The position numbers and the translations under genes were made by a program. DNA of 64,000 nucleotides, from the NCBI GenBank assembly GCA_009103225.1, contig RHPI01002568.1, positions 137,742-201,741 of the forward strand. The letters run 5' to 3'. Of the stretch, positions 1 to 64,000 are shown one piece after another (positions within the stretch are counted from its first letter, which is position 1; each line of letters opens with the position of its first letter). The notes under the pieces were generated by a model. It searched no databases. It saw only the letters and a list, made by a program, of their open reading frames with translations, and was not told the origin of the DNA. Source of the stretch: Chlorokybus atmophyticus. Taxonomy: Eukaryota > Plantae > Mesostigma and Chlorokybus algae.

Positions 1-2917
1 TGGGGGCATCGCAACGCAAAGGCATCATCACCATTCTACACAAGAAAGGCACGGTGTCGGACCTCAGGAACTGGCGGCCCATCACACTCCTTACTATACA
101 CCATAAAATTCTAGCGAAAGCTTTTTCCCGAAGATTTGCCCCGCTTCTGCCAGAGGTTCTTGCGGAGGAGCAGACCGGTTTTGTGCAGCATCGGTACATA
201 CTGGACAACGTGCTCACTGCCATGGATGCCCTCTCCCATGCCCAAGACTCCCGGCAACGCGCGGCCCTGCTTCTGCTGGACTTCGAGAAAGCTTTCGATC
301 GGCTGGACTGGGATTTCCTGGACGCCATCATGAAAGCCCAAGGCTTCGGCCCTCCTCTGCGTAGCTGGATACGGTGCATGAATGGAGGGGGAGAGAGCTC
401 GGTTTTGGTTGACGGGTATGTTTCCGACCCCTTCTTCTTGCAGCGCAGCGTGAGGCAAGGCTGTCCTATGGCCCCATCTCTTTTTGTACTTGCTACGGAG
501 GCTCTGGGTTCTCTGCTTCGCGCTGATCCTCGCATCCGAGGCCTTCAGCTTCCCAAGGAGGAAGGGCCCGTGGAGGAGGAGACTGCGGAGGTGAAGTACT
601 TTGCATTCGCGGACGACACATCTGTTATTTTGCAGCTCACGGAGGAATGCTTTGAAGCTTTCACGTCGGCCATCTCCACATACTGTTTGGCGTCTGACTC
701 CTTACTTAACCTTCACAAGAGTGTGGGCCTACTGATGGGTCCTTCCACGGGCTCCCCCCCTCCCGATTGGGGAGTACGTTGGCTGGACCCCACTGACTCT
801 GCTACGCTACTTGGTGTACCTATGGGCACCACCCTGCAACATCAGCAGCTGTTCACAGGAGTCCTGGAGAAGATTCAGGGCCGCCTCAACCTGTGGTCCA
901 AGCAGTACCTGTCTCTCATGGGCAGAGCTCTTGTGATCAACCAGACAGTGTTGGCCTGCCTCTGGTACATTGCTGCGGTCGCTCGCCCAGACTGTCAGGA
1001 CCTGCGTCAACTGCGGAAGGCCAGCACCTCCTTGCTCTGGCGTTCATCGCGGGAGGATGCCCCCCCCGCAATGCGTGGCAGAGTCAGTTGGGAAGTCTTG
1101 TGCCTTCCTCGCGGCGAAGGTGGCCTGGGCATTCTTGACCCAGCCACTCAGACCAGAGCCCTCCTCGCTAAGTGGGCGTCGCGCCTAGCTGATCCCACCT
1201 GGGCCCCTTGAAAAACTCTGGGACACGCCCAGCTACGCAAGTGGGCTACTGATCCTCGCTACCCAGAAGTACAGTGGCTACCTCCAGCTGCTGTGCTGCA
1301 CGCCGAAGGTCTTCCTTTGCACGGAGGTGTCTCGCCACATTGGCACTATATTCTACGCAGCTGGCTGGCTGTTCGCCCTCCGGTTGCGCAGCAACCCGTC
1401 AACTATGACGAGGTGCTGCGCCAACCTCTTTTTTACAACGGCCTCCTCCGGACCACAGACGGTAAGGTCCTTGGCAAGGGCCAGTCTCATGGACACTACC
1501 TGCCATGGGCGGCTGCTGGGTTCCATCGTGTGGCTGACTTGTGGGATGAGCTCTTGCGTCGGCCGTACACCCCAGATGAACTCAGCAGATGGGTCCCTGA
1601 CCACACAGCTCCCCGCCTGCAGAACCTCTGGGCGGTGATCCCCGCGTCTTGGAAAGCGCTTCTACAGGCGGGTCCAGGACGTCCCAAGCCAGGGGAGTGG
1701 TGGGCCCCAGCTTCTCCGGAGGGTGTCATCACACATGTTCTGCACGTCACGGGGGCAACACTGGCAGAATGCCAGGGCACCTTGTTTCGCCTGAGTGGCA
1801 AGGAAGCGGTGACACTGGACTCCTCAACTGAGCAGTTGCATGTGCCAGTATACACGCTTGTGCGGGTTCGGGTTCTTCCACCCCCGAAAAGATGGAGGCG
1901 TTCCCCCGCGCCCGTCACCAAGGATTGGCAAGCGCTGCCAGACTCCTCCAAGTACGGCGGATGGATTGCTGCTAGCAAAGCCCCGCTTTCATCGCTGCAC
2001 CTGGACCCCTTTGCCGCTCGCTGGCAGGACTCTGCGGCGCCCCCCAACACCCTATTTTCGCTGTGGGACTACTCTTCCAAACTAGGCTATCACATTCTCA
2101 GCCGGCGCTTTGTCAGCAAGATGGCTGCACCGCAACGCTGGCGTTGGTTGTGCCCGGATCTTTCATGGCAGCGTGTCTGGCGCTCTCTACATTGCTTGAA
2201 AGCACCAGGGAAGCAGCGTTCGCTGCTGTGGTTACTCTGCCATAAAGCTGTGTTCACGGGTGACAAGCTGCAGCACATGGGCGCTGACCCATCCTGTCTT
2301 ACCTGCTCAGACTGTGACATAGAGACTGCCTTGCATCTCTTTGTCGACTGGCCGATTGCCGAGGCAGTCTGGCAGGCGGTGGAAGCCCTCTTCTCCCGTC
2401 TCCGTGGACGAGTTGATCTTAGTCCGACTTCCCTCCTCTTTGGCGTTGGTCGGGCGGTCCGACCAGCCTCCCTCTCCCCGCTCTGGTCTGTGATTCGTCC
2501 TCTTGTGCTTTGGACTGTTTGGTGTCACAGGTGTTCGCTGCGTTATGGGGGATCCGGCGCTCCACTATCAGTTCCTCTTTACACCCTGTCTCGAGGAGTG
2601 CTACAGCTCGCCAAGGAAGAATGGCGCTCAGTCTGCACCACCCCTCTAGCGAACGACAAGCGCCTTCACGCTTTCCACCGCTTCACTGCTAGCTGGGGAA
2701 GACACGGTGTTTTCTGTACCATAGATTCAGCAGACTTGCGTTGCCTCCGCATAGTCTGGGAGCCCCTTGCTCTGTGACTTGCCTTTGTTGTGTGTAGCTG
2801 TGTAGCCCTGCTTGCAGCTACACAAGTCTTTCCTTTGAGTTGCTTACTAGCCTAGGTTGTTGCTTCCAATCTTTGCTTTTTCTATAATATAAGGTGTGTT
2901 TTTTCAAAAAAAAAAAA
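1..2917 (+). mobile_element. 3' half of an L1/Tx1-clade non-LTR retrotransposon (RT, C-terminal zf-RVT, 3' UTR, poly(A) tail)
   Basis: Frame open from nt 3 (SQRKGIITILHKKGTVSDLRNWRPITLL). RT motifs LLDFEKAFDRLDW, SVRQGCPMAP and YFAFADD are present, plus a zf-RVT-like LLWLLCHKAV..CLTC..ETALHLF. A12 tail at 2906-2917. The 5' part lies outside the window. Confidence 0.95.
3..2777 (+). pseudogene. LINE ORF2 (reverse transcriptase) broken by one in-frame TGA at 1209-1211
   Basis: ORFs 54-1211 and 1293-2777 share a frame, and the sequence between them is open after the TGA (probably TGG>TGA). The last zinc-knuckle Cys reads Trp (HLFVDWP). Confidence 0.9.
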
Positions 2918-4089
2918 GTAGTCGGCAAGGGCACAATAGCGTTCAAGTTGTCCGGCGTGCGTGTTGACAAGAACGATGTCCCGTGGCCACAGCGTGTGGC
3001 CCACTTGCGGCAGCTCCCTCGCCACTGAGCACTGATGAGGGAGCTGAACGTTGTTGCATGCCCGCTCGTCATCCGAATTCTAGCTGGTGCGTACAAAGGA
3101 CACGCATGCATGCACACGCATGTGTATGCGCCCATACACAAGCCCACACGCACGCACGCGAGTGCGTGCGTGTGGGCTTGTGCACACAGCATGCCCTGAA
3201 AGCTATTGTACCTTGGATGTCAACTTGTAGTATGTAACATCGGCACCTTAACCACTAGGCTACAGCAGCACAAGTCGCTGCCATAGGGAGCCACATGCCT
3301 CATATGTATAACCATATATATTACACAGTACTAGACCCTTGGATCGTCGTGCTCACAGGCAGAGTGTCTTCACTTCTGTGCACCGCCATCACAAGCATGT
3401 TTGCTTTGCGCTGCTGAACTGCCCAACTGTGTTTGCTACGTTCAATCCACTTCAGAAATAATTTCCTCTGCTGCTTCCTTTTGTTGTGGCTACCGCTCAA
3501 GGCACCCACATGCAAGGAGAGGTCCAGCAGCTGGGAAGCCGCTTGTGCTTACAACAGCAACTGACCGCCCAGCGTGTCTGGAGGCCCTGAATCCCTCCTG
3601 CAGGTACGTGTGCATATGCATCATGATGCACGCGCATGCATGACAGTTTGCACACATATGTTGGGTGTACACAACATTTAGAACACGTTTTTTGCATTGG
3701 TGCACTGATTGAGTCAACGGCACACAGACAAGATTAGCACACCTCATTTGCGTAGGGGCACAAGCTAGCAGAGGTAGGTTAGCAACTTGAATCAATCTGA
3801 CCATTGCCTATCAAGCCGGAAACACAATCCCCAATGCGAGCGACCACCAAACAACAAATTTGCCAACCATGGTCATGCCTTTATCACTACATCTTTAACC
3901 TTACAACTTGATGACAACCAATCACGCATGTGCGCAATTTTTGATGCGCTGATGTCACTATGCAACATACAATTCACCATCTTAGCCCTGTACTAACACT
4001 CATCCCAAATGAACACTCATGTACAAAGTGCCATGCAATATAACTTTTTCTGTAATTTGCATGTTTACAACTTTTATGTTTATGTCGAT

Positions 4090-7000
4090 GTGTCCACCAG
4101 CAGTACAGCTCGGGGTGCATCATAGTAAGTGTAATCAAACAACTCTGGTCCAATAGAAGTCGCTGCCAATATACACCCCATTAGACACTTTGCCTTACAA
4201 TAAGCCACAGATGGCAAAGCACGCAAGTTTCATGTATAAAACAATAGGTGCTATGTAATGTACAAATCACATATGCATTCAAGACTCATGGCCTATAGTT
4301 ACAAAGTGTACAATTCACACCGTATAATGCGATCCCATGCACATAAATATCAAAGCATTTTCATGTAAGGCTTTGTGTTGAAGGGATGTTTTTACATATT
4401 CGTTTAAAAGGTAATTTTGTGCATATGTGTCGCAACATGCTGATGAATTGTTGAAAGTAATACAATGAAGGGTAAGGTAGATGCTATTGATGTAAATGTC
4501 GGTATTAATAAACATGCGAAGTAGTTAATCTCGAACGTTAATGAACAATAGAGGATCTCAATGCATAGAATGGTCATATATGCTAGAAGTGAAGTAAGAA
4601 CTCATGATTGATATGTTGATGTGTTGATTGCCATATATAATAGGGGTTGAATACTATTGTAACAATGCCAATATGATCGTAGATGGCCGGTATTAATGGT
4701 AAGCGGTAAGCCGATGTATCACATATTATTATGATGAGGGAGATTATGCGTACCTTAAATGTGCTCGACCACATATGTATGTTACCATCAGATGTAATGT
4801 TTGTTTTTAAATTGCATCTGTATGAATATAAATAGCTTATTATCTTGCATCAGCAACACACACTCTCCGGCTCTTAATGATGTATGCATATGTGTGAAGT
4901 AGCCTATAATATAATGAACCGTTTTAAACATATCTCTTGTAGAAAGATTGACGCATGCACATTGTTATAAAGTACGACTACAATCATGCACATTGAGCCT
5001 TATCACAAAATCATCAGCATCCTCTTACAAACGTTTTCATGGCGAATTGGTGGAACTTCATCCCCTTGCTTGGGGCGCACGGCAGCTCCGCATGGGTCGT
5101 GTGACACGACCTGGCTTGGGCCGTGTGGCTGATTGACTGACGGGAGGAGGGGTCAGCTCCACGCGGGGAGCCCCTTCAGCGGCGGCGGCGGCGGCGGGCA
5201 TGTTGAGCCATCCGTTCGGCTAAGCTTATTGGTGCTGCTTGAGTATGGACAAGCAGATTGCTCAAGCAGAGGGGGAGAAGCAGCTTGTGAATCTTCTGCT
5301 GCTTCTGAACAACCAGACCTGGCATGACTCCGCCGCTTGCCGACCTCCTCCATGCTGCTGACCAGGCCGCACAGGCGAGTGAGGCGGTGATCAGCTCAGC
5401 TGGTCGGATTCGACAAGGCTACCTCTGCTGCCTCGCACGTAGCTGCTGGCTGCTAACTGTGCCTTGTCTGGCCAAGGTGAGTGCCGCACTTGTTAATGTT
5501 GTTGTGAATAACATGCTTTTTAGGCAGTTTGCTTGCTTCCGGAGTGTGTGCTGAAGCAGCGCACATGCGGCTTTACATGCTTTTGATGTAGGAATGCTTT
5601 CAGCCACAGCGCCTGATGGTTGCTCGTAGCACTCAGCTTCCTGACTTTGGCATTTGACAAAAACTGCTTGCGTGAGACTGACACTTGCTAGTGCGCGTTT
5701 TACTCAGATGTATATTTTGCCTTTTGGTATGGAAACTCACAAGTGCAAGCTCGCAAGCTGGCCATAAAGTGTTTGTTGCAACATTTGTGCAGGTGCTTGC
5801 GTCAGGCTACTGCAGACAGAGCTGTCAATTTCTGCAGTCCACTGCGGGCTTTTGGTAGTCAAGATAAGCTAGGACAACCACTAGAATTGGTTTGAGTTGT
5901 CACGACTAGCATCGCCATGGCGGATGCTGCGTTCCTGACAGCCTTCACGGCGTTGACTTGCTTCTGGGGTTGGCAAAGCAGGTCAGCGGACCTGCTCAGT
6001 AAAAGTTCACATATGGCGCTGTTCTGGTTGCACGATTGCAGGCTAGCCTACCCATTCATGAACTTGGTATGGTAAGTACATCACGAAAGTATACTCGTAC
6101 GCATCCGTATGTATATGGACAGCACGCAGACACACGTTTATGCTCATAGAATCGCGTGTGCATGCAAGTGTGCGTGTGCACACGCACATGCAAAAGAGCT
6201 AAAGGTACACAACAACGCATGAAGATGACGTTGACTATCAAACGGCAATGTAAATCTATATCAGGACACCAAGCTGGTAGTCGCTGCAGACGATGCAGCA
6301 TTGGCAGAGGACGTGCGGGCACTCGTGCTCGCACAAGCTGCCCAGGCCATCAAGCGGCAACTACAAGCCATGTTGGATGGTGTGGACGACCTTGCTTGCC
6401 CTAAGCAAGATACCGCCTACATGACCAGCAGGATCCAAGCACAGTTTGAGAGCGCCGAGATAGCGCCGTTGAAGTTAGACTTGACGCATTGCCGTGCTTG
6501 ATCGGGTGGCCTCCATCCACCGCGCTAACGGTGCAAGGGAGCAGGCTGCAGAGTTGGGGCCGTTGGAGGGCTTGATTTGTCTCATATTGCTGGAGATCAT
6601 GACCGACCCAGTGATGATAACAGGATCCGGTCAACTATGCAAGCGCACATTTGCAGAGCATTGGTTTGCCGATGGCCATACCACGTGCCCAATGACAGGT
6701 TAGTGTTCTTCTCCACGGGGTTGTTCAAAGTGCAGCTGTACAATAGTAGTGCGCTGAGAAGTTCCTTGGTGTTGTTACGATGGGCACAAATTGTTGCATG
6801 CTCATTACGCTGACTGGTGCAGGATTGAGTTTATCATCAACGGAGCTCGTTCCAAACCACACTCTGCGGGGCGCGATGGAGGATTGGCTGAAATGTCAGA
6901 GCAGGAGTTTATCTGTGCCAGCTACGGCAACACAAACTACCCTAAGGGCTTCGTCAGGCCCTCAGAGGTTGAAGTATCAGAGCGGAGACTTGTCACCAGC

Positions 7001-8900
7001 AGCACCCAGCACGAGCGAGTCAGCGGCCTTGCAACTGCAAACAGCGGTTTGCAATATTGTAACGGATGAAGACGCGCTTGATCTGCACTGCAGAGGAAAC
7101 GCTGACAAGCTCTGTGCGCTCTTGACGCTGGGTTTGTCGGTGCCCATCCAAGAAAAGGCCCTGAGTGCCTTGTGCGCAATGGCGGTGGATGGGCATTGTG
7201 CTGCCGTTGCTGAAGCTGGCGCAGTTGCCGAGTTGGTTAGATTTTTGCACGATGGTAGCGTCACCTGCAAGGAGCGAGCAGCAGACATTCTGGGCATTGT
7301 GGCCCGGTCGAGCACCGCCTTAACATGGCAAACGCCACGGCAGGAGCCATTCCCCCTCTTGTGTCGCTGCTGCAATCAGGCATTTCAACTTCCCAGGAGC
7401 GTGCAGTAGGAGCATTGACCACTCTTGCTTTGGACAGTGTTGAGAACAAGATGGCTATGTGCAGAGCCGGAGCTATTGCGCCGCTGGTGGCGCTACTGCG
7501 TACGGACACAACAACCTGCAAGTTGGCTGCTATGACAGCGCTCCGCATCCTGACCACCCATGCAGATGTTGCGGCGAATATTGAGGCTGGAGCCATTACT
7601 GATCTGGTGGCGAGTCTGAATGATGACACACAAGCTTGCCAGGGAGAGGCGGCGAGAGTGTTGAGCAATCTTTGTTCGTATGGCGCAGATCACAGAGCGG
7701 CTTTTGCGACACAGGAACGCAGGGATGCCAACAGCATGCAGCTGAAGCCCTCGGCATCATTGCCTTCCATAACGCTAAGAACAAGAAGGCTATCTGCAGT
7801 GCTGGTGGCATCAGGCAACTGGTGTTGCTGCTTCGCATGTCGAATGCTGCAAAGCTCAAGCAGGCTGCTTTTAATGCAATGTGGAACCTTACTCAGGATG
7901 GCGCAGATGGTTTTATAGCCACCGACGAGACAGTGGCCAATGCGCTACTGGCACTTCTCGGCGACGAGGATGTGCACTGTCAGGCGTTGGCAGCGCATGT
8001 CTTGAGTACAGTTGCATACCAATTTAGGAAAGATAAGATTGCTATCGCACGGGCTAGAGCCATTCCTATCCTTGTGGACATGCTGGCCAGGAGCACGTCA
8101 GAAGGCCAGGCAAACGCACCTGACGCTCTCCGCAAATCTGCTCCAAGGTATGAGAACGCGGTGGCTATCTGCAGTGCTGGAGGTATCCGGCCGCTTGTTG
8201 CACTGCTCCACATGTCAAACGCCCCAGGACCCAAGCAGGCTGCTATCAGAGCAATTGAGGTGCTGATTCGTCATGACAAAACCGCTGCGGCGGCCACTGT
8301 TGAGGCAGGGGCCATTGCACTGCTAGTGGCACTTCTTGGCGACGAGGATGCGACCTGCCAGGCGTTGGCTGCGGATGTCTTGAGTGGACTTGCTTACGGA
8401 GTTGCGAATGGCTGGATGGCCATTGTGTGCGCTGGAGCCATTCCTGCCCTCGTGGCTATGCTAAGCGCGAGCACGCCAACATGCCAGAAGCACGCCGCTG
8501 ATGCCCTCGCCAACATGGCGCGTGATGCTGCTGAGAGACAGGTGGCAATCAGCGAGGCTGGAGCTATTAGACCGTTGGTAGCGCTACTATGCAAGCCAAG
8601 CACACCGGAATGCAAGTTTGCAGCTATGAGAGCACTTCGAAAACTTTCCATGAACAACAATAGTGTTATGGCGACAATCTATGAGGCTGGGGCCGTAGCA
8701 CTGCTAATAGCGATTCGGGATGAAGAACCACGCTGTCGGGAGGAGGCGGCAAGAGTTCTATACGACTTTGGGTGCTAATGTTGCAGAAAACCAATTTATG
8801 CAAGTGGACATCTCTACTCTGAAGGAACCTCTGCATTCAGTGTGCTGAGAAAGAGCATGCACCAGTGTCAGCCATTCAACGCTGCAGCTCTCAGCTTACA
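4090..8900 (+). repeat. Segmental duplication copy 1 (upstream region plus U-box/ARM gene), paralogous to ~20840-25750
   Basis: Collinear shared blocks, e.g. cagtacagct(c/t)ggggtgca at ~4100/~20850, atatgcattcaagact, ggcgaattggt, a conserved CCAAG|GTGAGT donor, and the U-box and ARM exons. Boundaries approximate. Confidence 0.8.
5324..8778 (+). pseudogene. U-box/ARM-repeat (PUB-type) E3 ubiquitin ligase, frameshifted pseudogene
   Basis: U-box EGLICLILLEIMTDPVMITGSGQLCKRTFAEHWFADGHTTCPMTG|LSLSSTELVPNHTLRGAMEDWL is split by an intron. Several ARM repeats follow (AGAIPPLVSLL, AGAIAPLVALL, AGAIPALVAML). Frameshifts at ~6490, ~7325 and ~7700 relative to the paralog. Confidence 0.88.
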
Positions 8901-9315
8901 GCAGATCATGGTCAGCGGTGACAGCAAGGAACCAGTAGCATGTAAGAGAAGCGCACGAAGACCGTTCCGTCACGGTGGCAGAGCTTAGGCATCCAAGCAT
9001 GTGATTGGTGCGAGTTGTGACTGATTGCACACAAGCAATGATGAACGCAGTCTGGCATCCTGCAAGTGGCTGTATAAAAGTCAAGTGCATGGCGCGCAAT
9101 GGCAGGGAGCTAGCAAAATGCAAGCACGATTCCGTCGGTAGTACGAGAGTCGTATACCGCACGCTTGTCAGTATTGAAACCACACCCAACTGACTGCTTA
9201 CTGTGCTCTTGCCGTCACTGCTGCTGTCTCCAACTCGCCCTCCGCATTGTGTACACAAGCATGAGACAATGTTGACCAAAACCATTTGTAGTTTAGACTG
9301 TTAGCGGTGTACATA

Positions 9316-9634
9316 AATCTCCCAAACATATAGTTTGGAAGATTTATGTACACCGCTATGTGCATGTCACCTGGTGTACTTGGCGTTTACAAGGGAGGGA
9401 AGCAGCATCCAACTAACACAGGCCGCCAGCCGGCATCCGTTAAACCATGCCGCATGCAGGCAGATGCACGTGCAAAGGTGTTGAACTTATCATATCCATC
9501 GTTTGTGAAACCAAGTTTCACAAACGATGGATATGATGAGTTTACTGCTGGCAGCAGTAAGTCCGATTGATGCCACGGATTCATAGTGTGCCGCAATGTG
9601 TGCGCACGTTGTGCATGCACAACGTGCGCACACA
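9316..9634. repeat. Cluster of three inverted repeats/palindromes
   Basis: 13-bp stem with one mismatch at ~9316-9346. Perfect 23-bp stem with 3-nt loop at 9489-9537. Perfect 38-bp palindrome at 9597-9634. Confidence 0.9.
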
Positions 9635-10529
9635 AAGTACACAAAGTACGCGCCATAGCGTCTTGCTTTGCTTATTGCAGTATGACGCTACCATATCATA
9701 CGCATCGGAAGGCGCAGGGCGCTCATTGCGACTTGTGTGTTGGTTGAAAGCGTTCTACTCGCATCCGATGTAGGTGAGCAGCGTTGTATAAGTCATTCAG
9801 TCACAGCAGCGCTTATCAAGTTGAGAAGCCCGACTCCTGGAGTCCTTAAGTCCTCTGCACGGTTGGTCAGTCCGGGCTAGTGGATGTCTGCAGCATCGCT
9901 TCTGGAGGCCTCGTGGCGTTCATGATGTGCGGATTTAGGTAGATGATGGACGTATCGGCATGGAGGCTTATCATGGTAAAGGCGTGAATTTTTGTCCGCG
10001 AGGAAGACGAAGCAGTATTGAGAACGTGGCTGAGTGAAACAGTGCCGTGCACGTCAACCTCAGGTACACGACGTGTGCACATGCACTACTATCTACTCAC
10101 CTCCTACTGCGGTGGCGATGACCCTGAATGCATGCGCAGCGTACGCCCTCCATGCAGCGGCCTGTCTTTTCTCCTCTGGCAAGCATACACCGTCTCTACC
10201 CGCCGCGCAGCCAGCCTCCTCCACTGCGCTTGTGCACATCCGTCTGCAGCTGATCGTGAGCGGCATTTTGGTTCCACACCTGCTTCAGTTCTTCAGGGGT
10301 GGTGTGGAAAGGGTGATCGCTTACCGATTGCTGTATGCACTAGGTTGCTTTTGTCATGGCATGATATATTTGTCAGTTGTGCTTGACTACCATGCTGTGT
10401 AACTACCATTCCGACACTGCATGTTGAAAGGGAGTGTCCTTGCTCTGCGTACACAAGTTGGTGACACAGGCTGTCCGTGATGAGTTGAACAAGTGCAAGA
10501 GTTGGTAATGCAGCAAAGCAAGCAAGAGG

Positions 10530-11101
10530 CTAAGCAATGCGTGTGCAACCAGGAGCAATGGGCAGTATTGCTTCTAGCAAATTCGTTAAGCACAAGTAGC
10601 TAGCGGTCACAAACATATGGACACCGGAACACACTTCACCAACTCGCTCGTAAAGCTCACAGTAGTGCGCTGTACAAGACCAATCCGCAACATCCATCAA
10701 TTCCGCTTCATCCGAAAAGCAGGTATGCAGGTCCCTTGCCACCTGCCTTGCGGTGACGTCATCTTGTACATACACAGCAAAGTTAATCAGGCTCTCCAGA
10801 AGTGGAAACCCACTTTCGCTCTCATACTGCTCGTGGTAAAGCCTGCTTTTAAGTCGATTGTCATAATGAATGGATGTCCAGATCCGCTGCAAGCAAAAAA
10901 CAGCGTGGCGGCCAGTGTCATCATGGTGTGCATAACGCCAGAATAATGCGCTCCCTCTGCCATCAGTGTGGTACCTACATACCACTTTCCCACAGTGCGG
11001 TAAGCCTCCATACTGTCTCGATCGAGCTCGTGTGTAGCCAGACACTCCTCCACAGCGTCCTGATCTACGTTGTCAAGGTACACATAAAGGTCCCACCCCA
11101 T
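10530..11101 (-). CDS. Putative small protein of unknown function (two overlapping frames joined by an intron or a frameshift)
   Basis: Protein-like stretches MGWDLYVYLDNVDQDAVEECL.. and RIWTSIHYDNRLKSRLYHEQYESESGFPLLESLINFAV... A polypyrimidine TGCAG acceptor lies between them. No family recognised. Confidence 0.35.
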
Positions 11102-11805
11102 GACCGTGGTGGTGCGATGGTTGTTGTTGTGGGGTGGTTGCTTGCGATGCTCCATGTGGTTGCGCGTGGTGGTGCAAACAGCATACGCAATGGCCTTGCT
11201 CGCACTGTTGGCCTGCACGGAAAAGCCTGTTACAAGCCTGTAACACATACGACCACAGGAACAGGCATGCGGGGTAGCAGCACTGAGCCCAATTGAGACG
11301 CTCAGCATCACCATGGGATATAAAAAGTCGCGAGTCAAAACACAATGCCAAAACCATCAACAGCGCTTGCGAACAGACAGAAAGGAGAGTGGAGTACGAT
11401 TGAAACATTGGTTTATAAGCGATAGCATAAGATCAAGCAACACCAGCAGATGTACGGCATTGTGACAGCAGACTAGCCAGCTATACAAGGCAAAATCAGC
11501 GCTAATTCTAGCAAGCCTAGACCTCAAGACGCAACATGCAACTTGCGTAGGCACGGTGCATGCAGCGTAGGAGCCCGAACAGCTTGTGAACTGAGCAGGC
11601 CAACTTGAGAGTCGACTTTGTTGTGAAAGCGATGTTCCATGGTCTGCAACTTTACGAACTGAATATGATGATTAACACTTGACAGAAGTTAACCCGTTTT
11701 GACGAGGATAGTTAGTAGACAGAAGCTTGCCACAAGATAGACTACAAAGGTTTTGTTGCAGGCACAACAATGTTGTTGTGACTGCAACAGATTGCATGCA
11801 CGTAT

Positions 11806-11833
11806 TATACATATACGTGCATGCAGTACATAC

Positions 11834-11892
<59 letters not shown>

Positions 11893-12422
11893 TATGTATA
11901 CATATATATGTATGTCTGTATACATATATGTTTATATAAATATATATATACATGTATGTATGTATAAACATACATACATGTATATGTTTATATATATATA
12001 TATTATACATACATGTATATATATACATACATACATGTATGTATATATTTTTATATACATATATGTATAAATATATACACATACATAAATATGTATATAT
12101 TTATGCATGTACATACATACATGTATATATGTATTTGTAAACATATATATTTAGACATACATACATATTTATATAGATTTTGACATACATACATGTATGT
12201 CTAAATATATATATACATGTATGTATATAAATATATTTATACATATATGTCTGTATATACTGATATATATATATACACATATATATATATACATATATAT
12301 ATATACATATATATATATGTATATACATATATATATATGTATATATATATACATATATATACATATATATACATATATATACATATATATATATATGTAT
12401 ATATATGTATATATATATATAT
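11806..12422. repeat. Degenerate (TA)n/(TACA) low-complexity tract
   Basis: About 600 bp almost entirely of TATA/TACA/TATG units. Confidence 0.97.
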
Positions 12423-12719
12423 GTGCCTGCCTCTCCGTCTCCTTCCCCTACCTATCTCCACCCACCTCTTTCCTGCTGTCAGCAAGCAGGCGTCGACATT
12501 GACGGACGGCGCGGGCGCTGCGCGGCGGAGGGCAGCTGGGGCAGCGAGAACGTCTACGTGCATGCACACCTCCTCCGCCTCCCCGTGTGACCGACACCAG
12601 CAGCAGCACTGACAGCAGCGATGACGCCGCCAGGGTCATGCCAGCGAAGCAGCGCCATCCCTTGCACGCCCATCCTGCCGTCTCCCAAGGGGAGCATAGA
12701 GTTTCATTCATGGAGGCAG

Positions 12720-13250
12720 CTGCGCACACGGGTCGTGTGACACGAGGCCTGGCCTGGGCGGAGTGTAGCTCACATGACAGGGAGAGGTAGCTGCATGCGG
12801 GGCAGCGGCGGTATGGCTATTGAGCCGTCTGCTCGGCTAGTGCTGCTTGATCATGGACAAGCAGTCTGCTCGATAGCCAGCAGAAGCAGAAGCTTGCACA
12901 GCTGCTGCTGCTGCTGCTGCTGAATCCATCTCTCCGCCCGCCTGCTTGCCGACATCGCATGGCATGCTGCCAACGAGGCTGTTCAGGCGGGCGATCGCGA
13001 GGTGGTTGTTAGCTCAGCTGGTTGGATCGGACAAGGCTACATTTCGCTGACTTGCGTAGAGCGCTGCCAACTTTGCTTTTGCCTGCCCAAGGTGAGTGCG
13101 CCGCACTGGTGGGTACTACCCACGTTGGTAATGTGCTTGTGCATGGACCGGTTTTGCTTGCGGAATGTGTGCAGCTTTGAATGCAACGATAGCATGGAAA
13201 ATTGACATGCATGCAAGAGTACTTGAGGTACTGGTTGACGTGTTTGGCAA
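12720..13250 (+). pseudogene. Third, truncated copy of the 5' region of the U-box/ARM locus
   Basis: Matches ~5090-5760 and ~21830-22510 (ggtcgtgtgacacga, agctcagctggt, CCAAG|GTGAGTGCGCCGCACT). No U-box exon follows. Confidence 0.75.
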
Positions 13251-14366
13251 ATGCACAACAGAAACTGACAATCACAACCGTATCTACGAAACTTGTGGCC
13301 CCATGACTGCCAACTTACACACTATTCACATATCAACGACGCATGGTCCTTCAGGCACCACTTACCCACTACCACACCAAGTTGGCCGCTCCCATTCTCC
13401 AGTGCGGCTACCTAAGCAAAACACCCATGACAACAGAGCCTGCACAAGCTGCCCAACAGCAAAACTTTTTGTCTCTCGTTTTCTTTTTTCACGCATCCTT
13501 TGTCTCTCTCAGCTCGTTACGGGCGCGTGCACTCGTCGTTGTAAGCAAGGGGAATCTGTCCCCTCCCGTCGAGCTCATTGCCACCCTTGATGATGTTGTG
13601 AAGCACCGGTCCGTATGCGAGGGGCGGGGTGTTGAGGTTGGGAGGTTGCACGATGTCATTGTTGCTAACAGCCAGACCACGCAATTTGACAGCACTCAGG
13701 TCATTGGCGTAATTGTACATCACGACCGGGTCAGCGTACCCGTCAATTGCAAAAGTGCCAATGAAGTCGAGGCCAAGGAGTTGGCGGAGCTTGAGGAGAG
13801 GGACGCCTTTTGTGCTTGTTGCTGTTGAAGTGAGGTCCCACACGTGCATGTAATTTCTTGTAATTTCTTCTGTGCCCATCGGCATATTGAAAGCGAACGA
13901 CCGCATACAACCGCTTCTTCGCTGTGAAAGGAGAAGATGGTTGGCTTGCGCATAGAGTGAAACATGCACGCACTCATACCACTGCAGCGCACATGCGCAT
14001 GATGACAGGGCATACCAACATTGACAGAGGAGCCACAATGCAAAAAGATAGGTGCACAACATGTACATGTGCAAGCATATTCTGACCTGAGTCAATGACG
14101 AGGTTTGAGAGTTGCACACCGCGTGCCGATGTGCTGCTGTATTTGCACAGGGTGTGCACGTTGGAGAGCAGCGATTGTGGTGGGTTGATGTTGCCGACGC
14201 AAATGCTGACAGTCTCGACTCTCTTCTCTGCACTACCCTGGTAGTAGTCCTCGGTCCAGTATAGCCTCCGCGGTTGAGCTGCACAACACCCAGTGGGCAT
14301 GTTGATGCCATGTGGGGCTAGGGTGCACGCATGAAAGACCACACATCTGCATGCGCGCATCAACAC

Positions 14367-15593
14367 ACACATGACCACTACCAGTCAGACACACATGAGC
14401 GCATCCACTCAGGGAGTATCAGCCGTGCATGCCACCGTGCGTGTGAGTGGTACGACTGACGAAACCCTAAGCATGCAGCCGGCAGCCGCAGCAGCAGTAC
14501 TGGTGGTGGCGGCGGTGTGGGAGAGCGGTGGCGGGGGGAGTTGGGTCTACTGGTCGTGGTGATTGTGGGCATCCGTGGGTGCAAGGCTGATACTGCTGGC
14601 GGTGTGACAGGTAATTAAGTCTGCCTGCATGCAGAGCTAACGGGGTACGGGCTGTAGTGAAGATAGGCAGCTAGGTAGCTAGGTTTGTATAGGTAGCCCG
14701 GTGGTAATAAAGATGTTGTGGGGTGTTGCCATGTTGATTGTGCTGGTGCTTGTATATGTCACATAGGCCGTGCAATGGTGAGTCACATGCACAGCATTGC
14801 ATATTTTCTACACTACCTGCCCTGGTTGGTGTCTTTTACCGTCCCACGCCAGAGGCCAGACCAGCGCGCTTGCGCCAGTTTGGGCAAGCGGCTGGCTACC
14901 CTATGTTACGACATAGGTTGCATGACACGTGCATGGCATGTTGCGAGTGGTATGTGTATTGCCTGTGGTGTGTATGGTGGTTGGTTTGGGTGCTTGACCG
15001 GGAGCACCATGCATGCGTAAGTAGTATAGCAAGTAGATATTTAGGGCCCGCCCTGTTAGCATGCATGGCAGTGCTGGAAATGGACGTGTACGCACAACAG
15101 TTGCAGTACATGGGGAGCAGGAGTGCCCGTGTCATCTAGGTGGAGTGCACATGACCACTACCAGTCAGACACACATGAGCGCATCCACTCAGGGAGTATC
15201 AGCCGTGCATGCCACCGTGCGTGTGAGTGGTACGACTGACGAAACCCTAAGCATGCAGCCGGCAGCCGCAGCAGCAGTACTGGTGGTGGCGGCGGTGTGG
15301 GAGAGCGGTGGCGGGGGGAGTTGGGTCTACTGGTCGTGGTGATTGTGGGCATCCGTGGGTGCAAGGCTGATACTGCTGGCGGTGTGACAGGTAATTAAGT
15401 CTGCCTGCATGCAGAGCTAACGGGGTACGGGCTGTAGTGAAGATAGGCAGCTAGGTAGCTAGGTTTGTATAGGTAGCCCGGTGGTAATAAAGATGTTGTG
15501 GGGTGTTGCCATGTTGATTGTGCTGGTGCTTGTATATGTCACATAGGCCGTGCAATGGTGAGTCACATGCACAGCATTGCATATTTTCTACAC
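14367..15593. repeat. Two ~447-bp direct repeats (14367-14813 and 15147-15593) separated by a 333-bp spacer
   Basis: No difference found between the two copies by eye. Period 780 bp; the flanks differ. Confidence 0.92.
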
Positions 15594-15643
15594 ACACAGG
15601 CAAGCAGAAGCACAGTGCATCAGGGTGCAGTGCCCTCCCATAC

Positions 15644-18032
<2,389 letters not shown>

Positions 18033-21000
18033 CTCACAGCGTGGACTAGGGGAAGGAAGGATGAGACAGAAATGAGAGTGGGCGGTGCTTTCTGGCACTT
18101 GCAGGCTGCAACTGCAAGAGTAAAGTCCTCACAAACAGGTAACAAGTTGCCTGTCTATATGTGAATGATGCATCCAGCATGTCCCCACCCACCCACACCC
18201 ACTAGGCGCCGCATTGCATCTGGCGAAAGGTGCTTCTTGCGCACCCCGTGCAAGCAGTCACCGTCAGCTCAACTTGAACTTGCACCGCCATGACGGATAC
18301 TTCCAGGTAGTAGTGTCGACCACCATTATGCAAGAGGCGTTAACATATAGGCTGTTGCCAGGCAGGGAGCAGTCGCCTGCTTGGGGAAAGCACGCACCAC
18401 CAAGGCTGTTTCTTGCAGCTGCTGACATGTGCAGCAAATAACCAGGCACAACAAACGCAAGCCACGCAAGGCCAAGACGAATCCAGTATCATCCACAGAG
18501 CACACCGTGACGGGAAGTACTTTGCAAGCTGTCGCATCAATATCATCTGCTGGAGACGACAGGTTGTCGCATCACCAGCAGGGCGCAACACAAAGTGACT
18601 AATGCTTGCCACCCAAGCCTGCTGCATCGGGTATGGGAAAGTCGTTTCATACAAGTTGTCTAGCACCTAACCTTTTGTGTGACTTTACTAGTGCCAATGC
18701 CGTGGCCTCTTCCCATATTGTGCCCCATTGCAGGTCACACCAGCAAAGGTCCTTTGTAAATACAAGACACAGTAGGGCAACATCGGCGCATATTTCAGGA
18801 ACTTCTGAGAACTTCAGCAGCGCTGTCAGCATGTCAGTCAAGCAAGAAAGCAGGCATGCAGAGAGCATACCGTCTGTTTCTAATGATGTTGACGTTGTTG
18901 GAAACAGACGGTAGTGCACAGTCAACTGTCAGGTTGGGTGCCACCTGCATGAATATTATCGTAGATGTAGGTCATAATGTGCCGAGTTCTTAAGCAGTAT
19001 GCATCGGTGCATGCAGCTCAGCCTGCAACAGGTGAGCACGCTGTTTGTGGGTTGTCATCCAGAGTAGGCAGTCATGGACTCAGTGTTGCAGCCAGTTCTT
19101 TCTTACGTCACTTCGACCGGTTTGTTGATGCTGCTGGTTGCCAACCCATTGCCCACCGGAAGCAGCATGTGTGACTGAGCCTGCATGCACGCTTTCTCTC
19201 TCCTACATTTACTGGTGCTATGATGTGGTTGTGTGCAGGCGCCTGCCCTACACAAGGCAAGAATGGTGCGCTCTGTCTCACGGGTGATCCCAACATGCAG
19301 TGCTACTGCTTCCCTTTCATCAATGCAGCAACGAGTGAGAGAGCGCATTGCTTGGCTTATGTATACCACAATGGCGCTGAGTCTGTGATGACTGCTTGCA
19401 GGGGAGCCTACACGCTTGACGACACCCAGAAAGTTTACATACTTGGTGTACATAAATCTGCAAAACTATTCTAGACATGCAGTGGATGCCTTGCACAGTG
19501 TGAAACGCTGCCTTGTGAGTGCCGTTGTGCCTATGCTCTGCATATACAAGTGGGAAAGGCCTCTGATGATTGAAAGCATGCGCTCTGCAAGCACTCAATG
19601 CTGTGGTGTGCAATGCAACATGGACGCAGCTAAGAATTGACGCGCTGAGTTCATGCCATGTCCAACTCCCTGCGAGAGCTGTAGGCGTAAAGCGTCCGCA
19701 ACAACTTAGCATACTCGGAACAAGCATTTTGCATAGTTTTACCCACAACACACACATGCTGTTGCTGCTGATGATGTGCACATGGGAACAGAGGCAGTAA
19801 AGCACATCCCATGCTTTGCGGCTGTGCACTGCCTGGGAGACTATGCGACCAGACCAGCCGGTTTGCAAAGGACAACTAGTCAACGACCAGTCCTGGCACG
19901 CACGCACGCACGCACAACACACAACGTTTCTTTTTTCTTTTGTGTTTGCACGTAGAATGACAACCACCCACGCTGTATGCTCACCTCTAGCAGCGGGTCC
20001 TTTCTGCTGTGCACTGTCATACTCCAGCAGAACACGCCTGTCCTGCCGCCGCTGCTGCTGCCGCAAGTACAAGTCATGCTCGTGACATAGAGAGCTGCTT
20101 AGCCGGCTGCCTGTTTCGGCAGTTGACACAGCAACACACAAGGAGAAATCGATGGACAATCAACACGTCATGCACAGACAGCTGCATGTCAACAGGTCTT
20201 GCCTTCTTCCTCCTAAGCTAGCAAGGCAGCTGCCTCTTTGCAAGCGAGACTTTAATTTACTACTGTACTCTGCTGAGGTTAGACTCGTCTTTCCCTCAGC
20301 CGGCAAAGCCGCCACTAGCGACAGCGTAGCGTAGGATGCCCGGCTGCAGGCACTCAACAACCCCACCTGCAACCACACCAGCAGCACTGTCCTGCAGCTG
20401 GCCACGCTGCTTGTGCATGCTGCTGCTCCCACTGCCCAGGGCGGCCTCCTCCACTATCCCATCCCAGCGCTGTCGCAGCCAGTGCGACTCTACTTTCCTC
20501 CCAAACCACCGCAAATCCAGCGACTCTACTTTCCTCCATCCGATAATGTCCTCGGCGACAACACCGCCGCAGGTATGCCAGAGGCATCGTGCAACCCGGC
20601 GGTAACTCACTGCACTTTTGAGCTTTCAACCATCCGCCGTACAGCTTGTGCACCAAACGGGCCTACACTGTGTACCGGGTATTCTCTATGCATGCATGCG
20701 GTGGAGTCTGAGCCTACGGCTTGAGCTGTTTGACCCTTCATAGTCCACCATGAAGCCTGGTGTGCCTACAGAACAAAGTGCCATGCGGCTATGTGACTTG
20801 CTACGGTTGATTACAACTTGGTATACAAAGACGATGTGTCCGCAAGCAGTACAGCTTGGGGTGCACATTAGTAACTGTAAGTAGGTAACTCCCGTCACAA
20901 TAGAAGTGAGTGGCAATACACACAACTACTGCCTATACACCCAATTAGGCATTTTGCTTTACACCAAGCCACATATGACAAAGCATGGAAGTTAAATGTA

Positions 21001-22995
21001 CATATCGATTGGTGATGTATTTTACATAGCATATATGCATTCAAGACTTATGGCATGTGGTTATCAAGTGTACAGCCTGTACACTTTGTAACCACATGCC
21101 ATGAGTTTGGCGACCTGTACAGTACAGGTCGACCCTGCGCACATGATATTTCAAGCATGTGTTAAAGGAGTGTAAATACATAACTTTAAAAAAGTATAGA
21201 TGTGCATTTGTGTCCATGCATGTGTTAAATTTCACAACATAAAAAACAGTACATGATGAAAGGTAAGATACATGTTATTGATGTAGATGTTAACATAAAT
21301 GGATGTATGAAGTATTTATGGTCTCGAACATTAATGACTAGTAGATTGACATGTTAATAAATGTATTTAACATTAGTATATATACAGTATGAGTCACCAC
21401 TTTTTATGTAATAATACCAATATTACAGCAAATGGCTAGTATCAGCAATAAGCGGCCACGGTATTCAACATCAGAACTACGCATACCTCATGTATGCGCA
21501 ATACCATTTACGTATGATAATATCTGATGCAAGTGCTTGATATAAGATTGCATCGGCATTGGTATAAATATATTATTATCTTGCATCAGCAACACACACA
21601 CACAATCTCTTAATGACATGTTTGTAAAGCAGGCCTTTGATGTAATGAATGTAAACACAACTTGTGTAAAAAGGTTGAAGCTTGCACATTGTCATAAAGT
21701 ACGACTAAAATCATGCATAATGAGCCTTATACAGCCTTATTACAGATCATTAGCATCCTCGTATACACTGTCCTGGCGAATTGGTTGAACTTGAGCCCCT
21801 TGCTTGGGCGCCTCGGAGGGAGCACGGCAGCTGCTCCGCACATGGTCGTTTGACAGGACCTGGCCTGGCCTGGTGTGCTGATTTGACAGGAGGAGGGGTC
21901 AGCTTCACGCGGGGCGCCACTTCAGCGGCGGCGGCGGGCGTGCGGTTGAGCCACCTACTCCGCTTGTGCTGCTTGAGCATGAACAAGCAGTCTGCGACAT
22001 TGCAAGCAGAAGCTTGCAGAGCTGCTGCTGGTGAACGGCCCCAGACCTGGCCTGTCTCCGCCCGCCTGTGCGCCCTGGCCGGCGGCCCTGGAGGAGACCA
22101 GCAAGCAGGCGAGCGGTGCACGCGGTCGCCAGCTCAGCTGGTTAAACAAGGCTGCTTTGTGCCAACTCGCAAGATCGACCTGCTGGCTGCCAACTCTGCT
22201 CTTCCCTGGCCAAGGTGAGTGCGCCGCACTAGTGTCTACTGTGCATGTATATAGACCGGTTTTGCTTCCGCACTGTGTGCTGAAGCATTCCATACAACAG
22301 TTAGTGCAGGAACGCTGGTTTTCACTGCTGGATGCACTGGCTCGAGCCACTTGGTCTAACCTCGCTCCACGCTTGCAGTTGGCAAACACGCAGTGAGTTC
22401 AACGTAAGCAGCATGAGCTTGCGTGAACTCACGCGTGTGTTGTTCAGCTGTTGGACTGGCAGTCTTGGCTGTACCTCAAAAGTGCAAGCTTGCAAGCTGG
22501 CCATGAAATGTGTATATCTTGGAACATCTCTGCTGGTGCTGCGGTCAGGGCGCTGTAGTCAACAAAGCCATCAATTGCAGCAGTCCATTGCGGGCTTCTT
22601 GTGATCAAGGCAACCAAGGGCAATCACTAGCATCTGATTTGAGTTTGCCACGCAAGCACCGTTACCATGGCAGATGCTGCCTTCCTCCCAGCCCTTACGG
22701 CAATCGAGCTGATTGTGGACATGGCAAAGCAGGTCAGCAATTGTGGTTGAGTTCACAGCGTGCTCTATAGCTCTGTTGTAATTTTACAGTTGTTAGCCAG
22801 ACGACTACCCAGCTTTTCTTGGCAAGCATATCACCCACGCACACGCGCACTTACACACGTGCATACAAATGCCCACAATCGCATATGCGCTTGCATGCTT
22901 GCATGCATATGCATATGTCCACACGTATGGACATCGACTCAGACGCGTATGCATACATCTACACGCGCATTACACACATGTACGGGTGCTGCCCC

Positions 22996-23192
22996 NNNNN
23001 NNNNNNNNNNNNNNNNNNNNNNNNNNNNNNNNNNNNNNNNNNNNNNNNNNNNNNNNNNNNNNNNNNNNNNNNNNNNNNNNNNNNNNNNNNNNNNNNNNNN
23101 NNNNNNNNNNNNNNNNNNNNNNNNNNNNNNNNNNNNNNNNNNNNNNNNNNNNNNNNNNNNNNNNNNNNNNNNNNNNNNNNNNNNNNNNNNNN
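22996..23192. other. Assembly gap (197 N)
   Basis: Run of n. Confidence 1.
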
Positions 23193-23744
23193 CCCTCGCC
23201 GGCCCCCGGCCCCGCAATCCTTTATGCATAATAGTGGTTATCGCTGGTTGTAGGTGAAAACGAACCAGAAAAATTGTGTTGTGGTGACAAGAAAAGTTGG
23301 CTTCCTGAAGCACTTCTTGGGTTCCCTTCAGAAGCATTGTGTCGGGGACAGCTCTGTCACCATGCCATCCCTCACTTCACTTAACCAATCACTGCAACGC
23401 TCTGCAGAGGCAATTTGCCACTGCCAAAGCAGCAGCGTTTACTCCTTGTTGTGGAACAACAAGAGCGTCACCGACCGCCTCAATGGCTGCTTGCAAGTCA
23501 GTGGCTTGAAATGTGGACGCTCACAGCGCTTCTTGTAACTGCTGCACTTGTTGAAACTGATCGCTAATGCATGCCTGCTAGGACATTGAACAAAGCTTGA
23601 ACAGCTTAGACCTTGCAAGTCTCAACGATGCGGATGCGACATGCGGTCTGCGGGCTTTGATTGCAGAGGATCTAAAGGTGCAATGCTTAGAACTGTTGAT
23701 GACTTTACCATAGCCAACAACGCGAATGTATGAATGTATGCCAG

Positions 23745-25562
23745 GACACCAAGCTGGTGGTGGCTGCAGAGGACGCATTACTGGCAGAGATTGTGCGCGC
23801 GCTTGTGCACGGGCCGCAAGCTGATAAGGCCATCAAGCGGCGGCTAGAAGTTGTGTTGAACGGCATGGGCGACCTTGCGTGCCTTGAGGAGGATATCGCC
23901 TGCTTGACCAGCAGGATTCAAGCCCAGTCTCAAAGCACAGACACGGAGCAATTGGAGCTAGACTACTTGACAAAGATCGTTGCCTTGCTTAATCAGGTGG
24001 CATCCACCCACAGCGCTAACCATGTGAGGGAGAAGGTTGCAGAGTTGGAGCCGTTGGAGGGCTTCAACTGTCCGATATCTACGCTGGTCATGGAGGACCC
24101 AATAATCATAATGGGATCAGGTCAAACATGCGATCGCTTGAGCGCAGAACGTTGGTTCGCTGATGGGCATACCACGTGCCCTGTCACAGGTTAGTGTTCT
24201 AGAGTGCAGCTGTATACCAGCAGTGAGCAAGTGGCCTTAGTGTTGTGCTACTGAGAACGACGAATTGTATACACATAATGCCAACCAGTACTCGCTGGTG
24301 CAGGTGTACAGCTATCATCAACCCAGCGCATCCCGAACTACGCGCTGCGGTGTGCTGTGGAGGATTGGCTGAAGCGTCAAAGCACAATTCTGTCACCGGC
24401 AACTTCCCCAACAACAGCTGGCGCAAGCTTCTCAGCGCACCCCCAGGGCTCAGATCACAGCGGTAACTTGCCAGCAGCAATTAGCACAAGCGCGTCAGCG
24501 CCTTATCAGCGGCAAGCCGCCTGTAACACCTCATCATACGAGACTAGACTCGTGCTGCAAAGCAGAGGGGACGCTCGTCAGCTCTGTGCGCTCGTGCGTC
24601 CGGGCATGTCCATGTCTGTGCAAGTGGAAGCCCTGGCCGCATTGCGCCGCGTGGCAGTGAATGGGCAACACGCTGCCGTTGCTGAAGCTGGTGCAATTGC
24701 CAAGTTAGTTAGACTTTTGCACGATGGTATGCCGACCTGCAAGGTGCGAGCAGCAGACGTTCTGGGCATCTTGGCCCGGTCGAGCACTACTTTGAGCAGG
24801 GAAATCACCATGGCGGAAGCCATTGCCCCTCTGGTGGCGTTGCTGCAGACAGGCACGCCAACATGCCAGCAGTACGCAGCTTTGGCTCTCTCCAAGCTAG
24901 CTTGTACTTCTGAGAACGTGCAGGTTATGCGCAGTGCAGGAGCTATCGGGCCACTGGTCACGCTGCTTCACACGTCCCACGCACCAGTGGTCAAGCGGGC
25001 TGCTATGAGAGCGATTGCGCAGTTGATTCGTCATGACGCTTGTGCTGCTGTGGCCAGTGTCGCGGCTGGGGCGGTTGTGCCGCTAGTGGCACTTCTGTGT
25101 GACGAGAATCTGGACTGCCAGGACTTGGCAGCGGGTGTCTTTGATGATCTTGCATGTCAACTTGAAGTTGCAGATGGCTGGGTGGCTGTTGTGTGCGCTG
25201 AAGCCATCCCTGCCCTCGTGGCTATGCTGAGCGCGAGCACGCCAACATGCCAGCAGCGCGCCGCTGAGGCCCTCGCCAGCATGGCGCATGCGAGTACCGA
25301 GAACAGGTTGGCAATCGGCCGCGCTGGAGCTGTCAGGCCATTGGTGGCGCTACTTGGTATATCAAGCACACCAGAATGCAAGTTGGCGGCCGCAAGAGCA
25401 CTTTGTTATCTTGCCTACAAGAACAAACGTGCTAACGCGGCAATCATTGCGGCTGAGGCCGTTGCACCGCTGCAGGCCCTTTGGGATGCATATGCACATG
25501 CATATGGCGAACCACTATGTCAAGTACCCGCGGCAAGCGCGCCCCGTCGTCTCGCGCAGTGA
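23745..25562 (+). CDS. U-box/ARM-repeat (PUB-type) E3 ligase, copy 2; last two exons (23745-24189, 24304-25562) are open
   Basis: U-box FNCPISTLVMEDPIIIMGSGQTCDRLSAERWFADGHTTCPVTG|VQLSSTQRIPNYALRCAVEDWL, joined by a phase-1 GT-AG intron (24190-24303), then ~6 ARM repeats. Upstream exons (~22050-22740) are uncertain and separated by the gap. Confidence 0.85.
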
Positions 25563-28389
25563 TGTTGCAGAAAATGTTGTCGTCTGCGTGGTCTCCATGC
25601 CAAGGAACCTCTGCATCCACGTTGTGCTGAGCAAGAGCATGCAGCAGTGTCAGCAATTGACGCTACAGCTCTCAGCTTACAGCATGTGAATTCCACGGTG
25701 ATGACACGCAAAGAGCCAGCATCAAGCGAGAGAGCCGCGCACAAAGAGCGCTCAGTCATGGCTGATGAGCTTACGCAGCCAAGCATTGTTATCAGAGCGA
25801 GTTGTAACTGTTGTTGCAGACAGACAATGCCGCAAAATAAAAGGTAATTGCTGGTGCCTTGGCTTAGCAGGAGGTGCGTAGGTCAGGTGCTGTGTCATGT
25901 TATGTTATGTTATGTTATGGTCGTATGTGTGTTAATTTGTACGCAATCCGCTGCTGCTAGGCAACCAAAGAATATTGGCCGTGTATTTGTTTGTTTTTGC
26001 TGAATGATACCACATATAACCGACTGCATACCATAGATTGTCGTCTACTAGTGAAAGCCCGCAGACAGGGTCACACATGGCCGAGCACGCGAACCCCCCG
26101 TTGTGACCAATGGCGCTCCTCTTGTACTGGTCCCGGGCAAAGGCGCAGTCTGGTGTGCACATGTGCGTATTATTACTCCTCATGATCATATGCATATGTT
26201 GAAAGAGACCATATGCTTGCTGCCTGCACTTGGACATGTTGTGAAAATGCGCAGGTGTATATAAATCCAAAACTGTTCTAGAGATGCAATGAATGCCTTG
26301 CACACATTGATCATGTTCAACAGCAGCATGCATGGCAGCTCACTACATGCATACCTGCAGAAGACCACAACAACCACCGGGCAACACTACTCACTCTACG
26401 GCCTAACCAACCAAGTACCCCACCCTGTTAGGCATGAGTGCATGGGATTGCCGACTGAATCCTGTACCTGTAGTACGGCTGTTGGTTAGCAGCCCATCCT
26501 TGCAACGAGGTCCACAGCAGCAGACCCAACGGACTCCCCCTCCTCCTTCGCCCACATCCCCGCCGCCACCTCCGCCCGCCTACTGTCGCGTCGCTAACTG
26601 CCATTTTTAGGGTTCGTGTTAGTACACGCATGCATGCATATACGGCAGGCACGGCCACTCCCTCTGTGTCGCGGCTCCATGTGTGTGCATAGTTGAGGAG
26701 CAGGACATGCCCGCCCAATGCAGGTTGTTACGCACTTACAAGGACAGAAGCCCACCCTCTTGATGTTGTGGCAGCCAGCCTATCCTGATTCTGTCTGACA
26801 CAGCAAATTGTTCTTCGAGTGTAAGTTGCGAACGAACTTGCGGGCAACGCCACTTGTAAAGCACGCACATACCGTGTTGAGGTGCGGGCTACGCTGCGCT
26901 GGCATCCCTACACTTCTTGCTTGGTCTTGCATCGCAAATAACGTTTCCCACACCGCCACCAGACATCCGTGCCTCTGACACTGCACTGCGGTTGGCACCG
27001 CATCTGCCAGTGGGTGTATGTGCACATACATCCACGTCATACGTGTATGCATATGTTCGCATGCATGTATTAGTGTATATAAGGGGTATGGTACGGTGTG
27101 CAAGGCGTATGTGAGCTCGCGTGTTGCGCACCGCTCTGAGTGTCTTCACCCTTACGCATACAGATACAGGTGACCACTGTGGTCGCCTGGGTCCATTGTG
27201 GCGCCTCCACTACAACTCCGATCCGTCGTGTCAACCGCGGCAATGCAGCTCTATGTCACAGCCTTGTTGCAGTTCTATCAATGCTGAGCACCATGTCAAA
27301 CTCACACTTCGCACACTGAATCGCAGTGTTATCCAGCTCAGACTCGGCACCTTTGCCACAAGCCGCCAGCAGACGTGTGGCAGAGGTAATGTTGCAGATG
27401 GGTACTGTCTCAGTGTGCGGTCCTCAGCACAAGTTCTGAGCATCAGATACATAAGAATCACACAACCAAGCAACTGCTTCATTGAGTTATGCGGCAGAGA
27501 TGGAGTGACACGATGTGTGGTGCGTGGGAATGCTTATCTACCAGTGCATAGCAGCCGCATATAACAGCACTCTGCCCGCATCATCTTGAAGGTTGCTGTG
27601 TGCGCGCAAAGGTCCAACGCCTTGGCACAAACGGCATGCGCATGCATGTTGGCCACTGGTGGTGACGACTGACAGCAGACGGATAGTTGTAAGCAGGCTT
27701 GGCACAATGAGTTGACAAGCACCATGTGTAGCGTATCACAAGCAACTCAGGCACTCCTTTTTCTCGACCACTGCCTGGATAATAATCGAGATTCGTCCAC
27801 ATGTGCATGCATGGCATGTGCAAAACCGGCGCACTAAGGGAGTTGTCCATAGAGGCCCCATGCATACATCAATCGTGAGTCATCAAGTCATTGACCATCA
27901 GTGGCAGTCAACGCGCAATGTGGTACAGCTTTTCGTGAAAGTGGTGTCATGTCACGTCGTCGTCGACAACCATTGCATGCGTCACGCCAGCGTGCAGGTG
28001 AGCTGCGCTGAGCTCTATGGCGACTCTGTCCAATTGTCACTCTGCTTCATGCAATGCAAAGCTTCCATGTGACGATGTTAACCAAAAGAGATCATCTTGG
28101 CGCTCGACTGGGGCACCAAGGCGTGCACACGTACACGCACACGCACGCACACACATGGACCAACACAAACCCCTTCCCGCGTGTGCAGGACTACACATGG
28201 ATGTTATGGGACTCGCAGGATGGAGGGTGCGTACTGTTTCCTTGCTCGTTGCTGCGGCGCCTCCAACTGCTTCCCATTCAATGCGGAGGCTTCAATGATG
28301 TTCGATTGATCAAGCAAGCGAAATGCGACAGCGCTACTCAGGTGGCGTTTGTACAGAAACTGCGGAGTATAGATGTGTGTGCGCGGGGG

Positions 28390-29470
28390 GGGGGGAGCAC
28401 CTTCAAGCTGCTCCAATAACATCAATGCGAGGCAAAGGAAAGACATTCTTTTTCGTGATGTTGTTGCGCGGCCGGTACTTAACGCACATGCGCAAGGCTC
28501 CTGTCTTGCGCACAAACAAGATAGGTGCACCATAAGGAGACTTGCTAGGCTTAATGTATCCACATTGCAGCGGGTCCCCAACTTGTCGCTCCGCCTCCTC
28601 GAGCTCAGCCGGAGACAACTTGTACACCGGTCTGTACAGCGGCTTGTGCAAGGCGGCTTGTGAAGCCCTTAACGAGCTCAACATGGTGATCAACGCTGCG
28701 CGCGGGTGGCAAACCAGATGGTAAACCGTCCACCATGATGTTTTTAAACTCCTCAAGCAACTTCTGCACTTCAGGGTCTTCCAAACGGTTCCTCGGTTCC
28801 TCCACACCAGTGCCAACCAGCTTCGGATCTGACTTTGACGGTGTGTCACGCCCCAAACACAACCATGCATCCTTCACGTCATTTCCGGACCAGATCTGCT
28901 CCATCTCAGCCTCAGAAACTTGTGACACCAGCTCCGGAGCCCTCCCTCTCAAGCTAGAAGCATGTTGTTGTGCATCTTGCTGAAACGCTTTCACGCCATG
29001 CACCTCACGCGCATTTGGTGCATTACTGGCAGCTGCGACGCAGCTCACATGCTCTTGAACTAAACACAACGGGAAAAAGCATCCAAGCAAGTCATAGCCA
29101 TACCACCACCTTCCGCGGCAGCAAATAGGCGCTTCCTTCAATCAATGGCGGGGTTATATCATATACATATATATCATACACATGATGTCTAAAACCAAGG
29201 TAGCCCCAAAGCCGTTGCCGAGCTCGATGCAGCAAAACCGTAGGCTATCCTCCATTATCCCCACGTGGACTTCAAGCTCTTTGTGCAGCTTTGTAGCTCC
29301 GGTGCACGGCCGTCTGCAAGAGTCACGGAGCCGGCATTCATCCACAAGAGCCACTTGTGTCGACGCGCAACCTCCCAATTCATGAAGTTGCTGTTCGCGC
29401 CGCTATCGAGTAGCAATTTGCATTCCACCCAAGGCTCATCACCCTCCTGAACCATGGCCATGACTGTCAG
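28390..29470 (-). mobile_element. pol: Degenerate Ty3/Gypsy pol fragment (protease plus RT N-terminus)
   Basis: LLLDSGANSNF (aspartic protease), [18 protein letters not shown], and [42 protein letters not shown]. Frameshifted and truncated. Confidence 0.9.
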
Positions 29471-29729
29471 CAACTGCCTCGCCTCAGGGCACACGAACCA
29501 CACCGTTCCGCGTCCTAGTTGCGCCGCACATGCCGCCAACAGTCATCGGCGCATACACGAAAGGTTCTGAATTGTTAATATAAAAATGAGGCTCCGTCTT
29601 GACCCCAGCAGCAGCCTTAACTACTGAGGTGAGCCATTTCCCGACTGCAACATCTCCNACTACTGCTCACCACTGACATATGGGCAATGATAATGGATAG
29701 TGCAGACGACTACCACTTCCAATTAAAGC

Positions 29730-29764
<35 letters not shown>

Positions 29765-31151
29765 GTATCATTACCATCATCACTAGCACTGCTGTTGCCA
29801 GAGACACTCTTTGCTCTGTTGTTCCCCGAAGCATCCACCAACCACCTCCATCCACACTCAACGAGTGCTTCCCTTTTTCAACATGAGCTGAACCTGAATC
29901 TCTCTTCCAGGTCTCATTCTCTCTCTCTCTCAACAGCAGGCTCCCGGCAGCAGCTCACCATCCAACTCGTCTTCTGTGCTCAGCCTGCGCCGGCCTGGCC
30001 GCTTGCGCCCATGTTCCGGCCGCCGCCATGCGGGGGAGCAGGCCCGAACGTCGCAGGCTGAGCACAGCGTTGCTCATTGGATTGGGCAGCTCAGTAAACC
30101 AGGGGACACTTTCACTAAGCTGGCGGAGGCGGCGAGCGGGAGAGTGTGCTGGGCCAGGCGCCGGGGCGAAGGACGCATAGCAAAAGAGGTAAGCTGACAT
30201 CCCCTTTGATGCGCCTCAAGGCTTATGGCGCTGGCAGAAGGTGAACGCAAACGCACAGCGCATGACGTGTCTACGGAACATGACACCCAGTCGTACAAAC
30301 AGACTACTGTGCCCTGGTATTGATCTCAGCTTGTTTATCTATTGACTCTGTCTCCCTGGCGCTTTCAATACGCCCCCCTCCCATCGCCAGTCCCCCGGGG
30401 TGGGGGGGTGGGGGGGTTTGTCTCCGATTGCCCTCTTGCAGTGCAACAGTGACCAAACTCGCAGTATGTATATCAGGCTGCACAAATAACTGCGTGAAGT
30501 AGTGCGTTCATGCGCATGTCCTTGCCATAACTCGCGCATCCGCTTGACACATTGCCAGACTGCATGCTGAGTCATCAACGACCATGCATTTTTGATTGTG
30601 TATGAGTGTCAGCGTGGGTGCATGATCCGGGCGTCCAGATCGCTTGAGGGCGGTATCATGAATTCCAAACTTGATGGACAGCGCGGGTGTGGAACTATGT
30701 TGCAGTTGTTTGACCTTTTGCAGTACGTCTTGGTGGCTGCTGAACAGCTGGTGTAGGAGGGATGAGCAGCCGCTTCTGGGGGATGAAGCCCACCTCTGGT
30801 AGGTATGGCGTCACGTTTAAGGCAGATTTGCAGTTTTTCAATGAAAAGACACAATTTCGTATTTGAAAAAGTAGGGGTCAAAGCACTGCTGCAAATGTCA
30901 TGACATTGCAGCTGGCATGTGTAGAGGCAGCAAGTCACAATCGACTATGTGTGTAATGGACTGACAAACTGTATGTGCCATTGATGTGCCGCGTTTGCAT
31001 GAAGGCCTAGAGGCAGTACACGTGTAGAGGTTAGACTGGGCATAAAGATTCAACGATTCCCACAACTTCATCTAGTAAAAGTACAATGCGCTGACATGTT
31101 CGCGATTTCGTCTTGTCTGTAACTTGAGCTGAGCTGTGTTCTCAACTGTTG

Positions 31152-34100
31152 TTATGCATCGCCATCTTGGACCAGATCCTCATCAGCATTGATCCGTCTG
31201 TAAAACTCTGCAAGCGTGATGCAGGGAACATGATAGAGTCTGGCCATTTTCTTCAGATCTTCACAATCGGAGATGACGGCGACGCGGTAGCCCTTGTCCA
31301 GCTTGTGAAGCGCGCACTTGACAATGCGATAATTATGCTTCAGCTGTTGGCTGCGCAGATGTGGATACCCAGTGAACACCCTTCTGTCCTCAAGCCTGTC
31401 CTGGTCTTGCAAGAAGCGCATTCTCGCCCTGCGGAGCTTGTTAAGAGACTTCCATGTCTTGCCAGCAGCGTCGGCAATCGCTGCACCTCGTGTTGGGTTG
31501 TAGTGTAAGTTGCCAATTTCGCTGTTGACAACAAAAGGGAGGCGCAGTACGGCGTCAGCATAGCGCGGCGCACGAAGCTCTTTTTCTATGGCGAAGTTTT
31601 TCTTTCCAAACTCCAACGCTGCATTCACATCGGGCACCAGGTACAGCTGCTTCCCCGTGCCGTGCAATGGTCGCTGCCGCTTGGGAGCTGGCGGGTCTGC
31701 AAACGTCACCCGCTTACGAGCTGGTGGTTGCTGCTTTGGTGCTGCTGTGCTTCCGTTTTGTTCTGCACTCTTCACCTCGGGCTTGGCGTCCACTTGTACC
31801 TTATCTTGTGCTGGTGCCTCAAAAGGTTGTTGTTCTTGTCTCCGCTGCTGCGACTGCTGCTGCTGCTGCTCAGGCGAGTCCACGGCTTTTTGCGTCTGCT
31901 GTGACGCTGTGTTGTTTGCTTCCGCTGCACGTGTGTGCTTACAGGCTGCAGCTTGTTCTTCTCTATCTTCGCCAACGGCTTCGTCCGGCTGCCCTTCTTG
32001 AGGTTCGCCATCTTCAATAGGCACTGCAGCCATGTAGTGTGTTCTCGTCCCTCCTGGCAGAAGAGCCACATGTGCAACGTTATAAAAGTACTCATCTCCT
32101 GTGGCTTGGGCTGTTGGAGTGATGGTCAGTGATCGCACTTGTCCCTGATCTGCATCATCGTCCAAGAGCGTTAGTTGCTGCATGTCGCTGTTCCTATTAC
32201 ACATGATGTTGCAACTAACATGGCAGCATTGACGGTTGACGAGTGGTTACAGAGTGGTGTGTTGTGCCCACCTATGGTCCAAATTCTAAGGTTGATGTTG
32301 AGCGCTCGAGACAGGGAGTTGATAACCATATCGTCCGCCCATTCCGTGTCCTCAGCCATCCGCTGAAAATAGTCTTCCATGGTTCGCCCGTTCAAGCGCT
32401 GCAAAAGGCTGTCATGATAGTCGTCATCTTCCTGCTGTAGCTTCCACAGGTGGTCGAGAGCCATTGAACGAAGTTGCCGCGCGACATCCGAACCCTGAAT
32501 ACCAAAATAGACTCTCGCAATGGCATGGAAGAAGCAGCTTCCGTCTGCTTTTACATCTTCAAGTCGAAGAGGCGTGTACGGCGGCGGCAATGCTCGCAGT
32601 GCTCTCGTCAGGCGGGCAGCATCAGTTTCCTGTTCAGCGATCATGACGGGTCTGTCGTCTTGTTCTCTATCGTCTGCACTCTCAGGCGTCAAGGTGGGTC
32701 GCTGCCGCGCCAGGCTTGACAGGTGCTCGTTCTCTCCCAGCACTGACACTTCTGCTCTCTGGCGCTCGCGCATCAGTGCTTCACCATTGGCTTGTGCGCT
32801 GCGAGTGCGATCCTCCGCATCGCGGGGCTCTTGCAAGTCCTTGCACGCTAGCTCAAGGTGTTGTGAGCAGATCCGCAGCATGGACAACGATGTTTGCATG
32901 CTGGCGCGTCGCTTATCAAAAGCAGCCTCGTTGCTTGAGACAATGTGCTGCAGTGCTGCCATGATGATGTCGGGCAAGGCAGGTGGGCGACTTCGCGCTC
33001 CAGAAAGAAGGCGTCGCTCAATGAAGATTACCTGCTGGTTAAACCTTGCAAGCAGTGTCTGTTCGAGAGTGCTGCCGAGGTCGTCGTAAACTACCTCCAG
33101 CCGCTCCCTTAGCTTCTGCTTAAGGGCACTCAAGCTGGCCGTTTTGCGATACTCGTTAATTGACTCCAGCAGCCTACGTATCACTTTCTTTTCGTCCTCT
33201 ATGAGGTAGTGCTTCTCCAACACGGAAGGCTCAAGCGTTCGGAAGGTGCCCTTGCCTTCGCCGGCAATGAAAAAGTGTGCCAGCTCTTCTTCCAGCCTGG
33301 GCTTGCCTATTGTGTCCAAGTACTGCTGCACAGAGGTTCTCACTTGGGTTTCACCATTCCGCAATTGTGTGTGATGTGACAGCATGCTGCTGATGTAAGT
33401 TGCCATGCGCTTGGTCAACTCAGAAGCTGCGTCGTTGATGCAAGCTCGCAGTTGTGGTATAAGGTGCTGGAACTTCACGTCAATGTGATCGAACAGATAG
33501 CTGAACAGGTAGAAGGATTTGCGGTTGCCACAGTATGTTGGATGGAGGGCGTCCTTGGCGTTCCTGGCAGTCAGCTTTTCGCTAATCTTCTTCTCATCAC
33601 TCCAGTTACGCTCCGCATGTGTTAGGGCGCTAGCCATGGCTTCACTGACATGCTCATCGACGAAAGTATGTATGCAGCCGTCCACTTTGCTGCGGATCTC
33701 ATTAAGCAACGGTTTGAACTCTTTTTCGCATCCATCCCTGAAGTTTTCACGACCACGCTGCGTGTGCCTCCTCCTCTTACAGTAACTGTCAGCCAACTCT
33801 CGCAGCGCTCGCTCCTCCACTGACAGGGTATTTGATGTCTGTTTGCAGAGCTCCACGCCAGCATGTATGCGGTTCTGCAGGTCCTTCGTAAGCCTCAAGG
33901 CAGCAGACACCGACGGGAGCTCAATCAAGCTCAGCAACTCCCACCCACGGCACAAAGGCAGTATTTCTCGCGCGTGGTCCGCATCCTCACCCTGTAGCTC
34001 TTCCGCGCCTAGGATGATGGCTGCGTGATGCAGCGGATACGAGGTTATAAGCCGGATGCTGCTGCTCATGACTGCTTGCATTCGCTCTTCAACTTGAGTC

Positions 34101-35619
34101 ATTAGGTCGTTGTTTACATCTTGCTCTTCTTGCGCTTGCGGCCATTGTTCCAGCAGCATGTCGGACACTAACCTCTCCAACGTCTCAGAAGTTTTTTCCT
34201 CAAGTGTTCGAGCCGCTGCTTCAAGATGACTGCGCTCCCTGCACATGTGTGCAAGCCCAACAGCTGGGAGCCCCTTTCCACGGTTGAAGAGCCAGATCAG
34301 ATGGTGGCGTTCGGGACTGTTGCACAGATTGCGCATGAACCTGGAGTCCTGTAGAAACTGCACAACTTCCCTACTGCATTCAGCTTCCCGCTGCGTCACG
34401 CACACGACGGTTGTCGCCTGACGCAACATGTCTTGTGTTGCAGCCAGCCTGAGAGGATCGCAATCATCGAGCCCTGGGCCATCCATTAACCGGCAGCCTT
34501 TTACAATGCGACATGGTGCAAAGACAGTGATGCTCTTGATAGCTGCTCGGCACAAGTTTCCAGCACAGTTGGCCTGTTGCAGCGCTCTGCGCACAAAGCA
34601 TCTGTCTAGCATGGTGTCTGCAGATGCTGCTGCGTACAGGAAGGTTTTCCCAAGCTTCTTCTGCTTTTCAGCACGCAGTGTTGCATTCACCTCCTTTGAC
34701 TTGTGCTCGTCTTCCACCAACTCTCGGTACCTCTTCTGCAACAGGTGCAGCTCCTGCTTTGCAGTTTGGTCGTCTGCAGGCATTGTGATCTTGTTGGCTA
34801 GAACCGAAGCATGAAGTGCAGGTCGAAGAGTGGTTTTGACGCACTCTCGAAAGGCTTGCAGCTGTTGTTCCACCCAAGCAGCATCGTTGTACTCCACCAG
34901 TGCGTGCCAACTGGTACCATACTGCACGTTGACTACAACCGCTGTTGTTGCGGATGTCCCATTGGAGCTAGGAAGCAAGAACGGCTTGTGACGCCCACCC
35001 TCGCTGGTGCTTTCTCCATTGTCATCATCGTCACCAGTATCGTTGGTGGCGTCAATGCTATTCAAGGAATCACCATGGCACACGCGTTTGATGCTGCCGT
35101 ATGTGCACTCGTACTCGTTGTTCGCGTTGAACCATGATGGGTACACTGCGGCGTCCTCGTTCTCCCCGGTCCAGGTTTCCAAAACAACCTCCATGCTCCG
35201 CAGCATTTCACAGATTTCATCCTCCGTCTTGCTGTTCTCAATGCTTGGCAGGACAATGCCTTCTTCCTCTTCTAAGACACTATGCACACAAACTCTCTCT
35301 GAGCTTTGACACGAAGCTGCTGCGTGTAGGAACGACTTACATGCAAGCCTGCATTGCAAAAGGCATACCTCATAACATGCTTGATCGCCTCAAGCCCTTT
35401 GAGCCGTTTCAGGCGACTGAGTACAGCCAGATTGTCATGGTACTGGTGCTCGTCTACGCTTGTCAGCAACAGAAGAAGGTTGATGATAAACGTCTTGCCC
35501 ACTCCGTTGTTGCCCAGAAATGCAACGGCCCCTCCTGGTGTCCCTTCCATGATCGCCATCCAGCACCGCTCTGTTGCCTCCAGCACTGCTTTCAGCTCCT
35601 CCTTATTGGCGCCCTGCAT
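31152..35619 (-). CDS. Dynamin-like (SLIP-GC-type) GTPase, helical stalk, OTU deubiquitinase, PIN-like domain fusion, ~1418 aa (further 5' exons likely)
   Basis: Exons 35619-35369, 35279-32272 and 32149-31152 join in frame through GT-AG introns; the second intron has a CTAAC branch point. GTPase motifs GNNGVGKT, LLPSSNGTSATTAV and DGPGLDD. OTU motifs DVKADGSCFFHAI and THYMAAVP. PIN-like motifs YLVPDVNA, LPFVVNSEIGNL and VAVISDCEDLKKMA. Confidence 0.85.
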
Positions 35620-38230
35620 TCATGAGAGGCACGATTGTCATGGCACGGGACTTTCTTTCTTTTGCATCAGCTCTGCCTGCTCTCACTATCTCGCTTCGAA
35701 GGCAAGCTGCTACGCCTGCGGCCATGCAAGGTGATGACACATGAGTGACTTGTAACCCTTTTGCTCACCGCACGACGTATTGTGGCCAAGATGTCCTCCA
35801 GAGCATATACCGCCTTGTTGACTGGCTGGCTAACAAACCTGGGTTCTATTTGAAGGACGGCACAAGTGTAGCATATTTTAAGCAAGCACGACAGATGCTG
35901 CATGGCGGCAAATACATCTTGCTTGCCTCCAAATGCGTGTAGTAGTCATTGCGTGAGTATTGTGCTGGTTGGTTTTTGCGTGCAGGCACTCTCGAAGAAA
36001 ACTCACCTGTTTTTTCTATTCTTGCGCGCTTTTCCACTGGAGTCTCAACATCTTGCGGCTCTTCTGCATTACACGCATGTACTTAATTGCACATGCAGAT
36101 TTTGCAAGTTGTGCGACCATTACCAAAGCCACATGCTGTGCGCAGCAAGGAGTGAACAATGCATGCTCGAACAGCACAAACGTCAAGCAAACAGTTGATG
36201 TTGGTTTTGTTTCCAAAAGCGCACCTGCTGTATCCGCACTGGCAGCCAGCAGGGCATTGCGTTGCAAAGCCCATTGCGCACGTAAACCGGCTTCATGTAC
36301 CCACTGTGTTGTCGGTGCGGACCCAGGTGGTCTGAACGACGCGCGAAGGCGTTGAATATTCCTGTGAGCAAAGTCCAGTAAAGTAACATACAGCGAATGA
36401 GTACATATTCGACAACAGTACCAGGTATGTGGTGGGTGCATGCCTGCATTGGTGTACATATGTACCTTCTGGTGGCTGAGCTATTTATAGACTCAACACG
36501 CACTTCCCATACTCCTCCAAGAGCCTTTTCAACTTCCTGCAGTGTGCGGAGATGTGAGCTGAAGCAATGCCTGAAGGAATGCATCCTGCCGCACAAGGGG
36601 CAGTCGACGCCAAGATATAAGCAAACTACTCGTGCTCAAAGGTGTTGAGACGAGGACATTATGGTAATGTCTCCTGTGCGATGCGAGGAGTGTGCCCCCT
36701 TCCTCATGCAGTAGTTTGACTGCAGCTCCAATTGGTGTACTTGTGATTGTCTAATCAACCAATCGTGTCTGCATGTGTGCAGTTTTGGTGCAAGTAACAT
36801 AGAACGTTCAGCCAAAAGGACTTCGTGCCTGAGAATGTACATGTGTGTACACATTGCCATATAGAAAACACACAAACAGGCTGGACGATGCCAATATGCT
36901 ATCGCAATGCCAACTTCAACCGATGAGACAGCATGTATTGATGTGCACTTACTAAGCATGCATAGATGGAAGTTGTTCCTAGAGCACCAGTGCTTTCGGT
37001 GCACATCGCGCTGACTCACCGGCCTTTGCAGCCATTCTTGCAGCTGCAAGCGCCTTTCTTCAGCAGTTACGTCTACGTCTGCAGTAGGGAATCGCGGAAG
37101 CTTGAGGGGGAGCTGGGGAGGCATTGCTGCTGCTCGTCCTCTCCCCACAGCAAGGTCTCTGGTGTACACATTAAACAATGTCAACATCGTTAACAAGGAG
37201 GTTGAAAATGCGCCATACATGTATAGCTGAATGCAAGTTGCGTCGTTGTGCTGACAGCGCTGATATCAGAACTGCCACGAACTTACGATGTCTGAACGTT
37301 GCCACCAACAGCCATGACAGCTCTCAGGTGTGCTTGCAGCACGACAACCTACCACCACCAACACCAAAGCGACAGCGACAACAGCTGTTGCTACGTCAGA
37401 GACCAAGTACTACCGACGGTGGGAGGGATTGCACAAGTTCATTGGTGAACAATCACAAGTCTACGGATGATCTCCAGTTAGTGCCGTATGCGCGTGCGGG
37501 TGTATGTGATCATGATGAAGGAAAGAAATATGCAGTGATGCCAACTTTTTACGCACATTAGTTCATTCCGTAGCAGGGAATAACTTGCAACACGCGCAGC
37601 ACATACCAAGGGCGCAACACCTCCAACTGCAACACCACGAACGAAATACATCACAAAACCACGCAAGAAAAGCCATTCAGACCACCACACACGGTGACAC
37701 CAGGACAACACCCAGGACTCACCTCACAGTAGGCGCATGTGTCGCAGTTGCAAGTGCCAACGAGCCGTGTCGTTAGTGCTGTCGCTCGTCCGCCTTGCTG
37801 CTTCTGCTGCGTCCTTAGCCCCACACCATGTAGTGCGTGCCTCACTGGTGCGCAGCACTCTGGTGCACACCGCCGCCGCCGCCGAATAGCTGCCTCCCTG
37901 CCGCGCAGGTCAAAGCAGCAGCAGAAGACGACCCATCAACCGCCAGCAGTTTGTACATTTGCAGCTACGACGTGCACGGTACCTAAGTTAGTCAACTCGG
38001 ACTGACTTCAGCATTGAGCCAGAGCGTTACGGTCCTTAGTTAATTTAGCTACCCTAAGACCCGCAGGCGGCATGAGACTCGCAAGACGTTGCATCAGGCA
38101 TTTTTGTGCCGACGACTGACGGCAGCAGTTGGTGTCGCGCGGCCGCTAATCATTCAGTGACGACGGTCGGTGGAGCGGCGTCGTTGCAGGTCTGACGCGA
38201 CGTGTGGCCTAGCACCGTCTGAACGCGGTA

Positions 38231-38802
38231 GGGTTAACTGCCCTTAGTTGGGAATTGACCCTTACTTGGGAACATCACGTTTTCGGGCTGCAGCTGCCGG
38301 CCTAGCAAGTCTTTCCCGGTCAGGTTATTGGGGTTGTTAGCCCTCGTAAAGACCTATCCAACGAACCCAAACGGCCAATCAGGCCAGGAGTCATGCATTA
38401 TTGAAAATGAACAATTTTGCATGAAAACGGGCCAAAGTTTGTAGTATCATAACTTTTTCACATGAAGTCCAAATGCGTTTTTTGTCTTCGTGCCTAGTTT
38501 TTTTTACTGTTAAGACCTTATTTCCCAAGTTTTATTCCATTCTATGCGGAAATGGGATTTCACCTAGGGAAGTGCCCTAGCGTTTTCTGAGTCCCCAAGA
38601 TAGGGCTCGGGCAATGTGACACCCCTCACACCCTCTACTTCGGCGCGCCCTCACTCAATACTCATTATTAATATGTGAAAAATCATTGTGTAGCTAATAC
38701 TTCTGTTAACATCTATTGTTTATATATGTCCGCCCCAAAACCAACAACGCCGCCGCGAAATCCTTCAACCCCCAAACAGCCCCAGGTTAGGGCAGTTGAC
38801 CC
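38231..38802. mobile_element. 572-bp MITE-like non-autonomous DNA transposon
   Basis: 14-bp TIRs GGGTTAACTGCCCT / AGGGCAGTTGACCC (one mismatch), with TA on both sides (38229-30 and 38803-04). AT-rich non-coding interior. Confidence 0.7.
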
Positions 38803-41282
38803 TATGTTGAACATATGGCGGCCGCAACGCGAACGGCCCCACGGCAGATGGTGCCTTCAAAGGACGTTTTGTATCAGCAGGGCGTGACGCAGTTTAGCCG
38901 AACCGTCACAACGATGCGTCCACACAACCGAACATGTGATCCAATTTCAGCGACTTGGCGGAGGTAGGGTGGTCTGTGAGCAGCGGCGATGGACCCTGAC
39001 AATAGCCGCAGCAGCAGCTGGAGGCGGAGCAGACGCCAGCGCCGCAAGGCGGCTGCCCCGCGCACCCAATCTCACGTCCGCCTCCTTAGCCAACGCCACG
39101 GCAAGCAAAGCTAGAGCAGGCGACGCCGCTGGCGCGTTCAGTCAAAAGAATGTATACAGCTGTGGCACTACTCGACGACGCTTACACCAACACGGTTGCT
39201 GCTGCTGCTTCTACGACTTAATAACGGTGATACCGACAATCGCTAATGTGATCACTATCATGCTGATTAATAATCAAGCAATTAAGCCGAGCACTGCACC
39301 ATTAGCTTGAGATGTGTTTAAATGGACAAGACTCCCATATATGGTTCAGACATGTGATACACATGGAAGCATGCCCGCTGCAAAAGTTATGCATTTATTA
39401 ACATGATTGGTGGTTTACAAGGCAACCACCTGTTACTACGCTTACTTAATAGCAATCGGTGAGGCCTGTCGCAGGAAGGCCTGTGCGACACAACACCTTA
39501 AGGTCAATTCCGGATCGTGCCTATCGGCCCCACGGACTGGGCTCAATGCTTACAAGATGTGTGCCTTCTAACCTGGGTGGGCGTCTGCCCCACTGGGTTG
39601 AGCACTTGGGCTACACAGCAGATGGCTGCCATTGCTTCCAACCTAATAATAGATCTGGCACAAAGGCAAGACAGGCTATAATGGAGCTTAACTCTCCAGC
39701 GACCATCAGAGCTGCTACCATACCTAAGCATATCCGTTTTTTCATTTACAGGTGCCCGGCCTGTACCGGAGATTCACTGCGAGTAACTCAACATTTGGTT
39801 TATTGTGCAATCCATTGGCTTAAGGCGCAGTCAAAACTTCGTACTCTACGCTCGTTGCTCGAAAGTAATTAACGACAATTTGTACATGCCAAGTAGCAGT
39901 GGTCAACCTTAATGGCAGATTGTGGGCATACCAGTGCTGCCCTACTTTAAAAGCATCTTGCAATAGCATCTACAACCTGCAAACCACATATTTTTATCAC
40001 CACGACAATGCCCAACTGTTGCATTGAGAGTGGTCGTGCATTCATCCAGAACAACACAGATGATTATAGATAATGCCTCATCACAAACGCAATGATAGGC
40101 CATCGTCATTTGCGCATTTACGCGCACACACGCATTGCAGGTATGTGAGAACGTGACTTAAATCGTGCCTACATGCGTAAAAATTACAAACCAGCGTGCA
40201 GAGCACACAAGGTAGTCAACTGTCGCGTGTGCACTCATTGAGTTGTCACAACACTTTGCGATAACTAACTGTAAAAGCAATCGTACGGATAATTTACAAT
40301 GGTTTTGGGCCTGTGTTTTGACACGACCCACCTGTCTATGGCTTGGCCTGCAGCAAGTGATATGCATCACGTAAATAACGTACGCAGCTTGCCCCCGTGC
40401 GGCAACATTGCGGTCTCGCCTGACTCAATCGGATGCCTTAACCACAAATTTATGCCATGGCATGCATGGGCTCGTCATATACCCGAACGCGTAAGCTTCC
40501 AATCGGTTTAGCATTAATTAATGTTTTTAACGGCAATCAACCATGTGGAGATGAAGAGCGGTGCACGTACCTGCATGGCTTCCTGCTGTCCACAGTGTCA
40601 GGATGCCCAGTAGCAATCTTCATACTTTGGCAGGCCTGCAAGCAGCCAGTTGGGCATCACCAACATGTAAGCTACATGAATTACATCATTGACTCACCAT
40701 CAATGACCGTCATTGACATTATGTGACATAACCTCCTGCTCACCTGCGTATTGCTAAGGTTAAATCTCAACATAGCAGCGCCAACATATATCACCTTGCG
40801 CACACGGTGGTATCAACATCATGCTTAGACGCAGCTGACTACAAACTACCAGAGGTGTTAAGATACAATTTGTGCGAGCTATGGCAGCAAGTGCAACATT
40901 GAACTCACCGCCAACATCCTGCATTGTGGAACGTGCAATTGGCAGTGCATTAATAACCTGCTTGGCTGCGGCGTTGGAATTTGGGACCATAGCAAAACGT
41001 CAGCTTATCACCTTGAATGGCCTCAACATGAAGTAGCGGGACAGGAACATATCATGCTAACCGTCTAGGAGGGCTCACACTCCTCGCACATCCTTACATC
41101 CAGTGCACGACCCCGCGTTACCAGCATCAATTGATGGTTTACGACGAACCACGCATCACATCATCAACATAAGCAGCCATGCGTAGATGACCCGTTGGTA
41201 GTCTCCATCCAAGGGTCCCACGCGATCGCTACTCCCGACGATCGAATACCGCAGGATCTCCCGCAAAAGCTGATCCGTTAAA

Positions 41283-41760
41283 AACCTAGAATTTCTCACT
41301 TACAGTATCACCAAGTACCAAGTAGTTGGTGATACTGTAAGTGAGAAATTCTAGGTTAAGTTGTGCATGCCGGTGTCGTCTGTGAGACTTGGGTGACTTT
41401 GCTGTGCGTGGACTTGGTGTTGTTGATTGTCGCGCGCAACTAGCAAGCTGTGAAGGGAATCCAACTGTGTACAACAAGCTGTCCCGCTTGCGAAGAAACC
41501 TTTACCACTGTGAAGCGGGTACCTCATCTTACACGGTACTGCTGTCATGGGTGTGCGCTTGGTCGCACTCACGTGGATGGTGTGCTAGTTGCATTCCGAG
41601 TGCAGCATCAGTATACTTGTTGCATTCGTTTACCTCACTTAACAGTAGAGAGTCTTATGTTACCTCAGTGCAAGGAACTGTGTCACAGCATTACACGATA
41701 GTAATGGCTTGTTGACTCACAGTATTACCCCCTTTGCTTATGAGTGTTCTGCATCAGCGC
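41283..41760 (+). mobile_element. Diverged 5' repeat and primer-site region of the same Gypsy family, preceded by a perfect 32-bp hairpin
   Basis: tttacctcacttaacagt and gatagtaatggcttgttgactcacagtattaccccctttgct align with the minus strand of 59700-59410. Hairpin arms at 41283-41314 and 41326-41357. Confidence 0.8.
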
Positions 41761-42439
41761 TGCGTGCATTCTTGCCGTCAGAACAATTGCATCATTCAGG
41801 GAGTAGTCATTTGCTTGCACATAGCGCATTAGTAGCGTATAACATCGGCCGGGGGGACACTTTTGGTGTAGCGTTGTTTAGGGTTTTGATATAATCAAGC
41901 ACAGTCTGCCACTAGCAAGACATGTTTCATCAGCTTGCACTGTGTGCGAGCTATTTGGAGTTGTGATGAAAATTGCCATCACCCCGAATTATCATTGACA
42001 CTGATACCATATGTTAGACCCTTGAAGTGGTGCATGTTTCAAGTGACGTATATGCATGTTGATAGCACGCAGCACATAAGGGGGTATCATGTGCATCACA
42101 CGCAATGCCAAACAGTGGTAAGGATCTATATGCACCAGGTCAAGTACAGAGCCTACAGAACACAAACACGCCATTGTATTACCTAACATGTACAAGTTCA
42201 TCAACATATTTAAGGAGGTTCCTACATAGGAGCACTATGCATGGAGGGTAAAACTCAACTATCTTGAACAAAGGGTCTTCATGGCTTCTTCTGCAATGGT
42301 TCAACAATGTCATCCTCCGGAGTGTCTTAGGGCTCAGACCGGGGCTCAGACTGGGGCTAAGACTGGGGATCAGCTTGGGACCAGCACAAAGCTAACCCAT
42401 CCGGATCTCTGCATGTATTGCAGCCTCTCGTGAAACGTG

Positions 42440-42800
42440 AACATTGCGTGCCTTGCCTGTGCACCCTTTTGCTGCCATGAGCTTCTTCCACGCCTCCGAC
42501 ACTTGCGGTGGTGGTCAGTACATTTTTTCACCTTGACTTCTTCTCGACCAGTAAGGCGGGTAATGCACAAGTCGTGGAGGTGCTTCTCACACCCTGGCTG
42601 ATTGCACCTGTTGGGGTACATGGCGGCAAAGTCGATTGTCTCTCAATTAACAACAGAGCAGCCTTTAACATACTGTGAGCAGTTCCCTGAGCTCCTTGTC
42701 GCCACAATCTCCGCATCACTTTTTTTTTGCTTCGGGATATTGTCCTCCTTGGGGCTGTCCAATGTAAGGTCCACAGGCTCATTAACGACGCAACTGCTGA
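42440..42800 (-). pseudogene. Degenerate Cys/His-rich zinc-finger-like fragment, possibly from a transposase
   Basis: GNCSQYVKGCSVVN*ETIDFAAMYPNRCNQPGCEKHLHDLCITRL..KKCTDHHRKC, with an internal stop. Confidence 0.4.
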
Positions 42801-45800
42801 TGGTGGACTGCAGCTTTAGTGGCGACTTAGGGGACTCGGGCTCGCCTTCATCACCGCTAAGGTAATTGAGGTCTAAGAACAGAGGTCTTTGAGCCGGTTG
42901 AGCCTCTCGTTCAAACTCGTTCGAACGTTTATTTGACTAAAGCAGGTGCACCACTTGCGTGTTGCATAAGTTGTGCATATGCCAGAGTACACGCACGTTT
43001 GCACACAACAAATCCGCGAGCATGCTTATTGAATTGTGATTGTAAAGGTGCCCAACAATTGTGCTCCTTATGATATTGGCATTTTCCCCAACCCATGGAA
43101 GCCCGGTTATAAGCCTGGCGTACCTCTGCTCCAAAAAACGCTTGCGTCGCTGAGAAGCATTCCGACAGGCTACGGCGTGCCCAACAACACGGTGTGCTGT
43201 CCGATGATGGACGGCAGCTCGTGGGCCAACGAGGGCGAGAACCGCTAATGGGAGCCCGCAATTAACGGCGTGTATCACTTCAACCCGTGCCCCGAGGACG
43301 TGTGCTTACGCAGCCATACTTGCCCCAATGTACCCAACGCGCAGGGTGGGGACAAAGTGTACCTCGCCATAACCATCAGGTGCAAGACTTTTGAGAGTTC
43401 TGATGTTGTCTTGCTCTGTTGGTTGCTCTGTTGCGTGTTATGCGTAGTTTTTATTGTGTTGTAACGATTGTTCTGCATTGTACTGTGCTGCAAAAACAAT
43501 GATGTTGTTGCTCTGTTGGTGTCTTATGAAGTACTGTTGTAGTGCTGATCCATGGTCTTTGTGTTGGCAGGGAAGGGGAGACCGTTCCCGACAGCTTGGC
43601 AAGGCGTGTGGAGCAATCAGGTGAAAAGTTGGGTGGGCGATTATGGCTCCACACCGTGTCATGGGGCCCGACTGAGCACACAATGTGGAAGGCGCACTTA
43701 ATGGGCACGCTGTGGTCGATGCGAATCCAACCTTTTCACGAGTGGGCGAAAGCGCATGAGGACCCGGCGCAATCTCATTTGAATGATGTGCGGCGGCAGT
43801 GTGGGAAGAGCTTTGCTTTTGTCATTGATGCCCACCGCGAGTGGTGTCCCGCCGACGTGTTGTCCCACTTGCACGACACCGAACGCTGCGCGCAAACCCA
43901 CTTCCACCCGCGCCCGCACTCGCCCATCGTGATGTGCCACAATCAAGGGTCTTGTTGAGTGTGCGTGTGTGCGCGGTGTAGCGGTGGTGACACGATACTC
44001 GCTGCTTGCTGCACTTGGTTGCGAAATGGCGTGTTTGACCGAAACCGAGAGCTCAAGTATATATGCGCCGGGGTCGGTTGGCGCGTGTGGGCAGTTGTAG
44101 GGTTATGCGTTACGTGGTAGTTTTGTTGGTATATGGGAACGGAATGACGCAGTGTGAAGACGTTATATTATGTGGAGCTGTAGTTACAACTCTACACGTG
44201 GGCGCCTGTCCCATATGCAGCGAACCATCAGAAGCTTGCCCAACACTGGGGGGGTGTAACTATTGGTCTGCAGTATGTCTTATATATCCAGATGTGTCTG
44301 GTGTGGTTGTATAAGATTGCATAAAGCATGCAATGTTATATTATGGCATTCACGGCATATGCAAACAATGCGAAGCCGCATTGCCCCATACATGCTTGCT
44401 ACTATCCATCAAACACCGTTAATATGACCAGATCACAAGCACAACATACAATGCGTCTGTCTAGAACAACCTCACACATGCACATGCCGGAGACGCAGGC
44501 AACCAACCCCACCACCCAACCCCAACTAGCACCTAACCAGCCCAGCACCAGAACTGAACACAGCACAACCTGTGCGGAGGGCACTGCTGACGTCGGCAGT
44601 GCAACGCAACTACGACAAAACCCAGCAAACCCTGTTGCGTCGCTAGCAAAGGGCGAGGAAGGAGGCGGAGCCAGGGAGAGAGGGAGGGGGAGTCCTAGTC
44701 GCCAATGTGCATGCTGTCTGCATGAAAGCGCCAACAACTAACCAACGCCCATGTGGGCAGGTGATTACCAACTGCATATTGACTGCTGCATGTCTAAAGG
44801 TGTAGAGGCAGTAGATTAGCGTGCTAGTAGTAGCCCGGTGGTCAACTAAATGTCATTTGTACGACACCTTGCATGTGTTGCTGCGTGCTGACTGGACTAC
44901 ACGTTGTGCATGCGCAGGCATGTCCTGCATTTGATGTACATCAGCGCTGCAGCTTGCTACTTGCCAGTCACTGCCTTGGTCTCCTACCAATACTGCACAC
45001 CATGCATAGGGTATAAGTCATCTTTTATACATGCATAGGGTATAAACCATATTTCATACATGCACATACGCGCTCACACAAGCTCCACAAACTAGCTAGA
45101 GCCAAGCAAGCAAACGAACAGGCAGTCACAATTAATTGCACCTGGTACTACGCTAAGTGCTTCTAGGTGCAATGCAATAAGTGGGTGGGTGGGTGGTTGA
45201 GGCAGGCAGCAGCGGCAGCAGGGCAACGTACAAATCAACCAACAAAGCAACCAAACTGAGGTGCACAGGTCGGCAACAGTTAGCGTAGTGTGTAGAGGAG
45301 GCAGAAGCAAGCAGTTGGATGTAACGTTGTATGCTGTGTCGTGGTGTGCTCTACGCCCGCCCCCTTCCCCGCCACACTTCAAGCCTCATGGTGCTGTGGT
45401 GGCGGGATGCTAGTCTTATGTGGCGGCCAGCGTGAAGGCTAGTTAGTGCACAATGGGTAGTAGGCATTAGACGTTGGTTGCAACAGTAGGCTCAGCATTG
45501 CAGTGTGAGTATACTGAACCAGTTAGTATTGCGGTGCACATTCCAACATAAGCAGCGGCACCAGCAGCCATAGCACCAATAGCACAGCATAGCATAGCAT
45601 CTCTAGCCCCCCCTGCCATGCAGGACGGCAAAGCAGCACACCCCTCTTGTACAATTGCTTGCCTCTAACCGTGCAACTTGTGTTACTCTAAGTCTTGCCC
45701 ATGTACATGCCTAGGCATAGTGACATTGTAAACACCAATGATAGTAGCGCTGCATGATTTTGCTCTTGTGCTGGAATATTGGACATGATGGACGTAATTG

Positions 45801-46703
45801 TAAACATGCTGCCCATGTGACATACCGCTTGTGCTTTGCGTTGTGAGGTATGGTAGCCTTTTGCTATTGCTTTGCATATGGGCATCTACAGATTAACCTA
45901 TACTACCCCATGGCAGCCCCGGGTTGTGCGTACCAACAAGCAGACATGCAAAACCCCAATGGAATCCTAATGGAAAACCATACAAGACTCTGGAGACTGA
46001 CCAAAGCTATTGCTTGTTAGCTACCTCTCATGTGTGGCGCTGTGCGTTGGACAATGCCTTTCATTTGACGCATGTGTTGCTTAAGGGTGTCACGCCTAAC
46101 ATGCAAGCCATGCCCTCGAGCGGCTATGTTACAACATGATTGTATGGGAGTTCAACTGCTTAGGTTTGTGCAATACCTACGTGGTTCACTCTTGCAGTCA
46201 GTCCGACTGACTATGTATGAGGGCCTTGTGCTAATAAGCCTTGTGCAAGATGAACTGTACAAGGCATTGATAAGCAGCTTACACAGAGTTGGTTAGTCTA
46301 CATGCCATTAACTGGTTGCTGATGAGACATGTGGGGTTGACGAAACATGTGTCACACCAGCATACTGTGTGCGATACAGTAGTTATTGATATGCATGGTT
46401 GAAGTGACATGTGTCACATCTTGTTGGCATATGCCAGTGGCATATGCTAGTACCTCTTGGAGACCTGTATGGCCAAGCGTCTGATTTGTCAGCACAGTGT
46501 GAGTGAAAAGGCGCTGATGGCTTTTCAGCTTACCTGTGGCCAAGTGGGAAGGTAACAGGGAGGATGTCGGGTCGAGGGGAGTCGAGGGTCACGCTGTCTC
46601 GGACAGCTGCATGAACAGCCATGCGGTGCTGGACATGCTGCTGCGCCACCTGTGTAACGCGCAGCAAAAATAGAAAGATGACCGCAACCCTCATGGTGAC
46701 AAG

Positions 46704-48551
46704 CACACCGATTGACGTCAAAGGACCATAAATGGTCCGTACCCTCGAACCGGGATTTTCCCCTGCTAAGTGAATTCCGTGGACCATGTCTGGTCGGACT
46801 GTCATTGACAGTCCGACCATGCATGGTCCAAAACTCACGTGAATGGTCCCATGTTTTTTTGGGGTCGCACCATGTCTGGTCCGGTCGCGTCAGGACCAGG
46901 TACGAGCCAATCAGCGGACCAGGGGCTTAACAAAACCAATTATTTAACAATCATTATTGGTCTGGCCAGCGGACCATCGACCGCAATATTTAGTTATAAA
47001 CATCAGATGTAATGCAAATGACGGAAAAGTGCTCTATCTTGAGCCGGCAGCACCGGCCACGCCCGACCTGCGGGGCCGCAGGCTGCAGCGCACGAGGCCG
47101 CGGCGTCTTAGAAATGATTAGTAAAGAAATCATGCATCCACCGAGAGTCGAACCCAAGACCTTTGGAATACAAACACGACACCCTAACCACTAAGCTACA
47201 TGTGCACGTACCGGTAGGGACGGTGCAGTACTTGCATAATAGACTGTACCGACGGCCGCTTGGCGACTGTCGGCGGCGGAAATTGCACAGGAAGTCGGCG
47301 TTGTGAATTGACAGGCCCACAGCCAGTGCATGCGCTATCAATGTGCATAGGCTGTACCAGTATTAATCCACGGTATCACATTATTTGACGTCATTATTGA
47401 TGACACAGGCAGCCGCAACTCGGCGGCTGCCAAGGTGTGTAAACTACAATGCTTTGTTGGGGGCTGTCCATGAGTATGTAACCTTGTTTTGGGTTGTCAA
47501 TATCTTGGTTGCGTGCGCATACACACACCTACATGTGTACATATGTAAACATTCGTATATAAATACATATACACGTTTACATGATATAATTACGAAACGA
47601 CAAGCATTGCGGCACTATTATAGGTATTTACTGGCTGATTGGACACAATGTTTGGTGGAGGCTGTCAATCATTCTGCGGTCTCATAAGAGGCTATTTTAA
47701 TAAGTGATGTAATTTATGTATACTTCTTAACGTATGTTTACATGAGACATACCTTGTACACGGCTCACCCCATAATACGACTGATATAGCCATTTGCAAT
47801 GCGTATAATATATAGATCCATTTGTGCACACGCTAATATTCATATATCTGTGTTAAATGATACATATTTAATGTTCATATATACGTAGATACTGAGATAA
47901 ACGCATAGAACATGGTAATGGTGCATGTTCACAAATTTTTGCAAATACACGTACGGTGCTATGAAGTATGTTAATTGCATAGACAGCCCCTTACAGCTTA
48001 GTTGACAGCCGGCCGGCTGTCAATCAGCCGCCGACCATTTGCGGCTATCCACTTGCAGCTGTCCACGGTGTATAGCCGACAGTCGGTGCGGCTGTCGGCT
48101 GTACACGCCGTCAATTAACACGTTAAGCGCTCTTGTGCAATCAGGCAGTTAGGCAATCTATTGTACCTTACGTAGGTTGTTGCTACCTACTCATGATAGC
48201 GGCAGGGCCGCGGTCACTGGTCCGTGCTGCACCGTATACAGAGCGGCGCGGACCGTGCGGCACCATGTACGGTGCATGCTGAAGGGGCCACAGAACTGCG
48301 GGACCGCACCTGGTCCGGATTCAAGGGCCAGCGTACAGTACTGGTTCGTGCCGCACCATGGATGGTGCGGCACGGACCATGCGTGGTGCGCGTCGCCGCG
48401 CCAGCCATTCACGGGCCGCGGGGCCCCGAACGGACCAGGAACGGTCCGTCCCCCGCGGACCAGGCAGTCCTGGCCCGCGGGGTACGGACTATGCATGGTC
48501 CGCGGGGTCCGTGAAAGGACCATGCATGGTCCTTCAACGTCAAGCCGTGTG
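46704..48551. mobile_element. Non-autonomous CACTA/EnSpm-like DNA transposon inserted into the B2 repeat
   Basis: TIRs CACACCGATTGACGTCAAAGGACCAT.. / CACACGGCTTGACGTTGAAGGACCAT... A 3-bp TSD, AAG (46701-03 and 48552-54), restores ggtgacAAGtgcttcg as seen intact at ~49385. Many subterminal ggaccatgcatggtcc-type palindromic repeats. Confidence 0.88.
47134..47205 (-). pseudogene. tRNA-derived pseudogene or SINE head with Pol III A and B boxes
   Basis: 72 nt: GCACATGTAGCTTAGTGGTTAGGG...GGTTCGACTCTCGGTGGATGC. The A box (TAGCTTAGTGG) and B box (GGTTCGACTC) are retained; the acceptor and anticodon stems are degenerate. Confidence 0.6.
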
Positions 48552-49252
48552 AAGTGCTTCGTGCAGCTGGTGTGCTGCTGCTGGGTAGTACGGGCAGGTG
48601 GAGTCGGTGTTCTCCCTAGTGTACATGCTGTGCTATAGCACACAAAGTCAACAAGCCACTACTATAGGTAGTGCTGTTTACATAGTTCTTTGCGTGAGTG
48701 GAAGAGAAATTACACTGTTAAGTGAGGTGAATGAGCAAGCAACACGTGGATGCTATGCCCTGTCTGATGCCAACAAGCACACCGCGACCAAGTACACAAA
48801 GCTCACAGCAAGGACAAGCACAGTGCACAAGAACATGCACAGGCTCTCACACGGTGAGGGGATTCTTGGGAACCGGGACGGTGTGTTTCGTAGTTCAAGT
48901 CGCTTCACAAGCTCTTAGCTTTCTCACTTACAGTGTCACCAGCTGATCCGGTGAACACTGTGCCTACTTATACAAGTCAACTCATGACTGTCCAGAACAT
49001 AAGCTAACGGTCATATTGAGGCTATTTCCACAGGAAATCCCCACTCGATATAGAACCCGACTTACAACTGAACTCACAACTGAACAGCTACGCGCGGTGC
49101 CTATGTAGGCTATGGTCATGAGCTACTCTAGAGACATGACCTAGCTACTGGTAAGAGACGCGCGCGGGTTGCCATGCTGGTAAGCCGGGCGAAGGTCTCG
49201 CTGTAGGCATGCCCGATGACGACTGGCATGCTTGGGCGATAGGCATGACAAC

Positions 49253-49496
49253 TGTCGGGTCGAGGGGAGTCGAGGGTCACGCTGTCTCGGACAGCTGCAT
49301 GGACAGCCATGCGGTGCTGGCCATGCTGCTGTGCGACCTGTGTAACGCGCAGAAAAAACAGAAAGATGACCGCAACCCTCATGGTGACAAGTGCTTCGTG
49401 CAGCTGGTGTGCTGCTGCTGGGTAGTACGGGCAGGTGGAGACGGTGTTCTCCCTAGTGTACATGCTGTGCTATAGCACACAAAGTCAACAAGCCAC
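49253..49496 (-). repeat. Internal B1 repeat (~240 bp) directly after the polypurine tract
   Basis: Matches B2. Separated from A2 by two bases (plus-strand AC, 49251-52). Confidence 0.9.
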
Positions 49497-49503
49497 CCCC
49501 CCT
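49496..49503 (-). promoter_or_regulatory. Candidate polypurine tract (AGGGGGGG)
   Basis: G run ~40 nt after the pol stop (49541), immediately before B1. Confidence 0.6.
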
Positions 49504-49540
49504 GGGCTCTGGGGGAGGTTCCAGTTCCAGAGCTCAGCTG

Positions 49541-49720
49541 CTAGCGCAAGTGAGGAGGGCCGTTGGTACGGCAATCGTCGCACCAATACTCCTCCATAGG
49601 TATCGTGTCCAAAGGTGGCTCCAGGCAGTAGCAATGCAGGCCCTTGTTGCCACCGCAGAGCATCATGAGTGCGTCGTCGCCGGCGCTGCCGCAGTGATCA
49701 CAGCGTGTGCTGCGCGCGGG
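49541..49720 (-). pseudogene. PHD finger at the integrase C-terminus
   Basis: CDHCGSAGDDALMMLCGGNKGLHCYCLEPPLDTIPMEEYWCDDC follows the C4-H-C3 PHD pattern with one Cys lost. Confidence 0.85.
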
Positions 49721-49899
49721 ACGAGGGTGCTGGATACGCCCGAAGCCGGCTACGTAAGGAAGGTGACATGGCGCACAGTTCACCATGATGTCCTTCAACC
49801 TCTCTCCGTTTTGACCAAGGAGGTCCAGCACCCCTGTGGGGTACACTTTGAGTACCTTGTAGACGGTGCGGCCTACGGAGGTGTCAAGTGTGTCTTTGG

Positions 49900-50900
49900 T
49901 GGCTGCCATGCGATAGGCAAAGTCCCCCGCTTGGAACCGCCGTTAGCGCTCCTTGTAGAAGCCGCTGCGTACGCGCTCGTAGCGCAGCGTGTCGCGATGC
50001 TGCGCGATGCGCAGGTTGTTGAAGGCCATGGGGACGGTGCGCTTAAAAAGCGCGGCGCGCGTGGTAAGGTCGTGGTGCATTCAGTCAGGGTCGTCGAGGT
50101 TGTTCACGACGCGATCCACCTCCTGCTGCGCATGGAAGGGGAGAAATGGTGGTCGCCCGAACAGCAGGTAGTACGGGCTGTACTCCCGCAGAGCCGCCTG
50201 CTTTGATAATCGATATCCAAGGGCCACCCATGGGAGGTGGTCATCCCAAGTGTTCTTCTCGTTCTCCAGCACGTATTTGCGGAGTGCCTTCTTGATGGTC
50301 TGTACTGTACGCTCGGCGAGGCCGTCGGCTTGAGGGTGATCACGCGAGGTACGGCGGTGGTCGATGTAACATTTGTCCAAGAGGGTGTCGAATTCCCCTC
50401 TGAACTCAGTACCTTGGTCAGTGATGACCTCGGCGCAGCCGCCAAATCGGCTGAGAACGTGAGAGAGGAAGGCTTAAGACACCCCCCTGCTGCTCTTGTC
50501 GGGTAATGGCACCAGCTCCACCCACTTGGAGAAGTGCTCGATCATGACCAGGATGTAACGGTTGCCACGTGCTGAGGGTGCCAAGTCCCCCAAGATGTCG
50601 AGTCCCCATCGGTAAAGGAGACCGCAGATGGGGAGTGAATGCAAGGTGGCGGTACGCGTGTTGAGACTGGCGCGCACCATGTCACACTGCTGGCAGTGGC
50701 TGACGAACCTTTGCACCTGTTTTGTTAATCCATACCACCAATATTGTGACCTCACCAGGCTGACTGTACCCTGGACACCGAAGTGTTCAAGCTCAGTGTG
50801 GAGGGATGTGATGATGCCCTCGCGCGTGATTGGTGTCGGCACTTCCTTGTCTTCGTCGTGGAAGCGGCGATACAGCTTGTCACCTGCCCATCGATAGTGA
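49900..50900 (-). pseudogene. pol: DDE integrase (frameshifted)
   Basis: HHCC motif HTELEHFG..CQQC. Catalytic residues in WGLDIL, ITDQGTEF and DGLAERTVQTIK. Confidence 0.95.
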
Positions 50901-51239
50901 CGGGTGCGTTGGTTGACCCGGTCCTTCTCTCGAGCGCTCATGCCGGAGGGAAGCTGGCCACTTTGAAGAAAGGAGAGTAATGGCTTGTCCTGCCATATGT
51001 CCTGCCTGGTGTCAGTGGGCGCCAGCTCTGTGTCATCAACGTCAATGTCGGCTGCGTGGGCGTCTCCCAAGGGTGTGGTTGCCGCAGGGTCGATAGACTC
51101 AAGGGCAGGAATCTCCTCTACCACTTCTGAGGCCGTGGTGTTGGTCTTGCGCCCTGAGCTCAATGCGGCAGCAGCAAACATGGCTGCCATGGTGGGGGCT
51201 GTTGCTGCAGGGATGAGCTCATGCCGAGCTCCAGTTGCG

Positions 51240-52620
51240 TCGTTGGTGCTGAGGTGAGGGTTGCGACTGAGGCCATCGGCGTCTTGGTTGGTGAGGCCAG
51301 CGCGGTGGTCAATCTCGAAGTCGTATTCCTGCAACAGCAGGGCCCATCGAGCAAGTTTCCCTGTCAGATGTTGGTTTGTCATTAGCCACTTGAGGGGCTG
51401 ATGCTCGGTGATCAGTTGAAACTGTCGACCAAAGAGGAAAGGTCGGAAGAAGGAGATGGCCCACACTGCAGCGAGGCACTCCCCTTCGTAGCTGCTGTAG
51501 TTGGCCTCGGCGCTGTTGTTGCTTCGGCTGGTGTATGACACCACCCACTCCTTCTTGTTCTCATTGTGCTGCACCAGCACCGCTCCCATCCCCAGCTTGC
51601 TCCAGTCGGTGTGAAGGATGAAAGGCTTGGCGTAGTCCGAACGTTGAAGGATGGGAGCGGTGGTGAGCTTGCTCTTCAGCTCCTCAAAGGCCTGCTGTTG
51701 CGGCTCCTTCCACGCGAACTCCACCTCCTTCTTCAGTAGCTCGTTGAGGGGCCTTGCGATCTTCGCGAAGTCCTTCACGAACCGGCGATAGTAGTTGGCA
51801 AGTCCCAAGAAAGCACGGGCGTGTGAGGTCTGTCAGGGCAGGGTTAGCTGCCAGAGCCTCTACTTTTGCCTACTGCACATACACACCATGGGGCACAATC
51901 ATGTGCCTTAAATACGGCACCTTGTGGGTGAAGAAGGTACACTTGTCGGGGTGTACGGTCATCCCCACTCCCTTGAGTCGTTCAGCACCGCTTCGATGTG
52001 CTGAAGATGCTCCTCGTTACTGCGGCTGAAGATGAGGATGTCATCGATGTAGCACCGCGCGCAGTCCAGCCCCTTCAGGGCTTTGTCCATGACGCGTTGA
52101 AACTTGGCGGGGGCATTCTTCAGCCCGAACGGCATTACCTTCCATTGGTACAACTGTCGGTTGCCTCAGAAGGAGGTCTTGTGCTTAATGGCGATTTGGT
52201 TGTAACCTTGACGCATGACCCGGATGTGGGAGACTGTGCAGTCTCCCACATCATCAAAGATACCCTCTGCTGTGGGCATGGGGTACCGGTCTTGCTTGGT
52301 CTTGTTGTTGAGGGGGCGATAGTCGCCACACATGCGTCGCTCTGTCCAGTTGCCTGCTGAATCCTTCTTTAGTGGCATGACGGTTGCTGCTGCGAAGTCC
52401 GATGTGGACTCTTAGATAAGGCCTGCATCAAGCAGCGCCTTACATCTCTGTTCCACCAAGACTTCTTCCAACTTGGAGAGCCTGTATTGTCGTCGGAACA
52501 CCGGCTCAGTGTCCACCAGCTCGATGTCCATCTGGTACACTGAGCATGTACCCAATTCCTTCACATTGAAGCTGAATTGGCTCCTCCATTTGTTGAGGAG
52601 AGCCTCCAGCTTCTCTCGAG
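51240..52620 (-). pseudogene. pol: Reverse transcriptase plus RNase H (frameshifted)
   Basis: RMCGDYRPLNNKT, MPFGLKNAPAKFQR, CYIDDILIFS, GLANYYRRFVKDFA, FILHTDWS, NYSSYEGECLA, DADGLSR. Confidence 0.97.
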
Positions 52621-52839
52621 TGTTTTCTGTGGCCAACGGGCCAATGGCATGGTCCCAGGAGGTTGCATTGGCAACCACAGGAATGTCTTCCACTATCACT
52701 GCTGCTTGCTCCTCCGTGTGGATCACCTCGAGGGCTGTGTGAGCTGCCTTGGTGTCGGCTACGCGATCAGCCCACCCCCCAGCCAAGTGTTCGAGATCCT
52801 CGAAGGACACGTGGCGGTCCTGCAATGCGAAGCTCAGCT

Positions 52840-53800
52840 CCAGCAGCCATACCATGCTGTTGTGGTCCATGGCGCGACCAAGCAGCTGGCATTGCTGACT
52901 GTCTCTCAGCGATGAGCCCGTGATGCTGTTGGGGAAGAATCCCATGGCGCGTTCACATTCGCGTGCGTTGGGTTCTTTCAGCCTGTTGGTGGTCGCATCG
53001 AACACCATCCCGTCACCACCGTTCCGAAATGCGTAGGAGCCCGGGTAGGACACCAATGTGGGGAGTGCGCGACGGGGCTGACCGGGCTGATTGCACGGGT
53101 AGAAGTGGTTGTGGTCATGACGCAGGACAGGTTATGCTGTGCGGCCGGGGTCAAGGATGTCATTGACCAGCAGGTTGCGCGGCCGAGCGCTGCGTGTGTA
53201 TTCGGCGGTCATGAGTTCCTCCACGGTGGCCAAGTTTGTCCATTTGGCACGTACACGATGTGCGCGCGAGCCATGTCGTGCCGCGTTCACCTTGAGTGGG
53301 TGCCCCATAATGGAGCAAACTTGTCGGTAGCCGGAGGCCACGTGCGGACGCTTGTCGTCCTCTGAATGCACATTTTCGATGACGTACCCCAGGGGTCTGA
53401 AGATCTGGTGGTGTTGAAGGAGGTGGATGATTCTCATCAGCTCCAGAACAGCCCGGAGCGAGGGTTTTCGAGGCCTTGCCCCTTGCCTGCCCTGGCGTGC
53501 CCTTGGCATTCCCATCCAGCTATTTACAGGTCGACGTTGCCGAGGGACAGTAGGTGATCTTCAGTGATCAGTCGGATGTCCTGTGGCAATGCTTTGAGGC
53601 TGCCTTGCAGCGCCGAGAGGGGTAATTGACGTGGATACCTGGCGTGCGGTTGGCGTAAGTGGTGTTTGAGGACCGTTTGCGCGTGGGTCTGGGTCGCAGT
53701 AATAGTATTTGACAACCTTCACGCCCGTGTTGAGGACTGCAGCAAGACCGCTGCCAATGCCTCCAAACAGCTCCAACACTGTGATGCCCTGTTGCCTACG
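52840..53800 (-). pseudogene. DNMT3/DRM-like C5 cytosine methyltransferase domain within pol
   Basis: Motif I ITVLELFGGIG (FGGIG at 53753-67), motif IV VDL*IAGWECQG, motif VI YVIENV, motif VIII AHRVRAKWTNL, motif IX EPNARECERAMGF, motif X QLLGRAMD. All in canonical order across ~3 frameshifts and a stop. Confidence 0.9.
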
Positions 53801-54199
53801 AAAGGTGTGGAGTTCCACCACTCCGGTGGCCATATGGTGGTCCTGCACCTTGACGTGGCTTCAGTAGTTGGGGAAGCGCATGGTGATCAGTGGATGGATG
53901 AGCAAGATGTGTGCGTCCACCTGTGCGCGCCAGCGCCGTTCAGCCGGGTCTTGTAATGCTACTTCCACGGTGGCATCTTCCTGCTCCTCGCTGTACGTGG
54001 TGGGAGAGGAGTCGACGGTTCGGCACGGGGCCGCAGCACCAGCAGCGACTTGCGTCCGAGCGCCGTCGTATGTGGCCATTACAGCCTTCCGGGTGCGGGC
54101 GTGGCTGCGTGTGGCCATGGCAGCCATTTCGCGTTGGGCGCGCGTGCGCGAGACCAACTCAAGAGGCAGGAAACCCTGCATCTCTCCGTCATCCTCATC

Positions 54200-54600
54200 C
54201 TAATGTGGATGAAATTACGCTCGCTCTGTCCAGCACTCGAGGCCCATGCCCACACACAGGGAAGTTGAAGTCCTGCCCAAGCAGAAAGTCGAAGGAGCCG
54301 GCATTGGGGACCACACATTGCTGGACGATCTCGGTCATGTGGGTTGGGTCCAGCCTGTCAACCGAATGCAAAAGGCCTCCCTGGTGACTCCCATCACCTT
54401 ATCTCGGCTACCTGTGGCAGTGTCCAACACGTACGGGCAAGGCACCAAGTCGGAGCTGGTTATGCCTAGGGACTGCAAGGAAGCGCCCGATGATGACAGG
54501 CTGTACTCCGGTGTCCAACATTACTCACTTGGGTGCCAGGCCGTTGATGGTAACATGCTTGCCTTGGTTGGCCACCATGGCAGCATTGGCGTCGTTACGC
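54200..54600 (-). pseudogene. pol: Retropepsin aspartic protease
   Basis: VMLDTGVQPVIIG (DTG at 54507-15) and a downstream FDFLLGQDF. An in-frame TGA lies just upstream of the DTG motif. Confidence 0.85.
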
Positions 54601-54723
54601 AGCCTCTTCATACGAGGTGTCTGCACCTCTGACTCAGTTGTTTCAGCTGGAGGTGCTGAGCGCATGGCAGCCAGAGCTCCTCTGCCTGCGGGGTCCGGAG
54701 AACCCCCTCCTTGCCCTCTCCCT

Positions 54724-57100
54724 CTACCGACCTTGTCGTGGTGGTTGGTAGACACGGGGGGCCCTCGGTGCTGGAGGTTCCGGCGCTGGTTGTGGTGGCG
54801 GCGCAGGTGAATGCCGCCTCTGCGAAGCTGGAATCATGCCCGCGGGTGTACCCAATGGCTGTGGAGGAAACCCCGGCGGACCCGGTGTTTGTGGGCCTGC
54901 CTCGCGTTTAGCTTGCTCCGCGGCGTACGTCCATCGGACAGCATGAGCCGCTTCTCTGACCAATGTCCCTTCCCACGTGGCCGTGGGCTCGGTGTCCGTG
55001 TCTGTCCAGTGATAATATTGAGGCATGGGCTGCAGGTATACGGCGCGTAGTAGCTGTCGCCGCATGTTGTGAGTAATGGTGGGGACTCACAAGATCCCTG
55101 CCATGTAGGCATCCCACCTTCCTTGTACCACTCCCACATCGAGCACTGTCATGGCGCGAGCGCGTAGGGTGCGCTACAGGTCAGTCTGCTGTGCGTGTAG
55201 CTCATGAGCAATGGCGATGCGCCGCCGTTGCCGTGCGGCTTCCACCCCTGGCAGCCGCAGCATTGCCTCTCGCACTCCCTCCAGCGTGTCCGGGGCTGTG
55301 GTGGCAGCCTCGTCATATGCTGGTCGCAGCGAACGAACGAATGCCCCCAACCATGATGCTCGGTTGCCAAAGGCAAACAGGGGGACAGCAGGGTGATTGG
55401 CAACGTGCCATGTCACGAGACGGGCTCGAGCGGCGCTGCCCTCTTGCATCCCCATTATCTGTCTTAATGTGTTGCCCTCAGGCCTGTGCAACATGACTGC
55501 TTGCCGGATGAGTGCGGTACAGAGTTGTTGCTCCCCCACCATACCAGCTCCTCCTCGTTGTGTGGTGTCCCCTTGCGGGGTGAGGTACCCTCGCACTACA
55601 TCGCGTTAATCCTCAGGCATGTCTTCGACCAAAGGAGGCAGCAGCGGGGCGATTACCCCCCTCAATTGTTGCGCCAACGCCCTCGCTTGGTCTGCAACAG
55701 CTGCGTGTCCTGGCTGCTCGATGGCGACTGCCGTGGAGTACGCTGTGGTCAGCGCCGTGGAGGCGCTGGCAACAGTTGCTGGCGCTACGGTCGGTACGAT
55801 AACGGCGTGTGCTGCTTCGTACGCTTGTCGGCGCGCGTCCACTTGAGCAGCTTGGTCCATTCGATAACGATGGGCCAGTTCGAGGGCAGAGAAACGCTCT
55901 TGACGACTGCCTGGAGTGAGCCCCCGGAGAGCGGGATCAGCGCCCAGCGCGATGTCAAACATGGTGACCACGAGGTCTTGCATTTCGTGTCGCTGGAGGC
56001 CGAGTGGGTCCAGTGGCGAGGGCTCGAAGTCGATCTGTTGAACGGGCATGGGTTGCCGCGTTTGACTGGGTGCGCCCTGCAATCGTGCGTGTAATGCCAG
56101 GAACAACTGGATGGCCAGCTCCAATACTGCAGGTCGCTGGTAGGTGACCCCGAAGAGACAATCCCTCATCTCTGGTGCAGTGCCGGCGAGGATTTCATCC
56201 TCCAGCTGCTGTTGTGTGGGTTCCGGCAGCGTGTGGTACTCTGGAGGTGGTAGGGGCAAGATGCGATCATCGCGTGCCACGCGCGTGGTGCGTTGCCCCC
56301 CTGGTCCGTACGCAATGGTGGTGGGCTCCACGTTGCGTAGAACCGATGCCCAGGCGCGTTCTGCTTGTGGCCCGCGTGGCACTTGCTGTGTGACGTCCAA
56401 CGCTGGTGGCGGTGCCGTTCGAACCTCAGGAAGTGGTGCAGTGGGTATGGCAGCACTACTGGAGGCGATGGTGGTGGCACCTGCGGCAGTTGTCGTTACT
56501 GAGGTGGCGGCTATGAGGGTGGCAGCAGTTGCGGCCGATGTAGTCGCTTCGATGGAGGCAGGAGTGGTGGATTCACCACTTACAAACCCAACGACCATGG
56601 TTGTTGCGGCGTCGGTGCTCTCTATCGTCAGACGTCACAAGTGGTGCCAAGAGTGCTAACACCTGCCGTCATGGTCGGTGTGGACGCCGACGGTGTCGTC
56701 GACGGCGTCGTCCCAGCGGTGGTTGTGGCTGCCGAGGCAGCACCACTTGTGACGTTTGACGATGCCGCTGTTGACGACGCGCCAGCTTCCCTGCGCGCAC
56801 GTCTTGATGGTTGTACGCGTGACGGCGTGGGAGTGTCCCTATCCCATTTTGGTGCCATCAGTGCCCACCTAGCAGCATAGCAGGCTTGATAGTCCTGCTC
56901 CTTGTTCTCCTCCAGCTGTGCCACGCGCGCCATCTGGGCTGCCACTTGGTCAATAGCCGGTGGATTGGTTGGTGCCTTTACAGCAGCAGCTCCAGCGCGA
57001 GGACGTCCCTCAGGTCCTTTGTGCTGTGGAAGGCGGTTTTTCCCTGTTGAGATTCGGACACTACAGACCATGCATGGAGTTGGTGCAAGCACAAGTACAC
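54724..57100 (-). pseudogene. Second, Ala/Thr/Pro-rich ORF region with a capsid-like segment, between gag and the protease
   Basis: ORFs 56598-55606 and 55596-55174. The segment FVRSLRPAYDEAATTAPDTLEGVREAMLRL resembles a gag C-terminal helix motif. Frameshifted. Confidence 0.45.
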
Positions 57101-57329
57101 AAACTCTACCAGAGCATACACACAAGGCTGATCCAAAAGGCTTTCTAAGGATTACAACAAAGTCATACCGCGGGCAATTATACCCGCCAGTTCTGCACCT
57201 GTCTACTCTAGAAGCCACCACGACTTCTACACTCAATCGATTCCTGCGCTCTAAGTTGCACCACGTAGCTACTTTCAAGAGCTTTTCAACAAACTATAAT
57301 ACGCGCCATACAATGACGTAACCACCGAG

Positions 57330-59220
57330 CTACAACGTTTCTTCTACAGCGCCTGGAAGTCTCCAGACTCCGGACTCGACTCCGCGCCTGGAACCTTCTC
57401 GACTGAAGTCCTCGCCTGGACCTTTCTCGACTGGAACCTTCTCGCGCCTGAATCTTCTCGCGGCTATTTTTATCCACAGGGCAAGCTGACCGGATACAAG
57501 AATATCCTCAACATTCCCTCTGTAGCCAGCTTCTTCCTTGCGGGCCCCAGCGTTGTTGTCGTTGTTGGGGTTGTGGCCACCAGCGTTGTTGCCGTTGTTT
57601 CGGCGGCCAGCGTGGTTGCTGTTGTTGTAGCCCCCGTTGTTGTTGTTGTTGTTGTTGTTGTTGCCGCGGTAGCCAACGGCGTTGTTGCCGTTGTTGTAAC
57701 CAATAGAGGGCCGCAGCTCAGGGAACTTGAGCCAGCATGCTGTCTCCAAGTGTCCCGTCTTGTGGCAGTAGTCGCACACAAGGTTGCCGTAATCTTCGGT
57801 GCACTCCTTTTGGTAGTGGCCATGTCGACCACACCGGTGGCACAGCACTGGAGCCACAAGGGCAGCATGAGCTGACCGTTTATCCTTGTGGTGGATGCCT
57901 TGCGGCTCTCGGCTGCGGTCCCGCCGAAGAGGCTCTGCACTTGTGCCTGCCATAGGCCGTGAGACACTGCAGTTGGTGTCCAGCACCGCCTTCTCATACA
58001 CTGCACGCTTATGGCTTGTGCAGTCTCGAAAGCTTCCTTGAGGGTGTAGCCAAGGGGCCTGCTGTAGTTCAGCGTCAGGCGCGTTGACTCACTCAGGGTG
58101 GGATCCAACTCGGCCACATACACCACTGCTGCCGCCTCCTCACTGACGATCTTGTAGTCAGTGTCTTTGAGCAACCCTTCCAACCGTGGATACAGTCGGA
58201 GAGGGTCCTCGTGGGGCTTCCGTCGAAAACGCCTCAACTCCTCCACCTTGTTGTTGTTTTGAGGTGGGAAGGTGCGCCGGAGTGCGGCGTAGAGGTCCTT
58301 CAACGGGGAGTCCGACATGGCCGCGCCCACCGTAAGCGCGGGTGCACGCAATGCCACTGAACCGAGGGTGAAAACACTGCCTCCCGCTGGAGCACGCGAG
58401 TTCGGTGTTGGTAGCAGGGGCGTACCCATCTCCAATGCTGCAGCTTGCTGCTCCTCTTGTTGCTCCCTGATGATGGCAGCGGTGCGGTTGAGTATCCTGA
58501 TCCGGCGCTCGGCCTTCTTGCTTTCGATCTCTGCAGGANTAATGCTGCAGCTTGTTGCTCCCTGATGATGGCAGCGGTGCGGTTGAGTATCCTGATCCGG
58601 CGCTCGGCCTTCTTGCTTTCGATCTCTGCAGGAGTCAATGAGGCCACTACCACCTCAACTTTCTCTGCCTTCTCCATGGCTGCAGCTAGAGTGAGACCCG
58701 TGACTAAGGCTAGCGGGGCCGCCGCTACAGGGACAGTAACCGATGGGCTGTGCAGTGACGTGGCGGCTATTGTGCTGGCCAACTCGCCATAGCCATCGAT
58801 TTTGTGCAACTCAGCGACGGACTTCCACACATCATGTGCTTCGTGATCAAGGTATTGAGCGGTCACATGAAACGATACCTCATCTGTCCACTCCTTGCTC
58901 TTGAGGGCTTGCTGCCGCATCTTGGAGTGGAACTTGATGATGAACTCGTCAAGTGAGGTGGTGCCAGGGCGTCCGGAGAAGCGTAGGGAGTTGGTTGAGC
59001 TGGAAGGCTCCATCTCTTCGTCGTCACTGTCCGACGGTGGTGGAGATGCTCGTTGGCGAGGAGTGGAGTGAGAGGAGGTGAAGCCGAAGACGGGGCGTGA
59101 GCCTCTGCTGCTACGGTAATCGCTCCCTTCACTTGCGCGCTCGTAGGTAAGGTTGGAGGTTGGGCTCCAGCTGTTGAGGTCCCCTTCTTCTATTGGCGAG
59201 AAAGGGGTGGGCCTGCTCAT
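57330..59220 (-). pseudogene. gag: Gag with two CCHC zinc knuckles and an Asn-rich tail
   Basis: CHRCGRHGHYQKEC and CDYCHKTGHLETAC. LRFSGRPGTTSLDEF and LRRFRRKPHEDP. Frameshifts, plus a duplicated segment around an N. Confidence 0.88.
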
Positions 59221-59419
59221 ACAGCTGATGCGATGGTGAAAGTGGATGAAGGGTAGAGTGTTTGTGCTCTACAATGGGATCTCCAGTGCTGCTATCACCC
59301 AACACACTAGCGCTTGTGCGCGCTATGCGATGACGGTGACAACACTGCACTGTGATGTGTACAACTACAGATTGCGATGCTGATGTACAGCCTGCAACTA
59401 CACTCACTTGAGCAAAGAG

Positions 59420-59434
59420 GGTGACACTGTAAGT
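59420..59434 (-). promoter_or_regulatory. Candidate self-priming primer-binding site (non-tRNA)
   Basis: The minus strand reads ACTTACAGTGTCACC, the exact complement of GGTGACACTGTAAGT at 59707-59693. There is no TGG tRNA-type PBS. Confidence 0.65.
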
Positions 59435-60017
59435 CAACAAGCCACTACTATAGGTAGTGCTGTTTACACAGTTCTTTGCGTGAGTGGAAGAGAAATTACA
59501 CTGTTAAGTGAGGTGAATGAGCAAGCAACACGTGGATGCTATGCCCTGACTGATGCCACCAAACACACCGCGACCAAGTACACAAAGCTCACAGCAAGGA
59601 CAAGCACAGGCTCTCACACGGTGAGGGGATTCTTGAGAACCGGGACGGTGTGTTTCGTAGTTCAAGTCGCTTCACAAGCTCTTAGCTTTCTCACTTACAG
59701 TGTCACCAGCTGATCCGGTGAACACTGTGCCTACTTATACAAGTCAACTCATGACTGTCCAGAACATAAGCTAACGGTCATATCGAGGCTATTTCCACAG
59801 GAAATTCCCACTCGATATAGAACCTGACTTATAACTGAACTCACAACTGAACAGCTACGCGCGGTGCCTATGTAGGCTATAGTCATGAGCTACTCTAGAG
59901 ACATGACCTAGCTACTGGTCAGAGACGCGCGCGGGTTGCCATGCTGGTAAGCCGGGCGAGGGTCTCGCTGTAGGCATGCCCGATGACGACTGGCATGCTT
60001 GGGCGATAGGCATGACA
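59428..60017 (-). repeat. 5' terminal repeat A1 (TG...CA, 590 bp)
   Basis: About 98% identical to A2. Begins TGTCATG and ends CTTACA. Confidence 0.92.
59734..59739 (-). promoter_or_regulatory. Candidate TATA box (TATAAG) of the retroelement promoter
   Basis: Lies 32 nt upstream of the inferred start site (59707) defined by the self-complementary segment. Confidence 0.5.
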
Positions 60018-60019
60018 GC

Positions 60020-61270
60020 ACTCAAGCAAACGTACATGCCATAATGTTCTTAAAATAAGTTGCCAACCTATTGCTTGACTCTCTCTCTGTTGATTGCGAG
60101 GACGACCCAACGACATACTGTCATATAAAGCTGGAGTGGCATCATCCTTGCCCTCAGCATGGCAAAGGAGAAAACGATGGCTAGGGAGGGACATCGAGGC
60201 ACCTTCTCGACAGGGCAGTGTTGCAGGGGAAACAACTATATTGCGCCGAGACAATGGCACATTACGCCAATAAACACTTGGGCCGAGGAGCTTTCTCCAC
60301 CTAAGAATCTCGCGAAAGAGAGGTGTCTGTGCGGAAGCGCTTTTTTTATCTTCTAGACATTGACGAAATTGTGCACAAACCGGAAGGCTGCAATTTTAAA
60401 TAATACCAGGCACCATGAAGTCTCCGGCATTGCAAGCGATGGGTGAAGTGGACCGCTTCATGTCCAGCGCTCTCTGTTGCTTCTGTGCAGCATGTGTTGA
60501 GGAGCTGTACCACGGCTGCGCTAACCAGGCGTATGCGTCTAGATAGAAACAACAAGTACTCATTCCTGGAGATGATGAAGCGGAAGAGGCAGAGCAAGAG
60601 GTGAGCAAGCTTATAGTTTGCTGGATCTTGAAACTGCATTAACTCACTTTGCCGATGTAGCATGTACGCTTGCCAGGCCTGCATTGTCTTGGTACTCTTG
60701 CTGCCCGACCATCCAGGTTACTGCACGTCTATTAATATTATTGCATGGATTGCATCAGACGCTCATTTTCAACCAAGAGACGCTGGCATGGAGCTTAAGA
60801 GAAGGGGATTATTTTGTCGTGTCTTCAGACAGCAAAGATAAAGATCATGACAAAGAAGAACCTTACTGGATGCTTCAATGCATATAGCCAGCGGAGGAGA
60901 AGTGGAGAGTCTACGACCCGTGCGGACAGCTATGGCAACAGGGTGTTGCCGGATAACTTATTCATACAGGCGTGTACTTCCGCAGATTGAAGCAGCAGCA
61001 TGTCACCACTCCAAAGCTTTCAAAGCGTTCGACGTGGTTGCTACAGCCTCGGCAACATAAGAAAGCGAGGATACCGGCGCATCTGCTGCGCTGCATGCTC
61101 AAGATGACGCTTGAGCGAGAGTTTATGTGAACGACAAATGCAAAGTCAATCGAGGTTGACAACTTGGAAAGATATCAAGGAGTCTCCATTCCGCATTTCA
61201 GATGAGCTGCATGAGGCAATCCTTAGCATACTCCAAAGGCTCCGTAACAGATAATTAGCTAGGATTATAC
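60020..61270 (+). pseudogene. Degenerate transposase-like relic (HGKG-x2-DG family; superfamily uncertain, possibly Sola-like)
   Basis: LEWHHPCPQHGKGENDG*GGTSRHLL, IPGTMK, ALCCFCAAC..CAN and EGDYFVV..EEPYWMLQC. Many stops. Confidence 0.55.
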
Positions 61271-61467
61271 CACATTATACTTGCGTGATTATGCCCAGTG
61301 TGAAAACCTTCACTAGTATCGTTGCCATTTCAACAGTTTGTAAAGTGGATTGCAACAAGTGGCTTGGACATCATATATTGTGATATTAATTGCTATGCAG
61401 TGTTTTTAGCATATTGCGCTTGCATGTGGACAACGCTTCGTACATCCAACGTTGTTGCGATCGTCCT

Positions 61468-62299
61468 TGTCGGGTCGAGGAGAGTCGAGGGTCACACTGT
61501 CTTAGGATGCTGCAGGGAAAGACATGCTTGCTAGCCCTATCGCTGCAACATGTTAAAACATATAGCAAAAGTAAAACATAACCCAGCTCGGAGGGCGAGG
61601 AGTGCTTGGTGAAGCTGCTCCGCTATCGTTGAATCACACGGACATGTGGAGGCGGTGTCCTCCTTGGTGTACATGCTGTGCTGTAGAACACACAGTCAAC
61701 AAGCCACTACTATAGGTAGTGCTATTTACACAGTTCTTTGCATGAGCGGAAAATGTGTTACACTGTTAAGTGAGGTAGATGAGCAAGCAACACGTGGATA
61801 TTATGCCCTAACTGATGCCAGCAAACACACTGCAACCAGGCACACCAAGCTCACAGCGATGACAAGCACGATGCACACACGAGCATGCACAGGCTCTCAC
61901 ACAGTGAGGGGGTTCTGGTAACTGGGATGGCGTGTTCGCAGTTCAAGTCGTTTCACAAGCTCTTAGCTTTCTCACTCACAGTGTCACCAGCTGATCCGGT
62001 GAACACCGTGACTACTTATACAAGTCAAATCATGACTGTTAACAAAAAAAGGTAACGGTCATATCATATCAAGGCTATTTTCACAGCAATCGCCGCTTGA
62101 TACAGAATACAACTCGTAACTGAACTCACAAATGAACAGCTACGCATGGTGCCTATGTAGGCTATAGTCGTGAGCTACTCTGGAGTTATACCTAACTACT
62201 GGTCAGTGACTCGCGCGTGCTGGTATGCTGATAGGCCGGGCAATGGTTTTGATGTACATGCCCGATGAAGGCTGGTATGCGTGGGCACTAGGCATGACA
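61468..62299 (-). repeat. Diverged solo A-B repeat with a 4-bp target-site duplication
   Basis: Plus-strand termini TGTCGGG...CATGACA are the same as those of the full element. Flanked by TCCT on both sides (61464-67 and 62300-03). Confidence 0.8.
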
Positions 62300-62819
62300 T
62301 CCTGCATGTCGCTCACTGCTCATGTAAGTTATTACGTGTAAAATATCAAGAATTGTATCTTGTTGCTGGACGAAGTCTTATAAAAAGTGTAATTATAGTT
62401 GCTTTTTGCCTATCCTAAACCTATTTGGCAGAAGTTGACGCCCAAGCCACTTTTACAAAAGTGTCCCCTCGGATTGTGCGACACGCCTAGTGCACTAGTG
62501 TGCGGGGTGACACAGACAGTGGACAGACTGAGAGCACATACACTCTAGTCGTAGCCACTGAACAGATGTATGAGTGGGTCTCCAGTTCGCAGTGAGATAC
62601 CACTCCCCCACGCTGGGCTCATCCTTAGTACAGTCAAGGAAGGACTTCAGTGACCGTTCCAGTTGGCTGGGCTCCGACCTCTCTTTCAGCCGACGCCTGA
62701 GCTACGACACAAAGGACGGAGGCAGCAGTTAAAACTCCCGTCCATTGTCATCTCACAGCTCACGCCATTCCACCCCTCGTCATCGTCTTCGAGCTTAAGC
62801 AGCAGTCGACCTCGACGAC

Positions 62820-63730
62820 ATGGAGTCCATCGGCAATACACATGCTCTGTACTTCTCTGGCCGTCCTGGCACCACCGCCTTTGAAGACTTTATGAAGCTC
62901 GACGCCAAGACGTGCTACCAAGCCTGCAAACCCAGCAGCGGTTGGTCAAGCTTAACGTCTTTCCGTGTGTTTTTCAGTTCTTGGAGCACGAGGCACAGCA
63001 AGTGTCCGTTGCCATTCTGCACCGCATTGCTGGCTTCGGGGGAAACTGCCCTTGCTCCAGTTACACCCTCTGCGGCCCCTACGCCAGCCTTTCAAGCTGC
63101 TTCGCTGCCTGCTCCCTTACTGGTCGACTCTGCGGCTACCGCCGAGACCGAGGCCGCAGCAGCCATACGTATGGTGGTGCGTGGCGACATAAGCGACAAA
63201 GAGTTCGCGGCCGCACAAGACGACCGTCTGCGAGAGGTGGACCTGCGCATGGCCAGACTGCTCCGGCAAAGCATGCGCACTGCTGAAGCGGCTTCCGAAG
63301 CCGCTGCTGAGGTGGCCGCCGCACGACAAGCTGCTATTGAATCCACTTCTGGAGCAGCCTCGCAAGGTACCTACCACGAGCTTGCAGCCAGCTCCATCTC
63401 AGTAGGGTCGGCTATCGGGCTACCATCCTTCTCGGTCCCCGTGACACGCTGTGACTCTCCACTGCAGGACTTGTACGCAGCATTGCGACGTACCTTTCCC
63501 GCGCAGACCAGCCACAAGGTTGAAGAACTGAGGCGTTTTCGACGTTAGGCTGGTGAGGACCCACTGCGCATGTATACACGCCTTGCTCAGCTGCTGCGAG
63601 ACACCAGTGGTCGTATCATTAGCGACGAGGCCGCTGCTGTGGTGTACATCCATCAGCTAGAACCCTCGCTGGGCGACACTGTCAGTCTAACATTGGGCAA
63701 CTCCCGACCTTGGGGCTACTCATTGGTACA
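62820..63730 (+). pseudogene. gag: Gag fragment of a related Gypsy element in the opposite orientation
   Basis: LYFSGRPGTTAFEDF and SPLQDLYAALRRTFP..KVEELRRFRR*..EDPLRMY..EAAAVVY align with gag at 59220-57950. Confidence 0.88.
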
Positions 63731-64000
63731 GACCGCCTGTACCAATGACTGGCTTTTTAAGTGGCCTCTTCACTCCATAAGAGGCGTGTGTGAGAGAAGG
63801 CAGTGCTGGACATGAACACCTCCAGCTCACGCACACCGGCCCTGGCACCAGAGACTAGCCAACGAGACCGTTCTCGCAACACGCTCAGTCCGTCCAAAGG
63901 TGTTGCCAAGCATGCCCACGCCGCTCTTTCAGCTCCCGTCTTGTGTCATTGCTGTGGCCGCCATAGTCACTATTAGAAGGAGTGTACAGAGGAGTACGCC

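Follow-up and report, generated by a model that had tools for sequence, protein, structure and literature searches.

A spliced Chlorokybus atmophyticus gene predicted to join a dynamin-superfamily NTPase, an OTU domain and a PIN-like domain in one protein

Dynamin-superfamily GTPases, OTU deubiquitinases and PIN RNases have each been well studied. The PIN_4 domains of SMG6, EST1A, Nmd4 and SWT1 comprise eukaryotic RNA-surveillance endonucleases and their inactive kin, and the PIN domains of SMG5 and Nmd4 act only as binding adaptors. In many OTUs, an Asp or Asn located two residues past the catalytic His is the third residue of the triad. Regnase-1/MCPIP1 and N4BP1 are immune regulators that pair a PIN/NYN-type RNase with ubiquitin-system functions. 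A search of the full-text literature turned up no account of any protein combining a dynamin-type GTPase with both an OTU and a PIN domain, and no function has been described for this layout.

The gene for this fusion, Chrsp82S07939 of the alga Chlorokybus atmophyticus, was analysed within a 64,000-nt stretch of contig RHPI01002568.1, the whole of which is referred to here as the window; positions are those of the window, and the gene and all of its features lie on the minus strand. We think it probable that the gene encodes one protein containing, in order, an N-terminal region, a dynamin-superfamily NTPase, a presumed stalk, an OTU domain, a linker and a PIN_4-type domain, and that this protein belongs to a rare eukaryotic family. 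As in Regnase-1/MCPIP1 and N4BP1, ubiquitin-system chemistry or binding and a PIN-like RNase domain would be present on one polypeptide, an analogy for which no homology is claimed; the domains of those regulators are NYN, not PIN_4, and come from unrelated families, and neither an OTU domain nor an NTPase switch accompanies them.

Gene structure and transcripts

Spliced transcript contigs defined the coding sequence of Chrsp82S07939 (31152..37124) as 8 exons, located at 37124-37020, 36536-36466, 36361-36225, 36063-36007, 35845-35769, 35613-35369, 35279-32272 and 32149-31152, with a stop codon at 31154-31152 and a product of 1,565 aa. The transcript evidence consisted of one contig of ~4.98 kb from each of two runs (X1 and X2), which belong to two different studies; both contigs were 100% identical to the window, and all 7 introns had been removed from them. 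The 8 joined exons translate exactly to the public C. atmophyticus model for Chrsp82S07939 (P0001), and a tblastn search of the window with P0001 agreed with this structure.

An earlier note on this DNA, made from the sequence alone, had described a three-exon stretch coding for ~1418 aa and had named RNA-seq as the check on its splicing. We observed that the three exons do join without stops, since the reading frame is open over both junctions (...AIKHVM/SVLEEEE and ...LRIWTI/DQGQVRSL, with the junction at the slash), as in P0001. The 2 introns of that stretch were also placed exactly, in that the contigs from both studies skip them: an 89-nt GT..AG intron (35280..35368), which interrupts the NTPase domain to the 3' side of the P-loop, and a 122-nt GT..AG intron (32150..32271), which separates the Cys half of the OTU domain from the His half and which, if retained, leads to a stop ahead of the OTU His. 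The extent of the gene required correction. Upstream, the contigs include a further five coding exons, the first of which opens with an ATG at 37124, and the ATG proposed earlier (35619-35617) falls in the final bases of a further GT..AG intron of 155 nt (35614..35768), just upstream of its acceptor AG (35615-35614). We regard Chrsp82S07939 as probably an ordinary nuclear gene that is expressed from a single locus. In this streptophyte alga, grown in culture, the fusion is transcribed and its introns are correctly removed, and its layout recurs in very distant eukaryotes; we therefore take the architecture to have been selected, and not to be a product of faulty annotation.

OTU domain and PIN-like C-terminus

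The OTU cysteine isopeptidase domain (aa ~1130-1285; 31995..32584, divided by the 122-nt intron) was recognized by Pfam, by matches in the PDB and by a family alignment, and by these sequence comparisons its identity is firm. The Pfam OTU profile (PF02338) gave 30.6-34.0 bits (cut-off 23.3); the score for Peptidase_C65 was likewise above its cut-off. With the single sequence, a search of the PDB identified the nairovirus vOTU (1e-8), while the family profile matched OTUD5 at 2.4e-15, followed by OTUD3 and the vOTUs, so that the matches to human OTUD5/DUBA and OTUD3 and to the nairovirus L-protein vOTUs spanned 2e-15 to 3e-14. Common to all of these are the D-G-x-C Cys motif and an aligned C-terminal His, H1271 being aligned with the His of OTUD5 'IHYNSV'. 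Within the family alignment (A5), D1143, C1146 and W1211 were invariant and the His was kept in 7 of the 8 sequences. The residues previously read as an intact catalytic Asp/Cys pair (DGSC, D1143 and C1146; Cys codon 32536-32534) and His (THY, H1271; codon 32039-32037) thus correspond to conserved family columns. Two residues past the His, the Chlorokybus protein has Met1273 (H1271-Y-M1273), in contrast to Asn at the aligned OTUD5 position; among the relatives, only P0008 has Asp there. Asp or Asn is found at this position in several solved OTUs. Also unlike the OTUD-type deubiquitinases, the Chlorokybus domain forms part of an NTPase protein of 1565 aa. It is predicted to act as an isopeptidase on ubiquitin or ubiquitin-like modifiers.

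The OTU domain is followed by a Q/A/P/E-rich linker (aa 1286-1395; 31665..31994), which was delimited by composition and pattern search and is probably disordered. Within the linker lies a motif resembling a bipartite NLS, RKRVTFADPPAPKRQR (aa 1378-1393; 31718-31671), which may, on its match to the consensus pattern only, serve as an NLS.

The C-terminal segment (aa 1396-1565; 31155..31664) was assigned as a PIN-like domain of the PIN_4 (SMG6/Nmd4/EST1A) type from profile, model and relatives. Pfam PIN_4 (PF13638) gave no match at E<=10 with either aa 1370-1565 or aa 1395-1565. Comparison of language-model features in the ESM Atlas placed the C-terminus at 0.89 to PIN_4, and hhalign against a profile of four relatives gave an E value of 6e-4 with a probability of 29% over 53 columns; in a shuffle test, the real hmmsearch score was reached by 1 of 3000 shuffles, and the two methods put the match to the relatives' profile at P~6e-4. 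A BLASTP alignment with P0032 was collinear across 146 aa and weak (E 0.24). An AF2 model derived from a 5-sequence alignment was of low confidence (pLDDT 51, pTM 0.45). With this pLDDT-51 model, Foldseek found the SMG6 PIN domain, Nmd4 and EST1A as best matches (E 6e-4, TM 0.40-0.47), the top five VIA matches were all PIN domains with Z scores of 6.2-7.2 that lie within the background range, and an ESM Atlas shape search returned PIN_4, NYN and SWT1 (TM 0.45-0.51). Identification of the C-terminus as a PIN domain is moderately supported by the homologous architecture and by the position of the low-confidence model among PIN folds, with sequence statistics that are weak. The PIN_4 domains of SMG6, EST1A, Nmd4 and SWT1, which are the top structural matches of that model in both the PDB and the ESM Atlas, share with the putative domain a strand-helix order, an Asp after strand 1 and a Glu after strand 2. 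In contrast to those proteins, the Chlorokybus protein has no direct Pfam match, is non-canonical at 2 of the 4 acidic positions, and is without an EST1/14-3-3-like or other nonsense-mediated-decay (NMD) module.

Of the four PIN acidic positions, two are clearly retained, as D1407 (codon 31631-31629) and E1444. At the third stands Tyr1507, which follows an invariant Asn1506 and is replaced in the four relatives by Asp or Glu (N-D or N-E). The fourth column, in an ungapped alignment, is Cys1529, flanked by D1528, E1530 and D1531 (S-D-C-E-D). The Chlorokybus protein accordingly does not have the full set of four canonical acidic active-site residues. The earlier note had assigned acidic residues to positions 1, 2 and 4 and a substitution to position 3; the overall pattern, the first two positions and the substitution (N1506-Y1507) were as it described, and the fourth column was less clear-cut than it had said. 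With clear retention at no more than two of these four positions, nuclease activity of the Chlorokybus PIN domain is doubtful.

Possibly, then, this domain is a pseudo-nuclease that acts as an RNA- or protein-binding adaptor, with the OTU domain as the sole catalytic effector and the NTPase as its switch. We give this alternative real weight, although the balance is tipped against it. Tyr1507 takes the place of the Asp or Glu found in each of the four relatives, and Cys1529 occupies a conserved fourth Asp column; Pfam PIN_4 misses the Chlorokybus domain yet detects three of the relatives, and the Foldseek fold matches include the PIN structures of Nmd4 and SMG5. Against a purely adaptor function, D1407 and E1444 are retained, and the acidic residues D1528, E1530 and D1531 adjoin the fourth column and, were the alignment shifted by one residue, could stand in for it. 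Also, the PIN-bearing relatives retain the full acidic set, which suggests that the ancestral function was probably catalytic.

Relatives of the fusion protein and its possible mode of action

We examined the best 150 matches from a search of 1.84 billion representatives. The NTPase domain was matched by 96 of these 150 proteins, the GTPase-OTU combination was common to about 17, and the GTPase-OTU-C-terminal layout was found in four others (P0008, P0032, P0051 and P0027). The architecture, which had earlier been put forward as unrecognised, is therefore rare but not unique. Scores for Pfam PIN_4 (cut-off 21.9 bits) were above the cut-off in P0008 (45.8) and P0032 (33.5), and just below it in P0051 (21.2). 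Family members include proteins from Cavostelium (Amoebozoa), with an LRR tail, and from the malawimonad Gefionella; GTPase-only relatives were found in Palpitomonas, frogs and basal fishes. Those relatives that are named in a public source are all 'uncharacterized' or 'hypothetical'. A GTPase tree, in which the branching was without resolution, gave no support for a single origin of the fusion. The reading that we prefer, and hold to be somewhat better than even, is that of a rare, fast-diverging family, patchily distributed in eukaryotes, in which an NTPase, a stalk and an OTU domain are combined with a C-terminal module that varies (PIN or LRR) or is missing.

By comparison with other dynamin-superfamily proteins, the Chlorokybus protein would undergo nucleotide-dependent dimerisation of its G domain and assembly through its stalk, and such assembly might switch or concentrate the 2 C-terminal modules. 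A target would be stripped of ubiquitin or a ubiquitin-like modifier by the OTU domain; RNA binding, and possibly RNA cleavage, would fall to the PIN domain, probably within the nucleus. As only two of its four acidic residues are cleanly kept, the Chlorokybus PIN domain may serve to bind RNA or protein and not as a nuclease. The pattern would fit a function in surveillance of RNA or in antiviral or anti-transposon defence, and an immune or surveillance role, such as that of the innate-immunity effector put forward in the earlier note, can be suggested in this sense. A stronger proposal is that GTPase-OTU-PIN proteins are eukaryotic conflict or surveillance effectors of an old class that had gone unrecognised. 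In these proteins, NTPase assembly on a trigger would gate a deubiquitinase and an RNase; the trigger could be RNA from a virus or transposon, or a complex marked with ubiquitin, and the C-terminal module would be swapped (PIN, LRR or none) as immune NTPases swap sensors and effectors. We consider this proposal unlikely as it stands.

Whether nucleotide-driven assembly can gate ubiquitin removal and RNA binding or cleavage could be tested directly with the fusion, and the family joins a set of NTPase-plus-effector proteins that are suspected of functioning in immunity or genome defence. The fusion is of less import than the earlier note had hoped, since other proteins share the architecture and since catalysis may have been lost from the PIN domain in Chlorokybus.

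NTPase domain, middle region and genomic surroundings

An N-terminal region of ~165 aa lies, by domain layout, ahead of the dynamin-superfamily P-loop NTPase (aa ~165-620; 34112..35568), which was located by a Pfam match below cut-off, by profile comparison with the PDB and by ESM Atlas features. The motif columns identified G1 as GNNGVGKT (aa 183-190; 35514-35491), switch I as LLPS..TT (aa 332-343; 34978-34943) and G3 as DGPG (aa 497-500; 34483-34472), with FNRGKG, which contains no Asp, at the G4 position (aa 562-567). The P-loop consensus GxxxxGK[ST] is present in G1, and its Gly24 and Lys25 columns were invariant in a 27-sequence alignment. Between G1 and switch I is an insert of ~140 aa that includes an acidic low-complexity stretch. 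Pfam Dynamin_N (PF00350) gave 23.3-26.3 bits (E 9e-6 to 7.5e-5), short of the cut-off of 27, and the G4 motif (N/T)KxD is absent across the whole family, the relatives having YxER or NRE and no conserved Asp; for these 2 reasons, the NTPase is only putatively specific for GTP.

The family profile (A4) had as its best solved-structure matches the Nostoc BDLP (2j68; 2.8e-6) and Campylobacter DLP (DLP1/2, 5owv; 4.3e-6), followed by IniA and Mfn1. The profile alignment showed G1, switch I and G3 to be collinear with those of Nostoc BDLP ('LLPS..CT' and 'DSPG'), and the bacterial DLPs and mitofusins resemble the Chlorokybus protein in the order of P-loop, switch I (LLPS..T) and switch II (DxPG) and in having a long middle region after the G domain. 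They differ from it in several respects: the E values are only ~1e-6, and the Chlorokybus protein has the ~140-aa insert, is without an NKxD/NRWD G4, a membrane paddle or a transmembrane segment, and adds the C-terminal OTU and PIN domains. By language-model features (embedding search of the ESM Atlas), the nearest clusters were Dynamin_N/DUF7605 'SLIP-GC-like' proteins of animals and fungi (0.97; 205-217/256 shared), a label that refers to SLIP-GC (NUGGC) and was given to the clusters automatically. Direct phmmer matches of the Chlorokybus NTPase included uncharacterised proteins of this kind from frogs and fishes; however, such proteins are ~700-1000 aa in length and have no OTU or PIN domain, and in the Chlorokybus protein DUF7605 (PF24564) was not matched C-terminal to the G domain by Pfam at E<=10. 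We interpret the domain as a divergent member of the dynamin superfamily, of the bacterial-DLP/mitofusin-like kind, an assignment supported at the superfamily level only; by its feature similarity of 0.97, it would fall in the little-studied 'SLIP-GC-like' group of the ESM Atlas. Of the dynamin-like GTPase proposed earlier, then, the superfamily stands (profile ~3e-6 to bacterial DLPs, features 0.97) and the match to Pfam Dynamin_N falls below cut-off.

The middle region (aa ~621-1100, ~480 aa; 32672..34111) was assigned to no family, has faint similarity to the corresponding part of some relatives, and is presumed to be a helical stalk. All of the top solved matches of the NTPase profile (BDLP, Campylobacter DLP1/2, IniA and Mfn1) act on membranes, as would be expected of a membrane-remodelling dynamin with mitofusin/BDLP-like fusion or fission activity and accessory OTU and PIN domains. 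We judge such a function improbable. No hydrophobic, transmembrane or paddle-like segment was found in the protein, in which the maximum Kyte-Doolittle mean over 19 residues was 1.33, with its peak at the P-loop; in addition, the linker contains the NLS-like motif, the ESM Atlas neighbours carry the label of nuclear 'SLIP-GC-like' GTPases, and the GTPase relatives bear LRR modules, not membrane anchors.

Within the window, a U-box/ARM gene is located ~5.6 kb from the 3' end of Chrsp82S07939. Copies of retroelements are present elsewhere in the window. That the gene might be cargo of a large mobile element had been raised before, and its cargo status in, or recent capture from, a large DNA transposon or an integrated virus would agree with these copies and with the viral identity (nairovirus vOTU) of the nearest solved OTU in the single-sequence search. 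Yet within 24-44 kb of the window the gene was found to be flanked by neither direct nor inverted repeats, so it does not have the look of transposon cargo, and neither a transposase nor a second copy of the gene was found in the window. The gene has seven GT..AG introns, steady expression in two studies and a normal U-box/ARM neighbour, the whole GTPase-OTU(-PIN) layout is common to other eukaryotic supergroups, and with the family profile the cellular OTUD5 and OTUD3 score equally with the viral OTUs. A mobile origin is, in our estimation, even less probable than a function in membrane remodelling. Finally, the view that the long protein is an artefact in which 2-3 adjacent genes were merged through read-through or mis-assembly, to which the low-complexity linkers between domains and the automatic annotation behind the public model might lend some colour, is largely refuted by the single spliced contig from each study that spans all exons with zero differences from the window, by the one continuous frame with its single stop, and by the identical domain order of distant relatives in uninterrupted ORFs of 1268-1498 aa.

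Gene structure and expression of the fusion

We used the open reading frame at window positions 32174-35359 (minus strand) in a word-index protein search, and observed a single match, P0001, which is the 1565-aa public model of the gene from the streptophyte alga Chlorokybus atmophyticus (EukProt/JGI 'Chlat1 Chrsp82S07939') and to which all amino acid numbers below refer. When P0001 was placed on the window by tblastn, it resolved into eight minus-strand blocks extending from 37124 to 31155, and a second copy was absent from the window. Runs containing the gene's DNA were found in two studies only, dated 2013 and 2021, and are small, transcriptome-like assemblies. Each study yielded one contig of ~4.98 kb that showed zero differences from the window across 31120-37100. 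Both contigs omit seven intervals, all with GT..AG boundaries on the minus strand: 32150-32271, 35280-35368, about 35614-35768, 35846-36006, 36064-36224, about 36362-36465 and about 36537-37019. The exons defined in this way, when joined by script, sum to 4698 nt with one terminal stop, and their translation is P0001 exactly.

An earlier note, made from the sequence alone, had proposed that the domains are fused in one protein and that two introns, 32150-32271 and 35280-35368, interrupt the gene; these match the first two skipped intervals exactly. Because the contigs skip these introns and the exon translation equals P0001, the fusion and both splice junctions are real and expressed. The 5' part of that gene model did not hold, however. 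Its ATG at 35619 is intronic, lying at the very end of the third intron and shortly before the acceptor AG; in place of 3 exons and ~1418 aa, the contigs and P0001 give 8 coding exons and 1565 aa. Taken together, these observations show a single real, expressed polypeptide in which a dynamin-type NTPase is combined with an OTU domain, whose Cys and His are intact, and probably with a PIN_4 domain. That the arrangement is an artefact of a chimeric gene model is unlikely.

A further contig of 285 nt, of low depth (4.2), was observed in X1, one of the two runs giving spliced contigs. It corresponds to window 36337-36782 on the plus strand, is spliced with GT..AG on that strand, and omits about 36422-36539 and about 36663-36781. 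Relative to the GTPase-OTU-PIN gene, this contig is antisense, covering the 5' exons and introns, and it may represent an antisense transcript.

The NTPase and OTU domains

Dynamin_N scored 23.3-26.3 bits in P0001, just below the Pfam cut-off of 27; other Pfam matches in the NTPase region were of the generic P-loop kind, and PADLOC and NCBIfam scans returned P-loop noise only. An exhaustive search with aa 150-1340 against 1.84 billion representatives gave 157 proteins at E<=1e-3, with the NTPase region matched by 96 of the best 150. The top non-self match was only 2.8e-25 at 26% identity, and the family is therefore small or very divergent. In an alignment of 27 NTPase sequences, the G1, switch I and G3 columns were invariant or near-invariant, and a long variable insert separated G1 from switch I. 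The best solved structures for the NTPase profile were Nostoc BDLP (2.8e-6), Campylobacter DLP1/2, IniA, a cyanobacterial DLP and Mfn1. The three motifs were collinear between the profile and these matches. By language-model features, aa 150-1090 scored 0.97 next to Dynamin_N clusters, some of which have DUF7605 and the label 'SLIP-GC-like'.

The canonical G4 motif, NKxD, is missing throughout the family alignment, and any GTP specificity is therefore putative. P0001 has no hydrophobic segments outside the P-loop strand, and its reading as a membrane-remodelling dynamin is unlikely. Neither the N-terminal ~165 aa nor the ~480-aa middle region of the protein matched any family.

OTU and Peptidase_C65 each scored above their own Pfam cut-offs in P0001. 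As a single sequence, the OTU region found its closest solved structures among the nairovirus L-protein OTUs (1e-8). With the OTU family profile, human OTUD5 (2.4e-15) and OTUD3 scored on a par with the viral OTUs, and the alignment extends through the catalytic His. The catalytic Asp/Cys and His, which the earlier note had described as intact, were borne out in the OTU family alignment: D1143, C1146 and W1211 do not vary among its eight sequences, of which seven retain H1271. The residue at His+2 in P0001 is Met. The 122-nt intron at 32150-32271 falls between the Cys half and the His half of the domain, so that an active enzyme needs splicing; removal of this intron, named in the earlier note as a check, was seen in contigs of both studies. 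The OTU and PIN-like domains are separated by a linker of ~110 aa in which Q, A, P and E are abundant; within it, RKRVTFADPPAPKRQR (aa 1378-1393) fits a bipartite pattern and is a putative NLS-like motif.

The C-terminal PIN-like domain and proposed function

Neither searches of Pfam, NCBIfam, PADLOC and PDB sequences with aa 1370-1565, nor phmmer against PDB with the C-terminus as a single sequence, gave any match. The key evidence for a PIN domain comes from the relatives' C-terminal domains. NTPase and OTU were both present in 17 of the best 150 matches, and four of these 17, the distant relatives P0008, P0032, P0051 and P0027, add a C-terminal domain at the equivalent position. Pfam gave PIN_4 in three of the four (P0008, 45.8 bits; P0032, 33.5 bits; P0051, 21.2 bits, just under the cut-off of 21.9), and the Chlorokybus C-terminus aligned collinearly with those of all four. 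Comparison with the four-relative profile by hhalign gave E 6e-4, covering the first strand-helix-strand unit, and the hmmsearch score of the C-terminus was reached by 1 of 3000 composition-matched shuffles. Against PDB, the relatives' C-terminal profile gave a weak PIN match alone (1o4w, E 0.54). Language-model features placed the C-terminus near PIN_4, at 0.89, which we treat as a lead only.

AlphaFold returned pLDDT 35 for the C-terminus as a single sequence and, with a 5-sequence alignment, a weak model (pLDDT 51, pTM 0.45) with PIN-like strand/helix order. The nearest folds to this model by Foldseek were the PIN domains of SMG6, Nmd4 and EST1A (E 6e-4), and nearly all of the top 50 were PIN. 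In a VIA-align comparison with 48,161 chains, the top five were all PIN, but at Z 6.2-7.2, within the background range. An ESM Atlas shape search gave PIN_4, NYN and SWT1 clusters as best (TM 0.45-0.51). A PIN fold at the C-terminus of P0001 is likely, but not proven.

With regard to the acidic positions of this domain, the earlier note had the first, second and fourth kept and the third apparently substituted. D1407 and E1444 are indeed kept at positions 1 and 2, and position 3 is Tyr1507, directly after an invariant Asn; the fourth is irregular, its column being occupied by Cys1529 within S-D-C-E-D. From these residues, nuclease activity of the Chlorokybus PIN is doubtful. In the mechanism we propose, nucleotide-driven assembly of the NTPase would gate or concentrate the C-terminal modules, the OTU would remove ubiquitin or a related modifier, the PIN would bind or cut RNA, and the protein would act in the nucleus. 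The chief alternative to this mechanism would make the Chlorokybus PIN a pseudo-nuclease, capable of binding only.

Relatives and the surrounding locus

The gene belongs to a rare, patchily distributed eukaryotic family, with pairwise identities of about 20%. Named GTPase-OTU members occur in Cavostelium apophysatum (Amoebozoa) and Gefionella okellyi (malawimonad), and NTPase-only relatives in Palpitomonas bilix and among 'uncharacterized' proteins of frogs, bichir and gar; the PIN-bearing relatives were sourced from run assemblies and metatranscriptomes (GC 35-63%). ORFs next to the genes of these PIN-bearing relatives had no informative matches in Pfam. Word-index protein searches with exon 2, the C-terminal domain and an 8-sequence family alignment returned P0001 itself or nothing, and these blanks mean little, the method being blind to the family. 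A GTPase-domain tree of 27 sequences was star-like and is therefore silent on whether the OTU or PIN fusions arose once or several times.

The C. apophysatum protein, P0084 (1882 aa), has NTPase and OTU domains as in P0001, with the OTU His replaced by Gln, and a long LRR tail occupies the place of the PIN domain, a layout reminiscent of NTPase-LRR immune receptors. The patchy distribution of the family, its fast divergence and its swappable C-terminal modules (PIN, LRR or none) suggest a circumstantial resemblance to immune or conflict NTPases. In our literature searches we found no description of a protein in which OTU and PIN domains are joined to a dynamin-type GTPase. The gene is already in public annotation, where OTU alone was recognised, and the protein is assembled from known domain kinds; the architecture is surprising, and conserved enough to be meaningful.

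Other relatives provided additional observations. The NTPase relative P0022 (1602 aa) has an N-terminal PHD-like zinc finger (zf-HC5HC2H), which hints that part of the family is linked to chromatin. On L008, a 12.4-kb run contig, an uninterrupted GTPase-OTU relative, P0043 (L008:1704-5411), lies beside an uninterrupted ORF of 1444 aa for a ResIII/SNF2-type helicase (L008:6223-10557, plus strand). On an ENA metagenome contig (L004), an ORF for an HNH endonuclease lies about 3 kb from another relative.

The earlier note had also suggested that the gene might be cargo of a mobile element. Examination of 24-44 kb of the window revealed no direct or inverted repeats bracketing the gene, and nothing at its locus looks like a mobile element. 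Since terminal repeats and extra copies are absent from the window, we reject transposon cargo as unlikely. About 5.6 kb beyond the 3' end of the gene, at 23730-25562 on the plus strand, two adjacent ORFs code for a U-box (E 3.6e-6) and for Armadillo repeats (E 2e-28); as a pair, they resemble a gene for a PUB E3 ubiquitin ligase of the plant type. A direct repeat of 82 nt inside this gene (24813 and 25197, 73% identical) corresponds to its ARM repeats. Just 3' of the gene under study, overlapping ORFs at 28403-29141 (minus strand) gave nothing in Pfam; by eye, their translation resembles an LTR-retroelement protease/RT junction, and they are probably a decayed retroelement fragment. At 41283-41357, we observed a near-perfect palindrome with 36-nt arms, 97% complementary, and a 3-nt loop.
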